Both the position numbers and the translations under genes were made by a program. Below the pieces are notes generated by a model. It was not told where the DNA came from and did no database searches. It saw nothing but the letters and a program-made list of their open reading frames with translations. A stretch of DNA of 64,000 bases, taken from a virus. Its lineage: Duplodnaviria > Caudoviricetes. Positions 1 to 64,000 of the stretch are shown in pieces (position 1 is the first letter of the stretch; the number at the start of each line of letters is the position of its first letter). Location of the stretch: the IMG/VR virus record IMGVR_UViG_3300032234_000392, positions 64,001-128,000 of that record; one strand, 5' to 3'.

Positions 1-875
1 TTGTGTCCGCTTTCCATTAGCGTATATAGATTGGGACGCTGGTCGAAGGCATGGTTAACAAGATGTTCTTCCCGTGACACACTATAATGTATAACAGGAC
101 GCTGACCACGCCAACTATCACTAATCCGTTTAAAACGATCGTCAGTTGCTTCAATATATTCTCCCGTTTTAATCCAATGATGATGTATATCTAGTACAAG
201 AGCACAATGATTCACCAGTTCAAGGCTAGCATCGATACCCCAAGCATTTTCATCATTCTCAATGGTAATGCAATTACGTGCCTCTGGACTTAGCTTAGGT
301 AATACTGCTTTGATACCGTCAGGACCTAGCTTGCCTGAGATATGCACATTAATCTTGAAGTCTTGGAATGTTTTACCATAGCCCATCCAACGTGCCATGT
401 CTACATGATATTCAAATTCTTCTATTGAGCGTTCAACAATGCCTGGATTAATACTAGCAAGCACAGTAAACTGGCCAGGATGGAAACTAAGCCTAACGTT
501 CCGTAGCCTAGCAATTTCGCCCACTTCCGCAAAATGCTTTTCTGCATAAGCTCTAACGTCCACACGACGCCAGAAATCGCAATAATCACGTTGGGTATAG
601 ACTGGAAGAATATCACTGCCAATACGAACCATTCGAAGCGATTCATCTTGTTCTCCTACTTTGGAGACTAGTTTACGAACACTCTCAATGTTTTGTTGCA
701 TCAAGTCCCATAGCTTCTGTTCAGCTACATCACGACTTTGACGATTAAGCCAGGCCACAGTAGTACTGCCAGTGTTGTACTGTTTGCAGTCGTCTTTAGG
801 TTTAATTCCGTCTAGTTGATCTGGACGGTCGATCCATTTGCAGGCAAAGCCAATTCGTTTAAGTGTCTGTGTCAT
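1..875 (-). CDS. uvsE: UV damage endonuclease UvsE/UVDE (3' end beyond window)
   Basis: Not in ORF track. Hand translation from ATG at 875: MTQTLKRIGFACKW...RLSFHPGQFTVLAS...INVHISG...ITIENDE...LVLDIHHHW, the UVDE TIM-barrel motifs; frame open to window start. Confidence 0.9.
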   Translation of the reverse strand, partial: MTQTLKRIGFACKWIDRPDQLDGIKPKDDCKQYNTGSTTVAWLNRQSRDVAEQKLWDLMQQNIESVRKLVSKVGEQDESLRMVRIGSDILPVYTQRDYCDFWRRVDVRAYAEKHFAEVGEIARLRNVRLSFHPGQFTVLASINPGIVERSIEEFEYHVDMARWMGYGKTFQDFKINVHISGKLGPDGIKAVLPKLSPEARNCITIENDENAWGIDASLELVNHCALVLDIHHHWIKTGEYIEATDDRFKRISDSWRGQRPVIHYSVSREEHLVNHAFDQRPNLYTLMESGH

Positions 876-881
876 AATACT

Positions 882-910
882 ATTATAACACAATCACCTC
901 CAGTTGTCAA
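882..910 (-). promoter_or_regulatory. sigma70 promoter, probably giving a leaderless uvsE mRNA
   Basis: TTGACA-17-TATAAT with TG extension; -10 ends 7 nt before the ATG. Confidence 0.75.
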
Positions 911-1694
911 GAACAAATTTATCCTGTACTGCACAAGGATTCGGATCGCCGTGAAAGACAGCCACTGAACATTCTGGATGTACAACTATGTCATCTTTGA
1001 CAGTTTTGAACTGTCGTTTACTGTTTATTACAACTAATTCTTCTCGACTACGAATTTCCCATTTGTAGCTTTGTATCCATTCTCTAGGCCAAAACTTTAG
1101 TTTACTTTGGCACAGTTTCCAAATCCAATCTTGATCTCCCTGCAGTCGTTGTGCATCTGCAGGTTTGGATTTAAATTCTTGATAGATATGGCTTTGAGTT
1201 CCGTGAGTCCATGCCATAACAGAACTGTTGAGATATTTCCAACTTGCATAAAATTTTCTATTAAAGTCATGAATGCCCAAAAACTGATCTTGACAGTAAA
1301 GACCTAACTTGTCTATATTGGAACAGATTACAACATCAAGATCAAAATATAGTATTCTACCTCGCAATGGTAAGTTAGCATCAAACATGTGTACTTTATG
1401 CCACCATCCTCTTTGATAGTTGGCATTTGGTTGATATATAGTTCTTACACCTTCGATAGTGTGTTGGTCGTCAGTAAGGCAGGCAAACTCATAGGGTATG
1501 GTCATATGTCGGCTAACCATATTACGCAGTCGTTCTACATATTCACGGCCATATTTGTTGCCAAATCTCACGCAGAGAACCGTGAGTTTTCCGTCTAACT
1601 CTGGAGAAATATGTTTTTCTGCTTTAGACAGAGCCTTTAGTGCCTTGGCTTCTCTCTTGATTCGTTTACGTTCTTCTTTTGACAAGTCCATCAA
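894..1694 (-). CDS. GT-A fold glycosyltransferase-like protein
   Basis: [33 protein letters not shown], DxD motif [26 protein letters not shown]. Confidence 0.7.
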
Positions 1695-2496
1695 TGGCTA
1701 CCAGCTCTTCTAAAATATTTTTAAGATTATCCAATTTAATCATATTAGGACCATCACTAGGTGCGTTTTCTGGATCTTCGTGAGTTTCCATAAACACCCC
1801 TGCTACACAGCCAGTAGCTACAGCAGCCCTCGCCAAGTAGGGCACCATTTCGCGGTCTCCGCCTGAGACTGATCCCAAGCCTCCAGGCTGTTGTACAGAA
1901 TGTGTTGCATCAAAGACAACGGGATAACCAGTACGTGCCATAATAGGTAGGCTGCGCATATCAACCACAAGATTATTGTATCCATGAGTATATCCTCTTT
2001 CGCATAACATAATTCGTTCGTTTCCGGTTGAAGCAATCTTTGCCGCAACGTTTTTCATATCGTGGGGTGCAAGGAACTGACCTTTTTTCACATTGATTGC
2101 ACACCCAGTGGCACCAGCCGCTAATAATAGATCAGTTTGTCTACATAAGAATGCAGGAATCTGTAATATATCAATTCCTGCATCAGCACAGATCTGTGCT
2201 TGATATGTTTCGTGAATGTCAGTCAGCACTGGAATTCCAAATTCGTGTTTGATTGAATTTAAAATTTTTAAGCCTTCGTCGATACCAATGCCCCTTTGTG
2301 TATTAACACTGCTTCGATTGGCTTTGTCAAAGCTGCTTTTATAGACAAGATCGATATCTAGTTCATCGCAGATTTCTTTAATGCGGCCTGCAGTCTGCTC
2401 AGCATGATCCTGACTTTCAATTTGGCAGGGACCTGCTATAAGAAATATTTTATTAGAGTTGCTGGCAACAACTCGGTTTATTGAAAATGTACGCAT
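1666..2496 (-). CDS. kdsA: 3-deoxy-D-manno-octulosonate 8-phosphate (KDO8P) synthase
   Basis: [64 protein letters not shown]. Confidence 0.96.
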
Positions 2497-2520
2497 ATTA
2501 TTATTTATGCGTATATTCTG

Positions 2521-2970
2521 TTAGACTTCGTAGATTGCGGAGTTAGCACCGTGCTCAGCACATTCAACTCGCACACAATAACACCGATTATTAGTTTTTT
2601 CACGGATCAATTGATCGGCAAAGTTAAAAGCGTGTTCTGCAAACTTTTCTGCACCTACACCATCAAACATTCTAATCTCTGCTAGGCCTAGTGCTTCTAA
2701 TTCTTGGAATTTGGCCAAGTGAGGATCGGCTATATCTAATGCCAACTTGTGATCAAAATGGTCTTCTAGCCATGCCTTTAAGGCTTTAAGTCCACCAAAG
2801 TCTACTGCCCAGTTCTTGTTGTCTAATGAGTCACAACCAAATGTAAACGTAAATGCTAAACTATAACCATGTAGCAAATGACAGTGACTGTGATCTGCAT
2901 TAGGTTGCCGAAATACCGCTGACAGACCAATGTTGTGTCCGTAATGTTTTGTTGAAAGATATTTTGCCAT
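2521..2970 (-). CDS. queD: 6-carboxytetrahydropterin synthase (QueD/PTPS family)
   Basis: SHCHLLHGY, VDFGGLK, FDHK, C-terminal E-H-G-A-N-S-A-I-Y; start taken at MAKYLST after AAAGGAG SD. Confidence 0.88.
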   Translation of the reverse strand: MAKYLSTKHYGHNIGLSAVFRQPNADHSHCHLLHGYSLAFTFTFGCDSLDNKNWAVDFGGLKALKAWLEDHFDHKLALDIADPHLAKFQELEALGLAEIRMFDGVGAEKFAEHAFNFADQLIREKTNNRCYCVRVECAEHGANSAIYEV

Positions 2971-2997
2971 CTCTAGTCTCCTTTGTATCGGTAGCAA

Positions 2998-3047
2998 GTT
3001 TGATGACTGCAGAATTTTTATAGAGGGATGATGCCATAAAGTCCTCT
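2998..3047 (-). promoter_or_regulatory. preQ1-I-like riboswitch aptamer variant upstream of queD
   Basis: AGAGG-ACUUUAUGGCAUCAUC-CCUCU-AUAAAAA; loop AUGGC can pair with downstream GUCAU. Confidence 0.55.
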
Positions 3048-3071
3048 GTGCCGCTGTGTGTCTATTGTAAT

Positions 3072-3100
3072 ATTATATTACCTTTGTATTTATAATGCAA
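3072..3100 (-). promoter_or_regulatory. sigma70 promoter for the queD leader
   Basis: TTGCAT-17-TATAAT. Confidence 0.6.
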
Positions 3101-3686
3101 CAAATTTTACATTATTTTTCTGCCATTCTTTGGGCATAGCCCAGGCAGCGTGATTGATTACAGTAAATTGGCTTTGTGGATAATGTTTGAATATTAGTTC
3201 GGTGTGATATACCCAATATGAATAATCTACTGCTTGCGCATCTGTTTTGGCATAGTTTGGGGTGCCTTTGTAGAGATTGTTCACCCTATCATGTGTGGGA
3301 TATAGATCAAAACCCACTAGAGTAATTTCTTTAAATCCCAAATATGCTGCTAATAAAATAGCATAACAGCCGCTGCCCCAGTGATCGGGATGATCTCTTT
3401 TGGATTCGCCGATGATAGGAATCGGGGGAAGATGTTGTATTCGTTTATTTTTTAGTATTTTACGGAAATAATGATACCAACTGTCTCTGACATAGATCAG
3501 CGTGTCGCCAATATTGGGATTAACAATCGCTTCAGCAACCATTCTGCGATCACAGCAGATTAAATGATCGATTTTAATATCTCTATGTATGCCATTACAG
3601 CCGATTAAGGTATGTGTTGATCGATATGATTCTAGATTAACACCGCGTCTACTTTCGCCGTTGCCGACAACTACAGCCTGAGACAT
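3090..3686 (-). CDS. DUF115/CstII-like Rossmann protein, putative glycosyltransferase
   Basis: VVVGNGESR, LIGCNG, HLICCD, GSG..A..LA..LGFKEITLVGFD. Confidence 0.55.
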   Translation of the reverse strand: MSQAVVVGNGESRRGVNLESYRSTHTLIGCNGIHRDIKIDHLICCDRRMVAEAIVNPNIGDTLIYVRDSWYHYFRKILKNKRIQHLPPIPIIGESKRDHPDHWGSGCYAILLAAYLGFKEITLVGFDLYPTHDRVNNLYKGTPNYAKTDAQAVDYSYWVYHTELIFKHYPQSQFTVINHAAWAMPKEWQKNNVKFVAL

Positions 3687-4525
3687 TATTCAATCCTACC
3701 GAAACCGCTCCATAGGCCTGGATTGCCCGCTCTGGTACAGACCCAACCAATAAAACGTCCAGGTTGGGGACTGTTGTTCCATAGAATATCACCTTCGTTG
3801 AATGCTCCACTAGTAGGTGCTTCGCTGCCGCTGAGATGTAGTTTGTCGTTGAACTTAATAGCACCGCTGACATGAAGGTCAGTCCTTGGATCAATGGATG
3901 AAACGTTTACACCTAACGATCCTACTATCTTAACCTTTGTAGGTCCAAAATTTGGATTGCCTAGAGTAATATCACCTCCAGCACCAATGGTAAGTCTTGC
4001 GGTGTTGTCTGTGACCAGTTCTAGATCAGCTGAGTTGAATGTGCCCATGCTGCCCACATTAGGTTCGCTGGCTCCAAATACCAACTCAATATTTTGATCT
4101 AGGATACTCAGTGTGGCATTAGGTTGATCAGTGCCTATGCCTAGTCTATCTGTAGTAGCATCGTATACTAGATATTGATTAACACTTAGTCCGCCATCTA
4201 CAATAAGACCTTTTAAACGTCCTACTTCACGTAGATTACTTTTTGTAATTGTTGATCCTAATTCGGTATCGTCGATAATCTTAACATTATTAACAGATAT
4301 ACCTTTGCCTTTGGCAAGATCGATAGTTTCAGACACAAAAAATCTACCAGGGTTGGCTGCATATATTAACTGTTTGTTATAACCATCACCTGACCAAATC
4401 AATCCCTTGCCGGGAATATCACCTTTAAAGTTGATAATTGGCACTTCTGCTACATTAACATCTTGACCATTTTCTAAAACTTCTCTGAGAGCGGTTAATA
4501 ATGATTCTATTTTTTGATCAGCCAT
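3686..4525 (-). CDS. virion structural / fibre-like protein (paralog of 4525-5643)
   Basis: RLGIGTDQPNATL repeat type; C-terminal PTSGAFNEGDILWN...GWVCTRAGNPGLW module. Confidence 0.55.
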   Translation of the reverse strand: MADQKIESLLTALREVLENGQDVNVAEVPIINFKGDIPGKGLIWSGDGYNKQLIYAANPGRFFVSETIDLAKGKGISVNNVKIIDDTELGSTITKSNLREVGRLKGLIVDGGLSVNQYLVYDATTDRLGIGTDQPNATLSILDQNIELVFGASEPNVGSMGTFNSADLELVTDNTARLTIGAGGDITLGNPNFGPTKVKIVGSLGVNVSSIDPRTDLHVSGAIKFNDKLHLSGSEAPTSGAFNEGDILWNNSPQPGRFIGWVCTRAGNPGLWSGFGRIE

Positions 4526-5643
4526 TATGAATTTCCAATTTTACCAAACGGTTCCCATAGTCCAGGAGTTCCTGCCTGAACACAAACCCAACCTACATAT
4601 CGATTAATCATCGGTTCTGAGTTCCAAACTATGTCACCTTGGTTATATGATCCTGCTGTAGGATAACTACGGTCTACTCGCTGTAGTCTATTACCAAACT
4701 TCACAGCGCCAGCAACATGTAGATCCACCTCTGGATCAGGGGTTGACACCCTTACTGACAGTTTGCCATGGACAGATACCTGTACAGGAGGTAGCTTAGG
4801 ATTACCTAGCTGAATATTACCGCCTGCTGCTATAATAATTCTAGCAGAGTTATCTGTGACAATGTCTAGACTATGACTAGCATGTGTTCCGATATATCCG
4901 CGAACACTGTCTTTGGTTCCAACAACAACTTCAATACCATCTTCGCAGACGCTAAGAGCTGCATTGGGACTGTCTGTTCCTAGTCCAAGTCTATTAGTAC
5001 TAGAGTAAAATGTTAGATACTGACCAATGCTGACATCACCGTCTACAATTAATCCGTTTAATCTACCAACTTCACGCAAATTACTTTTTGTAATTGTTGG
5101 ACCTAATTCTTTTTCGTCAATTAACTTAATATTGTTAACAGTAATACTCTTACCACGAGCAAAGTCTAAGTTTTCTGAAACAAAAAATCTGTCTGGATTG
5201 GCAGCAAAAATAAACTGTTTGGTATTACCTTGCCCTGCCCAAAGTAATCCCTTTCCCTCTAGATTTTTACTAGAAAAAACAATCGGAATATCTTTTTCAA
5301 AAGTAATATCAGCTTTAATTTCTTTAACTTCTAATACATCAGTTTTAATCACAGACGCAGTAACAGTACCAGCTACACCTAGATCTTGAATATGATCTAC
5401 AGTAAGTGATGTAATATGTACACCGTCATCTTTTAACAATAACTGCTGTGTCGATGCTTGGTCAGCAATGCCTGTACTGGCAAAATTTTGTATTTTACCG
5501 CCATTAATATGATCTCCACTTAGCGATCTAAATGGAATTTTTTTAATAAATTCTTTAGGACTAGTTAAAAAACTATCCGGGTCTTGGCCTTTTAGCGCAT
5601 CTGCAAGTGCAGCCAATGCTTGATCAATATTGGTTTTGTTCAT
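4525..5643 (-). CDS. virion structural / fibre-like protein (paralog of 3686-4525)
   Basis: Shares ITKSNLREVGRL, RLGLGTDSPNA, PTAGSYNQGDIVWN...GWVCVQAGTPGLW; likely start MNKTNID. Confidence 0.55.
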   Translation of the reverse strand: MNKTNIDQALAALADALKGQDPDSFLTSPKEFIKKIPFRSLSGDHINGGKIQNFASTGIADQASTQQLLLKDDGVHITSLTVDHIQDLGVAGTVTASVIKTDVLEVKEIKADITFEKDIPIVFSSKNLEGKGLLWAGQGNTKQFIFAANPDRFFVSENLDFARGKSITVNNIKLIDEKELGPTITKSNLREVGRLNGLIVDGDVSIGQYLTFYSSTNRLGLGTDSPNAALSVCEDGIEVVVGTKDSVRGYIGTHASHSLDIVTDNSARIIIAAGGNIQLGNPKLPPVQVSVHGKLSVRVSTPDPEVDLHVAGAVKFGNRLQRVDRSYPTAGSYNQGDIVWNSEPMINRYVGWVCVQAGTPGLWEPFGKIGNS

Positions 5644-5665
5644 GATAAGGTATTTATCAATAAAC

Positions 5666-5691
5666 AAAAAGCGGGCATCGAGCCCGCTTTT
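5666..5691 (-). terminator. intrinsic terminator (possibly bidirectional)
   Basis: AAAAAGCGGGC-ATCGA-GCCCGCTTTT hairpin just downstream of 5709-6896. Confidence 0.8.
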
Positions 5692-5708
5692 ACTGAGTAT
5701 TTACTTGG

Positions 5709-6896
5709 TTATTGTATTCTAAGCAGTATAACTTCTTCGTTAATACGTCCGTTTAATTTAATATCTACGGCTTTAATATCATCTAAGAACTTACGCAACT
5801 GTACTTTACCAGCAGCCTTAAACTCTTTTAACTGCTCTTCGGGCTTGCGCAGTGTCTTTTGTACGCTGAGATTTTCATTAAATCCGATAATTGAGGTACC
5901 TTTGACACTGAGTTCTAGATATTCTGCTGCCACATACTTGCCTAATTTGCGTGACTTAGTGTTATAAACCCACAGTTCTTTAGCACCAACAATGTCTGCA
6001 GGATTAATAGATACTAGCTTTAACGGCTCGTTAGACTTTTGATACTTGAGTTTGGCAATGATCTTCTCTACAGGCTTGGCTTTCTTAGCACGTGGAGCAC
6101 GATTGACCTTGGCTTCTTGTGCCAGCATATCGCAGGCTGACAGAATTTCATTGTAAAACGCAGTGATCTTTTTCAACTGTGCCTTAGACAAATGACTGTA
6201 GCCTTCTTTTAATTGCTCACATTCACCTTCGGCAACTTCGAGATACTCGTTATATTGACGTTGATAGATGTCTTTGATCATACGAGCATGAGCGGCCTTG
6301 GCCTGCTTGCCTTTGAGCAAGTTCAATACCTTAAATGCTTTTGGATCGAATGTTTCGGGATCTGCACTAAACAACTCAATAGCATCTTCTAGTTCATCTG
6401 TCATACGAGCAGCCGCTTCACGTAAGCGTTCTTGAATACTAGGCTGTGCTACCACAGGCTTAGCCGCTTCGATGGCTTTGGTTTCTTCATCATCGATATC
6501 GTCTTTACCTTCTGATACAACTTTGGCAATAGCTTCTTTGAGCCATTTAGCAGTATCACGACCATCATTAAAGTCCGCACGTACCGCAGGCATACCTTTT
6601 AGTAGGCAGGCAGCAATAGCACCCATTGTGGTACCGCAACGATTGTCTTTGGTCTTTTTAAACTCAGCGACTTCGGCTTTGGTATAACCGTTAGCAGTCA
6701 TCCAGTTGATGACTTTTGGCTTGAGCTCTTTATTAGATGACTCTAAGCGATACCAAGTCATAGACTGATGAAAGTGTCGTAGGAACTGATTTGTGTCCAT
6801 TTGGTCAGCATTATCCCATTTTGGACTTAGATCTTTGCCACGGTTCTCGCGAGCCTTGGTCAAATGTTTGTTTGCTTTGAGTTTTGTAGCTGCCAT
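5709..6896 (-). CDS. phage hypothetical protein (395 aa, Lys-rich)
   Basis: Long ORF with GGAG SD and upstream consensus promoter. Confidence 0.75.
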   Translation of the reverse strand: MAATKLKANKHLTKARENRGKDLSPKWDNADQMDTNQFLRHFHQSMTWYRLESSNKELKPKVINWMTANGYTKAEVAEFKKTKDNRCGTTMGAIAACLLKGMPAVRADFNDGRDTAKWLKEAIAKVVSEGKDDIDDEETKAIEAAKPVVAQPSIQERLREAAARMTDELEDAIELFSADPETFDPKAFKVLNLLKGKQAKAAHARMIKDIYQRQYNEYLEVAEGECEQLKEGYSHLSKAQLKKITAFYNEILSACDMLAQEAKVNRAPRAKKAKPVEKIIAKLKYQKSNEPLKLVSINPADIVGAKELWVYNTKSRKLGKYVAAEYLELSVKGTSIIGFNENLSVQKTLRKPEEQLKEFKAAGKVQLRKFLDDIKAVDIKLNGRINEEVILLRIQ

Positions 6897-6928
6897 ATGC
6901 CTGCTCCTATTCGTTAAACAATACTTAT

Positions 6929-6957
6929 ATTATAACACCATTTTAGGAGTTTGTCAA
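6929..6957 (-). promoter_or_regulatory. sigma70 promoter
   Basis: TTGACA-17-TATAAT with TG extension. Confidence 0.75.
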
Positions 6958-7145
6958 CTCTGCTCAAAGCGTTTGATTTCTTCCAAATCGCCAACTTCGT
7001 TTTCCTGGAACACCACAACTGTTAGAAAGCCCAATTCCAAAGTAGCCTCTGCAATTTCAAGTGCCTGTGTTCGACTAGGAGTAGTGTCGATTAGTTCTTC
7101 ATGCCCATCTTCTTCCTGAGCCCAAATTTCATATAGTTCAAACAT
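6954..7145 (-). CDS. hypothetical protein
   Basis: Acidic small ORF in a tightly packed operon. Confidence 0.6.
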   Translation of the reverse strand: MFELYEIWAQEEDGHEELIDTTPSRTQALEIAEATLELGFLTVVVFQENEVGDLEEIKRFEQS

Positions 7146-7153
7146 AGTTTTAC

Positions 7154-7555
7154 TTAGTTGTTATCGGGCCATTCACTAGGAATCCACCCAATTTTTTTAA
7201 GATCTTCTTTAATTTCATCAGTGACCGTACCTTCTGGAACATAACCACGTTTATCGAATCGTGCTTTGGCTTCTTCATCGGTTTCATCATCAAAAGCAGC
7301 AAACCCGCCCATACCAGAACAGTAGTAATCCATGTAATCTTCGCTACCGCCCCTAAGCTGAGCTACAACCCCTCCAGCTGAACGCCAAGAACACGTCCAA
7401 AAATCATCCTTGAGTACAGGTAGCACTTCTAATTTTTGCCAACGCATATTACAAAATGCTGCGTATAAATTTTGGGCATACTGTTTGTCTGACCGAATCT
7501 TCTTTAGAATTTCGTCTGAACGATAAAGGTCTTCGACTAGATCAGGACTGCTCAT
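7154..7555 (-). CDS. hypothetical protein
   Basis: ORF with YAAFCNMRW and WTCSWRSAGG; overlaps neighbour. Confidence 0.7.
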   Translation of the reverse strand: MSSPDLVEDLYRSDEILKKIRSDKQYAQNLYAAFCNMRWQKLEVLPVLKDDFWTCSWRSAGGVVAQLRGGSEDYMDYYCSGMGGFAAFDDETDEEAKARFDKRGYVPEGTVTDEIKEDLKKIGWIPSEWPDNN

Positions 7556-8552
7556 TTGGGTCGAACTTTAAACCACGCCATTTTACAATGCCTTTGGCTT
7601 TTTTACCATCTTCTTTCCAAGAACGGCCAGTCCATTTGCACATACGTTCGATAGGGAATGGCCAAGTTGTGGATTCGAACTCGCATTCGTATTCGCCTTT
7701 GTGTTCTGGTTTAATATCGATTTTGAACCATTCTGTTTTGTCTTTGTCTGAATATTCTTCCGATTCACCAAATTCTTCTTTAAATTTGTCAACAATTTTT
7801 TCTAATTCTTCTACAGGATCCCAATCTTCAGTAGTTTCAGATACACATGCCGGATCTAGCACTTCATCCTCATCAGGTAATTCGTAGCGTTCCCAGTTAC
7901 CATTGTCGTCGATAAGACGTACCATGTCCATGTCCGAACTCTTGCCGTCGGTACTACCACCGTAGTTTTCAATCTCTTCATCATCGTAGTAGACACTGTT
8001 AACGAGTTCTTCGCCGTCGATTTCGTCGTAATTCAATACCAATTTTTCAATGTCAAATGGTGCTTTGAGTTCGATTTCGCCTTCAAAGAATGTGCCTTTT
8101 TCATTGCTGGAGCCAATGAATACCACTTCGCCTTTCTTGGCCATGCCCACCCAGACTTCGTCGTTGCAACTCCATCCTGGGCTGTCTTCGCAACCATCAC
8201 AGGCTTCTAAACTTTTTTCAAATATAGTATTGCCGTTTTCATCTTCGATCTGTATGGTTCCTGCATTGCGGTTTACACCGTGAACATGTCCCATGCCGTC
8301 GCACTCATACCATGATCCTGGAGTAAACGGTAGCATGTCTGGGTCTAATCCTCGATCTTCGACAATTTCATCATAGTCACCCCAAGCCATATCTACTAAA
8401 TCAATTCGATGCTTAATACAGTAGTCCCAAACCTTAGGATCTACTCGTCCCATAACTTTCTCACCACCGTATCCCCACATTTGAATCTTGTAGGTGCGAG
8501 GTGTAAATTTTAGAATTTCAATTAACTCTTGTTTTTCTTGATTAGTTGCCAC
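7542..8552 (-). CDS. hypothetical acidic protein
   Basis: 336 aa ORF coupled to neighbours. Confidence 0.7.
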   Translation of the reverse strand: MATNQEKQELIEILKFTPRTYKIQMWGYGGEKVMGRVDPKVWDYCIKHRIDLVDMAWGDYDEIVEDRGLDPDMLPFTPGSWYECDGMGHVHGVNRNAGTIQIEDENGNTIFEKSLEACDGCEDSPGWSCNDEVWVGMAKKGEVVFIGSSNEKGTFFEGEIELKAPFDIEKLVLNYDEIDGEELVNSVYYDDEEIENYGGSTDGKSSDMDMVRLIDDNGNWERYELPDEDEVLDPACVSETTEDWDPVEELEKIVDKFKEEFGESEEYSDKDKTEWFKIDIKPEHKGEYECEFESTTWPFPIERMCKWTGRSWKEDGKKAKGIVKWRGLKFDPNEQS

Positions 8553-8883
8553 GTTCTATCTCTCTAAAAGTTTTTACTTCTTTGGATGCTGTTTTTAAAG
8601 TTTCAGCATAATTCAATGCCTGCTGTTCAGTCATGATGATTGATGCCTCGTATTCAACATAACCTTTGGTCAGCAACTGCCAAGCAGTTTGAAAACGTGT
8701 GTGTGCCCACCATTTAGATTTGAGTTTGACATAGGTAGTGACGGTGACTCCTGTGCTGTCTGCTTCGACCCACACATTATGCTCACAGTCGCTGCCACAA
8801 CAGGAACAGGGAACCGAATAGCTTTTAGAGTCTCCCCAATCCCCACGCTTCATAATACCTTCTGCTGGAGTTTGTGCCTTCAT
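8542..8883 (-). CDS. hypothetical protein (possible Zn-binding CxCC...H)
   Basis: ORF track; overlapping start and stop with neighbours. Confidence 0.65.
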   Translation of the reverse strand: MKAQTPAEGIMKRGDWGDSKSYSVPCSCCGSDCEHNVWVEADSTGVTVTTYVKLKSKWWAHTRFQTAWQLLTKGYVEYEASIIMTEQQALNYAETLKTASKEVKTFREIERGN

Positions 8884-9098
8884 TGTATTACAGGCCCTTC
8901 TAATTTTTTGACATTATCGCGACTAGCATAAATGGTCTCTGCCATCATTTCATATTCTTCAGGACTAAGCATAGTTCTATAAATGGTCATGGCTTGTGCT
9001 GTCATAACTCCAGCCACTTCCAACGGTTCGTGATGTTCTGACAACTCCGAAATCACAGTCCATAACTTTGCGTAAATTTCTTCTAAAGTATTATCCAT
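8880..9098 (-). CDS. hypothetical protein
   Basis: ORF with AAAGG SD; TTGACC-17-TACAAT at 9164-9192. Confidence 0.65.
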   Translation of the reverse strand: MDNTLEEIYAKLWTVISELSEHHEPLEVAGVMTAQAMTIYRTMLSPEEYEMMAETIYASRDNVKKLEGPVIQ

Positions 9099-9254
9099 TT
9101 TGCCTTTGTTTATATCTATATTCTCGTTTAAGCCAATATTTGTAGGTGTTCCAATATTGTTTAATTGTAACAGAATCTTGACCGAAGGTCAATCGTTCTT
9201 CACAGTTTTCCATCCAAATACGCTGAACCCAAAGTCTAAAGGCACTGATTGGTT

Positions 9255-10091
9255 TTACGTCCATAGTCCATTCCTTACTTTGATTAGTCGAATCATCATT
9301 GCTTCATCTTCTTTTTCATAGTCTGCTTCGATCTTTTGAAGCAGTTTATGTGCTTTAGTTTGTGCTTTTTTAAACACAGGATCTTTTGGAATACCCCAAC
9401 TTAACTTACCACCATTAGCTTCACGTTGTGCTTCGCAAGCCGCAGTCCATCCACTGGCTTCGTAAGGGTCAGGACGGTTGCGATAGGTAGTAGTCCACCA
9501 AGTGTACAAGTCTAGTATTTCTTGTGCTTTAACTGCCTGTGGAGTAAGTTCTCCGAGATCTTTAAAGTCCTTGCCAACTTCATCTTCGTTCCAACGTAGA
9601 TTACGTTGCCATTCGAGATTGTCTAATCCTGCTTGAGGGCAGCGCCAGGTGCGCCAACGGAACCAACCACTGGCCCAGAACGGTGCGTTATACTTGTCAC
9701 GTTCTTCCTCGTTCCAAGCAATGTGCCACCATGCTAGTTCAATTTCCACAAAGTCTACAAGCTCGTTAAAAAGACAAGGAAGAAATCGATTGCCAACATC
9801 GCACCATTGTCCTGGTTTAATGTCCTTGGTATGTGCAGTAAGACTGTGAGTTCGACTGACCCAACGATTATTAATATAGTATTTGATTGAATGCAGAGTA
9901 TCGGGAATAAAATAAACTACATTAGAAATATAATCTAGCCCTTCTTCGGCTAACCAATACCGTATTCGACTATAGCCTTGGGCTTTTCTACCCCATTCGT
10001 CCCACTGTTCAGACGTGCCAGCAGATGGTTTTGGAGTTCCGCGAACCCAATCTGCAAACTTGCTACAACTCCAATAGTGGGACCTGCTCAT
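9255..10091 (-). CDS. phage hypothetical protein (Trp-rich)
   Basis: 278 aa ORF with AAGGA SD; TTGACA-17-TATAAT at 10128-10156. Confidence 0.7.
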   Translation of the reverse strand: MSRSHYWSCSKFADWVRGTPKPSAGTSEQWDEWGRKAQGYSRIRYWLAEEGLDYISNVVYFIPDTLHSIKYYINNRWVSRTHSLTAHTKDIKPGQWCDVGNRFLPCLFNELVDFVEIELAWWHIAWNEEERDKYNAPFWASGWFRWRTWRCPQAGLDNLEWQRNLRWNEDEVGKDFKDLGELTPQAVKAQEILDLYTWWTTTYRNRPDPYEASGWTAACEAQREANGGKLSWGIPKDPVFKKAQTKAHKLLQKIEADYEKEDEAMMIRLIKVRNGLWT

Positions 10092-10161
10092 GACGATGTT
10101 CCTTAAAAGTTTCTGTCGAACACTTTAATTATACTATCTTTACTAAAACATGTCAATATGT

Positions 10162-10380
10162 TTATTTTTTAGAGTCTTTTAAACCCCATTGGATGTGTGC
10201 CCAAAGTCTATCGTACAGATAGTAGCTGGTCATCCAAACACAGTTGATAACGATTGTAGGAATCAGAGCCTGTGTTAGACTTTGACCAGTAATCAAAAGC
10301 ATGGCATAGGTCGAACATATTACCCAAATACGATAGATAATAGTTTTGACTAATGTTCTACGTCGAGTTTCTCGATTCAT
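10162..10380 (-). CDS. DUF2061-like small membrane protein
   Basis: ETRRRTLVKTIIYRI...YYLYDRLWAHIQWG pattern. Confidence 0.7.
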   Translation of the reverse strand: MNRETRRRTLVKTIIYRIWVICSTYAMLLITGQSLTQALIPTIVINCVWMTSYYLYDRLWAHIQWGLKDSKK

Positions 10381-10535
10381 CGTCCACGACCAGCTGCTTT
10401 CTTTGCTGGCCGATTAGTAGTGACTTGTCCGCCACCAATGCCCTTTTCGCCACCACCGGAACTTTTCTTACCCGGTTTTTGATTGGCTGCTTTTTTCTTT
10501 TCTAATGCTGCTTTTAAAACGTCCGATGCACTCAT
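10377..10535 (-). CDS. small basic Gly/Lys-rich protein (52 aa)
   Basis: Hand translation MSASDVLKAALEKKKAANQKPGKKSSGGG...GRGR; AAGGAG SD; ATGA overlap. Confidence 0.6.
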   Translation of the reverse strand: MSASDVLKAALEKKKAANQKPGKKSSGGGEKGIGGGQVTTNRPAKKAAGRGR

Positions 10536-10537
10536 AA

Positions 10538-11224
10538 TTACTCCTTAGAGATTAAGGTTTCAGCCATTGGAAATACTTTGGCAATGACTTTGGCACAGGC
10601 TATGGCTATTTCCTGATGTTCTTTTTGTGTACCGTTGCCTGAACGCAGTTCGATAAAGTGTACCCACGAACGTAATGTCCCATTCATGTATAGCCGACTA
10701 ACGGTATTGCCTTCCGGCAGAACTGCTCGAGCTTGTTCTTTGGCTATACCATTATTGACAGCCCACTCGTATGTGGATTTTGCGAGTGCAATGAGTTCTC
10801 GCTGTTTAGTAGCCCATTGTTCTTGTAAGTTCTGATCGCCAAGTGTTGCCTCGAGTTCAACGGAGTTCTGTCTATTTTTTGGGTCTTGCTTTCGTGCTGC
10901 TCTAACCACAAACGAGAGGTCTTTAGTAGGGTCAGCATATCGTTGGCTGAACTCTTGGAAACTAAAACTTCTGTGTCGCAAGATCTGTCGGGCAATGTCT
11001 CTGGTTGTGGTAATTTCGAGACAGGCTGATACCATCTCCAAGGGACTCCAGTGTGCGTGTTTAACAAGATATCGTATAAGCTTCTCTGATGTCTCTGTAT
11101 TGAGCTGGTTGCTTGGGTTGCTGACACGGGCGCAATACGCAATGAGTTCCTGCGCATCTGAGATACCCATATCGGTAAATTGTTCTGTTGGCTGTGAATA
11201 GGACAGTAAGCGTACATCCATCAT
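10538..11224 (-). CDS. thyX: flavin-dependent thymidylate synthase
   Basis: HWSPLE, RQILRHRSFSFQEFSQRY (RHRx7S motif), EQARAVLP. Confidence 0.95.
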   Translation of the reverse strand: MMDVRLLSYSQPTEQFTDMGISDAQELIAYCARVSNPSNQLNTETSEKLIRYLVKHAHWSPLEMVSACLEITTTRDIARQILRHRSFSFQEFSQRYADPTKDLSFVVRAARKQDPKNRQNSVELEATLGDQNLQEQWATKQRELIALAKSTYEWAVNNGIAKEQARAVLPEGNTVSRLYMNGTLRSWVHFIELRSGNGTQKEHQEIAIACAKVIAKVFPMAETLISKE

Positions 11225-11691
11225 TTTTCCTTTAGGATTTTCATTAATTTTTCTTTTTCAAGAAGGTCTTTTTCTAGTTCTATATATTGTTTACGTAATT
11301 CTTTTAACTGATCCCAACGGTCTTCTAGTTCTGGATTAGGATTTAGAATACCTAAACGTTCTTCAATTTTGTCAATAGCTTCACTTAAACTCTTACCACC
11401 AATTTTAATATCTCCGCCTTCTTTAATATTAACACCATTGGTATCAATTTTGACAGTAGCATCAGTAGTGCCCCAACTACCGTTAGTAGCTGTGGTATAA
11501 TTTTGATTCCACATTACAGTTGATGGAACAGTAATGCTTGTGTCGCCTGAATAAATTAAAGGATCTAAGGTTATTGTGTCACTGCCGGAACTGCCGCCAA
11601 TCCCTGCACCGGTGTTAAGGGTGTACGAAGATTGGCCGGCGCCTCCTAGACTGCTACCAAGAACGATTGTGTTATCGTCTTGATCGAGCAC
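11221..11691 (-). CDS. hypothetical protein (Ser/Thr/Gly-rich N-terminus, coiled-coil C-terminus)
   Basis: ORF track; likely GTG start at 11691. Confidence 0.6.
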   Translation of the reverse strand: MLDQDDNTIVLGSSLGGAGQSSYTLNTGAGIGGSSGSDTITLDPLIYSGDTSITVPSTVMWNQNYTTATNGSWGTTDATVKIDTNGVNIKEGGDIKIGGKSLSEAIDKIEERLGILNPNPELEDRWDQLKELRKQYIELEKDLLEKEKLMKILKEK

Positions 11692-11692
11692 T

Positions 11693-11887
11693 TTACGCTG
11701 CTTTGGCTTCTTTACGAGCATTCTTCTCTGCTGTGATTTCATTGCGGCGAGCTTTGATCAACTTGCCTGCTTCTGCTAGAGCTTTACGAGCACGAGTACC
11801 AGCGGCTGAATTGCCACTTGCAAACTTTGCATCTTCTGCTAGAAATGTATCCATTGCTGCTTTTAGTTGTTCTACTGTGTTTGACAT
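11693..11887 (-). CDS. histone H1-like (Hc1 family) DNA-binding protein
   Basis: KFASGNSAAGTRARKAL..K..K.RRNEI signature; AAAGGA SD. Confidence 0.75.
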   Translation of the reverse strand: MSNTVEQLKAAMDTFLAEDAKFASGNSAAGTRARKALAEAGKLIKARRNEITAEKNARKEAKAA

Positions 11888-11928
11888 AATGTTTCCTTTT
11901 GTTATGTGCATTTACTTATAAAAGTAAT

Positions 11929-12039
11929 TGGTGTGGTCGGTAGGTTTCGAACCTACAAAGGCTACGAACTACGTCAGCGCCCCTTCCCCTAACCGTGCTA
12001 TGGGCCCGGCGGGAGCTTTGCCAATTTGCTCACGACCAC
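11929..12039 (-). ncRNA. tRNA-like RNA with expanded, non-canonical anticodon arm (111 nt)
   Basis: Acceptor GTGGTCG/CGACCAC-A-CCA, D arm AGC-AAATTGGCAAA-GCT, T arm GTAGG-TTCGAAA-CCTAC, no 7-nt anticodon loop; own promoter TTGAAT-17-TATAAT at 12046-12074. Confidence 0.75.
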
Positions 12040-12143
12040 AAGTATATTATATAATCTTTGTAAAATTTATTCAACATATTTTTAATCATTATCTACACTA
12101 TACCACCAATAAATTGCATATATAACACAGCGCACGGAGAAAT

Positions 12144-12896
12144 ATGAATATTAACAAGTATGAATTTGGTATTTTAGGATACGGTTATGTTGGAAGAGCC
12201 ACACACTTTGGACTTCTAAAAAATCAACCTATTGCAATACACGACACAATATTAGGTACATCAATAACCAATTTAAAAGATTCAAAATTTATTTTTGTTT
12301 GTATCCCAACATCAACAGATAGCGACATTGATCTAATGATAGATACAATGAAATTATTGGTATCCCAAAACCCTCAATGTCAACTGATTGTTAGAAGCAC
12401 TCTTCCAATCGGTAGTTGTGCCAAAATTGAAAGTCAATTAGGTGTAAAGATTTTTTATATTCCAGAATTTTTAAGAGAGCGATTTTGGGAAGAGGACTGC
12501 CAACGACGTCCACTGATAGTTGGACATAACGGACTAATAATTCCCAAATGGTTATCGGTTGAACAACTTACAGAATGCTCTAACCAAGAAGCAGAGATGG
12601 TTAAAATGTTTTCTAACAATTTTGCATCAGTAAGAATTGCGTTTGCCAACTTATTTTATGATGTAGCTCAACAACTTGGCGCAGACTATGATCATATTAA
12701 AACAATGTATTCTAGTGTAGCACACGATCAAACTTATATGGAAGTTCCAGGGCATGACGGAACAAGAGGATTTGGTGGAAAATGCTTGCCTAAAGATTTA
12801 GATTTTATGATTGATACTTTAGATTTTCACAACATAGACAGTCAATGGTTTAAAAATATACGAGAATTAAACAAAAAATGGCAAAAAAAGTTTTAG
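12144..12896 (+). CDS. UDP-glucose/GDP-mannose dehydrogenase family protein (short form)
   Basis: GILGYGYVG, FVCIPT, RSTLPIG, PEFLRE, AEMVK, GFGGKCLPKD. Confidence 0.85.
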   Translation: MNINKYEFGILGYGYVGRATHFGLLKNQPIAIHDTILGTSITNLKDSKFIFVCIPTSTDSDIDLMIDTMKLLVSQNPQCQLIVRSTLPIGSCAKIESQLGVKIFYIPEFLRERFWEEDCQRRPLIVGHNGLIIPKWLSVEQLTECSNQEAEMVKMFSNNFASVRIAFANLFYDVAQQLGADYDHIKTMYSSVAHDQTYMEVPGHDGTRGFGGKCLPKDLDFMIDTLDFHNIDSQWFKNIRELNKKWQKKF

Positions 12897-13750
12897 TCAC
12901 TGGCGCCTCTGGATTAATAGGGAGAGAACTTTGCAAACAGTTGTCTTTAAATTTTACAGTTGTTGGAGTTGATAATGGTTTTCGATATCCGAAAAGCGAA
13001 TCTTCTTTTGAAATCATTCAACAAAATTTAATAGACTATTTGCAAATAACAAAAAACGATTTTGATTTTGTTTTTCACATGAGTGCAATTAACGGAACAA
13101 AATATTTTTATGACATTCCTACTCAGCTAATCGAAAACAATATAACATCTGATCTTGCTGTATTTAATTTTATGCAAAAAAATCCGAACAGCAAATTAAT
13201 CTATGCTAGTAGCAGTGAAATTGTTGCCGGTACTATTGAAATTCCAACCCCAGAACTGGTCGATGTGCATATTGAGAATATACACAATCCACGATGGAGT
13301 TATAGATTAACAAAAATGTTGTCGGAAAATTATTTGATGAACAGTCAAATAAATTTTTTGATTATTAGATTTTTTAATGTGTTCGGAAAACACTCAGGTA
13401 CTGGACATTTTATCAAAGACATAATTGATAAAATACACAATGAAGACTATTCATTAATTGGTGCTAACGAAACTAGATCATTTTGCAGAGTTGAGGATGC
13501 AGTTGATGCAGTTATACATATACATGATCGAGTATCAAGAGAGATAGTTAATGTTGGTAGCGACGAAGAAATTTCAGTTTTAGATGCTGCCAACATTATT
13601 GCTCAACAAAAAAATAAAACGGTTAACTGGAAGTTGATAGATTCTAAGTTAGGTAGCGTTGTAAGGCGGAATCCCTCTCTAAAAAAATTATTAAAATATT
13701 ATCCAACATTTAAACCAAAACGTTTTAAAGATTCGGTCGCTGATCTATGA
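12878..13750 (+). CDS. NAD-dependent epimerase/dehydratase (UDP-GlcA decarboxylase-like)
   Basis: VTGASGLIG, YASSSE, YxxxK (YRLTK), RFFNVFG, TRSFC. Confidence 0.85.
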   Translation: MAKKVLVTGASGLIGRELCKQLSLNFTVVGVDNGFRYPKSESSFEIIQQNLIDYLQITKNDFDFVFHMSAINGTKYFYDIPTQLIENNITSDLAVFNFMQKNPNSKLIYASSSEIVAGTIEIPTPELVDVHIENIHNPRWSYRLTKMLSENYLMNSQINFLIIRFFNVFGKHSGTGHFIKDIIDKIHNEDYSLIGANETRSFCRVEDAVDAVIHIHDRVSREIVNVGSDEEISVLDAANIIAQQKNKTVNWKLIDSKLGSVVRRNPSLKKLLKYYPTFKPKRFKDSVADL

Positions 13751-14733
13751 CAGATTTTCAATCAATTCCTTTTTCACAGATAGTTCGATTCGGGCAACAG
13801 ACCATGTTGAATCGACCATTATTTTCCACCAGTTGGATACTTGGAAGATTTTGTAATTATAATTGTTCATATTGTTGGCCCTATGCTCGAACCGACGTAC
13901 CTGATTATCAATCGTTGAACACTTATAAACACACCATAGACCAAATAAAACATCAAGCTCGACAAAATGGATTTACTGAATTTCACTGGAGTTTTAGTGG
14001 AGGCGAACCTACTGCCTACAAAGAACTAATTAATCTAATTAAACACCTAGATGACGGTGTCCAAACTCCGTACCAAAGTGTACACATGACTACCAATCTT
14101 AGTCCTAGCAGAAAATGGTGGAAAAATTGGTTAGATGCAACTGCACTATTACAACGTAGAAGTATTACAGCCAGCTTCCATGACGAGTTTGCTCGAGAGC
14201 AAGAGTTTGGAGACAAGTGTCTGCAATTGATATATGATAATGTACACGTGACGATTAATCAAGTTATGGTACCTGAAAAGTTTTATGAACTATATGATAG
14301 AATGACCCGGCTACATAATCGTGGTATTAATATTACTCTCAAGCCCCAAAGCGATCCTACAGCCAGCAGCATTGTCAGCGGTTATACAGAAGATATGATA
14401 CACCTTATGAAGACAGGATTTCCACAACAATCAAAGGGAGAAGATGTCTACCAAATTGCACTGTACGACGCAAACAATACAGAATATCTATTTGATCAAG
14501 CCGAAAGATTTAATGCATTCGGGTTCAATCGTTTTACTGATTGGTCTTGCAATGCTGGCTATCAAAGTGTTATAATAAGAGGTGCTGAAGTTAAAAGATC
14601 TTATAGTTGTCACGATCAACCTCTCGGTACATTAACTCAAGGATTTAATCTGTTTACTCAGCCAGTGGTATGCTCTACGCCTAGTTGTGTTAGTTCAGCA
14701 GATTCTAAGATACCAAAATGCAAGTTGACCTAA
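13747..14733 (+). CDS. radical SAM protein
   Basis: CNYNCSYC, SGGEPT, C-terminal Cys cluster (CNAG...C...CSTPSC). Confidence 0.9.
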   Translation: MTDFQSIPFSQIVRFGQQTMLNRPLFSTSWILGRFCNYNCSYCWPYARTDVPDYQSLNTYKHTIDQIKHQARQNGFTEFHWSFSGGEPTAYKELINLIKHLDDGVQTPYQSVHMTTNLSPSRKWWKNWLDATALLQRRSITASFHDEFAREQEFGDKCLQLIYDNVHVTINQVMVPEKFYELYDRMTRLHNRGINITLKPQSDPTASSIVSGYTEDMIHLMKTGFPQQSKGEDVYQIALYDANNTEYLFDQAERFNAFGFNRFTDWSCNAGYQSVIIRGAEVKRSYSCHDQPLGTLTQGFNLFTQPVVCSTPSCVSSADSKIPKCKLT

Positions 14734-15311
14734 CTCATATATTATTCTGGATGGATGCTATTCGCAATAGCCAAGATCCCAAACGGACATTAGAATCATT
14801 TTGGAAAGGGCAGATTCAAAGTAAAGAGTGGCTATTAGATAATTTGTGCCCTCGACTCCCTTATAATGCTTCAATTGATATTCACGGTGGTTGGAATGGT
14901 GTGCTGGCTAGCTTACTTTTTCAAAAGGTTAAAGATATCAAGAATATTCGCAGTCTAGATATAGATCCCGCTTGTGAAGAAATTGCCTCTACAATGAACA
15001 AGCTGGAAGAAATGCAAGGAAGATTCCATGCTATAACTGCTGACATGTGTGCTGTTCGATCAGACGCCGATGTTATTATCAATACCAGTTGTGAACATAT
15101 TACACAAGAACAATACGATCTGTGGATAAGTGGTGTTCCCTACAACAGTTTAATCGTGTTGCAGAGTAATAATTACGACATTGAAGAACATGTAAGAATT
15201 GCAAATAGTTTAGAACATTTTGTAGAACAGAGCCAATTAGAAGTAAGATGGGCAGGTGAACTTAAACTGCCGTTATACACACGATATATGATTATAGGAA
15301 CACATAAATGA
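14718..15311 (+). CDS. class I SAM-dependent methyltransferase-like protein
   Basis: IHGGWNGVLA, SLDIDP, IINTSCEH, RYMIIG. Confidence 0.65.
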   Translation: MQVDLTHILFWMDAIRNSQDPKRTLESFWKGQIQSKEWLLDNLCPRLPYNASIDIHGGWNGVLASLLFQKVKDIKNIRSLDIDPACEEIASTMNKLEEMQGRFHAITADMCAVRSDADVIINTSCEHITQEQYDLWISGVPYNSLIVLQSNNYDIEEHVRIANSLEHFVEQSQLEVRWAGELKLPLYTRYMIIGTHK

Positions 15312-16147
15312 CACAACGAATTTTAATTATGGGATTGCCTGGGTCGGGTAAAACCACACTAGCAGAAGCACTCAAAAAGTATCTAGAACAACACGGAACC
15401 ATGAATACTTTTGCTGCTGAACAATTACCACTCACAGGATTTGGTGCTCAAGTGACCTGGTTCAATGCTGATGACATACGTCGCAAGTACAATGACTGGG
15501 ACTTCAGCAATGATGGTCGTATTCGTCAAAGTATGAGAATGTTTCAGTTTAGTATAGAGGCAGGTGGCGACTATGTTATTTGTGACTTTGTTGCTCCACT
15601 AGTAGAAATGCGTAATAATTTTAAAGCTGATTGGACTATATGGGTAGATACTATCCGTGAAGGTCGCTATGCCGACACGAATGCGGCCTTTGTCGAGCCC
15701 GAAGTATATGACTTCCGAGTCACAGAACAAAATGCAGAAAAGTGGGCAGAATTTATTGGCGAGCATATTATAGAAAATCGTCGCCGGCCTACGTTTGATT
15801 GGAAGAAAGAAACAGTACAGATGTTAGGTCGCTGGCAACCGTGGCATGATGGACATCGTGCATTGTTTGAAAGACTAATAGCACGTACAGGACAAGTGGT
15901 TATTCAAATACGTGATGTGCAAGGATGGCAAGGTAGCAATCCATTCGAAGTGGCAAAAGTCAAGGCATTCATTCGTCGAGACCTAGACCCAATCTATCAA
16001 GGACAATATGAAATACAAGTAGTTCCAAATATTGTACACATCGGTTGGGGCAGAGGAGTAGGATATACCAGTGGCGAGGAAACATTCGATGAAACAATTA
16101 CAGATATTAGTGCTACAAAGATTCGTAAGGAACTGGGTCTAAAGTGA
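15308..16147 (+). CDS. adenylylsulfate-kinase-like P-loop domain fused to HxGH nucleotidyltransferase
   Basis: GLPGSGKTT, FNADDIR, VICDFVAP; C-terminal LGRWQPWHDGH...ISATKIR. Confidence 0.8.
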   Translation: MTQRILIMGLPGSGKTTLAEALKKYLEQHGTMNTFAAEQLPLTGFGAQVTWFNADDIRRKYNDWDFSNDGRIRQSMRMFQFSIEAGGDYVICDFVAPLVEMRNNFKADWTIWVDTIREGRYADTNAAFVEPEVYDFRVTEQNAEKWAEFIGEHIIENRRRPTFDWKKETVQMLGRWQPWHDGHRALFERLIARTGQVVIQIRDVQGWQGSNPFEVAKVKAFIRRDLDPIYQGQYEIQVVPNIVHIGWGRGVGYTSGEETFDETITDISATKIRKELGLK

Positions 16148-16356
16148 ACAAATATCACATTAGATTTAATACACAACACAATGGATCGGGTCTGTGCTGG
16201 CGTATTTTTGAAAATGGGCAAGAACATTTGGTACGCAGTTTTAAGATAACTGCAACTACCTTTGATGAAATTACTGTAGAAAACGGTGTAGAAAAATGGA
16301 ATCTGTGTTGTCACGGATACATGACTATTATCGACAATCATGCAATAATTAGATAG
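16144..16356 (+). CDS. hypothetical protein
   Basis: GTGA-coupled small ORF. Confidence 0.6.
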   Translation: MNKYHIRFNTQHNGSGLCWRIFENGQEHLVRSFKITATTFDEITVENGVEKWNLCCHGYMTIIDNHAIIR

Positions 16357-16369
16357 GGAAGGTATTAAA

Positions 16370-17128
16370 ATGCAAAATTTAATATTTTCTACAACCAGTA
16401 AAGAAATAAAAAAACTTAATTTTATTAGAACAGATCCCGATATTGACAGTGATTTTTATGGAACTGATACTAAAAAGTTATTTGAAACAAATTTAAAAAC
16501 TCAAAGTGATACATGGCTCTATAGAACACAACCAGTAAACTATTCAGTCAATTCAGATGGATATAGAACAAAAGAGTTTAAAATGATTGATTGGGCTAAT
16601 TCGATAGTTGTGTTTGGATGTTCGGTAGTTTTCGGTACAGGTGTTGATAACCAACACACTATACCAGCAATGATTGAACAGCAATCTGGAATACCTACAA
16701 TTAATATGGGAATAGGCGGATCCTCGATGATGGCCTCTTTTCATAATTCTCTAATACTAAATCAAAGATACCCAACTCCTCTAGCAATAGTTCATTTGTG
16801 GACTGATTATTCTAGAACAGTTTATTACTATAAAAAATATGTAGAACATTACGGAGCTTGGGATATTAAAGATAATAATTACATACATCATTGGAACAAG
16901 GATGAAGAACACGCTAAATGTCAAGCATTGTTCGTACAAATGGCTAGCCAACAAATATGGAATGGGCGTACAAAATACTATGAAGCTAGTCTATTTTCAG
17001 CAACACAAAAATTATTAGGTTGCGACAAAATAAATGACAGATACGACAAAGCAAGAGATTTAATGCATAACGGCATCGAAACAAATAAAAATGCAGCTAA
17101 ACAAATTTTAGATAATTTGGAACTATAA
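16370..17128 (+). CDS. SGNH-hydrolase-like protein
   Basis: VNSDGYR, FGCSVVFGTGV, NMGIGGSS, DLMH. Confidence 0.6.
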   Translation: MQNLIFSTTSKEIKKLNFIRTDPDIDSDFYGTDTKKLFETNLKTQSDTWLYRTQPVNYSVNSDGYRTKEFKMIDWANSIVVFGCSVVFGTGVDNQHTIPAMIEQQSGIPTINMGIGGSSMMASFHNSLILNQRYPTPLAIVHLWTDYSRTVYYYKKYVEHYGAWDIKDNNYIHHWNKDEEHAKCQALFVQMASQQIWNGRTKYYEASLFSATQKLLGCDKINDRYDKARDLMHNGIETNKNAAKQILDNLEL

Positions 17129-17476
17129 ATGCAACGATGTTCGATTAAAATTTCTAATTTAAATGTAAATTACCAAGACTACAAAGAATTTGATTCTGCA
17201 GTTGAAGAAATTCTGTTATCAAAATATGGTGAAGAATTTATTTTTGATTTTGACGTATGGTGGAGACAATCTAGCATCGATTATAGAGTAAAAAATTATT
17301 CGCTGCATTCAAAAAATTGGGACCCTAAATCAAAATCATCTATAATTATTTGGGAAACTCCTAACCAAATAACACCGTTCGTAAATTATTTTTTTAATCA
17401 CAAAATGTTTTTAAAATTTAAAAATGCACTAGAAGAAAAAGAGTGGATTGTTAGCGAAACAATTATTGAAATATGA
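17129..17476 (+). CDS. hypothetical protein
   Basis: AT-rich ORF coupled to neighbours. Confidence 0.55.
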   Translation: MQRCSIKISNLNVNYQDYKEFDSAVEEILLSKYGEEFIFDFDVWWRQSSIDYRVKNYSLHSKNWDPKSKSSIIIWETPNQITPFVNYFFNHKMFLKFKNALEEKEWIVSETIIEI

Positions 17477-18099
17477 AACCAGTAATGTTATATACTTTAC
17501 CAAGAACAAGAGCTACGGTACTTTTTTATGGGTGTCGTAGAGCTATTGTTAAAGACGAAGTTTTTTCTTCTACTAATTTAGATTTAAATGCTGATAGTAT
17601 TAGAAAAGCGTTCTATAAAATTGAAGATCCAAATACTGTATTAAAAATACACGGAGCACATATTAGCAGATCATCGATTGTGCAAGAATGGTACAGCAAA
17701 TCTTTAGATTCTAAAACATATGACATATTTGTAGTTGAACGCCCAGATAGACTAAACACATTTCTAAGTCTTATTCTTGCAGAAAAATTTGGATATATTA
17801 AAGCAGAAGAAATTGATCCTTTTGAATTTTTCGTAACTGAAAATGACATAGAAAAAATTAAAGATGAAATAGATCACTATCTCAAATACTATCCAACTTA
17901 TGGTACGATAGTTAATTTAAAAAATTATCCTCAAGATTATTTTGATCCGTTATTAATGAATACCAACGATCAAGAAAGTTATAAAAAATATCAATATATT
18001 AAAAACTTTAACTGGACGGTAGACCAAATACAAAAGATTTTAACATCCGTCGAAACTAAATGGCAACAAAAAATTAACAACTTAAATACACACATATGA
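17473..18099 (+). CDS. sulfotransferase-like protein
   Basis: N-terminal LPRTRAT (5'-PSB-like), VLKIH, ER...FLS (3'-PB-like). Confidence 0.45.
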   Translation: MKPVMLYTLPRTRATVLFYGCRRAIVKDEVFSSTNLDLNADSIRKAFYKIEDPNTVLKIHGAHISRSSIVQEWYSKSLDSKTYDIFVVERPDRLNTFLSLILAEKFGYIKAEEIDPFEFFVTENDIEKIKDEIDHYLKYYPTYGTIVNLKNYPQDYFDPLLMNTNDQESYKKYQYIKNFNWTVDQIQKILTSVETKWQQKINNLNTHI

Positions 18100-18920
18100 T
18101 AGAATACGGAATAGTTAAATGGTTTAATGATGCTAAGGATTATGGATTTATACTATCTGACAAAGATGGATCCTCTATCCTAGCAGAAAAGTGGAACATA
18201 AAAGCAGACCCTCAGGTACTGTTTGAACTTCAGCAGGTTTCTTTTGAAAGAATAGAAACAGAAGAAGGTAGTAAAGCTATCAACATTAATATACTTTCAT
18301 CGGTGATTGAACACAAACATTTAGCCATGCCAAGAATAAGTGTTTTCGACAATCTGTTGCCTATAGAGGTATGTAATAGTATTATTGAAAGACATTCTAG
18401 AAACGGAATGAATCCTAATTCGGGAAAACAATCTAGACAAGAATCTTTTCAACAGGTAACAGAATTGGTAGAAAATAGAGGTATCAGTCTAGGAGTAGAT
18501 CCCTATCATTATGATATACTAGCAACAGCTATTGTTAACTCTGCTAAAATTCCTTATAGTCACATAGAAGCTATTGATATCTATAACTATCCAGTGGGTA
18601 ATTATTTAGATTTGCATCACGACTATCCATACGATCCAAAACAAATTAACTATTATAGATATGGCGGAGATAGAGTAGGCACAGGAATCTTCTTTTTGAA
18701 CGACGACTTTGTAGGAGGACAAACAGCCTTTCCAAAATTAAATGTTGAAATTCAGCCCAAGGCTGGATCCTTTTTATATTTTGAACAAGGGTATGATGAA
18801 GCCACTAACTGGAGCACCATTCATGAAAGCAGAAAAATTACTCAAGGATGTAAGTGGATCGCCAGTTGTTTCTTTAGTGATCAACCTAGAGTAGGATACA
18901 AGGTAAGAGACTTTGACTGA
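18096..18920 (+). CDS. cold-shock domain fused to prolyl-4-hydroxylase-like Fe/2OG oxygenase
   Basis: GIVKWFNDAKDYGFI; HHD, FLNDDFVGGQTAFP, IHES, KWIA. Confidence 0.85.
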   Translation: MIEYGIVKWFNDAKDYGFILSDKDGSSILAEKWNIKADPQVLFELQQVSFERIETEEGSKAININILSSVIEHKHLAMPRISVFDNLLPIEVCNSIIERHSRNGMNPNSGKQSRQESFQQVTELVENRGISLGVDPYHYDILATAIVNSAKIPYSHIEAIDIYNYPVGNYLDLHHDYPYDPKQINYYRYGGDRVGTGIFFLNDDFVGGQTAFPKLNVEIQPKAGSFLYFEQGYDEATNWSTIHESRKITQGCKWIASCFFSDQPRVGYKVRDFD

Positions 18921-19605
18921 TATTAGTAATTGGATTCCTTTTTTAAAAATAGACGAAGATGGCTCGAGATGTATGTCTCAGCAAACCTACGAACCGTTGT
19001 TTAATCCAGAACGCACTATATTTTGTGCCAATTATGATTGGGCCAACAAATATCAACGACAAGAAGATCCTAACAGAACGTTATATACTCCCGCAGTAAC
19101 TGATTGGTTCTTTGATAATGAAATACATAACTTATTAAAGTATAAAGATAAGACTTACACTCCTAATATTATAGACATCGACTATAACGCAAAACAGATA
19201 TTTTTTGAATGGCAGGGCGAAACCTGTAATGAAATTATCTACGGCGGTAAAAACTTAGATAATTACTGTAATAATTGGAAAGAACAACTTCGGTATATAA
19301 TGACAGATCTTTACAATACCGGAACATATAAATTGACTATGTATCCACATTGTCATTTTATACAGGAAGGTCAAATGAAAACAATAGACTGGTATGGATG
19401 CGTTCCAGTTGAACATCCATTTATCAATGCAGAATATATGGATGGAATTATTCACGAATCGGCTAAATTTAGATTGGCTGAAACCGGAGCTATTATTAAC
19501 AATCAGTATAATTTAGAAATTATGTTTCAACGTTCTATGCAAGAACACGTGAAATGGGGAGACTCTACAATGGAATATATCTACAAGGAAATTTTTAATG
19601 CCTAA
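18913..19605 (+). CDS. protein-kinase/APH-fold-like protein (paralog of 31239-31931)
   Basis: WFDNE, YKLTMYPHCHF...MKTIDWY resembling catalytic loop and DFG region. Confidence 0.45.
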   Translation: MTDISNWIPFLKIDEDGSRCMSQQTYEPLFNPERTIFCANYDWANKYQRQEDPNRTLYTPAVTDWFFDNEIHNLLKYKDKTYTPNIIDIDYNAKQIFFEWQGETCNEIIYGGKNLDNYCNNWKEQLRYIMTDLYNTGTYKLTMYPHCHFIQEGQMKTIDWYGCVPVEHPFINAEYMDGIIHESAKFRLAETGAIINNQYNLEIMFQRSMQEHVKWGDSTMEYIYKEIFNA

Positions 19606-20164
19606 CCGCATTGGTTCTACTAATGGGTTAATTGATTGGGACAATATTATAAAAAATATTGTGCCTCGTAGCGGAGATTATAACAGTCCTAGTACTGTCA
19701 CAGATCGAGTTAAAGATGATCCTAAGGTGAATCTTGGATATTACAAAGATATAATGGATACTTGGGAGAAAGCCAACTATAATTTTAAAAATATTGAATG
19801 GTGGGATTACTATCCGGGAGAACATTTCAACAGCAGTATACAAGATATATTTGCTAATATAGTCAACGCAGATCCTAAACGTGTATTCATTTCTGAAGTT
19901 ATGCCTGGCCAGTGTGTTCCGTATCATTGGGATGTAGAGGACAACGAAGATGAATGGCTAACACAGGGTAATCTTGTACGCTACGTCTGTTTTATAGATA
20001 AACCAAAATTTGCTCATGCATTTATGCTAGGTAATGAATGCTTTTGTAATATAGAACAAGGTGAAATATATCAATGGGATCATTATAGAGATTACCATGC
20101 TGGAACTAATGCTGGACAAAGTCCTTATTATCTTTTTCATTTTTTAGGAATCTCTAATGATTAA
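19598..20164 (+). CDS. Fe/2OG-type (AspH-like) oxygenase
   Basis: PGQCVPYHWD...YHAGTN (HxD...H). Confidence 0.7.
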   Translation: MPNRIGSTNGLIDWDNIIKNIVPRSGDYNSPSTVTDRVKDDPKVNLGYYKDIMDTWEKANYNFKNIEWWDYYPGEHFNSSIQDIFANIVNADPKRVFISEVMPGQCVPYHWDVEDNEDEWLTQGNLVRYVCFIDKPKFAHAFMLGNECFCNIEQGEIYQWDHYRDYHAGTNAGQSPYYLFHFLGISND

Positions 20165-21005
20165 GAACATAGGAATATACGGCAATAGTATTGCAGGATA
20201 CAATGGGCAACAGCCCGATCATTTTATTACTTTGTTAAAAGAATATTTTAATGCAAATATAGTTCATTCCGGTATAACTCAATGTAGTGAAGAACGTATT
20301 CTTTTTAATTTAAAAAAAACAAAAAAATTAGACTTAGCAGTTGTATTTCATTCTCCGCCATACAATATTTTTGTTCCTAGTTGGGACAGAGATATTACCA
20401 GTGTCGATCGAACAACATTAAACAAAAAAATTAGTACTAAACAATGGATGAAATCGTGTGTAGGAGTTGAACCTAACACCGTTGAAAAATTATTTGATTC
20501 GATTCCAAATGGGGCATGTTGGCAGGTTTTATCTCATTTTAACATTAGTTTTGAAAACTACTCTGAAGCCTTTGAAAAATGGGCGGAGGGAGATTCGACA
20601 GAAATAAAAGAATTAGTCACCATTTATGCTAGGTCTAAACATCAGGATGCCGAATACTACAAAGGTCTTTTTGATGCCTTAGAGTTATCTAAAACATATT
20701 TGAGTCATCCGGACTTACAAATGAATAGGTATTACGGAGCAATGATTCAAATAGATCAATATTTAAAACATAAAAATATACCTTGTGTACATTTTTTAGA
20801 TAAAGAAAAATGGTATCCAGTCTGGGCAAAAATTGAATCAGGCCCAGTTGATCATGATTTAACAATCATAAACAAGGAAAATAGTAAATATTTTGTAGGT
20901 TATAATAAATCTTCTAATGCATTATCATCGGACGGTAATAAATTAATATTTGATAGAATTTTAGAACTTTTAAAAATCTCAAATGAGGTTCTAATAAATG
21001 ATTAA
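20157..21005 (+). CDS. hypothetical protein, SGNH-like N-terminus
   Basis: IGIYGNSIA, CSEERI. Confidence 0.5.
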   Translation: MIKNIGIYGNSIAGYNGQQPDHFITLLKEYFNANIVHSGITQCSEERILFNLKKTKKLDLAVVFHSPPYNIFVPSWDRDITSVDRTTLNKKISTKQWMKSCVGVEPNTVEKLFDSIPNGACWQVLSHFNISFENYSEAFEKWAEGDSTEIKELVTIYARSKHQDAEYYKGLFDALELSKTYLSHPDLQMNRYYGAMIQIDQYLKHKNIPCVHFLDKEKWYPVWAKIESGPVDHDLTIINKENSKYFVGYNKSSNALSSDGNKLIFDRILELLKISNEVLIND

Positions 21006-21555
21006 CTTTTTAGGAAATACCAATCTAATTATAGACTGGGATAATGTTATAAAAGATTTAGAAAACTGCGACAACAGTAATAAAAAGCCAGGACACGGTC
21101 CTACACATAAAGCTGGAGATCCAATTCCTCTTTTGAATGAAGTCACTGATATATGGACCAAAGAAGGATATAAAACTATTGAACTAGGCGGAACAGTGCA
21201 TTGGGACATGTTTTTTCCAGGAGTACATTACGATCAAAGTGTTGAAGATAAATTTTGTGAATTTTTTAAAATTGTCCCTAATTCTCGTTCGTGGATCAGT
21301 AGGATCTGGCCTGGACATCAAGCGCCGATGCATTGGGATGTACACGATGACGAAGCAGAACTATTAACAAAACCTGATATGCCAAGATGGCATTGTCATA
21401 TTGGAAAGCCAACATTTGGTCACCTATTTGTCTGCGAAAATGAAGTGTTTTATAACAAACAGCAAGGTGACACATTCCAGTGGGCGTCTCGTAGATATTG
21501 GCATGCTGGGACTAACTGTGGCCTAACACCTAAATACCTTTTTAACTTATATTAA
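20998..21555 (+). CDS. Fe/2OG-type oxygenase (paralog of 19598-20164)
   Basis: PGHQAPMHWD...WHAGTNCG. Confidence 0.7.
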   Translation: MINFLGNTNLIIDWDNVIKDLENCDNSNKKPGHGPTHKAGDPIPLLNEVTDIWTKEGYKTIELGGTVHWDMFFPGVHYDQSVEDKFCEFFKIVPNSRSWISRIWPGHQAPMHWDVHDDEAELLTKPDMPRWHCHIGKPTFGHLFVCENEVFYNKQQGDTFQWASRRYWHAGTNCGLTPKYLFNLY

Positions 21556-21559
21556 TATT

Positions 21560-21742
21560 ATGACTGATAAACCTGTATTCACTGATCCTTTTTACATAGA
21601 TAAATTTATGGAAATACAACAACAGAATATTGTGCTGTATAAAATATTATTAAAAATTAAAGAAGATCCAGAATTATATAAAAACGTCACCGATAAGTTT
21701 GGTAATGATATTTTTAAAATTTTAGAACAATGTCCAGCCTAA
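21560..21742 (+). CDS. hypothetical protein
   Basis: Small ORF between coupled genes. Confidence 0.5.
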   Translation: MTDKPVFTDPFYIDKFMEIQQQNIVLYKILLKIKEDPELYKNVTDKFGNDIFKILEQCPA

Positions 21743-22185
21743 CCTATTGTAGAGTCAAACTATCAGATACTGATTATCAAAAAGCAGACAATGCTATTTT
21801 GTTTGTGTATCCGCCTGTTGACAAATTAAAAAAAATCTATTTTGAGTATTGTGAACACAAAAAATTTGTCAGTGTTATGCCGTTATTTGAATCATATTTT
21901 ACAGACACAAATATCGATATTTGGGGATATACTGATCGAGACGTATTAGTAGCATTTAGTATTGTTAAAAAACACGATCAGCAAAATGTAGAAAGTTTGC
22001 AATTTGCGTGGAACTATAAAAATTCTAAATTAGAATTAGGTCATTTAAGTTTAGAACACGAGTGTGCCACTTATAAATCTCTAGGTTATAAGTATCTATA
22101 TCTTGGAGAAGCCAACAAATACAAATCTAAATTAAAAGGTTATGAGCTTTTAGGAAGTCTCCAAGACACTACTGAATCAAAATAA
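21730..22185 (+). CDS. arginyl-tRNA-protein transferase C-terminal-like (GNAT) protein
   Basis: LVAFS, LELGHLSLEHE, GYKYLYLG...KYK. Confidence 0.55.
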   Translation: MSSLTYCRVKLSDTDYQKADNAILFVYPPVDKLKKIYFEYCEHKKFVSVMPLFESYFTDTNIDIWGYTDRDVLVAFSIVKKHDQQNVESLQFAWNYKNSKLELGHLSLEHECATYKSLGYKYLYLGEANKYKSKLKGYELLGSLQDTTESK

Positions 22186-22634
22186 TCTTTATCCCAATGT
22201 TTGTAGTAGCCTAGGGGTTTTAAATATTCACTAGCTGCATTAAGTTTTTCTAATGACTGACATAAAATTAAATTATATTTTCCGTTGTTGAAACTTATAT
22301 CACCTACAGTTTCAGCAACAGCCACATGATCCTCTAGACATCCGTATCCTATTGGTACATACTTTTCATTGATTTTAGATACATCTTCGCTGAATTGTAT
22401 TGGGTCAACATCGTCATCACAGACTAGTATAATAACGTCTATTTTATCATTCCAATTAGAAAATATTTGGTCTATATCGCTAATATAATCTTTAGATTTT
22501 TGAAATTTAATTTTATCATTTAGTAAAGCAGATTTTGCAAACGGGCAACGCGGTAAATTATTTAAAAGCAGTTCTGGTTTACTTAAATCGTTAACAATCC
22601 AATTGGTTAGATATTGTTCATAATCCGTAGTCAT
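22140..22634 (-). CDS. DUF1415-like protein
   Basis: CPFAK motif, DH, L.LCQ..L; start MTTDYEQ. Confidence 0.5.
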   Translation of the reverse strand: MTTDYEQYLTNWIVNDLSKPELLLNNLPRCPFAKSALLNDKIKFQKSKDYISDIDQIFSNWNDKIDVIILVCDDDVDPIQFSEDVSKINEKYVPIGYGCLEDHVAVAETVGDISFNNGKYNLILCQSLEKLNAASEYLKPLGYYKHWDKDYFDSVVSWRLPKSS

Positions 22635-23799
22635 TTTGTCCGCCTCTACGAGCAACATCTAAAGTTAAACAGTGCCAACCGCCATCCCAGAAGAATCTAT
22701 GACGCAACGGACATACAATAGGAGTAATACCTCGACTTTCTAATAAAGAAATCAGCCTAGGACTATTGCTGTTAATTACCACATGCTTGTCGTCAATTAC
22801 TAAACTGTTAATATCAAAAATTGTTTCTTCAACAAATCCAGTCCAGTTAGGTAAGAAGGATTCTACAAAATGTGTAAAGTCATCATTCCGCTCTTCACCA
22901 GGAACCCACCACTTGCCCTTGTTTTTACTGCGTAAGTCTAACCATTCTCTAACACCGTCCCATCTAGAATCATTAAAGAAAACAACTTCCCAATTCTTAA
23001 AGGCCCCTTCAGATCCTTTGAACCAAGGTCCCGAAACTACCAATCCAGGTTTAAGAACAGTAAAAATGCTATCATTGTGTCCGCCAAGGTTGAGCGACTC
23101 GTAATCAAATATAGGATACTTGTCTTGTAGAAACTCAAGCAGCGTGGGTGTTTGATTTAAATCCACCAAACATTTTTTACCTATCCTTGTTAAATTAGGA
23201 CTACAAAATCCCATTAACACATTTTCTTCAATTAGCTTGCGTTTTTGTTCTTCAGTAAAATCTGCCAGTGTTTCGCCTAGATTACGATCTTTGATGTATC
23301 GTTCTAGACATTCTTCAGTTTGATAAAATTTATAGTTTCCATTGTATATACTTAAATCTACCTGATCTGCTCCAAACCATTCGACAAACTTTTTTGTATA
23401 ACCGGCGACTTCAAATGTTCTATCAGTAATAAGAATTTTATTACCCATAACCACAGCATCATCTCTGACTTGTAATGGACTTGTAGGAATCAAACTGTCT
23501 TTAACAAAGTCTGGATTATCACTGCCGTAGCCCAACTTGCCGTTGACATCTACATAGTCTAGTATGCTAGATTTATATCCCAGCTCTGTTGGTGTAGCCT
23601 GGAACACATCTACATTGTGTGATCTAAGTTGTTGTTTGAAATACTCAATGTCTTCGTTGGTTTCGTCTACAATGCGTTTGAGAACATCGCCAATTTTCTT
23701 ATTCTTGACACCGTCAAAAAAACTGCTGTCGTATATGCTGCCTACAACAACTGCTTCTAAGGGTTGAAATTCGTCCCAACTGTTTACTTTATTGTGCAT
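22618..23799 (-). CDS. amidinotransferase (pentein fold)
   Basis: VNSWDEFQPLEAVVVG, VRDD, GHNDS, FDIN, GGWHCLTLDV. Confidence 0.85.
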   Translation of the reverse strand: MHNKVNSWDEFQPLEAVVVGSIYDSSFFDGVKNKKIGDVLKRIVDETNEDIEYFKQQLRSHNVDVFQATPTELGYKSSILDYVDVNGKLGYGSDNPDFVKDSLIPTSPLQVRDDAVVMGNKILITDRTFEVAGYTKKFVEWFGADQVDLSIYNGNYKFYQTEECLERYIKDRNLGETLADFTEEQKRKLIEENVLMGFCSPNLTRIGKKCLVDLNQTPTLLEFLQDKYPIFDYESLNLGGHNDSIFTVLKPGLVVSGPWFKGSEGAFKNWEVVFFNDSRWDGVREWLDLRSKNKGKWWVPGEERNDDFTHFVESFLPNWTGFVEETIFDINSLVIDDKHVVINSNSPRLISLLESRGITPIVCPLRHRFFWDGGWHCLTLDVARRGGQNDYGL

Positions 23800-24121
23800 C
23801 TGGCCAATCTCTAAAATAGGCATGCTGTATGTTGCCGCTTACAAACTGATTAAAACTTTTATGCTTGTCTTCTAACTCGCCTTCTAATGGTGCTACTCTT
23901 TGGAAAGCACTTTCTAATTGTGCCATTCCTGTAAACTCCATCATGATGTGCCATTCTGGTAAATTCTCAATGCTGCGAAATCCCATCTTGCATCTAGTGA
24001 TGCGAAAGCTGTGCATTTTGCCTTCATCGACAAGATGCTGAAGAAAACGTTTCATGTTGTTGACCCATTCAAGGTCGCTGATATTGCCCTCTTTGTCTGC
24101 CCAGATGTGATAAATGTCCAT
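23789..24121 (-). CDS. DUF6614-like protein
   Basis: MDIYHIWAD, RITRCKMGF, EWHIMMEF..MAQLE.AF, YFRDWPD. Confidence 0.6.
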   Translation of the reverse strand: MDIYHIWADKEGNISDLEWVNNMKRFLQHLVDEGKMHSFRITRCKMGFRSIENLPEWHIMMEFTGMAQLESAFQRVAPLEGELEDKHKSFNQFVSGNIQHAYFRDWPDAQ

Positions 24122-24128
24122 GCTATAT

Positions 24129-25025
24129 TTACGAGTTTTTTATTTTTGTTAGAGGAATATCGGCAGCACAAGTACACCAGTCTCGAGTACAGATAATTGG
24201 GTCTGTTGGTCGAACAAATGTGCCTTGATATATATTGCCTAAACTGCCACCAACACGACAAGTGGCACGATGTACATCGCCGTCCCAATTGATCATGAGG
24301 CTTTCTAGTCCAGCATTGCATTGCCAACCTTTGAATTGATTTTGATGAGTTTTAATTATGTCGTTGGCATGCATTATTATTGAATCATCTACACGACAAT
24401 TTGTTTTCACCGTGGCTTCTTTGGCAATTATCCATTCTAAGTCCTTGCCATCATAACGCATGTCGTCAAACACATTATGATCCCCCTCAGTCCAGCGTAT
24501 TCTACGCACAGCATATTTGATACCGATTTCTTGGAACTTCTTAACTACAGTTCTAACATGATCCATTTTGTCGTGATGTGCCATGACATTGACAAAAAAC
24601 TCTCGCTCTGTGCTATCGTAATATTTTAGTATTGTATCAACAATTCGTGTCCAATCATGTTCAAAATGCAGACTAAACACAAGATGATTGAAAAACATTT
24701 CGTTGTTAAGATACCATTGATAGCCTCTAGTTCCATTGGTGGTTATATTCACCCAGTATATGTTTTTGCGTTTGAAGTAGTCAAGTAGATCTTCTATGTC
24801 TGGATGCACACAAGGTTCTCCGCCGGTTAGACTGATTCGTAAAGGCTTGTCTAATTCACATAATCTATCAACAGCAGCTTCTAGAACATTGATGTCTGTA
24901 TGCGGACTATAATTATCGTGTATACTAGCTGGGCAATAACTGCAATCGTAGTTGCAACGCTTGCCAAGATTCCACTCAACTTTGATTTGATCCTGATGTG
25001 GCCACGAACTTGTTATCTTAAACAT
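24129..25025 (-). CDS. radical SAM protein (paralog of 13747-14733)
   Basis: CNYDCSYC, TGGEP, CNAG...C...CTRDWCTC. Confidence 0.9.
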   Translation of the reverse strand: MFKITSSWPHQDQIKVEWNLGKRCNYDCSYCPASIHDNYSPHTDINVLEAAVDRLCELDKPLRISLTGGEPCVHPDIEDLLDYFKRKNIYWVNITTNGTRGYQWYLNNEMFFNHLVFSLHFEHDWTRIVDTILKYYDSTEREFFVNVMAHHDKMDHVRTVVKKFQEIGIKYAVRRIRWTEGDHNVFDDMRYDGKDLEWIIAKEATVKTNCRVDDSIIMHANDIIKTHQNQFKGWQCNAGLESLMINWDGDVHRATCRVGGSLGNIYQGTFVRPTDPIICTRDWCTCAADIPLTKIKNS

Positions 25026-26280
25026 ATGGCTTAAACTCGGGAGTCACATCTGTAAAACTTTGATTTCTTGTTAGATCCAACCTGCGATTGAATTCAATAC
25101 AGTCTTGCCACAACTCGCTTTGATCTTTGGCACGTAGGAAGTTTTGCACTCCTTCGATCTGCCCTAGAGTGATACCCATGAGTATTGGTCGCTCTTCGAT
25201 CATTTTATAATTGTGTATTTTACTCTTTACAGCTTCTAATCTATCATAGGCAATGTCTTTTAGAGGTTGTGGCATTGTTTGAATACTCAACACATTAGGA
25301 TATTGTACCATGTTGGTATAGAATACAATGCCTAGATCATCTAAAAAGTATTTGATCATTTTGTCCAATACCATGACATTGCTGACTTGCACAGCCACAG
25401 CACCTACAATGCGGCTGATGTTGGGTATTGTTTGTATTTGTTTAATATTGTTAATTAGTTCCGCCCACGAAGCGTTGCCTCGAACATATTCATAACTTGT
25501 ACCAATACCATCTATACTTACGTTTACTGCCACTGATTTGAACTTAGGCCAGTACTGCCATATGGTTCTATTGTTTTTGCCCAATGTGGTTAAATTAGTA
25601 GCATACTTGATTTCGATTTGATTGCCATATGGTACCAACATGTCTAAGATCCTATAGTGCTGCGGATCCATCAATGGCTCTCCACCTGCAAATTCTACCC
25701 GGCGAAAGTGTGGCAGATTCTTTTCTAGACTAGCCCACCACTCTGCATTGTCTTCAAACTTGTCTAGCAGTGGTTTATTTTCTAGATTATGTTCTTCTAC
25801 CATTTGATAAATTACTTGTCCCTCATCTTTGTAGAAGTCTTTGATTTCTGCCCAATCATTCCAGCTGGTACTGTCACCAGGATGACACATACGACACTTT
25901 AAGTTGCACAAATTATTAAGTTTGATTTCCATAGTAGGAATCTCAAACGGCATGGTAAAGTCGTGTGACATTTTGCTCACAGCATCTGGGTATAAAGTAA
26001 TACGTGCCTCTGGAATAACTCCAGCAATATGTCGCTGACGTAGACTCTCTACTCCCTGATCTTCTAAATTAAAACAAGGAGCACATTCTGATGGGCGTTC
26101 TCCGCTTAATACTTGTTTGCGAATGCGTTGCATCGTTTCGCCGTTCCAATGATATTCTAAGGGAGCGTCCTGAATAAATCCAATAGGATGACTGCGGCAG
26201 CATACCTGTATAGCACCGTCCTCTCGAGTTGCCAATCCCGTAAAAGGATGCATACAAAATGTTTTACTTTGATTGTTCAA
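25018..26280 (-). CDS. radical SAM protein with N-terminal SPASM/Twitch-like Cys domain
   Basis: FCMHPF, VCC, CAPC, CNLKCRMC, FAGGEP; likely TTG start near 26280. Confidence 0.9.
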   Translation of the reverse strand: MNNQSKTFCMHPFTGLATREDGAIQVCCRSHPIGFIQDAPLEYHWNGETMQRIRKQVLSGERPSECAPCFNLEDQGVESLRQRHIAGVIPEARITLYPDAVSKMSHDFTMPFEIPTMEIKLNNLCNLKCRMCHPGDSTSWNDWAEIKDFYKDEGQVIYQMVEEHNLENKPLLDKFEDNAEWWASLEKNLPHFRRVEFAGGEPLMDPQHYRILDMLVPYGNQIEIKYATNLTTLGKNNRTIWQYWPKFKSVAVNVSIDGIGTSYEYVRGNASWAELINNIKQIQTIPNISRIVGAVAVQVSNVMVLDKMIKYFLDDLGIVFYTNMVQYPNVLSIQTMPQPLKDIAYDRLEAVKSKIHNYKMIEERPILMGITLGQIEGVQNFLRAKDQSELWQDCIEFNRRLDLTRNQSFTDVTPEFKPYV

Positions 26281-27001
26281 TGGCCCATGTCCTTTCTTTA
26301 CACCAAAAACACTTGCCGCATTGCGGAACAAATTGTTTTGGAATGTATGTTCTATAATCTAATCCTTCAAACTCGCCTTCGCAACTACGAGTTAAATCAA
26401 ATAATTCGTGAATACCTAACCGTCTATATTGTTTTAGCACCCACGATTTATCAACAAATCTAAAAGGATGACTTGCCACACGTCCCATATGAATCATAAA
26501 TTCTAAATGTTTATTATCTTCAGTTGGTACTAGATTTCGTTCGGTCATGCCACTGAACTCTGCAAGCGGTGGATTACAAGTGACAGCATTGTAATATGCA
26601 TCAACATTATGTTTGTTGCAAATGTATTCTGCATACGCTCTCTGTTGAATATTATCACCAGACACTTTCTTTCCATATTCATCAACAAGACTAGGACCTA
26701 TATTACCATATTCTAATTCAGGTGCAATAAAGTTAGTGTGCCTAATAAAGTTTGCATGATAGAATCGTTGAAATAACCAATGATAAACATTATCGGCATC
26801 AATTTGCTGCCAAGGTCGAGTCTTCCACATGCGAACATGATTAATAATGTGAATTTTTATAGCAGTGTCTTGTGCAAGATCGCAAATTAGATAGGCAAGT
26901 AATGCACTATCTGCACCTCCGCTTACACTAATAGCAACATCAGTCCAATTTTTATCAAATGGAATTTTTACTCCGTCAACATCATGAAAGGTATTATGCA
27001 T
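26264..27001 (-). CDS. PP-loop (QueC-like) adenine nucleotide alpha-hydrolase
   Basis: SVSGGADS, HPF...DK, TRSCE, CGKCFWCKER. Confidence 0.75.
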   Translation of the reverse strand: MHNTFHDVDGVKIPFDKNWTDVAISVSGGADSALLAYLICDLAQDTAIKIHIINHVRMWKTRPWQQIDADNVYHWLFQRFYHANFIRHTNFIAPELEYGNIGPSLVDEYGKKVSGDNIQQRAYAEYICNKHNVDAYYNAVTCNPPLAEFSGMTERNLVPTEDNKHLEFMIHMGRVASHPFRFVDKSWVLKQYRRLGIHELFDLTRSCEGEFEGLDYRTYIPKQFVPQCGKCFWCKERTWAIEQSK

Positions 27002-27845
27002 TTTCCAAATACCTTATTAACGGGCTTACACCCACAGGCTGACCATTACGCATGGCAAGGTATATACTATGTGTAGGAAGTAAATTAAAATCTCTACAGA
27101 CTTTATAATAACGATCGCTGTGAGTTAACCACAGATAGTCTGGAGGAAGATTTCGAATAAAATGTAGACCAATCTTAACTAATGCTCGATTATTCATATG
27201 AAAATCATTCATAATAGTAATTGCATCGGCGTTGGTATTTTTAGTCCAACGTAGGCCTATCCTATTCCACCCAAGCCCAAGACCTTTGCTAAGACTGATG
27301 CCAACGGATCTAATAACATCATTACTAAAGTCAAAAGTAATATCACGGCAGCAACTGATCCAAGCACCGTCAATGTGTACTTCAATATTTTTAATTTTAC
27401 ATTCATGTAAAATCTCCTCCATATCTCGATGTGGGGCACCAATACTAGGAAACGGCATTGCTATGATTAAAGGAATATCTGGAATCAGCGAGCCCACATC
27501 TTTAACATACGCTAACCCTAATCTTTCGTGATATCTGTAATCGCCACGTAATATCTGCACCGGACCTTGCATATACAAGGTATCAATAAATTGAGTACAT
27601 CCGATAATAATATCTTTTCTGCTAAATGTGTCTAATCCAGTCAGTGTATTAAAAGGAGAAGCCACAATCCACTGTTCCATCTCTTGCTTAAAGTTTTCAT
27701 AAACTGTATCGCTGATATCTCGATCTAGTTTACCTGACAACACATCTGTTATAATGGATTCAATTTTATTGTCAGCAAGGGGACTGGGCCGCTCAACCTG
27801 CAACCACTTTTCTTCATAACTTGAAGCTATCCTTGCTCTTTCCAT
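26994..27845 (-). CDS. PLP-dependent enzyme (fold type I, truncated)
   Basis: VHIDGAW, ISLSKGLG..NRIG; start MERARIAS. Confidence 0.65.
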   Translation of the reverse strand: MERARIASSYEEKWLQVERPSPLADNKIESIITDVLSGKLDRDISDTVYENFKQEMEQWIVASPFNTLTGLDTFSRKDIIIGCTQFIDTLYMQGPVQILRGDYRYHERLGLAYVKDVGSLIPDIPLIIAMPFPSIGAPHRDMEEILHECKIKNIEVHIDGAWISCCRDITFDFSNDVIRSVGISLSKGLGLGWNRIGLRWTKNTNADAITIMNDFHMNNRALVKIGLHFIRNLPPDYLWLTHSDRYYKVCRDFNLLPTHSIYLAMRNGQPVGVSPLIRYLENA

Positions 27846-27857
27846 ATAAGTATTTAG

Positions 27858-28544
27858 ATGCTTGAACGACTCGATATAAAATTTCCTATTGACCCAATCA
27901 TTGAACAAGTACAATCATTGAGTTTTGATAAACGCCTACACCTAAATGAAACTACTGGACCACTGTTTTCTGGACCTTATCATGTCAAAGCAGAATTCCA
28001 AAACACTCCTTTGGGCAATGTGTTAGAATCATTAGGCACAATTGGTGAAGCTAGACTGTTAAAATTGGGCAGTGCTGAAAGTTATACAGCACATTCCGAT
28101 CCTGATGACAGGCTCCACCTAGCTATTATAACAAATCCCTATTGCTATTTGCAAGACCTTACTAGCCAAACAATGTATCATGTGCCTGTGGATGGACACA
28201 TATGGCGAATGGATACTGGTCAAATTCATGTGGCCACTAACTTTGGTGGGCGCGATCGCGTACATCTAAATATTCGTGTACCACTGCCTGCGTTTCAATA
28301 TCCAGGTGTGTTGATAGCAATGGAAGGTGGCTCCTACGATTGGAAACAAGAACTGCACATTAGTTTTATGAGTTATCTAAATCGTGCTATAAAGACCGGA
28401 CTTGTCACAGGTATTGAAAAAGTAAGTGAGCGTGAGCTGCTGTTAAATGCATCTCAAGAAGTCATAGACACAATTACGGCTGCGGTAATTGCCAAAGGTT
28501 TTAGCATCACTGTACGACCAGTATCAGAAGTGATCACGCTCTAA
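27858..28544 (+). CDS. AspH-like Fe/2OG oxygenase
   Basis: YTAHSDPDDRLHLAI, DTGQIHVATN, RVHL. Confidence 0.7.
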   Translation: MLERLDIKFPIDPIIEQVQSLSFDKRLHLNETTGPLFSGPYHVKAEFQNTPLGNVLESLGTIGEARLLKLGSAESYTAHSDPDDRLHLAIITNPYCYLQDLTSQTMYHVPVDGHIWRMDTGQIHVATNFGGRDRVHLNIRVPLPAFQYPGVLIAMEGGSYDWKQELHISFMSYLNRAIKTGLVTGIEKVSERELLLNASQEVIDTITAAVIAKGFSITVRPVSEVITL

Positions 28545-29603
28545 AAACTGATCGCCGGGTTTTGAAATAGTTTTACTTTCGCCACAGATCCTTGCACACA
28601 TAATCATCTTCTTTTGAGTCCAGTGCGTGTACCACACAGTCTGCCACTCTGTGCTGTCTAACACAGCCTTGACTCCAACATTAACTGCGTGTAGTTTTTC
28701 AATACCGCCAAGGTCCGCAACCACATCTTCATATTGACGCTTGATCTCTTGGCGTAGTCCTAGACTAATATTTTCGTCATCGTATTGTGTATAAGGAATA
28801 CTAGATACCCAGCAGCAGGGCATGATATTTTTTTGTGCATCGATGTATATTTCTTTGGATTCTAAAACTTTACATTTTATTTCCAACGGCATGATTGTTT
28901 CTTTGTAGGATGCAATCATTTCTTTGCTGATAAAATGCATTTTGTTATCACTCGGCGGTTCAATATAATGAGTTGTTTCGCCTTGCTTGTTTAGAACTTT
29001 GTATTTGGGTTCACCTAAAAATCTACTGGAGTTTTTCAAAGTAAAATGTTTGAACCCTAGTTCGACCGCACGAGCACGAGCTTCCTCACCTTGGTGTTCA
29101 TTGTGCTTGAACTTGATAAAACACCATTCAGCAACACCGCCTGCGGCAATGAACGCTTTGGCATTTCGAATAACCTGTTCGTAAGTAGTGCCAATTCGAT
29201 ACAGGTGATGGGTGTCCTCTAGGCCATCTAGTGCAAACACCACAATGTGTTGATCGGGCAATGCCGCAGCTAAATCTTGCCACCATTTGATGTTTCTTGC
29301 ACCGCCGTTGGTATGTATGTGTACTCGCAGATTTGGTTTGTGATCACGCAAATATTGGCACATGCCTACTAAATCTGAGTTAAGTATTGGGTCTCCAAAA
29401 TTACCACAAAAATAAACTCCTTCTATAACCCTAAGAACATCTTGGGTAAAAATACTTTTGAACTCATCAAGAGTCCAATTGGTGTTAACCACCAAAGGAT
29501 TGTCTAGGCCGCCGTGATAGTTTCTAGCACACATTGGACAACTGGCCTGACACATGTTGGTAATTTCTAAGTGGATGGTTTTTAGTTCTTCAAAAGCAAA
29601 CAT
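28524..29603 (-). CDS. radical SAM protein with C-terminal SPASM-like domain
   Basis: CQASCPMC, CGNFGDP, PCC, CARIC. Confidence 0.9.
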   Translation of the reverse strand: MFAFEELKTIHLEITNMCQASCPMCARNYHGGLDNPLVVNTNWTLDEFKSIFTQDVLRVIEGVYFCGNFGDPILNSDLVGMCQYLRDHKPNLRVHIHTNGGARNIKWWQDLAAALPDQHIVVFALDGLEDTHHLYRIGTTYEQVIRNAKAFIAAGGVAEWCFIKFKHNEHQGEEARARAVELGFKHFTLKNSSRFLGEPKYKVLNKQGETTHYIEPPSDNKMHFISKEMIASYKETIMPLEIKCKVLESKEIYIDAQKNIMPCCWVSSIPYTQYDDENISLGLRQEIKRQYEDVVADLGGIEKLHAVNVGVKAVLDSTEWQTVWYTHWTQKKMIMCARICGESKTISKPGDQFLERDHF

Positions 29604-29651
29604 TGATTAAAATGGATCCAATAAATATGCTACTATTTACAGGAACTAACG

Positions 29652-30119
29652 ATGAAGTGTTGTATTACTGGTTATACTCGAGGACTAGGCAAAGCTATCA
29701 ATGATTACTTAGTGGCTCAAGGATGGACAGTTATTGGCTTCAATTCTTCAACTAGTCTAGATAGAATTGTTGAGCTGTCAACGAACTGTGACCTATTCGT
29801 TAATAATGCCTACGGAGATGGAATTCAAATAGAATTGTTAAATCAATTATACAACTCTGTAGCTAAAATGATTGTGTGTGGATCAGTGGTCACTGACTCT
29901 CCAGACCCACAATTACCCGTTTATACGCACCACAAGAAAGAATTAGAACAGAGATTTTTACAAGTTGCTGATACGGCCGATTCGCAAATGCTCTTGCTAA
30001 AACTGTCCAGCGATGCCTACAACGATCCACAGTTGGTTTTACGATCTATTAAGTTTTGGTTGGAAAATCCACAAATTAAAGTAATAACATATGTTGCCAA
30101 AGAGGAACCAAACAGATGA
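29652..30119 (+). CDS. short-chain dehydrogenase/reductase (short)
   Basis: ITGYTRGLG, FVNNA, YxxxK (YTHHK). Confidence 0.75.
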   Translation: MKCCITGYTRGLGKAINDYLVAQGWTVIGFNSSTSLDRIVELSTNCDLFVNNAYGDGIQIELLNQLYNSVAKMIVCGSVVTDSPDPQLPVYTHHKKELEQRFLQVADTADSQMLLLKLSSDAYNDPQLVLRSIKFWLENPQIKVITYVAKEEPNR

Positions 30120-30715
30120 ACAAAAAAATAATCATTACCGGACATACCCGAGGTATTGGCAAAGCCATATACGACAAATTTACTGAAATCAGTTGTAGAG
30201 AAATAGTAGGCATGAGCCGTAGCAATGGCTACGATCTAGAACAAGACTTTGACAAAATTGTTGCCGAAGCAGAAGGCTGTGAAATTTTTATTAATAACGC
30301 CTATTGCGAACAGCAACAGTTAAAACTAGTTGAAGCACTCAAGGACAAGGTTGACATGATGGTTGTGATGGGTAGTGTCAGTCGAATGTACCCAGAATTA
30401 ATTCCTACAGAATATGTGGCTAACAAACAGGCCCTAGCAGAAGCCTGTAGACTAATCAGTGTGAATCCCAATGGCATTCCCTTGCTGCATTTAGATTTAA
30501 GTTTTATTGAAGGCACAGAAGTTGATGCCGAAGACACCGCTGTGTTTACCAGCGACTACACAACTTCATATGAAGATATTGTAGATACAATTATTTTTTG
30601 GGCAGGTAAGCCCAGCATTAGACAAATTGAATTTAGATGGAAACTAACACCCTTTGTGTATGATCAGCTGAAACGAGCCAATCCCAACTTAGATCCATCT
30701 AGGGTATCGTTTTAA
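30116..30715 (+). CDS. short-chain dehydrogenase/reductase
   Basis: ITGHTRGIG, FINNA, YVANK. Confidence 0.8.
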   Translation: MNKKIIITGHTRGIGKAIYDKFTEISCREIVGMSRSNGYDLEQDFDKIVAEAEGCEIFINNAYCEQQQLKLVEALKDKVDMMVVMGSVSRMYPELIPTEYVANKQALAEACRLISVNPNGIPLLHLDLSFIEGTEVDAEDTAVFTSDYTTSYEDIVDTIIFWAGKPSIRQIEFRWKLTPFVYDQLKRANPNLDPSRVSF

Positions 30716-31246
30716 GTTTTCTAAAAATCTATCCGCATGTATTTTCCACACAGTTTGATCTGTGTGTCGATAGTGAACCTGTTTGATCTTTTCTACTATG
30801 TGGAGTTTTTCAAGTGTTGGAAAATAATGTCGATGCACCAGTCGCTGGCTAGCAGCAGCACTGTCGTTAGAAGTTGCATAGATGTTGTCATTGCCAGTCC
30901 ATGCAATACACGCAGGTAATAAAAATTGATCAGTAAGATTTTGATGTTCAGCAATCAATCGCTTGGGAGTTATTAGGCCAGCTGTCGGCCTAGCAGTTCC
31001 AAAAGAACAAGTTCTAGCCAACACTCGATAACTTCCTGGTCCCATAACATCATCAAAAGTATGTGCAACTACACTGCCAACTGCTTTATCATCCTGATAT
31101 AGTATCCATGCTTTCCATGCTGATTCGTTGGCGAAACAATCAATCATTTTTTGTTGGCTAGAATTGTTTTCAAATCCTTTGAGAGCTGCCTCTGCATAAA
31201 AGGTTGTTAAATCTAATTCAGGTGACCAGTCTACAATCTTAAACAT
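30689..31246 (-). CDS. GNAT-like hypothetical protein
   Basis: WILYQDDKAVG..AH, YRVLARTC; fold inferred only. Confidence 0.4.
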   Translation of the reverse strand: MFKIVDWSPELDLTTFYAEAALKGFENNSSQQKMIDCFANESAWKAWILYQDDKAVGSVVAHTFDDVMGPGSYRVLARTCSFGTARPTAGLITPKRLIAEHQNLTDQFLLPACIAWTGNDNIYATSNDSAAASQRLVHRHYFPTLEKLHIVEKIKQVHYRHTDQTVWKIHADRFLENLKRYPRWI

Positions 31247-31931
31247 ACAATTGTTTGGCCTTGTCTATAAAGTCTCTTGGGTAGTTATTACTAAAACTTT
31301 CAAATGCCAATAACTGTATGTCCTTAAGCGGAGTAGGAGTGTTCCAATCTATGCCCATAGCCTGTGATTGTTTTCTTAATTCTATTCTACGATTCTCGCT
31401 GATATGACTTAAAAAACTGTTTATAGTAATAGGCTGTTCATCAAAACTATAGCAAAAGAAATAATTAATGCTCTTTAGTTTTCCATCCACAACAAAATAG
31501 CTGCTAGGATGTAGGCTATATTTGTATATTTCTAAATCTTTATAGGCTGCTAGTATTGCCAACATCTGTTCTTGCCAGTCGGGTACAATCTCTTCAAAGG
31601 GGCAATGGTTGCGATCCAAACTTAGTTGCCACAAATCAACACCCTCAACTTCTAAATAAATTTTCTTTTCTAATAGATCAATATCTTTGACTACCGGAAT
31701 AAATTCTGGGGCATGTTCTCTCATTCGATTGAGATAACACAACTCTCTTGCCCATTTTTCGTTCATTAGGGCAGGATCCACCACTTGATTTTGTCCTTGA
31801 TGATATTCGGAGTCATTAACATACCATTGTACAAATGTCTTTTTATCATCGCTGATTAGACTGGTGTAGATTAGATTATTCCTCCAGGGCAGTTCGCCCG
31901 GCACTTGATTGTAGTAGTAGCTGTAATTCAC
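31239..31931 (-). CDS. protein-kinase/APH-fold-like protein
   Basis: KWARE, YKYSLHPSSYFVVDGKLKSINYF; aligns with 18913-19605. Confidence 0.45.
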   Translation of the reverse strand: MNYSYYYNQVPGELPWRNNLIYTSLISDDKKTFVQWYVNDSEYHQGQNQVVDPALMNEKWARELCYLNRMREHAPEFIPVVKDIDLLEKKIYLEVEGVDLWQLSLDRNHCPFEEIVPDWQEQMLAILAAYKDLEIYKYSLHPSSYFVVDGKLKSINYFFCYSFDEQPITINSFLSHISENRRIELRKQSQAMGIDWNTPTPLKDIQLLAFESFSNNYPRDFIDKAKQLYV

Positions 31932-31984
31932 GAGTTTATCCCTTGTATGTTAATTATCTTAAATACAATCAGGAACCTAATTAA

Positions 31985-32797
31985 ATGATAAAAGGCATTA
32001 ACAATCAACCGTATTTGGATATGGAATCATATTTGGATATGGAACAATTTGATAAACTGCAACCCGAAATACTCAAGGGATTTGCATTGGCACGGATGTA
32101 TGCCAAAGAAGGTACCTGGATGAAACCAGGCTTTGATCAAACCCGCGGCAGTTATATTTGGAATTGGAAACCAATCTATCGTGCAATAGATGAATTTCTT
32201 GCCTTGCCAGACACTGACCCTATTAAACAAGCAGGTTGGGACTTATGGTGTAATGCCAAGGACTATCATACTCGTAATCTATTTACTAGATATGTTAAAA
32301 TGGCCATGGGTGCCTATGATCCGTACATTTATTATTTTTTATGGGAAGAAGGATCGTGGGATGATCGCACAGCAGCTCGTAAATTAACAGACGAAGCACA
32401 GTATTTCCCTAATGTAGTCAAATGGGTTGAACAGACAATTACTAGTGGAATATTTGAACACATCGGCCGAGTAATATTTTTTCACTGTGAAGCGGATGGC
32501 ATGCCATTCGAACATAGAGATTTAGATGCTAACAACGGAGTGTTTGAAAATGATTTCTATACTCCGCATAGAAACGAATTTATACACATTCGCCCTAACA
32601 CTAAAAAAGGTTTTTATATCTGGGATCCCGATACCAAGACCAAAGTCTATCTCAATACCAAAGCTGCTTGGTGGAATGATCAAGACTGGCACGGTGGCGA
32701 TCAAATAAAAGAACAAAGTTATAGTCTAAGAATTGATGGCAAATTTACCGACGAGTTCCGTAAAAAATTAAACATCGATCATCTGGAGAATTATTAA
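31985..32797 (+). CDS. Fe/2OG-type oxygenase-like protein
   Basis: FEHRD...WNDQDWHGG...SLRIDG. Confidence 0.6.
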   Translation: MIKGINNQPYLDMESYLDMEQFDKLQPEILKGFALARMYAKEGTWMKPGFDQTRGSYIWNWKPIYRAIDEFLALPDTDPIKQAGWDLWCNAKDYHTRNLFTRYVKMAMGAYDPYIYYFLWEEGSWDDRTAARKLTDEAQYFPNVVKWVEQTITSGIFEHIGRVIFFHCEADGMPFEHRDLDANNGVFENDFYTPHRNEFIHIRPNTKKGFYIWDPDTKTKVYLNTKAAWWNDQDWHGGDQIKEQSYSLRIDGKFTDEFRKKLNIDHLENY

Positions 32798-34200
32798 TGA
32801 GTAAAGTATTTTGGTTGCAACCAGAAGACTCTAAGATTGGCGGTGTACAGAAGTTAATTGCTGACCGTGCTGGATCACCTAGCTTTTGTGTTATTCCGTG
32901 GATACACATGGCCACTCGTCCCAATGGCGATGCTAGACTGTGTTGTGTGACCAACGCATCGGGTGCAGCCACTGGAGACCATCAAGTGGGATTGGTCAAA
33001 AAAGAAAATGGTCGTCCTGCAAACTTTGGTGTTGATACTCCACTAAGTGCGTGGAACAACGAGTATATGCGTGATGTGCGTACCACAATGCTTGAAGGAA
33101 AAATACCTGCTAGTTGTACTAAATGTTTTGAAGAAGAATCCAACGGTGTTGCCAGCAAACGTATTTGGGAAGCCTATGACTGGACAAACAACGGGCTGGA
33201 TATAGAAAAATTAATTAGCGATACTGAAGCAGATGGCACAGTTCCTCCTGTTATACGATATCTAGATCTTAGACTAGGACATACCTGCAACTTGAAATGC
33301 GTAATGTGCAGTCCACACGACAGCAGTCGCTGGGTGCAAGACTACGAGCCAATGATGGCTAAAACCAAAAGTCAAATAGTCATTAATCAGATCAACTGGG
33401 ATAAAAGTACATTCAACAATTACTGGTATGAAAAGCCAGAATTTTGGGACGATGTATTTGAGCAGATTCCACACATTGAACAACTGTATTTTGCTGGCGG
33501 CGAACCGCTGATGATCAAGGAACACAAACGCTTCCTAGAAGAAATCATCAGACGTGGCTACAATCATAGAATAACACTACGCTATAATTCTAATGGTGTT
33601 TTGCTGGATGAAGAAATGATTGCTATATGGACACAGTTCAAGAAAGTAAAATATTCTGTAAGCGTAGATGCAGTCGGTGATCGCAACTGGTATATTCGTT
33701 ATCCTACCAAGTGGGATGAAATCATACAAGTTCTTGAAAGATTAGACAACACTCCAGACAACATCCAAACCAGCATTGAGTGTGCTGTGCAGGCCATTAA
33801 TGCAGAACACTTGCCAGACTTTGCTCGTTGGATGATTGAGCAGAATTATAAAAAAGTTAACAAGCACTATCTAGGTGATTATCAGGCAGGTGGCGGAATA
33901 TTCAGTATGCACCTATTGTTCATTCCTACTTTCTTAAGTGCTAGAGTATTAACCCGAGCACAGAAAGATCGTGTGCGTGTGAAGTTTGCTGAATTCAAAC
34001 AATGGCTATGGGACAACTACACACAAGATCCTGCATTCTGGCACGACAATCCGTATGGCTGGAAACGCTGGGAAGGAATCCTAAAGTTTATTGATGCAGA
34101 AGATCACAGCCATATGATGCCAGACTTTATTGAATACTTTGAAAATTTAGATAGTATTCGTAATACTAATTTCAAAGCGACATTTCCTGAACTAGAATGA
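32797..34200 (+). CDS. radical SAM protein with N-terminal SPASM/Twitch-like domain
   Basis: FCVIPW, LCC, CTKC, CNLKCVMC, FAGGEP. Confidence 0.9.
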   Translation: MSKVFWLQPEDSKIGGVQKLIADRAGSPSFCVIPWIHMATRPNGDARLCCVTNASGAATGDHQVGLVKKENGRPANFGVDTPLSAWNNEYMRDVRTTMLEGKIPASCTKCFEEESNGVASKRIWEAYDWTNNGLDIEKLISDTEADGTVPPVIRYLDLRLGHTCNLKCVMCSPHDSSRWVQDYEPMMAKTKSQIVINQINWDKSTFNNYWYEKPEFWDDVFEQIPHIEQLYFAGGEPLMIKEHKRFLEEIIRRGYNHRITLRYNSNGVLLDEEMIAIWTQFKKVKYSVSVDAVGDRNWYIRYPTKWDEIIQVLERLDNTPDNIQTSIECAVQAINAEHLPDFARWMIEQNYKKVNKHYLGDYQAGGGIFSMHLLFIPTFLSARVLTRAQKDRVRVKFAEFKQWLWDNYTQDPAFWHDNPYGWKRWEGILKFIDAEDHSHMMPDFIEYFENLDSIRNTNFKATFPELE

Positions 34201-35351
34201 AACATTATTGTCCGCTACCTTGGGTAAATTTATATGCTGAAGTTGATGGCTTTGAGCCCTGCTGTAATTGGAAACGATTGCCCGGAGATCAAATTGCTCA
34301 AGATGCACACGAAGGATTTCATGGAATTAAAATACAGCAAGTACGACAAGACATGCTGGACGGAAAATCTATACCCAACTGTGAATACTGCTATAACGAT
34401 GAAAGCATAGGTGCCAAATCATTTAGACTTAGTGCGATTGAACGCTATGGTATTGTAAATGAACCTGCTATTGAATGTCTTGACATTGTTTTTGACAATG
34501 TCTGCAATTTGAAATGTCGTGGCTGCAACAGCAGTGCCAGTCATCTTTGGCGTAGTGATGAAATTGAACTGTATGGCGAGCCGTTGGTTAAAGACAAATA
34601 TACTAAAAATTTGTCTTGGAATACAACTGATCTTTCAAACTTAAAAAGCATATCTATATCGGGTGGAGAACCATTTGTTAGTAAAGATTGTGAAACATTT
34701 TTACAAACTCTAACAGATCAACAACTAATAAAAAATATAAGATTAACTTTTGCTACAAACTGCACAATTATTCCGACTGCCGCTGTACATAAAGCACTAG
34801 TTGATTGTGACGATCTACACATGATATTAAGTATCGATGGCATAGGATCACTAAATGAATATTTTCGCAGTCCGTCGGTGTGGGACCAATGTGTAGAAGT
34901 GATGAAATACTTTGACAGTCTTATTGATCTACGCAAGGATAAACAAACACTTATTAGTGTAAGAAGCACAGTATACATTTATAATGTTAATAAACTAAAA
35001 GACATTGAAGTGTTCTTTCAGCAAAACTTTCCACGCTTTGAAACTACTAAAAGAAACATCAGTGTTGAGCCTACAATACTAGCCATTAAAAATATGCCTA
35101 AAGAGTTGAAAGATCTTGTAAGACCTGTGGTAGAAAGTTATGGCCAATCATACAGCGAAGTATTAAACATGCTGAATCAACCCGGGGAAGACCTATTTGA
35201 TCAATTTTTATTATTTCATAACAAATTAGATTCTTTAAGAAAAGAACAGTTAGGCAGTGCTAACCAACTGTTAGCAGACTATATAGCTCAGCATGAATCA
35301 AAATATAAGGGCTACTTAAACGGAAAAAAAATATTCCCATGCATTACATAG
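34197..35351 (+). CDS. radical SAM protein with N-terminal SPASM/Twitch-like domain
   Basis: YCPLPW, PCC, CEYC, CNLKCRGC, SGGEP. Confidence 0.9.
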   Translation: MKHYCPLPWVNLYAEVDGFEPCCNWKRLPGDQIAQDAHEGFHGIKIQQVRQDMLDGKSIPNCEYCYNDESIGAKSFRLSAIERYGIVNEPAIECLDIVFDNVCNLKCRGCNSSASHLWRSDEIELYGEPLVKDKYTKNLSWNTTDLSNLKSISISGGEPFVSKDCETFLQTLTDQQLIKNIRLTFATNCTIIPTAAVHKALVDCDDLHMILSIDGIGSLNEYFRSPSVWDQCVEVMKYFDSLIDLRKDKQTLISVRSTVYIYNVNKLKDIEVFFQQNFPRFETTKRNISVEPTILAIKNMPKELKDLVRPVVESYGQSYSEVLNMLNQPGEDLFDQFLLFHNKLDSLRKEQLGSANQLLADYIAQHESKYKGYLNGKKIFPCIT

Positions 35352-35833
35352 GAAACTACAAAGACTGGATAAATCCAGACTGGCTAACAGAGATCAACAA
35401 CCAGCCAGGCTATGGCCGCCCGAGAGATTGGCAGCCTGCGTTTGCTCACGAAGAAGTAGAATACATCAAGGCCGAACAAGCTGGATATAAATTAAACGAT
35501 GTGCATTTCTGGTTATACGAAAAAAGCAATCTTTCGTTTGATCTAACACCTCCTTGGACTACTGGAACAGTTCATTGGTGGTTTACTAAAATGTATCCAG
35601 GACAGTTTACACCTATGCATCAAGATCCGCATACAGTTGGAGAACAATGTAAACGCTACTGGATTCCAATGACTAACAGTGAACCCGGGCATGTGTTTTT
35701 GTACAAGGACACTGCTCTAACCAAATACAGTGCCGGCGATGTATTTGAGTATATCAACCCCACCGACCTACATGGGGCTGCTAACATTGGTCATACCGTA
35801 AGAATTATTCTACAAGTGACTGAATACTTATAA
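35339..35833 (+). CDS. Fe/2OG-type oxygenase
   Basis: PGQFTPMHQD...LHGAANIG..R. Confidence 0.7.
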   Translation: MHYIGNYKDWINPDWLTEINNQPGYGRPRDWQPAFAHEEVEYIKAEQAGYKLNDVHFWLYEKSNLSFDLTPPWTTGTVHWWFTKMYPGQFTPMHQDPHTVGEQCKRYWIPMTNSEPGHVFLYKDTALTKYSAGDVFEYINPTDLHGAANIGHTVRIILQVTEYL

Positions 35834-37078
35834 CCAATCTCGATTGGTATGCCAGGTTGGCTTTTTTAATTTAGAAATTTCAGTTAGTTTAATACCTTTA
35901 GCCTGCACAACTTCACCGTGCAGAGATTGCAAAGAATGAAATGCTCCGCCCGCTCGCATGTTAATTGCTACCATCGCATTAGGAGCGATGTCTTTGATAT
36001 GCGTTAACAATTGATTTTCCTTAAACACACGATAGGCTAGGCTATAAAAACATGCAGTGCCTTCGTATGAAAAAATATTAGACAAGTTGATTATTGTATG
36101 ATCTAACAAAGACATATCTAAAAATCGTGTGAAGTCTACAGCTTCGCCTAATAGATCAATGTGAACAAAACTATAATCAATGTTAGGCATTTTAGGTGCG
36201 TGTATTTTCCAATATTCTAAAGAATTTAGATTGTAATCATAGAACACAACTTTCATCGGTTCGTTGCTTAATAGAGATTGATGCCACAATCCACTAGCTG
36301 GAGTAATTACCTGTTTGATTGCAGTACCGGAAAGTTCCGCCGCCTTTTCAGTATTGTCTGTATGTACAAAACTAGTGGCACAAATATTTTGTCGATGATA
36401 AATCCAACTGACATTTTTATTAAAGTCGTTTATGTATTCGGGATATAGATGTATTTTTGATTTTTTTATTTCTTCTGAAAAAGCTGTAATTTTTAAGTCA
36501 GCAGATAGATAGCAAGATAAAATATTCCAACCATGACATTTGTGATCGTAGTCTTTGATTACAGTACCTTTTGATATCCATAAAGGTGTGTAGTTGTCGT
36601 GAAAGTTTTCTAGACTTCTTGTAGGCGATATTTGTTGATGTGTGCATCCTAATTGTGTGTTGCCTATAGATGGACGTCCTTGATGATTGTATATTTCTAG
36701 ATTAATATAATAACATTGACTATGTAGTTCGTAATAGGCATTGCCTCGATCTAGAATATGACCAGCTAGTGCAATATCAGTTGAAGTTAGTAATTCTATA
36801 TGTTGAAAAAAATCATAGCCGTTGATAAATTCGGTGCCGGTAGAAAATACCACAGCAAATTCATAACCTAAATCTGCTACATGATTTAATAGATCTTGTT
36901 CATCAAGTCCTTGATATAAATCATAGTGTTTGCCCAACACATTGCTTACGGTGTAGTCGGCTTGATTTTTAACAACTTCTCGTATCCAGTCCGTAGCAGC
37001 ATCTACTGTTCGATCAACACAGCAAAATGCAATTCTTGATTGCGTGGTTGACTTAAATTCTATTATATTGTTTAGCAT
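35828..37078 (-). CDS. hypothetical protein
   Basis: About 416 aa ORF coupled to the upstream AspH-like gene. Confidence 0.65.
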   Translation of the reverse strand: MLNNIIEFKSTTQSRIAFCCVDRTVDAATDWIREVVKNQADYTVSNVLGKHYDLYQGLDEQDLLNHVADLGYEFAVVFSTGTEFINGYDFFQHIELLTSTDIALAGHILDRGNAYYELHSQCYYINLEIYNHQGRPSIGNTQLGCTHQQISPTRSLENFHDNYTPLWISKGTVIKDYDHKCHGWNILSCYLSADLKITAFSEEIKKSKIHLYPEYINDFNKNVSWIYHRQNICATSFVHTDNTEKAAELSGTAIKQVITPASGLWHQSLLSNEPMKVVFYDYNLNSLEYWKIHAPKMPNIDYSFVHIDLLGEAVDFTRFLDMSLLDHTIINLSNIFSYEGTACFYSLAYRVFKENQLLTHIKDIAPNAMVAINMRAGGAFHSLQSLHGEVVQAKGIKLTEISKLKKPTWHTNRDWL

Positions 37079-37796
37079 AACTTCTTGCAACTAACTCTGC
37101 AAATTCTTCTTTCTTAGATCCGTAGCCATAACTATGACCAATCACATGTATTCTGGGATCGTTAGAAAAGTTTATCACACTGTGATAATTTCTAATATTA
37201 ACAATAAACGCACGACCTTCTTTGAAAGGCACAACTCCGTATCCTTCCAGCACCATGTGGCAGTCTTTAGGATGTACTACTGCTATGTTAACCGGCACCC
37301 CAAATTCTAGTGCATCGAAGTCCTGCTCACCTGGTAATCGACCTGGCATGTCACTGTGCGGAGTAATAGCACTATTAGATTCTAATTCCATAAATCGTAT
37401 GCGCCTATAATCATCAGAAGGAAATTGATTCCAAAACTTTTTAATCACTGGTGTCTTATGTGATAACTCTGTCCAATGATAAGGCACCGTGGTTTCGTCT
37501 GTATAACCGTATCCTGTCCATGCTCCAGTCTTACCAACATCAATGCCATGAATGCAACAACTGTTCCACCCTTGGCTTTCATCTTCTCTATGCTCAACAA
37601 AGTAAGGTATTGCCTGCTGAGCTTCTAACTGCCACCCAGCTAGATCGATGTCAAGGTCTAATTCTAACCAACCAAAGTTTGATTCGTTCAGCAACCAGCT
37701 GGCAATCTCTATAGCTGATCCCTCAGGTGCTTTTTCTAACTGCCAAGTGCAATCTTTATTTTTATTGTAAAAATCTAAAGCCTGTTGTGATATCAT
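37053..37796 (-). CDS. aspartyl/asparaginyl beta-hydroxylase-like oxygenase
   Basis: RIRFMEL, ITPHSD, NIRNYHSVIN...RIHVI. Confidence 0.75.
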   Translation of the reverse strand: MISQQALDFYNKNKDCTWQLEKAPEGSAIEIASWLLNESNFGWLELDLDIDLAGWQLEAQQAIPYFVEHREDESQGWNSCCIHGIDVGKTGAWTGYGYTDETTVPYHWTELSHKTPVIKKFWNQFPSDDYRRIRFMELESNSAITPHSDMPGRLPGEQDFDALEFGVPVNIAVVHPKDCHMVLEGYGVVPFKEGRAFIVNIRNYHSVINFSNDPRIHVIGHSYGYGSKKEEFAELVARSYAKQYNRI

Positions 37797-38848
37797 GTGA
37801 GCAAGGCCTTTACAGTGTCTGCAACATACTTGACCTGTTGATCAGTTAGAGCCGGTCCTGAAGGCAAGTCGATGCCTCTAGACGAAACCAGTTCTGAGTT
37901 AGGCAATGATACATCATTGTTATAAAACGGATGATTGTTCATCAATGTGAAAATTGGTCTGGATTCAATACCCTGTGTTTTTAACTGTTCTACCAGTTGA
38001 ATATTATTATCAACCAACAGTTGGTAGCGCCAATACACACAGGTTTCGTTGGGTCTTTCTTTGAAAATACCCATACCTGCAAAATGCTGATCGTATAGTT
38101 TGGCCACTCTGCGACGACTGGCAATAAGTGTATCAATTTGTTCAAGTTGTGCCAATGCCACGGCTGCTGCTAAATTACTCATGCGATTGTTAAGTGCAAA
38201 CACCACCCCACCAGCATTGTCAGGTGGCGGTGTTCTAAGATCAAAACAACGAGCAGCCAGCTGATCGTCATTCACAGTGATAGCTCCGCCTTCGCCACTG
38301 CCAATAATTTTATTATGAAAACTATGGCAAGCAATAGTTCCCCATCCACCTACAGGTTTTCCTGCAACGGTCGCACCAAAACTTTCAGCAGCATCTTCAA
38401 TAACTGGAATGTTTAGCGGATCAGTAATAGCCAGTAATGCAGGCATGTCGACTGCATAGCCATACAAATGCACAGCCATAACAGCTTTGGTTTTTGCAGT
38501 TATTTTTTTCTGTACATCGCACACATCCATGGTCAGACTGTTTGGTGCAGTATCACACCACACTGGAATTGCCCCTACTGCTGATATTGCAAAGGTACTT
38601 GCACTCATAGTCAACGCCGGTACAATCACTTCGTCTCCCTTGCCCACACCTAATGCTTGTAATGCTATGATCAGTGCATAGGTACCATTGACCACTGTAA
38701 TGCCGTGTTTGGTTCCACAATAGGCAGCGATATCAGTTTCTAATTTGGACACAAACTCACCCTGCCACGATATCCAATTTGTATCAATACATTGATTGAG
38801 ATATTTTCTTTCGTTGCCGTTGAGTAAAGGGGAATCTAATGGAATCAT
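37793..38848 (-). CDS. DegT/DnrJ/EryC1/StrS sugar aminotransferase (perosamine-synthase-like)
   Basis: WIS.QGEFV, NGT.AL, GDEVIVP, VIEDAAES, SFHNK..GEGG. Confidence 0.92.
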   Translation of the reverse strand: MIPLDSPLLNGNERKYLNQCIDTNWISWQGEFVSKLETDIAAYCGTKHGITVVNGTYALIIALQALGVGKGDEVIVPALTMSASTFAISAVGAIPVWCDTAPNSLTMDVCDVQKKITAKTKAVMAVHLYGYAVDMPALLAITDPLNIPVIEDAAESFGATVAGKPVGGWGTIACHSFHNKIIGSGEGGAITVNDDQLAARCFDLRTPPPDNAGGVVFALNNRMSNLAAAVALAQLEQIDTLIASRRRVAKLYDQHFAGMGIFKERPNETCVYWRYQLLVDNNIQLVEQLKTQGIESRPIFTLMNNHPFYNNDVSLPNSELVSSRGIDLPSGPALTDQQVKYVADTVKALLT

Positions 38849-38907
38849 AATATACGCATATTTATTCACTATGCGATGACCGTAAAAAATATAGCGTTAA
38901 ATATGAT

Positions 38908-39888
38908 ATGAACAAAACAATATGTTCGGCATTTTGGAATCATACAAATATTAGAGGTGGAGACCGAGTGTTTCCCTGCTGTAGATTCAAACAGCCCATA
39001 CAGACCTTTGACGGCGATCTTGCGGCAGTCTTGCACAGTGCTGAGTATGACCGGCTAAGGCAAGACAGTGCCAACGGTGTGGCCATACCTCAATGCCAAA
39101 AGTGTTATATGGAAGAAGACCTTGGCAAGAAAAGTCTAAGGCAAGAATTCAATGAGCAGTATGGCACAGACACTATAGAGTTAAAATTTTTAGAAATTGG
39201 ATTTGACAACATCTGCAATCTAACCTGTGATGGTTGTTGGGTTGAGTTCAGCAGTGCGTGGGGACACAAGACCAATCCCGATGTTCCCAAAAAATTGCAT
39301 GTCATGGACACCACTGAAATTACCCAAATTCCCGACTCAATAGAACGAGTGATATTTTTGGGTGGCGAGCCCTTGATGACCAATCGACATATTACATTCT
39401 TGAACAAGATCCAAGACCTCACTGCGGTATCAGTGATGTATTATACCAACGGAACATTTCTCCTAAAGCCCAACGAAATTCAAACACTCAAACAAACCAA
39501 ACAAACACACTTTGTAGTCAGCATAGATGGCGTTGGCGAACTAAATGATCGTGTGCGTTCAGGTTCTAATTGGACAGATATTCTTGCGTTTTTGCAACAG
39601 CTACGATCGTTGGATTTCAAAATCAGCATACATTCAGTTATGCATCTAAACAATTGGCACGGATTTGCAGAGTTAAGTGAATTTATAAATGCACAAAAGT
39701 TAGACTGGACTGTGGGACTATTGACTTATCCTGCTGATTTAAGTATAATAAACTTGAGTGCTGAGGACAAGCAACAGTTAATCAGCCAATTGAAAAAGTA
39801 TGAAATACCAAATAAAAATTTCATACTTGAGTATTTAGAACATGAAAATAGATCAGACAGAAAAGTATATAAACTGGAACAAGTCTAA
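38908..39888 (+). CDS. radical SAM protein with N-terminal SPASM/Twitch-like domain
   Basis: ICSAFW, PCC, CQKC, CNLTCDGC, LGGEP. Confidence 0.9.
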   Translation: MNKTICSAFWNHTNIRGGDRVFPCCRFKQPIQTFDGDLAAVLHSAEYDRLRQDSANGVAIPQCQKCYMEEDLGKKSLRQEFNEQYGTDTIELKFLEIGFDNICNLTCDGCWVEFSSAWGHKTNPDVPKKLHVMDTTEITQIPDSIERVIFLGGEPLMTNRHITFLNKIQDLTAVSVMYYTNGTFLLKPNEIQTLKQTKQTHFVVSIDGVGELNDRVRSGSNWTDILAFLQQLRSLDFKISIHSVMHLNNWHGFAELSEFINAQKLDWTVGLLTYPADLSIINLSAEDKQQLISQLKKYEIPNKNFILEYLEHENRSDRKVYKLEQV

Positions 39889-40435
39889 AACAACAAGAAG
39901 CAGTCTAGTACCGGGTTGGAATCCCGACTTGATCGATGTACCTTGGACTGAAGTTATTCAAACTGAAGAAGTTGTTGTAGGGGATCCGTGGGACATCTAT
40001 ACCACTGAACTAAAACATCAGCTGGCTGATCTTCATGCTGAATGGTCGATACCTCGTGAAAGTGTAAAACATTACATGAGCCTTAGACCACAACTAACTA
40101 ATGGTCTAGAAACTGCCCTAGCACCTTTTGAAAAATATACGCACAACTACAGTCTGTTAAAGCTAACAGCTGGGCATATGATTGTGTGGCACTTTGACAC
40201 CTACGCTACATTTGTCAAACACAACAACATATCGCAACAAGATGCAGATAAAATCAAACGATCTATTGTGATGCTGACTCCGTGGTCGTTTGGTCATGTA
40301 CTGCAGATAGGTAGTGAAGTGATCAGTGGATGGAGTGTTGGAGATATAATTACTTGGTCAAGCGACACCTGGCACGGTGCTTGTAATTTTGGTCGAGACG
40401 ATTTTACAATCATGCAGGTGACCTACATTGAATAA
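39842..40435 (+). CDS. Fe/2OG-type oxygenase
   Basis: VWHFD...WHGACN...QVT. Confidence 0.7.
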   Translation: MKIDQTEKYINWNKSKTTRSSLVPGWNPDLIDVPWTEVIQTEEVVVGDPWDIYTTELKHQLADLHAEWSIPRESVKHYMSLRPQLTNGLETALAPFEKYTHNYSLLKLTAGHMIVWHFDTYATFVKHNNISQQDADKIKRSIVMLTPWSFGHVLQIGSEVISGWSVGDIITWSSDTWHGACNFGRDDFTIMQVTYIE

Positions 40436-41330
40436 CGTTAAAACAGTTAGTGCAGATAAAAGTACCATGCCCTATGGTAGCTCCGGTGCTATACTAGATC
40501 CCCAGGCTATCGATCATCTAGCTAATTATAAACCCAACCTAGTTGAGGTATTAGATGATACTAATATTGTAAAAGAATTTTGCAACAAGTATAAAAGTTG
40601 GATCGCTTCTACTAAACTCAACACATACATTGGCATTGACGATTTTAAGTTTGCCACATATTCAAATGCCACTAGCGAATCCTTTGACAAGTTTTATATC
40701 AAAAACAATAAACGCAGATTTAGATGCTTGCGTGGTGAATATGTCTATCATCAAGTGGCATGGCGAAACAGTTGGCCCGATTGGCGATTTATTGATGATG
40801 AACCATTAGCCGCAAATGATGCGGTGGTAATCAGCTATCCGTTTTCAGATACTGGATGCCGACATCAACGGCATGATGAAATACTAAAACGTTGTACAGA
40901 ATTAGGCGTTCCTGTGCTAGTTGATTGTGTGTTTAGTGGAGTCAGCTACGATCTAGTATTTGATCTGTCTTATCCCTGTATCACCGATGTGGTATTCAGT
41001 CTTTCAAAAATATTTCCAATTGCACACGCTAGGATAGGCATGCGTTTGACCAGAGAAGATGATGACGACACCATGTTTGTCTATCAGAAGATATCCTACA
41101 ACAACAGAATGGGTGCAGCACTGGGTATATATTTTATTGATAAATTTGACGTGGATTATGTAGTCGATAAATATCGTGCTACGCAATATGAGTTCTGCAA
41201 ACAACTAAATGTCTGTCCAAGCAACACAGTATTTTTTGGTCTTGGCCTAGAGAACTGGCAAGAATATAATCGCGGTAGTGCAACTAATAGATTAAGTTTT
41301 CATAAATTTTTACATCGAGGAGTTTTATAA
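40428..41330 (+). CDS. PLP-dependent enzyme (related to 26994-27845)
   Basis: ISYPFS, VLVDC, FSLSKIFP..ARIG. Confidence 0.7.
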   Translation: MNNVKTVSADKSTMPYGSSGAILDPQAIDHLANYKPNLVEVLDDTNIVKEFCNKYKSWIASTKLNTYIGIDDFKFATYSNATSESFDKFYIKNNKRRFRCLRGEYVYHQVAWRNSWPDWRFIDDEPLAANDAVVISYPFSDTGCRHQRHDEILKRCTELGVPVLVDCVFSGVSYDLVFDLSYPCITDVVFSLSKIFPIAHARIGMRLTREDDDDTMFVYQKISYNNRMGAALGIYFIDKFDVDYVVDKYRATQYEFCKQLNVCPSNTVFFGLGLENWQEYNRGSATNRLSFHKFLHRGVL

Positions 41331-41331
41331 T

Positions 41332-42390
41332 ATGGCAGTGTGTTCGAATAACGATTGGGATCCTTTAGAGGAAATTATTGTAGGTATTGCTGAGAACGCA
41401 CTATTACCTCCACTAAACAAAAGCACACATAGTTTTGTTTATGCTGGCGAGAAGTGGGAAGACATTCAACATCTGCAGGGCAATCACGAACAGTGGGTGT
41501 TGGATGAAGGACAGGAAGATCTTGATAGACTAGCAGATACACTAAAAGGACTAGGAGTTAAAGTTCATCGTCCTAAAGCATTGGATCATACCAAAGAGTT
41601 CAGCACACCAGAATGGAAGACCACTGGGTGGTATAACTTTTGTCCACGTGACTTGTTGTTGCCCTTAGATAATATGATTATCGATTGTCCAAGTCCTATG
41701 CGTTCTAGATATTTTGAAACTCGTGCCTACAACGATTATCTCTACGAGCAAATGAAAGACGGCACACAATGGATATGTGCTCCTAAGCCCTTGCTAGAAG
41801 ATAGTAGTTTTCAGTTAGAACATCTAGAAGATGCCACGCTATTGAATAATGAAATTGTATTTGACGCACCCAATGTTGTGCGTATTGGTAAAGACCTATT
41901 ATGTCAGGTCAGCAACAGTGGCAACAAGCTGGGATTTGAATGGCTTAATACTATTCTTGCACCCAAAGGTTATAGAATTCATCTTGCTGAAAAGATCTAT
42001 AGTTATGCACATTTTGACTCCACAATCTTGCCATTGCGACCAGGCCTAGTATTGTTCAATGCTGACAGAGTCACACCAGACAACTATCCTAAGATTTTTG
42101 AATCCTGGGATAAAATTTGGTTTACAGGTGATAAACTGTCTGTGCCCACAGCCAACATGGCAGGCGGCATTGCTCCTTGCAGTCCGTATATCGGCCTAAA
42201 CTTTTTAAGTGTTAACGAAAAGCTAGTTATCTGCGATATTGAACAAGAAGAACTGCGTCGTGAATTAGGTAGATGGGGAATTGAAACTATTGGTCTTCCT
42301 TGCCGCCAAGCTCGTACAATGAGCGGTGGATTTCACTGTTCAACTCTAGATGTTAAGCGTACAGGCACACTACAGGACTATTTTAGCTGA
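41332..42390 (+). CDS. amidinotransferase (glycine/inosamine-phosphate amidinotransferase family)
   Basis: NDWDPLEEIIVG, CPRD, FDAPN, HFDST..PLRPG, GGFHCSTLD. Confidence 0.9.
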   Translation: MAVCSNNDWDPLEEIIVGIAENALLPPLNKSTHSFVYAGEKWEDIQHLQGNHEQWVLDEGQEDLDRLADTLKGLGVKVHRPKALDHTKEFSTPEWKTTGWYNFCPRDLLLPLDNMIIDCPSPMRSRYFETRAYNDYLYEQMKDGTQWICAPKPLLEDSSFQLEHLEDATLLNNEIVFDAPNVVRIGKDLLCQVSNSGNKLGFEWLNTILAPKGYRIHLAEKIYSYAHFDSTILPLRPGLVLFNADRVTPDNYPKIFESWDKIWFTGDKLSVPTANMAGGIAPCSPYIGLNFLSVNEKLVICDIEQEELRRELGRWGIETIGLPCRQARTMSGGFHCSTLDVKRTGTLQDYFS

Positions 42391-42887
42391 TGCATGGTCA
42401 CATTGATCCACAGTGGAATATTCAAGATTATGTTAATTTAAAATATAATCGAGACACTGTCAGTCATGAATGTCTCACAACGTTTTTGAATGCAGGGCAT
42501 AGTCGTGATCAAATGTGTTTGTACAATTACTTTGAACCAAACACTATGCCCGACTCAGTTGATTATATTAAAAACAAATTTGATTTTTTAAAAAACTTAA
42601 CTGCTGCAGTTAATCTGGTACTACCTGGACAGTACATGCCAGTGCATCAAGATCTATATCTAAAGTGGAAAACTGTACACAAAATCATTGATACAAAAAA
42701 AATTATGCGTGTTATTGTAATGTTAGAAAATAATGAAAATGGACAATTTTTACAAATTGAAAAAAACATTTATAATAATTGGCAGGCCGGAGACTGGTAT
42801 TCATGGATCGGTGAGACCGATCATGCAGTATATAACTTTAGTGTCAAAAATAGATACGCAATACAGTTAACAGGTCTGTTGTCATGA
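42390..42887 (+). CDS. Fe/2OG-type oxygenase
   Basis: PGQYMPVHQD...DHAVYN...RYAIQLTG. Confidence 0.7.
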   Translation: MHGHIDPQWNIQDYVNLKYNRDTVSHECLTTFLNAGHSRDQMCLYNYFEPNTMPDSVDYIKNKFDFLKNLTAAVNLVLPGQYMPVHQDLYLKWKTVHKIIDTKKIMRVIVMLENNENGQFLQIEKNIYNNWQAGDWYSWIGETDHAVYNFSVKNRYAIQLTGLLS

Positions 42888-44068
42888 AAGCAGAATTTGT
42901 AAACTTTGAATTATGGTTTACATATGACGAAGAACACGATCAAGATAAGTTAGATCGATTGAACATTGATTTAGTAATTGCTGATATCAAAGAAGCAATT
43001 GCAATTAAAAATGTTGATTGCATTATAGGACTATTATTAGTTGACGGATTTTTATACAAAGACAACGATCGATTTTATTCAATACTAGAAAAAATTCACA
43101 ATGAAGGTACTAGATTAGGTATTAAAAAGTTTTATCTAATGCCGGGCATGTGTTCAGACTATCAAAACGAGCTTGACAGTCGAGGATTACAATACAAAAT
43201 ATTAACTTGGGATTTTCCAGTTAATCAAATGTATCAAAGTTATAAAGATAAATTACACCTTGTACACGATTGGAATCCAACAGCAGATAAATTTTTGTTT
43301 TTAGGAGGGGTACCGTCTAGGCCAAATCGCATAGGACTAATGAGTAAGTATTATGATGCAGGGTTATTAGAAAGAGCTGAATGGAGTTTTTTTCCGCCTT
43401 GGACTGACGAAGATCAAGAATGGTGTAGAGAACATCTTAAACATTATACTGACGAGCAATACAATAAATTTTTAGGATACTGCGATCGAGCAGTTGACGA
43501 CAAATATTCATTGTCAAAAGATTACTCGAGAGTGTCGGGTAAAGAAATGGCTGACAGAAATCTGCTTGATTCTCCTTGGATGAATGATTGTGGATGGATT
43601 GATCCTAATATATTTCATAGTACATCGATTAGTATAATATCAGAAGGCAGTTGTTATCCTCCTGCTACAGATTTTGAATTTTTAACTGAAAAGATTTGGC
43701 GAGCTGTAATCAATAACCATCCGTTTATTGTAGCAGATCATCCAGATAGATTTACCTTTATGAAACGTAGAGGACTGCGTACCTTTGAACAATATTTGCA
43801 AGATCCAGACTATGCGTATATTGAATCTGAAGAAATTAGATTAGATTCTGTTGTTGCAAATACTCGCTATTTTTTAAACAACATTGCAGATCATGTAGAA
43901 AAAATAAATACTGATATAAATCATAATCGTACCGTAATGTTTGATATTCTTAATCGTGATCAAAAAATGATCGAATGGTTAAAGGCCGAATTAACTGTTG
44001 ATCAAACAAGTATTGATCGATGGCTGCTTACGAAAGATTTTAAAACGTATATAAGGATACCAAAATGA
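42884..44068 (+). CDS. putative glycosyltransferase-like phage protein
   Basis: KFLFLGG..R.NR, ISIISE, FLTEKIWRAVINNHPFIV (GT10-like TEK motif). Confidence 0.45.
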   Translation: MKAEFVNFELWFTYDEEHDQDKLDRLNIDLVIADIKEAIAIKNVDCIIGLLLVDGFLYKDNDRFYSILEKIHNEGTRLGIKKFYLMPGMCSDYQNELDSRGLQYKILTWDFPVNQMYQSYKDKLHLVHDWNPTADKFLFLGGVPSRPNRIGLMSKYYDAGLLERAEWSFFPPWTDEDQEWCREHLKHYTDEQYNKFLGYCDRAVDDKYSLSKDYSRVSGKEMADRNLLDSPWMNDCGWIDPNIFHSTSISIISEGSCYPPATDFEFLTEKIWRAVINNHPFIVADHPDRFTFMKRRGLRTFEQYLQDPDYAYIESEEIRLDSVVANTRYFLNNIADHVEKINTDINHNRTVMFDILNRDQKMIEWLKAELTVDQTSIDRWLLTKDFKTYIRIPK

Positions 44069-44622
44069 ACAAACAAATTTTAGAAGATTACAGAACAAAA
44101 TATAATATCAATGCTGTAATAGATTTATTGTCTCAAAAAGGTCCTACAGTTATAAGTTCTTTCCCTGCAGAAACAAATTACATCAATAATTCTAATATAG
44201 ATGTTCCAGTCGAAGCAAACAAAATATGTGATATGCGTACACTAACTATCTATGATGGTGATCATCCAATCTCAGATAATTTAACAAGTTTCTTTAAAGA
44301 AGAATTAGATATATTAAAATTAATACCTAATTTAAAACGAGCAATTTATGTATTTGTTTCTCCCTCTAGTGTAGTTCCAAAACACGCAGACGACGACGAT
44401 CCGTATTTTAGAATAGTATTTGGAGTCTTATCTCCGTCTGAAAATTTTAAAGACGTTGGGCTGTTAATTGAAAATGATGAGGTACATTTAGGCAACAAGG
44501 CTGTAATCGGAGTGAAATCAGATGTTGTGCATTGGGGATGGAATAATACCAATAAGTATTGGAGTGTACTTACTTTGTGTATAGAGGATGAAAAATTAGA
44601 TGAATTACGCAAAGTATATTGA
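44065..44622 (+). CDS. AspH-like Fe/2OG oxygenase
   Basis: VPKHADD...VHWGWN. Confidence 0.6.
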   Translation: MNKQILEDYRTKYNINAVIDLLSQKGPTVISSFPAETNYINNSNIDVPVEANKICDMRTLTIYDGDHPISDNLTSFFKEELDILKLIPNLKRAIYVFVSPSSVVPKHADDDDPYFRIVFGVLSPSENFKDVGLLIENDEVHLGNKAVIGVKSDVVHWGWNNTNKYWSVLTLCIEDEKLDELRKVY

Positions 44623-45196
44623 TATTCCTCACTGGGAAATTCTTCGAGATCAATTAATTGATTTCAAGAACAATTATACTCCGTCAGATGCACTATGGTG
44701 GTGCCATTTTGAAGATGAAGTCAAAGAACATATCCCAGAGTTAATTACAGTATTTGAGTCTATGGGACTACAGCTACACCAACTGATTTTTTTTACTAAT
44801 CTTAAAAATGATCTAGATATGATTGATCATTCAAATCCGTCTAGTATGTTTATACATACAGATAGACAAGATGATCCAGATTCTAAATTTGATGATGTTC
44901 CGGTGCTAACTGATTTTCCACCAACTAATGCTATTAATATCCCAATGAAATATTGTGATGGGTCGTTGACTTTATTTTATGAACTTATAGATAACACTGC
45001 AGAAGATGTCTATTACCCAACATACAACTGTGGCGGACACGAACATTCTAATGTCAAAGAAGTTTTTAGATTTGAGTTAAACAGTCCAGCGGTGTTGAGA
45101 ATTAATGTGCCACATGCTGTTCATAATCCGCATAATGAACCCCGAGTCGTTGCTACTTTTAGATTTTACAACGACATCGAGCATTTACTAAATTAA
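44600..45196 (+). CDS. cupin/Fe-2OG-like protein
   Basis: IHTD, AINIP, INVPHAVHN...RVVATFRF. Confidence 0.6.
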   Translation: MNYAKYIDIPHWEILRDQLIDFKNNYTPSDALWWCHFEDEVKEHIPELITVFESMGLQLHQLIFFTNLKNDLDMIDHSNPSSMFIHTDRQDDPDSKFDDVPVLTDFPPTNAINIPMKYCDGSLTLFYELIDNTAEDVYYPTYNCGGHEHSNVKEVFRFELNSPAVLRINVPHAVHNPHNEPRVVATFRFYNDIEHLLN

Positions 45197-46332
45197 GGTT
45201 GTAACACTACCCAACCACCGTTTTGATACCCTTTGAATTTGTTTGCACCGGAATCATAATACATCATACCGTTTACTGGAAACCCGCCAACAGCGGTGTT
45301 GGCTGCAGATTCACTGGCATAGGTTGCAAATATAACCATTCCTGTGAATTCGGAAATTCCTTTTGAATCAATAGATAATCTTTCGACTAGAGCTCCAGAG
45401 GAATCTGCAGTACTTATTGCAAGTCTTCCTGGTACAATATTTGAACCAACACTGCCATCTACGCTAGATTCAATTCTTGAACTAGGCTGAATATCTGCGG
45501 TAGATTGTCCTGCAAATACCAAACTAAAAATTTTATCATCGGTATTTAAACTTGTAAGATTATTGGCTGTTCCTCGACTTCTAGAGAAAACAGCTCCTGA
45601 TGGCAATGAATCGTCGTGTGCTGTGATGATATTGAATATATTAGCATCATCTTCTAAAGACGATTGTGTCACAATAGTGATGCCACCTTCTGCTAAGTCT
45701 TTGTTGACAAGAATATTACCGGTAATAACACTGGTGTTGTCAACATCTCCCCTAATTAAGCCGTCAACTCCGTCGACAAGCATCATGCTGTCATCACCCA
45801 CAACAGACCCTTTTACATCTCCGGTATGATATCCAACAGTATTACCTGTGACATTTCCAACAACATTACCCGTGACATTTCCTATAACTGGACCTGTATG
45901 AATACCTGCTGAATTACCGGTTAAATTTCCTGTTACATTGCCGACTAAGTTTCCGTTAAATGTTCCACTGATTGCATCAACCAACGGTTGGCTAGCTATT
46001 GTTGATCCGTCATCTGCAAATAACGACCCTTTGAATGCGTCTGCTCTAATTGTTCCTGCATAGTTAGATAAATTAACATTTGCAGTCATTACATTAGTAG
46101 CAGTATTATAGGAAAAAGTAATACCGTTATGTGATCCGTCTGTAAAAATCTCTGCTGCTGAATCTTTAGCGTCACCGTCAGTATAGCCAGTAATCTGTAT
46201 ACCACCTAGAGTGGAACCATTTCCGACATATAATTTTTGTTCGTTGGTAACATACAATAACTCACCCGAAGCGAGTGGTTGTGTCATGGCTAATCTTTCA
46301 GCATCGGTGCCTCTGCGAACTTGTAAGGGCAT
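45193..46332 (-). CDS. tail-fibre/virion structural protein
   Basis: N-terminal LQVRRGT...LASGEL...LYVGNG anchor, GNVTGN repeats, C-terminal GMMYYDS..KFKGY. Confidence 0.7.
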   Translation of the reverse strand: MPLQVRRGTDAERLAMTQPLASGELLYVTNEQKLYVGNGSTLGGIQITGYTDGDAKDSAAEIFTDGSHNGITFSYNTATNVMTANVNLSNYAGTIRADAFKGSLFADDGSTIASQPLVDAISGTFNGNLVGNVTGNLTGNSAGIHTGPVIGNVTGNVVGNVTGNTVGYHTGDVKGSVVGDDSMMLVDGVDGLIRGDVDNTSVITGNILVNKDLAEGGITIVTQSSLEDDANIFNIITAHDDSLPSGAVFSRSRGTANNLTSLNTDDKIFSLVFAGQSTADIQPSSRIESSVDGSVGSNIVPGRLAISTADSSGALVERLSIDSKGISEFTGMVIFATYASESAANTAVGGFPVNGMMYYDSGANKFKGYQNGGWVVLQP

Positions 46333-46396
46333 AGTTTAAACTCCTGGAATATTCCTATATCATATATTTATGTCACAAGTATCAGAACCTAGAGCC

Positions 46397-46426
46397 AAAA
46401 AAATAGGGCTCCGAAGAACCCTATTT
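46397..46426 (-). terminator. intrinsic terminator with UUCG loop
   Basis: AAATAGGGTTC-TTCG-GAGCCCTATTTTTTT. Confidence 0.85.
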
Positions 46427-46441
46427 AAACTGCGTAGTTTA

Positions 46442-47047
46442 CTACATTATAGGACCGTTTCCGTTCCTAAAACCCACTACACCGCCTTCTGCTGTGATAC
46501 GTTTTAACACATCTTCAAACAGAATAGGTGCAAAGTCTGGAGTCTGTTCTACACATACGCAATGGTATCTAGGGTCAATTTCGTCGCTGTACAAAATTTC
46601 ACCTGTTTTAGCATCAACTCCCCTAGGCTTACGAACGCGGTTAGCGTGTAAATGCCCGTGAATGTTAACTCCAAAACGACCTAAACTATCTGCGTGAACA
46701 GGGATGTGACTTAGAATCATGCCGTTCATGACATGATAAGCTCGTAATTCACGGAAGTATTCACGATACTCGTCATCACGGAAAATATCGTGATTGCCAC
46801 GAATCAAGACCTTGTCACCATTAAGACGACTTAGAGTTTTTAAAGCCTTGCGGTTAATAACCACATCACCTAAGTGGTAAACTTTGTCGTTTGGACGAAC
46901 ACGTTCGTTCCAAGCTGCGATCATAGCTTCGTCCATTTTCGTAGGATCGTCCCAAGGCCGCAATTTTGTAACTCCGTCATTTCGAGTGAAGCGGCAGACG
47001 CCGGTGTGTCCGAAATGCGTGTCTGATACTAAAAATACACTAGGCAT
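46442..47047 (-). CDS. calcineurin-like metallophosphoesterase
   Basis: SDTHFGH, HLGDV, RGNHD, HGHLH; true start MPSVF (upstream extension overlaps tRNA-Arg). Confidence 0.88.
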   Translation of the reverse strand: MPSVFLVSDTHFGHTGVCRFTRNDGVTKLRPWDDPTKMDEAMIAAWNERVRPNDKVYHLGDVVINRKALKTLSRLNGDKVLIRGNHDIFRDDEYREYFRELRAYHVMNGMILSHIPVHADSLGRFGVNIHGHLHANRVRKPRGVDAKTGEILYSDEIDPRYHCVCVEQTPDFAPILFEDVLKRITAEGGVVGFRNGNGPIM

Positions 47048-47074
47048 CTTGCCCTCCTTTCTTTGAAAAATGTT

Positions 47075-47149
47075 TGGCCCGGCTGCCAGGACTCGAACCT
47101 GGATCAATAGCTTAGAAGGCTACTGTACTATCCCTTGTACTACAGCCAG
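47075..47149 (-). tRNA. tRNA-Arg(TCT)
   Basis: Cloverleaf, anticodon arm GTAGC-CTTCTAA-GCTAT, encoded CCA; promoter TTGACG-17-TATAAT at 47158-47186. Confidence 0.92.
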
Positions 47150-47163
47150 TTAATTTTATTATA

Positions 47164-47742
47164 CTATAGAACGTATTCTACGTCAACCGCTAAGATAAAT
47201 CTATAATCGTGACTTTGCACGATACCCGGACGATGCCATTGGTTGCTAGGATATATTACCCAGTTGCCGTCTGTGGGTCGAACAAAAAACTTACCATCTC
47301 CGTCAACACCGTTTGGTGCCATTTCTGTGCCACAGTAGTCTCGGTCTTTGACATCCTTAGGAATGTGCAGATAAAATACTCCGCTCATCATTTTAGCATT
47401 AGGATTTTGTGGATGCCAGTGATTATGCCAAAGATTATCACGGTTTTCGGCACCCTCAAGATTGGTCATAAAACTCCATGCCATCATGTTTGATACTCTA
47501 ACTTCACGACCTAGATACATAAACACACTCATAAGAAAACTCATACGGTACTTTAACCATACGGATTCAGTTCTTGCGAAAATATTTTCTTTAGTTTGAA
47601 ACTTAGGAGAGTTGGTAAAATAATTACCTTCACTGACAATATTACGAATGATTCTGCAGGCTTCTTGATTGTCTTGTTCTGTAATTACTGAACTAAAATC
47701 AAACTTACGAAATACTGCATCTTGATCAATTACTGTTAACAT
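47164..47742 (-). CDS. putative Fe/2OG oxygenase
   Basis: WHNH, SGVFYL, IYPS..WHRP...RFILA. Confidence 0.65.
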   Translation of the reverse strand: MLTVIDQDAVFRKFDFSSVITEQDNQEACRIIRNIVSEGNYFTNSPKFQTKENIFARTESVWLKYRMSFLMSVFMYLGREVRVSNMMAWSFMTNLEGAENRDNLWHNHWHPQNPNAKMMSGVFYLHIPKDVKDRDYCGTEMAPNGVDGDGKFFVRPTDGNWVIYPSNQWHRPGIVQSHDYRFILAVDVEYVL

Positions 47743-47750
47743 TGTGTCCT

Positions 47751-47824
47751 TGGAGCGGGATAGGAGAATCGAACTCCTAACCGAAGATTGGAAATCTGCT
47801 GTTTTACCATTAAACTAATCCCGC
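47751..47824 (-). tRNA. tRNA-Gly(TCC)
   Basis: GCGGGAT acceptor, loop TTTCCAA, TCCA end. Confidence 0.92.
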
Positions 47825-47834
47825 ATAAAACTAT

Positions 47835-48017
47835 TTACTCATCCTCTTCTGGCGGTACAGCCAAAGGTGATGTTGAAGGCTTTTTCTTAGACCATTGACT
47901 GTAGCTGGCGCCTTCTGCTCGACCACTAACACCATATTCACATTGTGTGATCTTTCCACCGTTGGCTAAAAACTCTGCCACCGCAGCATCTACTTCAGCT
48001 TGATCATTTTTACTCAT
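47835..48017 (-). CDS. SutA-like RNA polymerase-binding small protein
   Basis: AVAEFLANGGKITQC..G.S resembles the SutA RNAP-binding helix. Confidence 0.45.
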   Translation of the reverse strand: MSKNDQAEVDAAVAEFLANGGKITQCEYGVSGRAEGASYSQWSKKKPSTSPLAVPPEEDE

Positions 48018-48036
48018 GTTTACCTTTTGTTATAAT

Positions 48037-48110
48037 TGGTTGCGGGACCCGGAATCGAACCAGGAACTACAGCTTATGAGACTGTCGAGATACCGTTTCT
48101 CTATCCCGCG
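48037..48110 (-). tRNA. tRNA-Met(CAT), initiator-type acceptor
   Basis: CGCGGGA/TCCCGCA-ACCA with C1:A72 mismatch; loop CTCATAA. Confidence 0.9.
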
Positions 48111-48117
48111 ATTGTTC

Positions 48118-48693
48118 TTACAGTAAGCCTTCTGCTGTTAGTGTTGCTACAGTATCATCACCGAGCGGAATCTCAGTTTTGATATTCAACTCAAGGATTT
48201 CGTCGTTGAGTTTTTGTTTCTGCTTCTTGAGATTTAGGATCTCAGTTTTAGCTTGTGCAATCTGTTCTTTGCTTAAAATACCTGTGCTAACAGTATCACT
48301 ATAACCGTAAAGACTGCGACGATTATTGTCACCTTTGTCGTTTTTCATCTTTTCCAACTTGCCTTTGATTACTTCTAGTGAAGTAATTTCTGTGCCTCCG
48401 GCCAACTGCTCTAACTGACCAATACGCTTGTCAATAAACGCCGCCTTGGCCAATGCTGTGTCAATACCGCTGGCTGCATTAGCAGTGCCTACTAGGGCTC
48501 GGATATTGTATAGAGCCATAGTCAAGTTCTGCCTACGGCCATCATTTACAATCAGTTCATTGTTGGCCTTACTGAGTGTGTCCTCAACATTTTGAAACTC
48601 GTTAATCTCAACTGTGAGGTCAACTCGAATATTTTTTACTGTTTCGTTGATGCTGTTTTGTACAGCATTTGCTTTACGAAGGGTAATGTTCAT
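48118..48693 (-). CDS. coiled-coil hypothetical protein (weakly DIP1984-like)
   Basis: MNITLRKAN...IR..VG.AN...LNDEILELNIKTEI. Confidence 0.65.
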   Translation of the reverse strand: MNITLRKANAVQNSINETVKNIRVDLTVEINEFQNVEDTLSKANNELIVNDGRRQNLTMALYNIRALVGTANAASGIDTALAKAAFIDKRIGQLEQLAGGTEITSLEVIKGKLEKMKNDKGDNNRRSLYGYSDTVSTGILSKEQIAQAKTEILNLKKQKQKLNDEILELNIKTEIPLGDDTVATLTAEGLL

Positions 48694-48905
48694 TTACGTT
48701 TTCCTACTAGTGTTTTTAGATAATCTTCTTTAGTATAATGTCCGTCTTCTATTTCTTTTAATGCTGACACTACAGGGCCATGTCCAGGTTCTGCCTTTGT
48801 AGGAGAACCACGTCTAATTTCTCTAGCACGTTGACTAGCAACTAATACTAGATCAAATAATCCACCTGCTGCGATTGCTGCTTTTTGCGATGTAATCCTG
48901 GCCAT
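48690..48905 (-). CDS. rpoZ: RNA polymerase omega subunit homolog
   Basis: MARIT...FDLVLVASQRAREI...VVSALKEI. Confidence 0.85.
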   Translation of the reverse strand: MARITSQKAAIAAGGLFDLVLVASQRAREIRRGSPTKAEPGHGPVVSALKEIEDGHYTKEDYLKTLVGKRK

Positions 48906-48927
48906 GTCTAATCCTTTAAGTTATAAG

Positions 48928-49190
48928 TGACGGTTTGGTAAAAGGTCAAGCAATAGACCGGACAATGAACAACGAAAGAATTATAGTCTTTCTTTGACAA
49001 TGTGCAAATAACAATACACAGAGGTTCATATATTTCCGATTAACAAATGACATTCTATTAGGGATCGGCTCACATAAACACGGTCCAATTTCAAGTTGGA
49101 TTGTAAGTTTGGAGTAAGCATGAAGCTTAAACCTGTGTGTCTATCCTCGTCTACCTTTTACTTCACCGGTTCAGTATTGCTACCGAACAA
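48928..49190 (-). ncRNA. candidate structured RNA / long 5' leader of rpoZ
   Basis: 5' GCAA-tetraloop hairpin, 9-bp long-range helix GTAAAAGGT/ACCTTTTAC, further nested helices; starts at promoter 49195-49223. Confidence 0.5.
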
Positions 49191-49194
49191 AACT

Positions 49195-49223
49195 ATTATA
49201 ACACTATTTTGCGTCTGTGTCAA
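49195..49223 (-). promoter_or_regulatory. sigma70 promoter
   Basis: TTGACA-17-TATAAT with TG extension. Confidence 0.8.
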
Positions 49224-49239
49224 GACTTTTTGGTATTAT

Positions 49240-49315
49240 TGGCTCCGATTCCTGGATTCGAACCAGGCTTCACGGATTAACAGTCCGCCGCCTTCACCTA
49301 GATTGCTCAATCGGA
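49240..49315 (-). tRNA. tRNA-Asn(GTT)
   Basis: GCGGA-CTGTTAA-TCCGT, GCCA end. Confidence 0.92.
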
Positions 49316-49322
49316 ATTATTT

Positions 49323-49404
49323 TGGTGCCCCCGGGGTGAATCGAACACCCTTTTCTTTCGAGCCTGATTACAAATCAGGTGCAATCCCACTATGCGACAG
49401 GGGC
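49323..49404 (-). tRNA. tRNA-Thr(TGT) with enlarged variable region
   Basis: CCTGA-TTTGTAA-TCAGG; G1-C72 and C2-G71; variable region CTCGAAAGAAAA. Confidence 0.85.
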
Positions 49405-49412
49405 ATACTTCT

Positions 49413-49610
49413 TTACTCTGCTACTGTTTCTTCTACTACCGCAGGAGCAACATAACCTAATCGTGTTAGACGACTGTTGATTTTAGCAATAAGTTTTTTC
49501 TTACTGGATTTTTCTCGAGCATCTAACAACTGTTTAATATTTAATGAAACTACCTTGATCTCCCCTGCCTTTGTGAAGCCAGGTTTCTTACGTTGTAAAT
49601 TTTTTGCCAT
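49413..49610 (-). CDS. small basic hypothetical protein
   Basis: GAGGA SD; sits between tRNAs. Confidence 0.6.
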   Translation of the reverse strand: MAKNLQRKKPGFTKAGEIKVVSLNIKQLLDAREKSSKKKLIAKINSRLTRLGYVAPAVVEETVAE

Positions 49611-49629
49611 ACTATCCTCTTATGTTATT

Positions 49630-49705
49630 TGGTGGAGGTTAGGAGATTCGAACTCCTCGCCTATTGCTTGCAAAGCAATTGCTCTACCAAATGAGCTAAA
49701 CCCCC
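49630..49705 (-). tRNA. tRNA-Ala(TGC)
   Basis: G3:U70 pair, ATTGC-TTTGCAA-GCAAT. Confidence 0.95.
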
Positions 49706-49711
49706 AAATAC

Positions 49712-49885
49712 TTAACCTTTGTTGCTGTCTTTTTGTCGCGGTGCTCTTGACGGTACTGCCGCAGCTAATTCTGCTTGAATCATTGAGCGACGCCATGAGT
49801 CACGTTGATCTTTGTCTTTCCATAGTCCTAGTGCTAGACTGCGTTTTGCCTGTTTACTTAATTTAAATGTTGCATTTGCTTTCAT
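49712..49885 (-). CDS. small basic hypothetical protein (57 aa)
   Basis: Hand translation MKANATFKLSKQAKRSL...WRRSMIQAEL...KG; GAGGA SD. Confidence 0.6.
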   Translation of the reverse strand: MKANATFKLSKQAKRSLALGLWKDKDQRDSWRRSMIQAELAAAVPSRAPRQKDSNKG

Positions 49886-49903
49886 AATTTCCTCTCAGTT
49901 AAA

Positions 49904-49996
49904 TGGCGGAGCATGTTGGATTCGAACCAACGGTCCAGGTTATCCCCAGACTCTTTCTTAGCAGGAAAGTGCCTTAAGCCTCTCGGCCAATGCTCC
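49904..49996 (-). tRNA. tRNA-Ser(GCT)
   Basis: CTTTC-CTGCTAA-GAAAG, long variable arm, GCCA end. Confidence 0.95.
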
Positions 49997-50161
49997 ATTA
50001 GTTGATAGTACTCGCCGTCTATGACAACGTGTCTATTTAGGAGTCCTGCGCTAACAGTTCCAAAGCATCTAACAACAGTTATATCAGACTTCGCACCATG
50101 CCAGTGGATGTCGTGTAGCGTATGCGTCCATACGCGATACCTGCCGAGTGCTATCAACTAA
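49997..50161 (-). ncRNA. candidate ncRNA closed by a 20-bp terminal stem
   Basis: Inverted repeat 49995-50014 / 50145-50164 with 1 mismatch; internal hairpin GCGTATG-GACG-CATACGC. Confidence 0.5.
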
Positions 50162-50244
50162 TGGTGCCCCAGGACGGACTCGAACCGTCACGCTTGCGCA
50201 CTGGCTTCTAAGACCAGCGTGTCTACCAATTCCACCACCAGGGC
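50162..50244 (-). tRNA. tRNA-Leu(TAG)
   Basis: CTGGT-CTTAGAA-GCCAG, class II variable arm. Confidence 0.95.
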
Positions 50245-50266
50245 ATATTTCTTTCTTACAAAGTAT

Positions 50267-50295
50267 ATTATATAGCCTTTCATCTACTATGTCAA
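50267..50295 (-). promoter_or_regulatory. sigma70 promoter inside the tRNA array
   Basis: TTGACA-17-TATAAT. Confidence 0.8.
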
Positions 50296-50304
50296 CACTT
50301 ATTT

Positions 50305-50396
50305 TGGTACCAGCGGAGGGAATCGAACCCTCTCAAGAACGCTAATCTGGCGCTAAAAGTCTTATAAGGACTCTCTGACTACCAAGTCTCACTGGC
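50305..50396 (-). tRNA. non-canonical tRNA, anticodon TAT (nominally Ile)
   Basis: Acceptor GCCAGTG/CGCTGGT-ACCA, D arm GACT-TGGT-AGTC, stem GAGAGTC-CTTATAA-GACTTTT, long variable arm. Confidence 0.75.
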
Positions 50397-50402
50397 ATTG
50401 AT

Positions 50403-50477
50403 TGGCCGGTCCGGAGAGATTCGAACTCCCGACAGCTGGTTTCGAAGACCAGAACTCTTCCACTGAGCTACGGACCG
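50403..50477 (-). tRNA. tRNA-Arg(TCG)
   Basis: CTGGT-CTTCGAA-ACCAG, GCCA end. Confidence 0.92.
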
Positions 50478-50478
50478 A

Positions 50479-50568
50479 TGGCGGAAGCGGTGAGATTCGA
50501 ACTCACGGTGCCTTGCGACACGACAGTTTTCAAGACTGCTGCCTTAAACCAGACTCAGCCACACTTCC
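50479..50568 (-). tRNA. tRNA-Ser(TGA)
   Basis: GCAGT-CTTGAAA-ACTGT, long variable arm. Confidence 0.95.
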
Positions 50569-50575
50569 TTATTTT

Positions 50576-50658
50576 TGGTACCCCAGACGGGAGTCGAACC
50601 CGCAACTAGTCTGTCTCTTGAACAGATGCGTCTACCTAGTATTTTGCGCCACTGGGGC
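50576..50658 (-). tRNA. atypical tRNA-Leu (AAG, or CAA in an alternative register)
   Basis: TCTGT-TCAAGAG-ACAGA; enlarged D loop, short variable region, A73. Confidence 0.65.
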
Positions 50659-50664
50659 ATAGCT

Positions 50665-50738
50665 TGGAGCGGGTAGCGAGAATCGAACTCGCGAATAAAC
50701 CTTGGCAAGGTTTCAGGTTACCATTACATCATACCCGC
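50665..50738 (-). tRNA. tRNA-Gly(GCC)
   Basis: AAACC-TTGCCAA-GGTTT, TCCA end. Confidence 0.93.
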
Positions 50739-50744
50739 ATTGTT

Positions 50745-50822
50745 TGGAGTGAAGGGTCGGATTCGAACCGACGGCTTTAGAGTTTTGCAGACTCTTGCAT
50801 TGGGCCTCTCTGCCACCTTCAC
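50745..50822 (-). tRNA. tRNA-Cys(GCA)
   Basis: AGAGT-CTGCAAA-ACTCT, U73. Confidence 0.93.
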
Positions 50823-50824
50823 GT

Positions 50825-50898
50825 TGGCGAATCTCCAGGGAATCGAACCCCGATCTGCGGTTTTGGAGACCGATGTAATGCCATTATACCAGAGACTC
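50825..50898 (-). tRNA. tRNA-Trp(CCA)
   Basis: TCGGT-CTCCAAA-ACCGC, G73. Confidence 0.9.
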
Positions 50899-50902
50899 AT
50901 AT

Positions 50903-50977
50903 TGGTACACCTAAGGAGAATCGAACTCCTCTTCCCGCCGTGAAAGGGCGGTGTCCTAACCGATAGACGATAGGTGC
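50903..50977 (-). tRNA. tRNA-Glu(TTC)
   Basis: CCGCC-CTTTCAC-GGCGG. Confidence 0.95.
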
Positions 50978-50985
50978 ATAAAACT

Positions 50986-51062
50986 TGGCGGAGTAGACGG
51001 GACTCGAACCCGCGACCCTCGGCGTGACAGGCCGATATTCTAACCAACTGAACTACCACTCC
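50986..51062 (-). tRNA. tRNA-Asp(GTC)
   Basis: TCGGC-CTGTCAC-GCCGA. Confidence 0.95.
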
Positions 51063-51070
51063 ATACAACT

Positions 51071-51099
51071 ATTATAACAGCAAATGACGCTGCTGTCAA
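51071..51099 (-). promoter_or_regulatory. sigma70 promoter inside the tRNA array
   Basis: TTGACA-17-TATAAT with TG extension. Confidence 0.8.
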
Positions 51100-51106
51100 C
51101 CTTTTT

Positions 51107-51191
51107 TGGTGCGACTGGCCAGAATCGAACTGGCATGGATTGCTCCGCAAGATTTTAAGTCTTGTGTGTCTACCGATTTCACCACAGTCGC
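51107..51191 (-). tRNA. tRNA-Leu(TAA)
   Basis: CAAGA-CTTAAAA-TCTTG, class II variable arm. Confidence 0.95.
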
Positions 51192-51197
51192 AAATTC

Positions 51198-51282
51198 TGG
51201 TGGAGATGATAAGAATCGAACTTATTCACCCGAAGGAACAGATTTACAGTCTGCCGCCACTCTCCAACTTAGCCGCATCTCC
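51198..51282 (-). tRNA. tRNA-Tyr(GTA)
   Basis: GCAGA-CTGTAAA-TCTGT, variable arm with TTCG loop. Confidence 0.95.
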
Positions 51283-51285
51283 GAA

Positions 51286-51442
51286 TCACACTCTTAAGAA
51301 TGTGTGTATCAAAGCATACTCAAACGAATACGCTTTGGTACGCTGTAATTTTTCACACTACAAAAAGTGCTTCATCCTACAGGCCGCCCGTTCGTCCATG
51401 TTTAGAGTGCAGACTGGGACCTCGTTTCCCTTACACACTTTG
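51286..51442 (-). ncRNA. candidate structured ncRNA upstream of tRNA-Tyr
   Basis: 16-bp hairpin at 51306-51341, outer helix GTGTGTA/TACACAC, possible pseudoknot GCACTCT/AGAGTGT. Confidence 0.5.
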
Positions 51443-51444
51443 TA

Positions 51445-51609
51445 CTAATTTACGCTAAAGGTTGGTGATTTTAACACCGCCTTCTGATATATCTTAGCAC
51501 GATCAAACTTATCTTGAATAAGTTTTTGAAGTTGCTCTTTGGTAAGAACATTTTCATAAGCCTGCTCAACGACACGTTCATTTAATTTTTCGTAATCTAT
51601 CTGTTTCAT
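51445..51609 (-). CDS. small hypothetical protein (54 aa), first gene after the attenuator
   Basis: Hand translation MKQIDYEKLNERVVEQAYE...FSVN; AAAGGA SD. Confidence 0.6.
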   Translation of the reverse strand: MKQIDYEKLNERVVEQAYENVLTKEQLQKLIQDKFDRAKIYQKAVLKSPTFSVN

Positions 51610-51621
51610 TTTGTCCTTTAT

Positions 51622-51654
51622 AAAACAAAAAACCCCAGGTTTTAATCCTAGGGT
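51622..51654 (-). terminator. intrinsic terminator of the putative attenuator
   Basis: ACCCTAGG-ATTAAAA-CCTGGGGT-TTTTTGTTTT. Confidence 0.8.
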
Positions 51655-51709
51655 CCTTGAAGTTTATGTTTAGTTATTTGTTAACTGTACACGATCTCCT
51701 TGGACCCTA
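51649..51709 (-). promoter_or_regulatory. antiterminator hairpin covering the leader stop codon
   Basis: TAGGGTCC-AA-GGAG-ATC-GTGT-AC-AGTTA-ACAAA-TAACT-AA-ACAT-AAA-CTTC-AA-GGACCCTA; 3' strand overlaps the terminator 5' strand. Confidence 0.7.
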
Positions 51710-51824
51710 CACGTAGTAAACGATCATTTGTCACACTTGATTCAATCGCATACCAGCAAGAAGGCATCACGCCGCCTAGCTTGGCTATGGATATTGAATC
51801 TTGTGTATGATATGTCGTTTGCAT
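51681..51824 (-). CDS. putative attenuator leader peptide (47 aa)
   Basis: MQTTYHTQDSISIAKLGGVMPSCWYAIESSVTNDRLLRVGSKEIVYS; AGGA SD; directly after the promoter. Confidence 0.65.
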   Translation of the reverse strand: MQTTYHTQDSISIAKLGGVMPSCWYAIESSVTNDRLLRVGSKEIVYS

Positions 51825-51844
51825 CTGTTTCCTAAGTAAGTACA

Positions 51845-51873
51845 ATTATATAGTCTTTTTATTTAGCTGTCAA
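51845..51873 (-). promoter_or_regulatory. sigma70 promoter at the head of the tRNA array
   Basis: TTGACA-17-TATAAT. Confidence 0.8.
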
Positions 51874-51910
51874 TAGATATATGGTATGATAATGTGGCAT
51901 TTTTACAACA

Positions 51911-52180
51911 TTATTCCATTTCTACTATGCCAGTCTCTCCAGCGATAAGCAAGTGTTTGCCAATTTCAAAAAGTCCAACTCCACCCGGTAGGTCAAGAGC
52001 ACAAGCATGGATCTGAGTAAGTCCGTCGCTGTCTATACTAGCAGCCACAAACTCTGTAATCTCTCCGCTCTGGACCATCATACGCATAGAGTCGATGACA
52101 TCTAGTAAATCTTGTTTGCGTTTAGCTTCAGCTGCTTCTTTACCGCCAAGAACTACTATATTTGAATCTGTTTTCATCAT
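51911..52180 (-). CDS. hypothetical protein
   Basis: ORF downstream of clpP. Confidence 0.6.
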   Translation of the reverse strand: MMKTDSNIVVLGGKEAAEAKRKQDLLDVIDSMRMMVQSGEITEFVAASIDSDGLTQIHACALDLPGGVGLFEIGKHLLIAGETGIVEME

Positions 52181-52185
52181 TGTCT

Positions 52186-52749
52186 TTATTTTAAAATGTA
52201 ATCTGCTGCACCATGCTCGACCATTTCCTGTGCTGTCATGTAAACATCAGTTGGCGGCAGTAGCCTTTTCTTAACATAAGTTGGCGGTTGTTTGGTAGCG
52301 GCTGCTAAAACATCAACCATCTTACTATTAAGCAATTCTGTTTCTTTCATTTCAGCTTTGAGATCGTGATACTTACCGTCTGTGCCTGAACTGAACTGAT
52401 GACACATACAGCTGGTATTATGGGCAACATATCGTTCACCACGAGTACCTGCTGCCACGATCAAAAATGCTGCACTCATCACAGTACCTATACCAATGGT
52501 ACGAATTTTATGCACACTAGAATTCATGATATCTATTAAGGCAAATGCCTGATATAAATCGCCGCCTGTAGAATTCACGTATAGCGTTAGTATTTTATCC
52601 TGATTAGGATTAAGATCTTCGTAGGCAATCCATTTAATACATTTTTCTACGTTTTCTTCTTCGATTTCTCCCGAGAGGAAAAATACTGAATTTTCCAGCA
52701 ATGCAATATCAATACGTTCTTCTGCATTAAATTCGGTAATATTTTTCAC
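52186..52749 (-). CDS. clpP: ClpP-family protease subunit
   Basis: FLSGEI, LYVNSTGG, catalytic Ser in VMSAA, His in MCHQ, YMTAQE..E.G..D. Confidence 0.85.
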   Translation of the reverse strand: MKNITEFNAEERIDIALLENSVFFLSGEIEEENVEKCIKWIAYEDLNPNQDKILTLYVNSTGGDLYQAFALIDIMNSSVHKIRTIGIGTVMSAAFLIVAAGTRGERYVAHNTSCMCHQFSSGTDGKYHDLKAEMKETELLNSKMVDVLAAATKQPPTYVKKRLLPPTDVYMTAQEMVEHGAADYILK

Positions 52750-52808
52750 TTGGGCTCCGTTGAATTACACTTACTTATCTCTTTGTTAATTATAGCATCA
52801 GTTTATAT

Positions 52809-53186
52809 TTAAGCCAACATAATTACGCCAATAATTGCAATATAGGTAAGATAGTGCAGACCCTGATCTGCGCCAAACCATACCCAAAACATACGATCTG
52901 CTGTGGTCAGCCCGCGATTTAACTGTTGTTTTAGCCAATCGACATGATAGTGTACAACTCCATCAATTAGACCCAAAACTACTGCGGCAAAGTGTGCGAA
53001 CGGACCCCACGGTAGTACTATTACCAATACCACAAATGTACCCAAGGCATGAATCAGGGCATGTTCGAGACCTCCGCGAGCTCCATAAGTTCCTTTTTGT
53101 GCTACCATATGAGGATACTGTAATAGGAAATCACAGACAAAATGTTTGACGCCAAACAGGGCTAATAGTAAGATTACTGTGGTCAT
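52809..53186 (-). CDS. DUF3307 membrane protein
   Basis: KHFVCDFLLQ, H.LIH, HYHVDWLK, DQGLH. Confidence 0.8.
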   Translation of the reverse strand: MTTVILLLALFGVKHFVCDFLLQYPHMVAQKGTYGARGGLEHALIHALGTFVVLVIVLPWGPFAHFAAVVLGLIDGVVHYHVDWLKQQLNRGLTTADRMFWVWFGADQGLHYLTYIAIIGVIMLA

Positions 53187-53362
53187 TCTGGTAAAGATCT
53201 AAATCTCAGCAAAAAGCTCTCTTCATAACAGCTGAATTCTCGACATTCCTTGCAATTATCTTGCTCATAATGAATCCATATTTTTCCGTCAAGTTCTACT
53301 CTATGAACTACGTGAAATATATTGCCTTCATTACTTACCCACCTTGATCCTTCTTTGACCAT
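53183..53362 (-). CDS. small hypothetical protein (59 aa)
   Basis: Hand translation MVKEGSRW...FSCYEESFLLRF; GGAG SD; ATGA overlap. Confidence 0.55.
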   Translation of the reverse strand: MVKEGSRWVSNEGNIFHVVHRVELDGKIWIHYEQDNCKECREFSCYEESFLLRFRSLPE

Positions 53363-53371
53363 ACGCTCTCC

Positions 53372-53773
53372 TTACTTGAAATTTTCTAATGCATCAGTGT
53401 CTACATTCTCTACCATATGTAGCATAAATCGATAGCCGTCCCAGGCTTTCTTTACAGCATCACTATCACTATTTACTGTTGGGAACATATCTACCCAAAC
53501 TGAATTCTCAGGTTGCTTGTGTCTGTGCATACCTTGTCTGCGTGGCTGCAGAATACGATTTGAATTCCAAAGAGCCAAAGCCACACGTCGACATTCTTCT
53601 TCGTCTAGCATATAAAGGTAATCATCTCGATACAAATAGCTATCAACTACTTGTACTAATTGATCTTCTTCGTGAATGTTTGTGGCTGCAATAACAAAGG
53701 CCACATCATCAAGAGCAACTTCTCCCTTGACAATATCACGAATACAACGACCAAGACTGAATCCAATTTTCAT
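53372..53773 (-). CDS. hypothetical protein
   Basis: MKIGFSLGRCIRDI ORF with GGAG SD. Confidence 0.65.
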   Translation of the reverse strand: MKIGFSLGRCIRDIVKGEVALDDVAFVIAATNIHEEDQLVQVVDSYLYRDDYLYMLDEEECRRVALALWNSNRILQPRRQGMHRHKQPENSVWVDMFPTVNSDSDAVKKAWDGYRFMLHMVENVDTDALENFK

Positions 53774-54157
53774 TCTTTGACTCCAAAATGTTCTAACAAA
53801 TCTCTGCCAGTACGATCAGCATACTCATCCATAAATTCAGCAGATTCCTTAATTAATAACTGGGCGAATAAATCTAATCCTTCTTGATCAGGATTAAAGT
53901 CTATGCCCGCCTGCTGTTTGAGTTCTTGAAGCCGACGAGTCATTTAGGCTCCGTAGTATGTCTGTGCTTGTTCAGCAGCTCGTTCTCGTAGTTGTTGATC
54001 CACTCGTTGAACAGCTTCTTTACGTTCTTGATCAGTAAGTTCATAGCATTTAGGGTTCCCTTTAGGATCACGCATTAGCGGATAATCTCGTTGTTTCTTT
54101 TGAAAAAGTTTGGAAATCATGTGAATGTCTTTCAGTTGATGATATACTATTATAACA

Positions 54158-54412
54158 TCATTTCCATTTTAAAGCAAACATTATTTTGTCCGCTTCTTCA
54201 ATAAAATAAAAAGCTGAAACACTGTCATAGTTGTAGTCGACATCGGAGGTATCTACTAATTCTGCCCAAACGAAACTTTGACAGTGTGCTCGAGCCCATT
54301 TTTTCATACGCCACATAGGCTCAACAGGGTCGGAAAGAAGTACCCGATGACATTGATCTAATACGTGTTGTGGCGGCGTTAAATCGTAATTGTTAACGTG
54401 CATTATGACCAT
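54158..54412 (-). CDS. small paralog family member (F..E.D...F.LKW C-terminus)
   Basis: FYFIEEADKIMFALKWK. Confidence 0.65.
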   Translation of the reverse strand: MVIMHVNNYDLTPPQHVLDQCHRVLLSDPVEPMWRMKKWARAHCQSFVWAELVDTSDVDYNYDSVSAFYFIEEADKIMFALKWK

Positions 54413-54666
54413 TTCATGGCAAACATAGTAGCATCTTGTTCATTTTGAAAATACCAAACTCGATTGCTGCCACGTACAATGTCTCTGAACTTGCCTGCAC
54501 AATGCTCCATACACCAACATAGTTTATCTTCGTAGTTGTCATGCAACACTAAAGGGACACCGTGCCATCCTTCCAAAATAGTCATTAATCGTTCGTGTTG
54601 TATTAATCCAACATCTTCAGAAATCATGTCTAGTCGAACTGTCATTTGCCGTGCCTCAACAACCAT
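54403..54666 (-). CDS. small paralog family member
   Basis: WCMEHC...WYFQNEQDATMFAMKWS. Confidence 0.65.
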   Translation of the reverse strand: MVVEARQMTVRLDMISEDVGLIQHERLMTILEGWHGVPLVLHDNYEDKLCWCMEHCAGKFRDIVRGSNRVWYFQNEQDATMFAMKWS

Positions 54667-54884
54667 TCGGTTAGTGCCGGTCCTGTGAGTTTAGCTCGTA
54701 TCTCATATTTGTATCCATAACTTATATGATCTGCCATCCTATACCAAGAGGGAGTTTCACAGGCATGTGTCATAACCCATTGTCCTGTATCACTCTTTTC
54801 CCATTCGTGTAATGGTTGGGCAGCATAGAGATCTGGATCTTCCACATCACCCATGGTAAAACTATGAACAACTATTTCTTTCAT
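54642..54884 (-). CDS. hypothetical protein (possibly divergent family member)
   Basis: MGDVEDPDLYAA...WVMTHA...TEWLLRH. Confidence 0.65.
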   Translation of the reverse strand: MKEIVVHSFTMGDVEDPDLYAAQPLHEWEKSDTGQWVMTHACETPSWYRMADHISYGYKYEIRAKLTGPALTEWLLRHGK

Positions 54885-55164
54885 GTGTAATATATTTTAG
54901 TGCAAATACTGTTGCTTCGACATCGCTGCTGATATAAACTGTATGCATGGGGTCTCCCGAATTAAATCGAAATGCATGATCTGCTGTAGGACAATTTGTA
55001 TTCATCCACCCTATAAAATCATGATCATCGGCAGGATAGACCCAGCAGTACCAACCGCGAGGCATAGGATCCGTATTGGTAATTAAAAATGATGAATAAT
55101 TTGGAATCGTTGCGCCATCTTCAAATCGCCAGTAGTGTACCGATGTTGTTGATCTCATAGCCAT
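54862..55164 (-). CDS. small paralog family member
   Basis: WMNTNC...DVEATVFALKY. Confidence 0.6.
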   Translation of the reverse strand: MAMRSTTSVHYWRFEDGATIPNYSSFLITNTDPMPRGWYCWVYPADDHDFIGWMNTNCPTADHAFRFNSGDPMHTVYISSDVEATVFALKYITHERNSCS

Positions 55165-55415
55165 TTTAGTGTAAACGTCACAGCATCGCCCTGATCTTCA
55201 AAAATAAAATGTCTGCCGTTTCTATGAAATTTTCCTTGACAATTATCTGTTAACCAGTAGGTAATATCAACAGCATGTTTGTTATCTTGCAACTTTGATA
55301 GATCTATGCGGTGCCAACCGCAAGATTTGACTAACACATCAGTAAGGATTTCAAAGTCTATGGCACTATGCATCTGTGTGCCTAATTCTTCTAGTATTTG
55401 ATCTTGCATATTCAT
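55155..55415 (-). CDS. small paralog family member
   Basis: WLTDNC...FIFEDQGDAVTFTLKWL. Confidence 0.65.
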   Translation of the reverse strand: MNMQDQILEELGTQMHSAIDFEILTDVLVKSCGWHRIDLSKLQDNKHAVDITYWLTDNCQGKFHRNGRHFIFEDQGDAVTFTLKWL

Positions 55416-55666
55416 TTTAATACATTGCCTTTAGCACCGCCCCAACGTAGCATAAACATTGTGGCATCATAGTCATCTGAAAATTGAAAATAAAGAGCAT
55501 GTGTGCTTTCACAGCGCCAAATGCCTTTACAGGTTGTTTCACACCATGATTTCATTTCGGGCAGTGTAGTATAACCTATCTGGTCAAAGTTTACACGATA
55601 GGGAAATATAGCCCTTGCTCGAGTGGCTAATAGTTCACCTAGTGTGGCAATCTTAGTTTTTGACAT
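55412..55666 (-). CDS. small paralog family member
   Basis: WCETTC...FQFSDDYDATMFMLRWG. Confidence 0.65.
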   Translation of the reverse strand: MSKTKIATLGELLATRARAIFPYRVNFDQIGYTTLPEMKSWCETTCKGIWRCESTHALYFQFSDDYDATMFMLRWGGAKGNVLK

Positions 55667-55667
55667 C

Positions 55668-55991
55668 TTAGGACCAAGTTCTATGCTCTTCAGCTACCCA
55701 CTCTGCACCATCGTAGTCCTGCACGATCCACTTAACATCACCCGGCACTTCAACAATTTTTAGATTAGAGTGAGGACCGTTTGCACTCATACCTAACTCT
55801 CGAACAATCTTAAGCAGGTAAGGATCATCGCGTGGAATATCTCTATCGCAAAAACTAGGATCATTGATGCCTGCTAGTTTTTTGTATTCAAGAATAGCAC
55901 GATCGCTGAGGCCAAAACCTCCGTAGCAGTCGTTGATCACAATATATTGAAGTCCACGCAGTTGATCAATGAACTTTTCTACTTCACTCAT
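55668..55991 (-). CDS. phage hypothetical protein
   Basis: IVINDCYGGFGLS...RDDP.L...YDGAEWVAEEHRTW. Confidence 0.7.
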   Translation of the reverse strand: MSEVEKFIDQLRGLQYIVINDCYGGFGLSDRAILEYKKLAGINDPSFCDRDIPRDDPYLLKIVRELGMSANGPHSNLKIVEVPGDVKWIVQDYDGAEWVAEEHRTWS

Positions 55992-56548
55992 TTTTTCTTT
56001 TTCTTTTTTGGTACAGGAAAATCAATAGGATTGTCTGTGCCTGTTTCATGCAGAGCAATTACATTACGCAGAATATCTTCTACTAATTGATTTAAAGTAA
56101 TATCCTGTTCGTGTGCTCTTTTCATCAATTCAAATAATTGATCATCATCCAAACGCAACGGCAGGTCGATACGGGTGTCATAATCTTCGCCACTTATAAT
56201 ACTTTGTGCCTTGTCTAAAAAATCTTCGTCTGTTTCTAAATCCACATAGTTAATACCGTCCCAAGCTTCATTAGATGCCACTTCACGATCGACTGCTTCA
56301 CTATCGTATTTGTCTTTGTAATCGAAATTAATTAAACGATAAGCACGATTGTGTTTGTAATCATGTGCTTGAACTTCATAGACTTCGTGTGTACGAGTAT
56401 CAAAAATAATGCCTAAACTGTGTCCGTTGTGATCTTGATTCCAGTAGTTCAAACTGTAAGCATTAGATCCATAACAGTTCCAACAATAGTCGCTACCTTC
56501 GGTGACTCGATAGTCAACAGTCTCCATAAAATCTTTAAACGTAATCAT
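55988..56548 (-). CDS. hypothetical protein with C-terminal RHH-like segment
   Basis: Start MITFKDFME; AHEQDITLNQLVEDIL. Confidence 0.65.
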   Translation of the reverse strand: MITFKDFMETVDYRVTEGSDYCWNCYGSNAYSLNYWNQDHNGHSLGIIFDTRTHEVYEVQAHDYKHNRAYRLINFDYKDKYDSEAVDREVASNEAWDGINYVDLETDEDFLDKAQSIISGEDYDTRIDLPLRLDDDQLFELMKRAHEQDITLNQLVEDILRNVIALHETGTDNPIDFPVPKKKKKK

Positions 56549-56761
56549 GCTACAATCCTTCCAATAGCAGAAACAATAAGATAGACTCCAAAAACTGCAC
56601 CCAGTAGGCTCATGTACCAATCGCGAAAGTTCTTGCTTTCGAGAGCCATGCCAAACGTAGTACCTGCAAAGAAAACTGCAAGAATACCTAACACAAGATA
56701 AAATAAAATCATAAACCGCCTTTCATATGATACACTATTATAGCATCATTCGACGAAAAAG

Positions 56762-57049
56762 TCAATCTACGATAGCGTAAATTTCATCTTCACGCAATAC
56801 CAATAGATCCTCTCCGTCCAATTTAACCGAGACTCCGGTATTTGGATAGTAGGCCACAACATCATCAACTTTGACTGTTAGTGGAATTACTGTGCCTCGT
56901 TTGGTTGTTCGTCCTTCGCCTACCTTTAATACTTTTCCTTGTAAAGGAGCATCGGTTGGAGTGGCCAATACCACAATACCGCCAGCAGAAGCCTCATCAT
57001 TTGATGTTTTTCTAATTAATATACGATCACCTAAAATTTCTACACTCAT
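56762..57049 (-). CDS. groES: co-chaperonin GroES homolog
   Basis: LGDRILI, SAGGIV, G.V..VGEG, PLTVKVDDVV, LREDEI. Confidence 0.9.
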   Translation of the reverse strand: MSVEILGDRILIRKTSNDEASAGGIVVLATPTDAPLQGKVLKVGEGRTTKRGTVIPLTVKVDDVVAYYPNTGVSVKLDGEDLLVLREDEIYAIVD

Positions 57050-57050
57050 A

Positions 57051-57293
57051 TTATCTCCTGTTAAGTTCTGCCCACGTTAAAAATTGTTTGAAACCGTTGT
57101 ACACAGCTTCTGCTTCTTTGTCATCCTGTGCAACTTTTACACCTCGGACCCAAAATCCATCAGGACCAATCTTCAACATTTCTGTAGCACCTGCATAACA
57201 GATAATATTGTTAGGTTCGGGCTCACGAAATTTATATTCAGTTCCCCAATTTTCAGTTGCGGATTGTACTGCGTCAAAGTTGTAGTTAGACAT
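57051..57293 (-). CDS. hypothetical protein
   Basis: Coupled ORF. Confidence 0.6.
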   Translation of the reverse strand: MSNYNFDAVQSATENWGTEYKFREPEPNNIICYAGATEMLKIGPDGFWVRGVKVAQDDKEAEAVYNGFKQFLTWAELNRR

Positions 57294-58135
57294 TATACCT
57301 CAAATGTAAAGTTAAAATCAAATTGATCGTTTTCGCCAGGGTAGCCATGCGGATTACACATCACTCGAGTATCGCCAATTGTATAATCAAAGTTGTTGTG
57401 CATATGGCCGTGGGTCCAAGCTCGTATCTGTGGTCGATCGAGTATGAACTCGCTTAGGTCTGACGAGTATCCACCATTCATTAGAGTGGCATCTTTGTAG
57501 ATTTCATGTATGCTCAAATGACTTGGTGCGTGATGACTGCATACTACAATCTTGGCATCCTTAGGCAAATTTTCAATCACGGTTTTAAAGTAATCACGTG
57601 TCTTGGTAAACTCTATAACTGTACGCATTGGTAGAAATTTCTTAAAATTTTCACCGGCAATCCGAATCACCCGAAAGTCTGTCATACAGTGTTCAAGGTG
57701 ATACTGAGTCATTGGATCACCCTTATTACAGTCTGTCCACATAGTACCGCCGATAAAGTGAACACCGTCAAGTTCCACGGTATCTCGATCTAGGAGATGT
57801 ATGTTATGAATGTTTAGGTATCCAAGAGTTTCGCGAATAATACCAGCACTCTTATCAAACTTACCATGATAGTGTTCATGGTTGCCCATAACGTAGATCA
57901 CGTGTTTGAACTGAAAACTTACTCTTTGAAAAAAGTCTCTATAACGCATAGCACGTTTAGCACGGCCGTAGCCATTGTCTGGAAGATCGCCCCAAGCAAG
58001 ATTTACAGGCTGATTACGCAAATCGTCTGCCACAAGAATATCGCCAGACAATATAAGAACGTCTGCACCTGTGTCGTTTTTGATGTTGACATCTGCAAAC
58101 TCTAGATGCAGATCAGACGCTAATTGGATTTTCAT
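57293..58135 (-). CDS. metallophosphoesterase
   Basis: ASDLHLE, SGDI, GNHEHY, HHAP, HGHMH, NPHGY; promoter TTGACA-17-TATAAT at 58162-58190. Confidence 0.9.
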   Translation of the reverse strand: MKIQLASDLHLEFADVNIKNDTGADVLILSGDILVADDLRNQPVNLAWGDLPDNGYGRAKRAMRYRDFFQRVSFQFKHVIYVMGNHEHYHGKFDKSAGIIRETLGYLNIHNIHLLDRDTVELDGVHFIGGTMWTDCNKGDPMTQYHLEHCMTDFRVIRIAGENFKKFLPMRTVIEFTKTRDYFKTVIENLPKDAKIVVCSHHAPSHLSIHEIYKDATLMNGGYSSDLSEFILDRPQIRAWTHGHMHNNFDYTIGDTRVMCNPHGYPGENDQFDFNFTFEV

Positions 58136-58195
58136 AAGACAGCTTTTAATAATATGTATATATTATAGCATCGTTTGCTGAGAATGTCAACTGGA

Positions 58196-58203
58196 TATAA
58201 ATA
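58196..58203 (+). promoter_or_regulatory. T4-type late promoter
   Basis: Exact TATAAATA ending 24 nt upstream of 58228. Confidence 0.6.
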
Positions 58204-58227
58204 CACATATAATAGGAGCGGAGCGAA

Positions 58228-58509
58228 ATGGGCGAAATTTTCAAATTAATCGGCGAAGTAGGCTTTCCGATGGCTGCAGCATTGTGCGGTGGCTACTTTG
58301 TATATCTAACACTTAAATTGGTTTTGGGCTCTGTAATGAGTGCTGTGAAATCAATGGCTGGTATTATTACCATGTTAGATAACCGTGTCAAAACCATGAA
58401 CCACGATGTTATACGTATTGATGCTATTGTCAGCAACGCACTAGGACTAAAACCCGATGTAGATCGTATTGCTCGTGCAGATGGCAAGAACGATGCAAGA
58501 AGGGATTAA
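58228..58509 (+). CDS. small membrane protein (YvrJ/holin-like GFP motif)
   Basis: LIGEVGFPMAAAL..GYFVY, then coiled coil LDNRVKTMNHD. Confidence 0.7.
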   Translation: MGEIFKLIGEVGFPMAAALCGGYFVYLTLKLVLGSVMSAVKSMAGIITMLDNRVKTMNHDVIRIDAIVSNALGLKPDVDRIARADGKNDARRD

Positions 58510-58511
58510 AA

Positions 58512-58703
58512 ATGTTATACTATGACTATACCTGGGATTTGAGTTCAAGGGGTATAATTTTAGATGCAGAACTTAACACTGATAAACTAGGGTGGAGAGG
58601 TGGAGACTATTTTAAGTTCATCAATGTCAACGGTCAACAAATGTTGGTCAAAATAGACCCATTGGAAAAATTTATCATAGACGGAGCAGCTAAAAATGAG
58701 TAA
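58512..58703 (+). CDS. hypothetical protein
   Basis: Coupled ORF. Confidence 0.55.
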   Translation: MLYYDYTWDLSSRGIILDAELNTDKLGWRGGDYFKFINVNGQQMLVKIDPLEKFIIDGAAKNE

Positions 58704-58866
58704 ATGGAAGCCAGGCAAGTTGCCTAACAGCATTAGCGAGTACGGATTCAATCATCAAATTTGGTCAGATAAAGATCTAGCATTGATGGTTAGTATTGCA
58801 CTTGCGGTTGGATTCTTTTTTGGATATATTTGTAGTTAAGCAGTAATACATTGTGGGAGCGAAAAA

Positions 58867-59070
58867 ATGTATGTAGATGGATACATGTTGTTTGCAATTT
58901 ATTTTATTGCGGTGTTAGCATTAGCTGTTAGTGCGTATGCCCTTTGGTCTTTGGAAGAAATTAGACAGTATTATGCAAGAAAAAACAGTAAAAAAAATCC
59001 CAATGCTTGGGAACAGTATAACAGTAAACCACCAGTAATACCGACTCGCGGTAAAGGACACTGGGACTAA
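58867..59070 (+). CDS. small single-TM protein
   Basis: Hydrophobic N-terminus; GGAG SD. Confidence 0.55.
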   Translation: MYVDGYMLFAIYFIAVLALAVSAYALWSLEEIRQYYARKNSKKNPNAWEQYNSKPPVIPTRGKGHWD

Positions 59071-59080
59071 GGAGAAAGAT

Positions 59081-59380
59081 ATGGACGTAGTATCAATGAT
59101 TAACAAATATGGCTTTCCAATTGTATCAGCAGTTGGTATGGGCTATATGATTTATTATGTATGGACTTGGGCCACAAAAGAAATTAAACCTGTGCTTAAC
59201 GATGCTAACACAGTTCTTATCGCTCTTATCGATCGTATTCGTATGCTAGATAACGATCTAATTCGATTAACACAAAAGGTCAATGTTGTTCTTCACTTAC
59301 GTGGCAAGACCATTGAGCGTGAGCGTGTTCATGCCGAGGAACAGATCAACGAACTCAAAGAAGAAACTAAGAAAAAATAA
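59081..59380 (+). CDS. small membrane protein (paralog of 58228-58509)
   Basis: INKYGFPIVSAVGMGYMIY...LIDRIRMLDND; AAGGAG SD. Confidence 0.7.
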   Translation: MDVVSMINKYGFPIVSAVGMGYMIYYVWTWATKEIKPVLNDANTVLIALIDRIRMLDNDLIRLTQKVNVVLHLRGKTIERERVHAEEQINELKEETKKK

Positions 59381-59540
59381 TTACTTAGTAGGACACATTG
59401 TAAACGGTTTAATACCGTTTAGACTAAAGTGGGAGATGAATTTGTCCATTTCATCTCCTTTACTTATGAGTGTCATTGGCATGTAGTACCACTGTAAAAA
59501 CATCCAGACATAATAGTCCATAATGTTTTCAAAAACGATA

Positions 59541-61583
59541 TTATTTTTCATGAGCTACGAATTCTCCATTCCAGTTATCTGGTAAATCTTGCTGTTTCAT
59601 AAACTCGCAGCGTTCAATCCAAATTTTGTAATACTTGTCCATTTGTCCACCAAATGTGCCTTTCATCTTAGCGCACACAGCAGCAGCTTCATCAAACTTC
59701 TTGGCTTTGTATAGGGCATGCATCTTTAGGTGTTGTTCTCGATCTTTACTATAATCTTCACCACGTGTTCGTATTACAGTATAAATTAAATCTGCCACAG
59801 TCTTGCCCTTAGGCTGTAAGTTATCTAACAACAAGTAGAAGAAATCATCCTTAGTACGGTTGTATGTTTCAGCACCGATAATGGCTAGTACGCCATAGGC
59901 CTTACAACGTGCTTCTAAACGTGCCGCAGTACTAACCATGTCACCTAAGATGTCATAGCTGTGTCTATCAGTGCTTCCCATTTCACCAATAAAACCGATA
60001 CCAGTGTTGCAACCCCAACCCATAGCCGCAGGTGGTAATCCTTGTGCTTCCATTAGTTTAGTATATTCATCTACAGCATCTAGCATTTCTAAACCGACTT
60101 GAACAATAGTGCGAGCGTGATTAGGATCATCAATAGGAGCACCGTGTATGTGCATACTTGCATCGCCCACGTACTTAATAACCATACCGTTGTTGTCCAT
60201 GATAGGCTTTGAGATAGCATCCATATAGCCGTTCATGTACTTGCCTAGTCCGGCAACGTCATCTCCATAGTGTTCACCGATAGGAGTAAAGCCACGTAGG
60301 TCACTGAACATTACACTAACGTCTTTGCGTACACCACGCTTGATTAGGTCTGGATCTTTCTGTAGCATCTCTACTACTTCTTTAGAACAATATCCAGCAA
60401 ACTGTTTCTTGATTGCTTGTTTTTGTAAGAACTCACTTACAAACTTAACGCCATAAGCATGAAGCATGACCAGAACAAGGCCGACCACAAGAGCAGTTGA
60501 GTCAAAGAGCCAACTAAACTGTGAGTAAGCATACGAGCCAGCGAATACACTAGACCCAATAATAACAACACCTGAAATAATGCCAACATAGGTCCACCTT
60601 GTTAAAAATAATAGTAAGATGCCTGCAACTAAGAGTGCGGCAATTTCTGCATAGTCAGCATACCATGGTCGCTCAATGTTGACATTGTTAAACATTGTGC
60701 CTAGAACTGCTGCCTGCACTTCATGAGGGAATACTGCACCTTTAGCTGTTGGTACAGGATTGCTAATACCAGCGGCAGTAGGTCCTACAATAACTACTGC
60801 ACCTTCAAGTTTTTTTGGAAGATCTATCATAGACATAGATATAGATTGTTGACTCCAATCAATCCACACTCTGCCTAGACTGTCTGTGGTAATTGGACCA
60901 AATGCAGGAATACGCATTTTGTCAACGCCAAGTTCATTCAGTTTAATCTGTGTAGTTGAATCTCCTGCTGCAAGTCTAAGAGCTTCCATAGCCAGACTTG
61001 GATACACAGTTCCATCTGCAGCTACTACTAGAGGCATACGACGGACAACACCGTCAACTTCTGGCATGGTATTAACAATGCCTACGCCCGCAGCACGATT
61101 TTCTAACAAAGGCACGTTGGAAATAACTCCGCCGTAGTTGACAATTTGATCTGAGAATTCAGACTGTATTACTGCCGTGCTAGGTTTACGTGGTGAGTTT
61201 TTATTCTTATCAAAAGGTTGACTAGGCAATACTACAGGAAACTCGTTCATAGTCGCTGCTAGAGCACCATCGCCGCCTGTGCGATCTGTTTCAGCCATAA
61301 ACACGTTAAGCACTACTAGTCCAGCACCACGTTTGTATAGATTTTCTACAAGATCAGCATAGACATTTCTAGGCAATGGCCACTGACCATATTTGTCTAG
61401 ACTGGCTTCATCTATGTTAAGTGTAATGATGTTGTTTTCTTGGGCTGCTTTGCTGGTAATAAGTGTGTCAAAATATCGCAATCTTACACTTTCTACAAAG
61501 CTAGGATCGGCAATTCTTATACCTGTTATAAGTGCCAATGTAATTAGGGCAGTCCACGGACTGAGTAATATTTTCTTTAGCAT
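59541..61583 (-). CDS. CHASE2-domain membrane class III adenylate cyclase
   Basis: IDEASL..YGQWP.PR, DGVVRR, TM helices, FSDLRGFT, KYVGDA, YDILGDMVSTAARLE. Confidence 0.9.
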   Translation of the reverse strand: MLKKILLSPWTALITLALITGIRIADPSFVESVRLRYFDTLITSKAAQENNIITLNIDEASLDKYGQWPLPRNVYADLVENLYKRGAGLVVLNVFMAETDRTGGDGALAATMNEFPVVLPSQPFDKNKNSPRKPSTAVIQSEFSDQIVNYGGVISNVPLLENRAAGVGIVNTMPEVDGVVRRMPLVVAADGTVYPSLAMEALRLAAGDSTTQIKLNELGVDKMRIPAFGPITTDSLGRVWIDWSQQSISMSMIDLPKKLEGAVVIVGPTAAGISNPVPTAKGAVFPHEVQAAVLGTMFNNVNIERPWYADYAEIAALLVAGILLLFLTRWTYVGIISGVVIIGSSVFAGSYAYSQFSWLFDSTALVVGLVLVMLHAYGVKFVSEFLQKQAIKKQFAGYCSKEVVEMLQKDPDLIKRGVRKDVSVMFSDLRGFTPIGEHYGDDVAGLGKYMNGYMDAISKPIMDNNGMVIKYVGDASMHIHGAPIDDPNHARTIVQVGLEMLDAVDEYTKLMEAQGLPPAAMGWGCNTGIGFIGEMGSTDRHSYDILGDMVSTAARLEARCKAYGVLAIIGAETYNRTKDDFFYLLLDNLQPKGKTVADLIYTVIRTRGEDYSKDREQHLKMHALYKAKKFDEAAAVCAKMKGTFGGQMDKYYKIWIERCEFMKQQDLPDNWNGEFVAHEK

Positions 61584-61597
61584 AAAGTATTTACCGT

Positions 61598-61621
61598 AAA
61601 AAAGCCCGCCGAAGCGGGCTT
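61598..61621 (-). terminator. intrinsic terminator with UUCG loop
   Basis: AAGCCCGC-TTCG-GCGGGCTTTTTT. Confidence 0.88.
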
Positions 61622-61640
61622 ATACTAGTACTAAGTTTTG

Positions 61641-64000
61641 TTAAAAACCAACTGTATAGTTTACGCCAACTGATGATATATTACCAAGCTGGTTTTGTTG
61701 TACTCCTACATTAGCACCAATACGTTGATTTTTAGTAACAGCGTACGATACACCTGTTCCTACACTTGCTGAAGTTTTCTTGTTAATCATCAATGGTGCT
61801 GAATAATTACCCATGTCGCTGGTAGAATTTAAAGAACCTGCTGATGAATCAACTTGTTGTATAACTCCTAAACTTAGTGTTCCTGTTATTTTGTCAGTAA
61901 GTTTTTTAGTTAAATTTGCACCTGCTAATAGATCAGTTGATGTTTGTGTAGTCGAAGAATATGTTAAAGGAAACAATTCATTTTGCTCAGTGTATCCGTT
62001 GACCGTAAATGATGACTTTCGAACTCCAATATAAGGAGCAACACTAGTTGTACCATTTATTGGCAAAGTATATGATGTTTTAATCTGTGCTGCTTCACCT
62101 TTGACTCCTGTGTTGTCGCCACTGATATCATAATTTCCTCTACCTTGAATTGCAGATGCTGTGATGCCTAAGCCAGTGCCATCGGAATTTTTATTCCATC
62201 CGACAAATCCACCAACTGCTGGATTGCCACTTTCGTATTTGACAGCGCCAACAGATGTTTGATTTAATTGTTGACCTAAGAATAATCCAGCTCTCCAATT
62301 AGTATCAATACGTTTAGCTACAGTAACACCTGCAGTCTGTAGGTCACCTGTGCCTGCTTTGCTTTGTCCGTAGTTAACTCCAATACATCCGCCCTTCTCA
62401 CCAAACAATGTGCAATCACTACCTAGACTATTAATCATCGATCCAGTAGCTAAAGAATTCATGCTAGATAAATTGTTAGCTAGATTGTTAACATTAGCCT
62501 GTACAATTGTGCCATCAGGCATTACCCAAATTTGAACACCAGTCGGTGTATAACGTAATACTCCTACACCGTTATAACTGCTAAATGTTCCAGACACACC
62601 GTTGCCTGTTAGAACATTATATTTTCCTGTAGTATACGGATTTCCAACCATTGTTAATGTACCATCAATTGTAGCAGGACCTGTTGATGTAATTACATTG
62701 CCGTATGGTAATGTTGTCGCCCCTGTACCGGTTTGTGTATATGATCCTACGGTTATTGAATTTGTAGCAAACGTACCAGAGTTAGTTAAACTACCGATTG
62801 TTCCTGTGTTTGTAAATGTACCAGTATTGTTAACTGTACCAACAGTGCCGTCGTTAACAAATGTTCCATTGTTTGTACCGTTAGCCATTGTGCCTACGTT
62901 GTTAACAGTACTGTTGTTTAACCAATCATTAGTAGTACCAACGTTGTTCAGTATACCATTGTTTGTATATAGACCGCTCACAACTCCAGTACTGTAGTTG
63001 TTAAATGTGCTGGTAGTATTTACTGCTCCTAACACTGTTCCGTGGTTTTGAAAAGTACCGTGTGCTTCTTCATTGTTGATGCTACCAATAGTGCCGTTGT
63101 TGTTTACAATACCGCCATTGTAGGTAACACTAGTAATTGTGCCGTTGTTGTTAATAATGTGATTGTTATAGGCCAATTGGCTAACTGTACCGCCAGCATT
63201 GTTATTAAACGTACCCATGTTACTTAGAGCACCGGTGTTGCCTGCGTTGTTAAATGTTCCAACGTTAGATACTGTACCAACAGTTGCACCTGTGCTGTTA
63301 TTAAATGTACCATAGTTAGTACCATTGCCCATTATACCAGCATTGTTTAGAACTGCGGTATTACCGTCGCCGTTAAAGCCGTTGATCCAATTACCTGTTC
63401 TGCCTGTTGCTGAATTGGTAAGTGTACCTAAGTTTGTTAATTGATTTGATGAGCTGATGTTGCTGTTGTTGATAACTGTAGCACCATTATTAATAGTTGT
63501 AGGACCTGTGTAGGTATATGTACCGTTTAATGATGTGCTACCGCCCGAACCAGTGTTAGCAAACGTCCAACCACCTGCTCCGCTCACTGAACCAGTTAGG
63601 CTTAGTGTTTGACCGTTGTTGTCAACTGTCATACCTAGGGCATTCAACACCATATTGTTGCTAATTTCTGTTGTCCCTGTGGCAGCCTGTAGTGTACCAC
63701 CGTTGCCAGTGAATGTTCCTGCAGCCATTGTATCACTAACCACAACTTGATTAGTGTTAGTTGCGCTGAATGTAGTTGGTGCCGGGGGAGGTGGAGGAGT
63801 TGAGTTGCCGCCGCCTGCTGCGCCAACACCGTTGTCACTAATAGTACCACCTACAGTTCCAGCAACAATACCACGAATTATCTGTTCTAAGAAATCTTCG
63901 TTGTTGGCATCATAGCTCCAACCTTGGGTCCAGTTAATATCAGCAACAACAATAACAGTACCGTTGTAATCAACTCCTAGATCGCCTGCATTACCAATCC
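61641..64000 (-). CDS. autotransporter/adhesin-like protein (5' end beyond window)
   Basis: Frame stays open upstream of 63743 (…GNSTPPPPPAPTTF…) to window end; N-x-G-T beta-helix repeats; C-terminal beta-barrel-like region ending VNYTVGF. Confidence 0.75.
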   Translation of the reverse strand, partial: IGNAGDLGVDYNGTVIVVADINWTQGWSYDANNEDFLEQIIRGIVAGTVGGTISDNGVGAAGGGNSTPPPPPAPTTFSATNTNQVVVSDTMAAGTFTGNGGTLQAATGTTEISNNMVLNALGMTVDNNGQTLSLTGSVSGAGGWTFANTGSGGSTSLNGTYTYTGPTTINNGATVINNSNISSSNQLTNLGTLTNSATGRTGNWINGFNGDGNTAVLNNAGIMGNGTNYGTFNNSTGATVGTVSNVGTFNNAGNTGALSNMGTFNNNAGGTVSQLAYNNHIINNNGTITSVTYNGGIVNNNGTIGSINNEEAHGTFQNHGTVLGAVNTTSTFNNYSTGVVSGLYTNNGILNNVGTTNDWLNNSTVNNVGTMANGTNNGTFVNDGTVGTVNNTGTFTNTGTIGSLTNSGTFATNSITVGSYTQTGTGATTLPYGNVITSTGPATIDGTLTMVGNPYTTGKYNVLTGNGVSGTFSSYNGVGVLRYTPTGVQIWVMPDGTIVQANVNNLANNLSSMNSLATGSMINSLGSDCTLFGEKGGCIGVNYGQSKAGTGDLQTAGVTVAKRIDTNWRAGLFLGQQLNQTSVGAVKYESGNPAVGGFVGWNKNSDGTGLGITASAIQGRGNYDISGDNTGVKGEAAQIKTSYTLPINGTTSVAPYIGVRKSSFTVNGYTEQNELFPLTYSSTTQTSTDLLAGANLTKKLTDKITGTLSLGVIQQVDSSAGSLNSTSDMGNYSAPLMINKKTSASVGTGVSYAVTKNQRIGANVGVQQNQLGNISSVGVNYTVGF

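Follow-up and report, generated by a model that had tools for sequence, protein, structure and literature searches.

The window analysed here is a stretch of 64,000 nucleotides (bases 64001-128000) from an uncultured jumbo phage whose IMG/VR virus record is 163 kb long and rated 46% complete; related phage records are 340-357 kb long and 96-100% complete. It holds a gene for a 149-residue protein of the 6-pyruvoyl-tetrahydropterin synthase (PTPS) family (2521..2970, minus strand, ATG at 2970), which a preliminary description had called a phage queD. The family assignment stands, as profile searches match the protein to PF01242 (E 6e-14) and to phrog_2389, 'QueD-like 6-pyruvoyl-tetrahydropterin synthase' (E 2e-40), but its score of 35.6 bits against the NCBIfam QueD model TIGR03367 is below the cut-off of 89.25, and CxxxHGY takes the place of the CxxxHGH motif. 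Its nearest cultured homologues, at 46-55% identity, are the QueD proteins of Synechococcus phage BUCT-ZZ01, BcepGomr and Iggy. QueE and FolE are encoded beside QueD in all three of these phages, and Iggy also has QueC and DpdA, its cluster running QueE-QueC-QueD-FolE-DpdA.

The genes around the queD leader lie on the minus strand. The next gene, kdsA-like (DAHP_synth_1 family, PF00793 E 8e-74; 1666..2496, minus strand), is probably co-transcribed with the QueD-like gene. A terminator-like hairpin of eight pairs with a T-rich tail (2490-2513, minus strand) sits between the QueD-like stop and the kdsA start, overlapping the kdsA start codon. A 266-aa open reading frame follows kdsA (894-1694, minus strand), and upstream of the leader is a 198-aa open reading frame (3090-3686, minus strand) with a GNGES motif near its N-terminus, assigned to phrog_30607, function unknown; neither has a Pfam or NCBIfam match. 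Elsewhere in the window are two paralogous fibre-like open reading frames (3686-5667), two adjacent radical SAM proteins of phrog_14086 (32797-35351, plus strand), the second with a weak match to a 'QueE-like radical SAM domain', and 17 tRNA genes clustered at 47078-51282, all on the minus strand and all above the Rfam gathering score. These tRNAs were the only matches in a gathering-threshold Rfam scan of the whole window.

The leader of the QueD-like gene had been described as a promoter followed by about 95 nt containing a variant of the class I preQ1 (preQ1-I) riboswitch, and every letter quoted for it is in place on the minus strand. The putative sigma-70-type promoter (3072..3100, minus strand) comprises TTGCAT at 3100-3095, a 17-nt spacer and TATAAT at 3077-3072, and its -35 hexamer shares letters with the stop codon that ends the upstream 198-aa frame. 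The two hexamers are thus present at the spacing given, but the -35 hexamer matches TTGACA at just three of six positions, for which reason a promoter scan passed over the site. The leader measures about 95 nt provided that the start of transcription is some 7 nt beyond the -10 element. Among 118 distinct leaders of relatives, 30 have a stronger TTGACA-like/TATAAT pair, mostly ending 7 nt before the first helix (P1) of the element described below, and 61 have TAAATA within 25 nt upstream of P1. The spacer of the promoter also contains TATAAATA (3094-3087, minus strand); as a T4-type late promoter this sequence was rejected, because its two occurrences in the window, against 6.7 expected, show no enrichment. 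The Shine-Dalgarno (SD) sequence AAAGGAG, read directly, lies at 2984-2978 on the minus strand, ahead of the AUG at 2970. A terminator scan found no terminator in the queD leader.

At the 5' end of this leader is an element of about 45 nt that takes the form of an H-type pseudoknot with a 5-bp P1, a long two-part P2, an L2 of 2-3 nt and a 10-nt L3; all coordinates that follow are on the minus strand. The P1 5' strand, AGAGG (3043..3047), pairs with CCUCU (3022..3026). The 16-nt loop between them, ACUUUAUGGCAUCAUC (3042-3027, read directly), holds L1, ACUUU (3038..3042; family consensus N-C-U-U/C), the P2 5' strand (3029..3037) and L2, UC (3027..3028), whose C directly precedes the P1 3' strand. 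The P2 5' strand is in turn composed of P2b AUGGC (3037-3033), an internal loop AU (3032-3031) and P2a CA (3030-3029), and its letters AUGGCA are a copy of the start region AUGGCA. Right after CCUCU, AUAAAAA begins at 3021 and opens the A-rich L3, AUAAAAAUUC (3012..3021; family consensus W-U-A-Y-A-A-A-Y-U-C), which leads into the P2 3' or switching strand (3003..3011), made up of UG (3011-3010), an internal loop CA (3009-3008) and GUCAU (3007-3003). Across the family, P2 consists of a variable P2b of 3-7 bp, a near-invariant U-C mismatch and a 2-bp P2a (CA/UG). The longer pseudoknot suggested earlier is borne out for AUGGC/GUCAU; its proposed UUU/AAA extension is neither conserved nor compensated, since AAA occurs in one type of expression platform only (type A, below) and L1 changes from CUUU to CUCU with no matching change. 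The SD does lie outside P2, as had been noticed, 18 nt beyond it. A plain minimum free energy (MFE) fold of the leader (z = -0.32) is uninformative, because plain folding cannot see pseudoknots.

A search with the QueD-like protein found its family in more than 596 viral (IMG/VR) stretches, and the leaders of the 80 loci retrieved from them share one common motif. When 60 distinct leaders are aligned with MAFFT, P1 pairing reaches 99%, and four of its five pairs have changed on both sides (AU/UA; GC/CG/AU/UA; CG/AU/UA), as in the variants AGAGG/CCUCU, AGCGG/CCGCU, AGUGG/CCACU, AGUCG/CGACU, ACCGG/CCGGU, AUCGG/CCGAU and UGCGG/CCGCA. None of 500 shuffles of this alignment reached as high a covariation, and slid controls were 38-42% paired. 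The closing G-C of P1 is invariant in these 60 sequences and in all 97 distinct rows of a covariance-model alignment, on which the P1 pair counts agree with those of the 60 leaders. The covariance model, built with P1 only, recovered the motif at 44-70 bits in 80 further contigs, which came from a gene-independent pattern scan and had not been used in building it.

Because one misplaced gap leaves P2b only 53-56% paired in the MAFFT and model alignments, its pairs were counted in 118 distinct leaders with the invariant UCA and UGC as anchors and the offsets from them kept fixed. Counted in this way, positions 1-4 are 83% paired, against 51% in shuffled sets (maximum 59% in 1000 shuffles) and 27-44% in slid ones, with three or four Watson-Crick types per position and 28 distinct helices; a simple swap control for P2b gave no discrimination. 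The U-C mismatch between P2b and P2a is kept in 116 of the 118 leaders. P2a is 100% paired, and its covariation has as its sole basis a change from CA/UG to CG/CG in three related sequences. Unpaired positions are conserved as well: the C and U of L1 are invariant in the 60-sequence alignment, and the C before the P1 3' strand never varies in the MAFFT alignment, a result independent of the parser, L2 being UC in 91 of the 118 leaders, CC in 15 and AC in 4. In three contigs (L075, L083 and L086) a 4-bp P1 is accompanied by a shorter L3 (CUAAUUC), as would be expected if L3 spans the P1 groove.

The conservation upstream of homologous queD genes, seen in 118 distinct leaders, and the covariation in both P1 and P2 agree with what the preliminary description had anticipated, with some of the counts reflecting shared descent, as most relatives are close (QueD 87-95% identical). 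Covarying helices that interleave indicate RNA structure; a DNA operator would not be expected to show such interleaved complementarity. The comparison of leader sequences thus strongly supports a real, conserved, structured RNA, far beyond chance.

The strict motif pattern matches more than 120 IMG/VR stretches. By the covariance model, each phage genome (340-357 kb) has one copy, placed before the QueD-like operon, with two exceptions. The first, L011, has identical copies at 2131-2186 and 2928-2983, 800 nt apart; the second of these precedes the QueD-like gene and the first precedes a 236-aa protein without a Pfam match, whose family also comes first after the motif in L215. The other exception is L160, in which a degenerate copy precedes a methyltransferase. 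In a few contigs a cupin, a Methyltransf_9 protein, an unknown protein of about 240-243 aa or a canonical QueD comes first, and the QueD-like gene always follows. For 94 of the 95 motifs with enough downstream DNA, the next 4.5 kb downstream contain a QueD-like gene on the same strand, and the same interval also holds a 271-aa protein without a Pfam match (32 of 95), a QueE-like protein (22) or KdsA (10). Directly after the motif of L214 is a canonical QueD (CxxxHGH, TIGR03367 80 bits; 6750-7172, minus strand), followed by the QueD-like gene (6234-6746, minus strand); this side-by-side arrangement suggests that the two may not be redundant.

Outside these contigs we see little sign of the element. 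The strict pattern, run over one genome from each of 185,579 prokaryotic species, gave 37 matches where a rough by-hand estimate expects about 33 by chance, and divergent cellular versions could be missed by so strict a pattern. Good model scores were confined to L125 and L148, both short contigs of metagenome-assembled genomes with the same phage gene, and the matches in Idiomarina, Anaerolineae and Saccharibacteria were set aside, as they look like coding sequence and lack P1 or P2. A blastn search of 1.4 kb against GenBank phages gave no match, no cultured phage was seen with the element, and no description of this motif was found in the literature searched. Among RNA runs the only match was one lake metatranscriptome, containing 4% of the words searched for.

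What pathway these genes serve can be approached through their company. FolE and a QueE-like radical SAM enzyme are encoded in all five phage records examined, and a xanthine/guanine-type phosphoribosyltransferase in three of the five. The cluster of QueE-like enzyme, phosphoribosyltransferase and FolE lies away from the QueD-like gene in G000, where it is outside the window and about 51 kb upstream (G000:C1:12538-16083, minus strand), and flanks the motif in G001 and G003. The Pfam models for QueC and TGT had no match in the five phage records, full-length QueC was not found in 20 records, which gave partial PP-loop or C-terminal QueC-like matches only, and TGT/DpdA was not found in the phages examined. 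Because the phage encodes FolE together with a QueE-like enzyme, a 7-deazapurine or pterin context is reasonable. The earlier link to 7-deazaguanine synthesis is upheld to that extent, but DNA or tRNA modification finds no support, full QueC and TGT/DpdA being absent from the records searched. By inference, the pathway may end in a derivative of 7-carboxy-7-deazaguanine that is formed at the nucleotide level.

The P2 3' strand has a second possible partner. In the expression platform of this window, type A (2966..3007, minus strand), the start codon is covered by a helix of GUCAUC (3007-3002) and GAUGGC (2971-2966), and the inner hairpin of the predicted fold covers the SD. The MFE of this platform is -10.1 kcal/mol, or -6.2 with the P2 3' strand blocked, and blocking raises the accessibility of the ribosome-binding site (RBS) from 0.37 to 0.47. 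Among the 118 leaders one conserved aptamer is joined to three platform designs: an SD hairpin, CCUAUG/CAUAGG, that overlaps the last two P2 letters (58 leaders, with some 8 more as UCUAUG variants), the long-range helix with the start codon found in this window (33 leaders), and a CAUUG/CAAUGG(C) hairpin (15-16 leaders). In one leader the SD hairpin carries a compensatory CCUAUA/UAUAGG change. In type B leaders (e.g. L008:2960-2990) the SD-hairpin loop, UGCUAUAAU, is a perfect extended -10 element, a possible internal promoter bypassing the aptamer.

When the platforms are folded without constraint, the RBS window (-14..+7) is paired with at least two letters from the P2 3' strand in 105 of 114 leaders. 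With that strand blocked the RBS becomes more accessible in 70 leaders and less so in 1, a modest mean change from 0.44 to 0.56. Blocking costs the sequestering fold a mean of 4.4 kcal/mol, compared with about -5.8 for the P2 duplex, so the knotted and sequestered states should be roughly balanced. Since the P2 3' strand also pairs with the SD or start codon, formation of the knot should turn translation on, in contrast to every preQ1 riboswitch known; in other words, competition between that strand and the RBS-sequestering helix implies activation, and not feedback repression. These thermodynamic models of short segments support a translational ON switch in which the P2 3' strand would pair either with the aptamer 5' strand or with the SD/start-codon region, and a ligand that stabilises the knot would free the RBS and allow the QueD-like protein, and the genes behind it, to be translated.

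We consider it most likely that this H-type pseudoknot, a cis-acting RNA some 45 nt long, is the aptamer of an undescribed, phage-restricted riboswitch. The locus shows the features general to riboswitches, namely a conserved leader aptamer, variable platforms, mutually exclusive pairing and a single pathway. What favours this reading is that the unpaired letters are nearly invariant, as they are in ligand pockets, that promoters lie directly upstream of P1, that both interleaved helices covary, that one aptamer is joined to three platforms, and that the element is tied to one pathway. Few phage-carried riboswitches are known to us, and none that is restricted to phages.

A less probable reading, which we nevertheless weigh seriously, is that the pseudoknot binds a protein or acts independently of any ligand, as a repressor or activator operator, as a constitutive tuner of RBS exposure or mRNA stability, or as a temperature responder. 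Leader pseudoknots serve protein autoregulation in phage mRNAs, T4 gene 32 being the precedent, and an element restricted to one phage lineage could be of that kind; covariation, moreover, proves structure and not the binding of a small molecule. Against this, very strong conservation of unpaired letters, together with a conserved U-C mismatch, in no more than 45 nt of RNA typifies pockets for small molecules, the element is tied only to a metabolic operon at one copy per 340-357 kb genome, and mutually exclusive pairing has been kept across three platform designs.

The comparison with preQ1-I riboswitches needs more care. These fall into types I-III, with examples including B. subtilis queC, T. 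tengcongensis, C. antarcticum and E. coli (PMC11625349). Their hallmarks are an H-type knot with a conserved G-C pair as its floor, an L1 with a U, contacts from an A-rich L3 and gene-off regulation, and a specificity cytosine before the P1 3' strand is strictly conserved, as UC in type I and AC in types II and III (PMC11625349). The phage motif has in common with them a small H-type pseudoknot, a P1 of 5 bp with a conserved G-C as its closing pair, and a place in the leader of a gene of the queuosine/7-deazaguanine pathway. As in type I, a C preceded by U stands immediately 5' of the P1 3' strand, so that by sequence the invariant phage C occupies the position of the specificity cytosine, and an A-rich L3 interrupted by a pyrimidine follows P1. 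The P1 and A-rich tail had been taken as those of preQ1-I, and fold, G-C pair, C and A-rich loop are indeed shared, but the RF00522 model fails to recognise the motif. The identity of AGAGG/CCUCU with a Bacillus example can be discounted as a coincidence of lineage, since the commonest P1 is AGCGG/CCGCU (78 of 118 leaders).

The differences are substantial. The first letter of L1 is A, C or U, where preQ1-I has a ligand-contacting U; P2 has 7-10 positions with a U-C mismatch and an extra CA/UG helix, compared with a short P2 of 3-4 bp; P2a takes up positions corresponding to L2 and the final part of L3 in preQ1-I; and L2 is 2-3 nt long in place of 4-6 unpaired nucleotides. PreQ1-I turns genes off by having the SD within the P2 3' strand or by forming a terminator on binding, whereas the phage motif has its SD beyond P2 and is wired in a way that implies ON. 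The phage motif also differs in having been found only in uncultured phage contigs. Searching with the Rfam PreQ1 model, as had been suggested, gave no RF00522 match at E<=10 in the region 2900-3200, nor at the motif in any of six phage records (the phage's own and five related ones), where only matches of 9-16 bits were found, all away from the motif; the gathering threshold is 39 bits, and control genomes gave one match over it. A weak match inside the que cluster of G002 was rejected, as it looks like coding sequence.

Could the element still be a divergent but true preQ1-I riboswitch, in which bound preQ1 or preQ0 represses queD by feedback from the end product? The shared H-type fold, G-C floor pair, invariant C (UC) and A-rich L3, in front of a que-pathway gene, lean that way. 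We judge this quite improbable, given the silence of RF00522 at the motif at E<=10 in all six records, a variable nucleotide after P1, a P2 twice as long with an added P2a, and a knot that competes with RBS sequestration while the SD stays outside P2; with no full QueC found, the phages may not make preQ0 themselves. The covariance-model failure, the variable L1 letter, the longer two-part P2 and the opposite wiring are our reasons for not filing the motif as a preQ1-I member. The phage motif, then, is not a catalogued preQ1-I riboswitch, but it works like a preQ1-I-type scaffold and may be descended from one.

Chance similarity, or a coding or DNA-level element such as an operator or a short upstream frame from the P2 AUG, is very improbable: a mechanical 45-aa open reading frame (3037-2900, minus strand) does start at AUGGCA in P2, with AGAGG as a conceivable SD, but most relatives have P1 AGCGG and a P2b without AUG (GGCG, GACGC and others), so the frame is not conserved, and the two interleaved helices carry compensatory changes.

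Other RNA families offer partial parallels to the riboswitch that we favour. An Rfam search of the leader at E<=10 returned just four chance matches, to unrelated eukaryotic and viral families. PreQ1-II (RF01054), SAM-II, SAM-V, guanidine-III and fluoride riboswitches are likewise compact pseudoknots with loop-helix contacts and translational control through access to the RBS, but the loop consensus and gene association of other H-type pseudoknot riboswitches differ from those of the phage motif. Translational ON control by strand competition is found in the adenine add, guanidine-I and ZTP riboswitches, where, as proposed here, the switching strand is common to the aptamer and the RBS-sequestering helix. 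Those have other folds and ligands, and, unlike them, the phage motif has a P2 5' strand that copies the start-codon region (AUGGCA).

As to what is sensed, the invariant C suggests, by analogy with preQ1-I, a ligand with a guanine-like face, and on the same analogy we infer a guanine-like purine, a 7-deazapurine or a pterin. ON logic makes a precursor or supply signal more sensible than an end product, and candidate ligands would include guanine or a guanine nucleotide, dihydroneopterin triphosphate, and a folate or pterin. We know of no characterised precedent among preQ1 riboswitches for activation of the first pathway enzyme by a guanine-like ligand. A riboswitch with ON logic and a guanine-like ligand, the latter a prediction, nonetheless seems to us the probable identity of the element. 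More tentatively, we propose, as possible rather than probable, a new class of riboswitch confined to uncultured lake phages, mostly jumbo phages, that would sense a guanine-like precursor or pterin and activate translation of a QueD-like/QueE-like pathway lacking QueC and a transglycosylase; in such a class the pathway may make a nucleotide derived from 7-carboxy-7-deazaguanine by way of the phage phosphoribosyltransferase.

The element is abundant, its gene family being present in more than 596 IMG/VR stretches, and at about 45 nt it is small enough for direct biochemical and structural work. It would offer a handle on an uncharacterised phage pathway of FolE, QueD, QueE and phosphoribosyltransferase without QueC or DpdA, and an orthogonal ON switch this tiny would serve as a tool. 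It looks like a rebuilt preQ1-I fold in which P2 is longer and the logic is inverted, and as such it would show a minimal aptamer scaffold evolving new wiring and perhaps a new ligand.

Follow-up and report, generated by a model that had tools for sequence, protein, structure and literature searches.

Background

Leader-peptide attenuation is known for amino-acid genes, synthetase genes and a few stress genes, and tRNA genes are usually thought to be controlled by their promoters. The enterobacterial leaders (trpL, hisL, leuL, thrL, ilvL and pheL, as well as that of pheST) contain runs of one to three cognate amino acids, their attenuators control biosynthetic or synthetase genes and, without translation, the 1:2 helix terminates transcription. 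In TnaC, residues are positioned at fixed distances from the stop codon and the leader acts through Rho. T-box riboswitches bind one tRNA directly, without translation, and form either a terminator or an antiterminator according to its charging. In the uORF attenuator of whiB7, efficient translation leads to the terminator whereas stalling leads to the antiterminator and read-through, and the amino-acid content of the uORF was shown experimentally to set which starvations are sensed (bioRxiv 10.1101/2023.06.02.543512). The whiB7 uORF consists of 25-40% alanine and is often without several amino acids; that of M. smegmatis contains all amino acids but Cys (bioRxiv 10.1101/2023.06.02.543512).

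Here we describe a leader element within a window of 64,000 nt (the whole stretch of DNA analysed). In common with whiB7/wblC it has a promoter-proximal uORF with many different amino acids, an intrinsic terminator and a competing antiterminator. There is, however, no sequence relationship, and the phage leader has 5% Ala and is selected for completeness; moreover, whiB7 is a drug-resistance transcription factor of Actinobacteria, whereas here a tRNA array lies downstream, in a large uncultured aquatic phage with sigma-70 promoters. The phage leader works like the whiB7 system but is not a member of it, having no Ala-rich uORF and having tRNA genes downstream. Like the enterobacterial attenuators, it has a short leader that is translated, terminator and antiterminator helices that exclude each other through a common strand, and a stop codon at which a terminating ribosome would block the antiterminator and not the terminator; it differs in that there are no codon runs, no anti-antiterminator has been demonstrated and the output is tRNA genes. 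Since no regulatory codon run is present, we do not class it as a classical leader-peptide attenuator. As in TnaC, there is a short conserved leader peptide whose translation would decide downstream transcription, but the phage leaders have an intrinsic terminator, variable spacings and no conserved C-terminus; the fixed residue-to-stall distances that mark arrest leaders (TnaC, SecM, SpeFL) were not met among the relatives. A terminator/antiterminator switch is shared with the T-box, but no Rfam T-box match was obtained at the leader region (Rfam 15, 46500-53000).

Overall, we consider the element, with a probability of about 0.7, to be a ribosome-mediated transcription attenuator that samples amino acids at the head of a phage tRNA array. 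This reading is drawn from the sequence, and the direction of the switch, its kinetics, the signal and the termination activity are all inferred. Its anatomy is that of known ribosome-mediated attenuators; what is new is completeness as the sensor and tRNA genes as the target. In a full-text literature search of incomplete coverage, we found no leader-peptide attenuation of tRNA genes and none in phages.

Genomic setting of the leader element

The window represents bases 64001-128000 of a 163-kb IMG/VR record with a completeness estimate of 46%. Contigs of relatives reach 340-365 kb, and the virus is therefore a jumbo phage. The leader element, of which the whole record holds a single copy, is located directly upstream of the tRNA array and is preceded by an 89-aa ORF and a ClpP-like gene. 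The window contains 18 tRNA genes, all on the minus strand, from 51282 to 47075. The first gene past the terminator, and the first under the proposed read-through control, is a 54-aa ORF of unknown function (51445-51609, minus strand), which is syntenic in many relatives with 50-83% identity, is absent from some (e.g. L009 and L028) and had no match in Pfam or PHROG. It is followed, on the same strand, by a conserved non-coding stretch (51286-51442), tRNA-Tyr (51198-51282) and tRNA-Leu(TAA) (51107-51191), the two tRNA genes lying ahead of the next internal promoter. The remainder of the array (47075-51099, minus strand) comprises 16 further tRNA genes and three internal promoters, which a promoter scan placed at 51099-51071, 50295-50267 and 49223-49195, each matching 12/12 consensus positions. 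A preceding model-made, first-pass annotation of the DNA had named internal promoters at 51071, 50267 and 49195 as a caveat, and all three exist; being perfect, they limit strict control by the leader to the 54-aa ORF, the non-coding RNA, tRNA-Tyr and tRNA-Leu.

A search of Rfam 15 over 46500-53000, with E values up to 1, returned no match for the leader or the non-coding stretch; the matches obtained were tRNAs and a few weak sub-threshold ones, all inside the tRNA array. No part of the leader element was recognised in Rfam, Pfam or PHROGs. The array present in this window serves only 14 amino acids, whereas the leader holds 19.

Collection of relatives

Relatives of the element were collected using the neighbouring 89-aa protein as the entry point, which yielded 38 related loci, and by two DNA-pattern scans of viral contigs, one for the terminator and one for the NDRTPE codons. 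The resulting family comprises at least 115 distinct variants (about 118 versions among the matches listed), all on uncultured phage contigs. Because the pattern used to retrieve most of the relatives prescribes the terminator stem, conservation of this stem is partly built in; the 5' arm of the antiterminator helix H1 (see below) was part of no fetching pattern. The complete set of elements is found again, with covariation, in at least 115 distinct relatives and is thus more than a chance occurrence.

No cultured relative was found to carry the leader element, as blastn of the region against 50,697 cultured-phage records gave no match. The nearest cultured relatives, identified via the neighbouring protein, are Methylophilales phage Melnitz and Pelagibacter phage HTVC008M; in Melnitz the motif is absent and there are only four, scattered tRNAs. 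When 185,579 prokaryote genomes were scanned for the pattern, a single match was obtained, on a 6-kb Polynucleobacter MAG contig, which is a weak hint of the host or else a mis-binned phage contig.

Promoter and leader reading frame

The leader is preceded by a sigma-70-type promoter on the minus strand (51845-51873), composed of TTGACA (51873-51868), a 17-nt spacer and TATAAT (51850-51845), with 12/12 matches to the consensus. Among the matches listed, a promoter with at least 11/12 consensus positions lies no more than 150 nt upstream of the leader start in 103 of 114 relatives. A Shine-Dalgarno motif, AGGA (51830-51833, minus strand), was read in the sequence 5 nt ahead of the ATG at 51824, and an SD-like motif occurs in 77 of the 115 relatives among the matches listed. 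In about 23 relatives the -10 box is just 6-11 nt from the ATG, which suggests from sequence that their mRNAs may be leaderless. The ORF itself (51681-51824, minus strand) has 47 codons followed by a TAA stop at 51683-51681. Syntenic ORFs of 41-53 codons are found in nearly all of the at least 115 variants, the exceptions being a few with N-terminal extensions. Among the matches listed, the stop codon is TAA in 109 and TAG in 6 of 115 relatives and is never TGA.

Several observations show that the reading frame is maintained. Among the matches listed, the leader frame is open in 115/115 variants, while the other two frames contain 6% and 9% stop codons and are open in just 7 and 0 sequences. 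In 43 phylogenetically independent close pairs, substitutions at codon positions 1, 2 and 3 numbered 152, 128 and 234, and 51% of single-base codon changes were synonymous, against 22% expected and 27% and 19% in the shifted frames. The independent close pairs give an omega of about 0.27 for the leader peptide; they were used because the all-pairs dN/dS was saturated (0.79 vs 0.78 in a shifted frame). Given the third-position and synonymous excess in the 43 pairs, the leader ORF is, on evolutionary evidence only and without ribosome data, translated, and its peptide is under purifying selection. The first-pass annotation had held that an untranslated leader would refute the attenuator; on the same evolutionary footing, coding selection was seen instead.

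Two competing folds

An intrinsic terminator follows the ORF (51622-51658, minus strand; terminator scan at 51658-51628). Its stem of 8 GC-rich base pairs is formed by ACCCTAGG (51654-51647) and CCTGGGGT (51639-51632) and is followed by TTTTTTGTTTT, the T-tract extending over 51632-51622. When the leader was folded, the structure of lowest energy (-66.3 kcal/mol; z = -5.0, with 0/200 shuffles as stable) showed one long hairpin in place of the terminator. This putative antiterminator (51649-51709, minus strand) consists of three stacked helices: H1, in which TAGGGTCC (51709-51702) pairs with GGACCCTA (51656-51649); H2, in which GGAG (51699-51696) pairs with CTTC (51662-51659); and the apical H3, made up of GTGT/ACAT and AGTTA/TAACT. 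The TAA stop codon (51681-51683) lies at the top of the apical stem. The antiterminator 3' arm (51656-51649) and the terminator 5' arm (51654-51647) have ACCCTA in common, so the two folds are mutually exclusive. The promoter, the AGGA, the 47-codon ORF, the terminator and the long hairpin had all been proposed in the first-pass annotation on the minus strand, together with this exclusive geometry, and each of them is indeed present where it had been placed. It had further advised folding both conformers, and on energies alone the antiterminator hairpin (-21.1 kcal/mol) is more stable here than the terminator (-13.6 kcal/mol). The same order was obtained in 118/118 versions among the matches listed, with means of -23.6 vs -14.8 kcal/mol. 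When the whole leader was free to fold, the antiterminator conformer was ahead by a mean of only 2.6 kcal/mol and the terminator conformer won in 15/115 among the matches listed; with so small a gap, the default state in the absence of a ribosome is not clear from thermodynamics.

To follow both folds across the family, the alignment had to be re-cut at H1 (alignment A3), as in the MAFFT alignment A2 the H1 5' arm was out of register and RNAalifold saw the terminator only. Among the matches listed, H1 was paired in 97.8% of cells and the terminator stem in 99.4%. The annotation had stated that homologs keeping the terminator and losing the antiterminator pairing would refute the model, which is not what the relatives display. 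The outer pair of H1 is A-U in 59, G-C in 43 and G-U in 6 of the matches listed, which 0/500 shuffles equalled; a separate count gave 63, 45 and 6. In the relatives, H1 shares ACCCY with the terminator 5' arm, and the base common to both helices, the Y of GGACCCYAGG, covaries with both of its partners. Among the matches listed, the terminator column shared with the antiterminator is C-G in 47, U-G in 42 and U-A in 27, and the triplets of H1 5' base, shared base and terminator 3' base are mainly G-C-G (44), A-T-G (35) and A-T-A (26). Within 57 independent nearest-neighbour pairs, 18 differ at the shared base and 14 of these 18 are fully compensated. In the divergent relative L171 all three strands have changed together (GGAGTCT, AGACTCC and CCTGGAGT); the row of L171 is mis-anchored in A3 and this triple change was read from the sequence outside that alignment. 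Further compensated terminator variants are found in L163 and L165. Covariation of both hairpins across related phages, which had been put forward as a check, was thus found in the form of three-way compensatory change. In addition, GGGTCC is kept while its reading frame differs, encoding Gly-Ser in some relatives and Arg-Val in others, which places the constraint at the RNA level. Taken together, the sequence comparisons support selection on both competing folds.

Pairing alone requires far less sequence conservation than the H1 and terminator arms show, as might be expected if a trans-acting factor (a protein, a tRNA or the downstream non-coding RNA) bound the apical hairpin or GGACCC and translation were merely incidental. 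We regard such a factor as highly improbable: it would leave the coding selection, the placement of the stop codon and the completeness of the peptide unexplained, and H3, whose sequence varies freely between relatives while the hairpin always forms, would make a poor specific binding site.

Position of the stop codon

A conserved position of the stop codon had been proposed as a further check on the attenuator. Among the matches listed, the stop codon lies at the hairpin apex in 117/117 relatives, either overlapping the apical loop or ending at most 6 nt before it; in the same 117 it is located 15-28 nt past the first base of H1 and 23-34 nt ahead of the terminator stem. The distance between the stop codon and GGACCC is 23-32 nt in every version among the matches listed. 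A ribosome with the stop codon in its A site would, in the model, hold the 5' strands of H2 and H3 and sit on or adjoin the 5' strand of H1, leaving the terminator free. When the RNA up to 13 nt past the stop-codon A site was removed, the terminator was the best fold in 115/115 among the matches listed, and the earlier proposal that a ribosome at the stop codon melts the antiterminator is borne out to the extent that a folding model allows. In the same modelling, the last A-site position still allowing the antiterminator was usually 11-13 codons ahead of the stop codon. This footprint folding is simplified and is noisy at mid-ORF positions.

Predicted 5' domain of the leader RNA

In each leader, the first ~100 nt are predicted to fold into a closed domain in which codons 3-8 pair with the N-D-R codons. 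In the minimum-energy fold of this window, the domain (51718-51820, minus strand) is closed by AAACGACAT (51820-51812) pairing with ATGATCGTTT (51727-51718, the N-D-R codons). It might serve as a pause or insulating element and may explain why SLS-x-DR is so well kept, although this rests on the modelled fold and is unproven. A large domain of this kind, predicted in every leader folded, could also mean that the switch is wired as in trp, with the domain acting as a pause or anti-antiterminator, so that absence of translation would lead to termination and only stalls within a defined window to read-through. Consistent with such wiring, the ORF 5' end pairs with the NDR segment more stably than shuffled controls do in 86/100 relatives, the whole-leader energy gap between the conformers is small and modelled mid-ORF stalls sometimes gave the terminator as the best fold. 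However, neither a 5' domain nor an anti-antiterminator is supported by in-register covariation across the relatives, and the domain is unpaired with the H1 5' arm in the folds inspected (the leader of this window, L002, L009 and L015). The mid-ORF results come, moreover, from equilibrium folding of long free RNA and do not represent co-transcriptional order. We therefore hold trp-like wiring to be unlikely.

Amino-acid content of the leader

The leader in this window contains 19/20 amino acids, all within its first 35 codons, and 31 distinct codons; Phe is the one missing and there are no runs of any one amino acid. A recount reproduced these figures as they had first been noted. The caution that such diversity could have arisen by chance does not extend to the family: among the matches listed, all 20 amino acids are present in 95/115 leaders (83%) and at least 19 in 112/115, and the counts are unchanged when the initiator Met is left out. 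A full set is expected in 5% of random 47-mers at phage amino-acid frequencies and is found in 5% of real 47-residue proteome windows. Column-shuffled alignments were complete in 16 +/- 3% as compared with the 83% observed, so completeness is selected beyond positional conservation. Of 33 representatives less than 50% identical pairwise, 22 were complete and 33/33 held at least 19 amino acids, again among the matches listed. The Ala content of the leader (5.3%) is close to that of the proteome (5.7%). Cys, Trp, His, Tyr and Met are mostly single-copy in the leaders, which explains much of the purifying selection.

The position of the residues was also considered. For nineteen amino acids, the first codon precedes H1 by 12 nt or more in at least 93% of the leaders among the matches listed (82% for Val). 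The late one is Glu, whose sole codon usually lies ~11 nt before H1; a ribosome stalled at Glu is probably too near H1 to spare the antiterminator.

The block SLS-x-DRTPE is better kept than it would need to be for completeness alone, for which we have no full explanation. Conservation of Trp, Asp-Arg and SLS-x-DRTPE beyond the needs of completeness, together with an omega of ~0.27, would be in keeping with a nascent-chain arrest peptide like TnaC, SecM or SpeFL, in which stalling on a specific ligand or state sets the switch. Yet relatives differ in how far Trp lies from Asp-Arg and Asp-Arg from the stop codon, the last ten residues by the stop codon are not conserved and follow the RNA helices, and the leader of this window reads DRLLR, without Pro. 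An arrest peptide predicts neither the completeness nor the link to the tRNA repertoire described below, and since the NDR codons lie in a predicted RNA helix, there is a reason at the RNA level for their conservation. Arrest of this kind seems to us quite unlikely.

Link to the tRNA arrays

Among the matches listed, tRNA genes are found on the same strand in 90/90 loci with at least 1.5 kb of downstream sequence and on the opposite strand in none. The arrays consist of 11-39 tRNAs that serve 10-20 amino acids, likewise among the matches listed. When an amino acid is missing from the leader, its tRNA is missing from the array in 12/16 cases, whereas 4.4 are expected (within-locus permutation P < 0.0001; Fisher odds ratio 9.6). 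In this window Phe is absent from both the leader and the array. Read from sequence, this co-absence of amino acid and array tRNA is only suggestive, because it rests on few cases, some of them interrelated, and on arrays of which some are truncated.

The leader codons had initially been described as being read by the tRNAs of this array, but the proportion is 61% vs 55.5% in the long ORFs of the genome (p = 0.28). Over 36 loci, the array can read 68.0% of leader codons and 65.3% of those in flanking genes, with identical synonymous choice (79.6% vs 79.9%). The possibility that leaders are written in the codons of their arrays was rejected for the leader family, as both readability and synonymous choice match other genes. 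Synonymous choice being equal to that of the flanking genes, sensing appears to operate per amino acid, not per codon or anticodon. The idea of a general sensor of tRNA shortage, as formulated in the first-pass annotation, is accordingly strengthened with respect to amino-acid completeness (95/115 complete, with the link to missing tRNAs), but not with respect to tuning to individual codons or anticodons.

An alternative account is that the ORF merely encodes a small protein and has a terminator of its own, the hairpin being a 3' stabiliser or an RNase-processing structure and the read-through unregulated. The peptide is, after all, under purifying selection, and the internal promoters could drive the tRNA genes alone. 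We nevertheless find this account very unlikely, for a stabilising hairpin need not share five bases with the 5' arm of the terminator, nor covary three ways, and it has no need of a stop codon at its apex in 117/117 relatives among the matches listed. Furthermore, all 20 amino acids in 83% of variants, among the matches listed, is unlike a folded functional peptide, no Pfam or PHROG match was obtained for it and the element is always found directly ahead of tRNA arrays.

Proposed mechanism and implications

The interpretation of the locus as an attenuator, with which the annotation had begun, is supported in its structural claims by the coding selection, the covarying helices and the apical stop codon, each taken separately. 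We propose that host RNA polymerase would start at the consensus promoter and transcribe the 47-codon leader, the last codons of which form the 5' half of the antiterminator, whose 3' arm in turn overlaps the 5' arm of the terminator. A ribosome that keeps pace and occupies the last dozen codons or the stop codon would hold the hairpin open while leaving the terminator uncovered, and transcription would end at 51622-51632. If the ribosome is delayed within the first ~34 codons, or was never loaded, the hairpin would form first and permit read-through. Polymerase reading through would reach the 54-aa ORF, the conserved non-coding RNA, tRNA-Tyr and tRNA-Leu, and its output would add to that of the internal promoters. 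As the leader family is selected to hold every amino acid at least once, the switch would amount to an OR gate that responds when any charged tRNA runs short, and by acting on tRNA supply it may provide negative feedback on decoding capacity. Slow translation thus probably lets more transcription into the tRNA genes; in the absence of expression data, we only infer which way the switch works and that it responds to tRNA shortage or to host nucleases.

More tentatively, and in our view doubtfully, the leader may be a checklist that matches, amino acid by amino acid, the tRNAs provided by the phage, co-evolving with the array and acting as a counter-defence sensor in the form of a 20-input OR gate. 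Were this true, an amino acid would be dropped from the leader once its tRNA gene had been lost, as Phe would have been here, and loss of charged tRNA through host shut-off, starvation or an anticodon-nuclease defence would lead to transcription of replacement tRNAs.

If the attenuator operates as proposed, a leader holding every amino acid would offer a natural and compact means of sensing decoding capacity as a whole, and the element could serve as a portable sensor of translation stress. It would also explain how large phages dose their own tRNAs, and it bears on the question of why phages carry tRNA arrays at all, whether to match codon usage or to replace tRNAs lost during infection or to host defence.

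Promoters and upstream elements of the leader

In the window, a single promoter (51845-51873, minus strand) precedes the 47-codon leader ORF (51681-51824, minus strand), whereas in most of the related loci the first promoter and the ORF are separated by a stretch with one or two additional tandem consensus promoters. These extra promoters are located 100-250 nt 5' of the leader start (L002-L011, L028, L032 and other related loci) and are accompanied by small hairpins. As the window has just one promoter, the tandem-promoter stretch seems to have been lost from it. Immediately 5' of the -35 box, a box with the pattern GTGGCAAAAATGCCACAT is common among the relatives (3272-3292 in the related locus L003, with an equivalent site in most relatives); it is a hairpin with a 6-bp stem and AAAA as its loop. 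The window copy, just 5' of the -35 box of the leader promoter, is degenerate (TGTTGTAAAAATGCCACAT; 51892-51910, minus strand). The mRNA of the preceding gene could end in this element, or the element could be an operator. In about 23 relatives the -10 box ends merely 6-11 nt 5' of the leader ATG (e.g. 3360-3390 in L039) and no Shine-Dalgarno motif is present. Translation of the leader probably starts on a leaderless mRNA in this group of phages.

Relatives and possible host

Judged by a 680-aa protein encoded on the minus strand (59541-61583), the nearest cultured relatives found are the Methylophilales phage Melnitz (Kyanoviridae), with 46% identity to a protein with an adenylate/guanylate cyclase domain, and the Pelagibacter phage HTVC008M, with 34% identity to a protein with the same domain. 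The ClpP-like serine protease gene two genes 5' of the leader (52186-52749, minus strand) encodes a product best matched, at 30-39% identity, by proteins of large phages of cyanobacteria, Sinorhizobium, Ralstonia and Vibrio. Among 185,579 prokaryote species genomes the attenuator pattern was matched only once, at 5847-5925 of a 6.2-kb contig from a Polynucleobacter sp. MAG (L219; JBBAKF010000113.1), with about 300 nt left to the end of the contig. Either this contig, in which ARAGORN detected no tRNA gene, belongs to a phage and was mis-binned, or it hints at a Polynucleobacter-like host.

Sequences downstream of the terminator

Directly 3' of the terminator lies a 54-aa ORF (51445-51609, minus strand), the helical-looking product of which has 50-83% identity to counterparts in many relatives, is absent from others and matched no Pfam or PHROG family. 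With just 16 different amino acids it is a useful contrast to the leader. Between this ORF and tRNA-Tyr, the first tRNA gene of the array, a conserved non-coding stretch (51286-51442, minus strand) contains GGGAAACGAGGTCCCAG ... CGGGCGGC and gave no match in an Rfam search. A motif resembling it was identified no more than 1.2 kb 3' of the terminator in 65 of the 90 relatives with at least 1.5 kb of downstream sequence, in some of them (e.g. L009 and L028) directly 3' of the terminator. The attenuator may have this conserved non-coding stretch as its main target.
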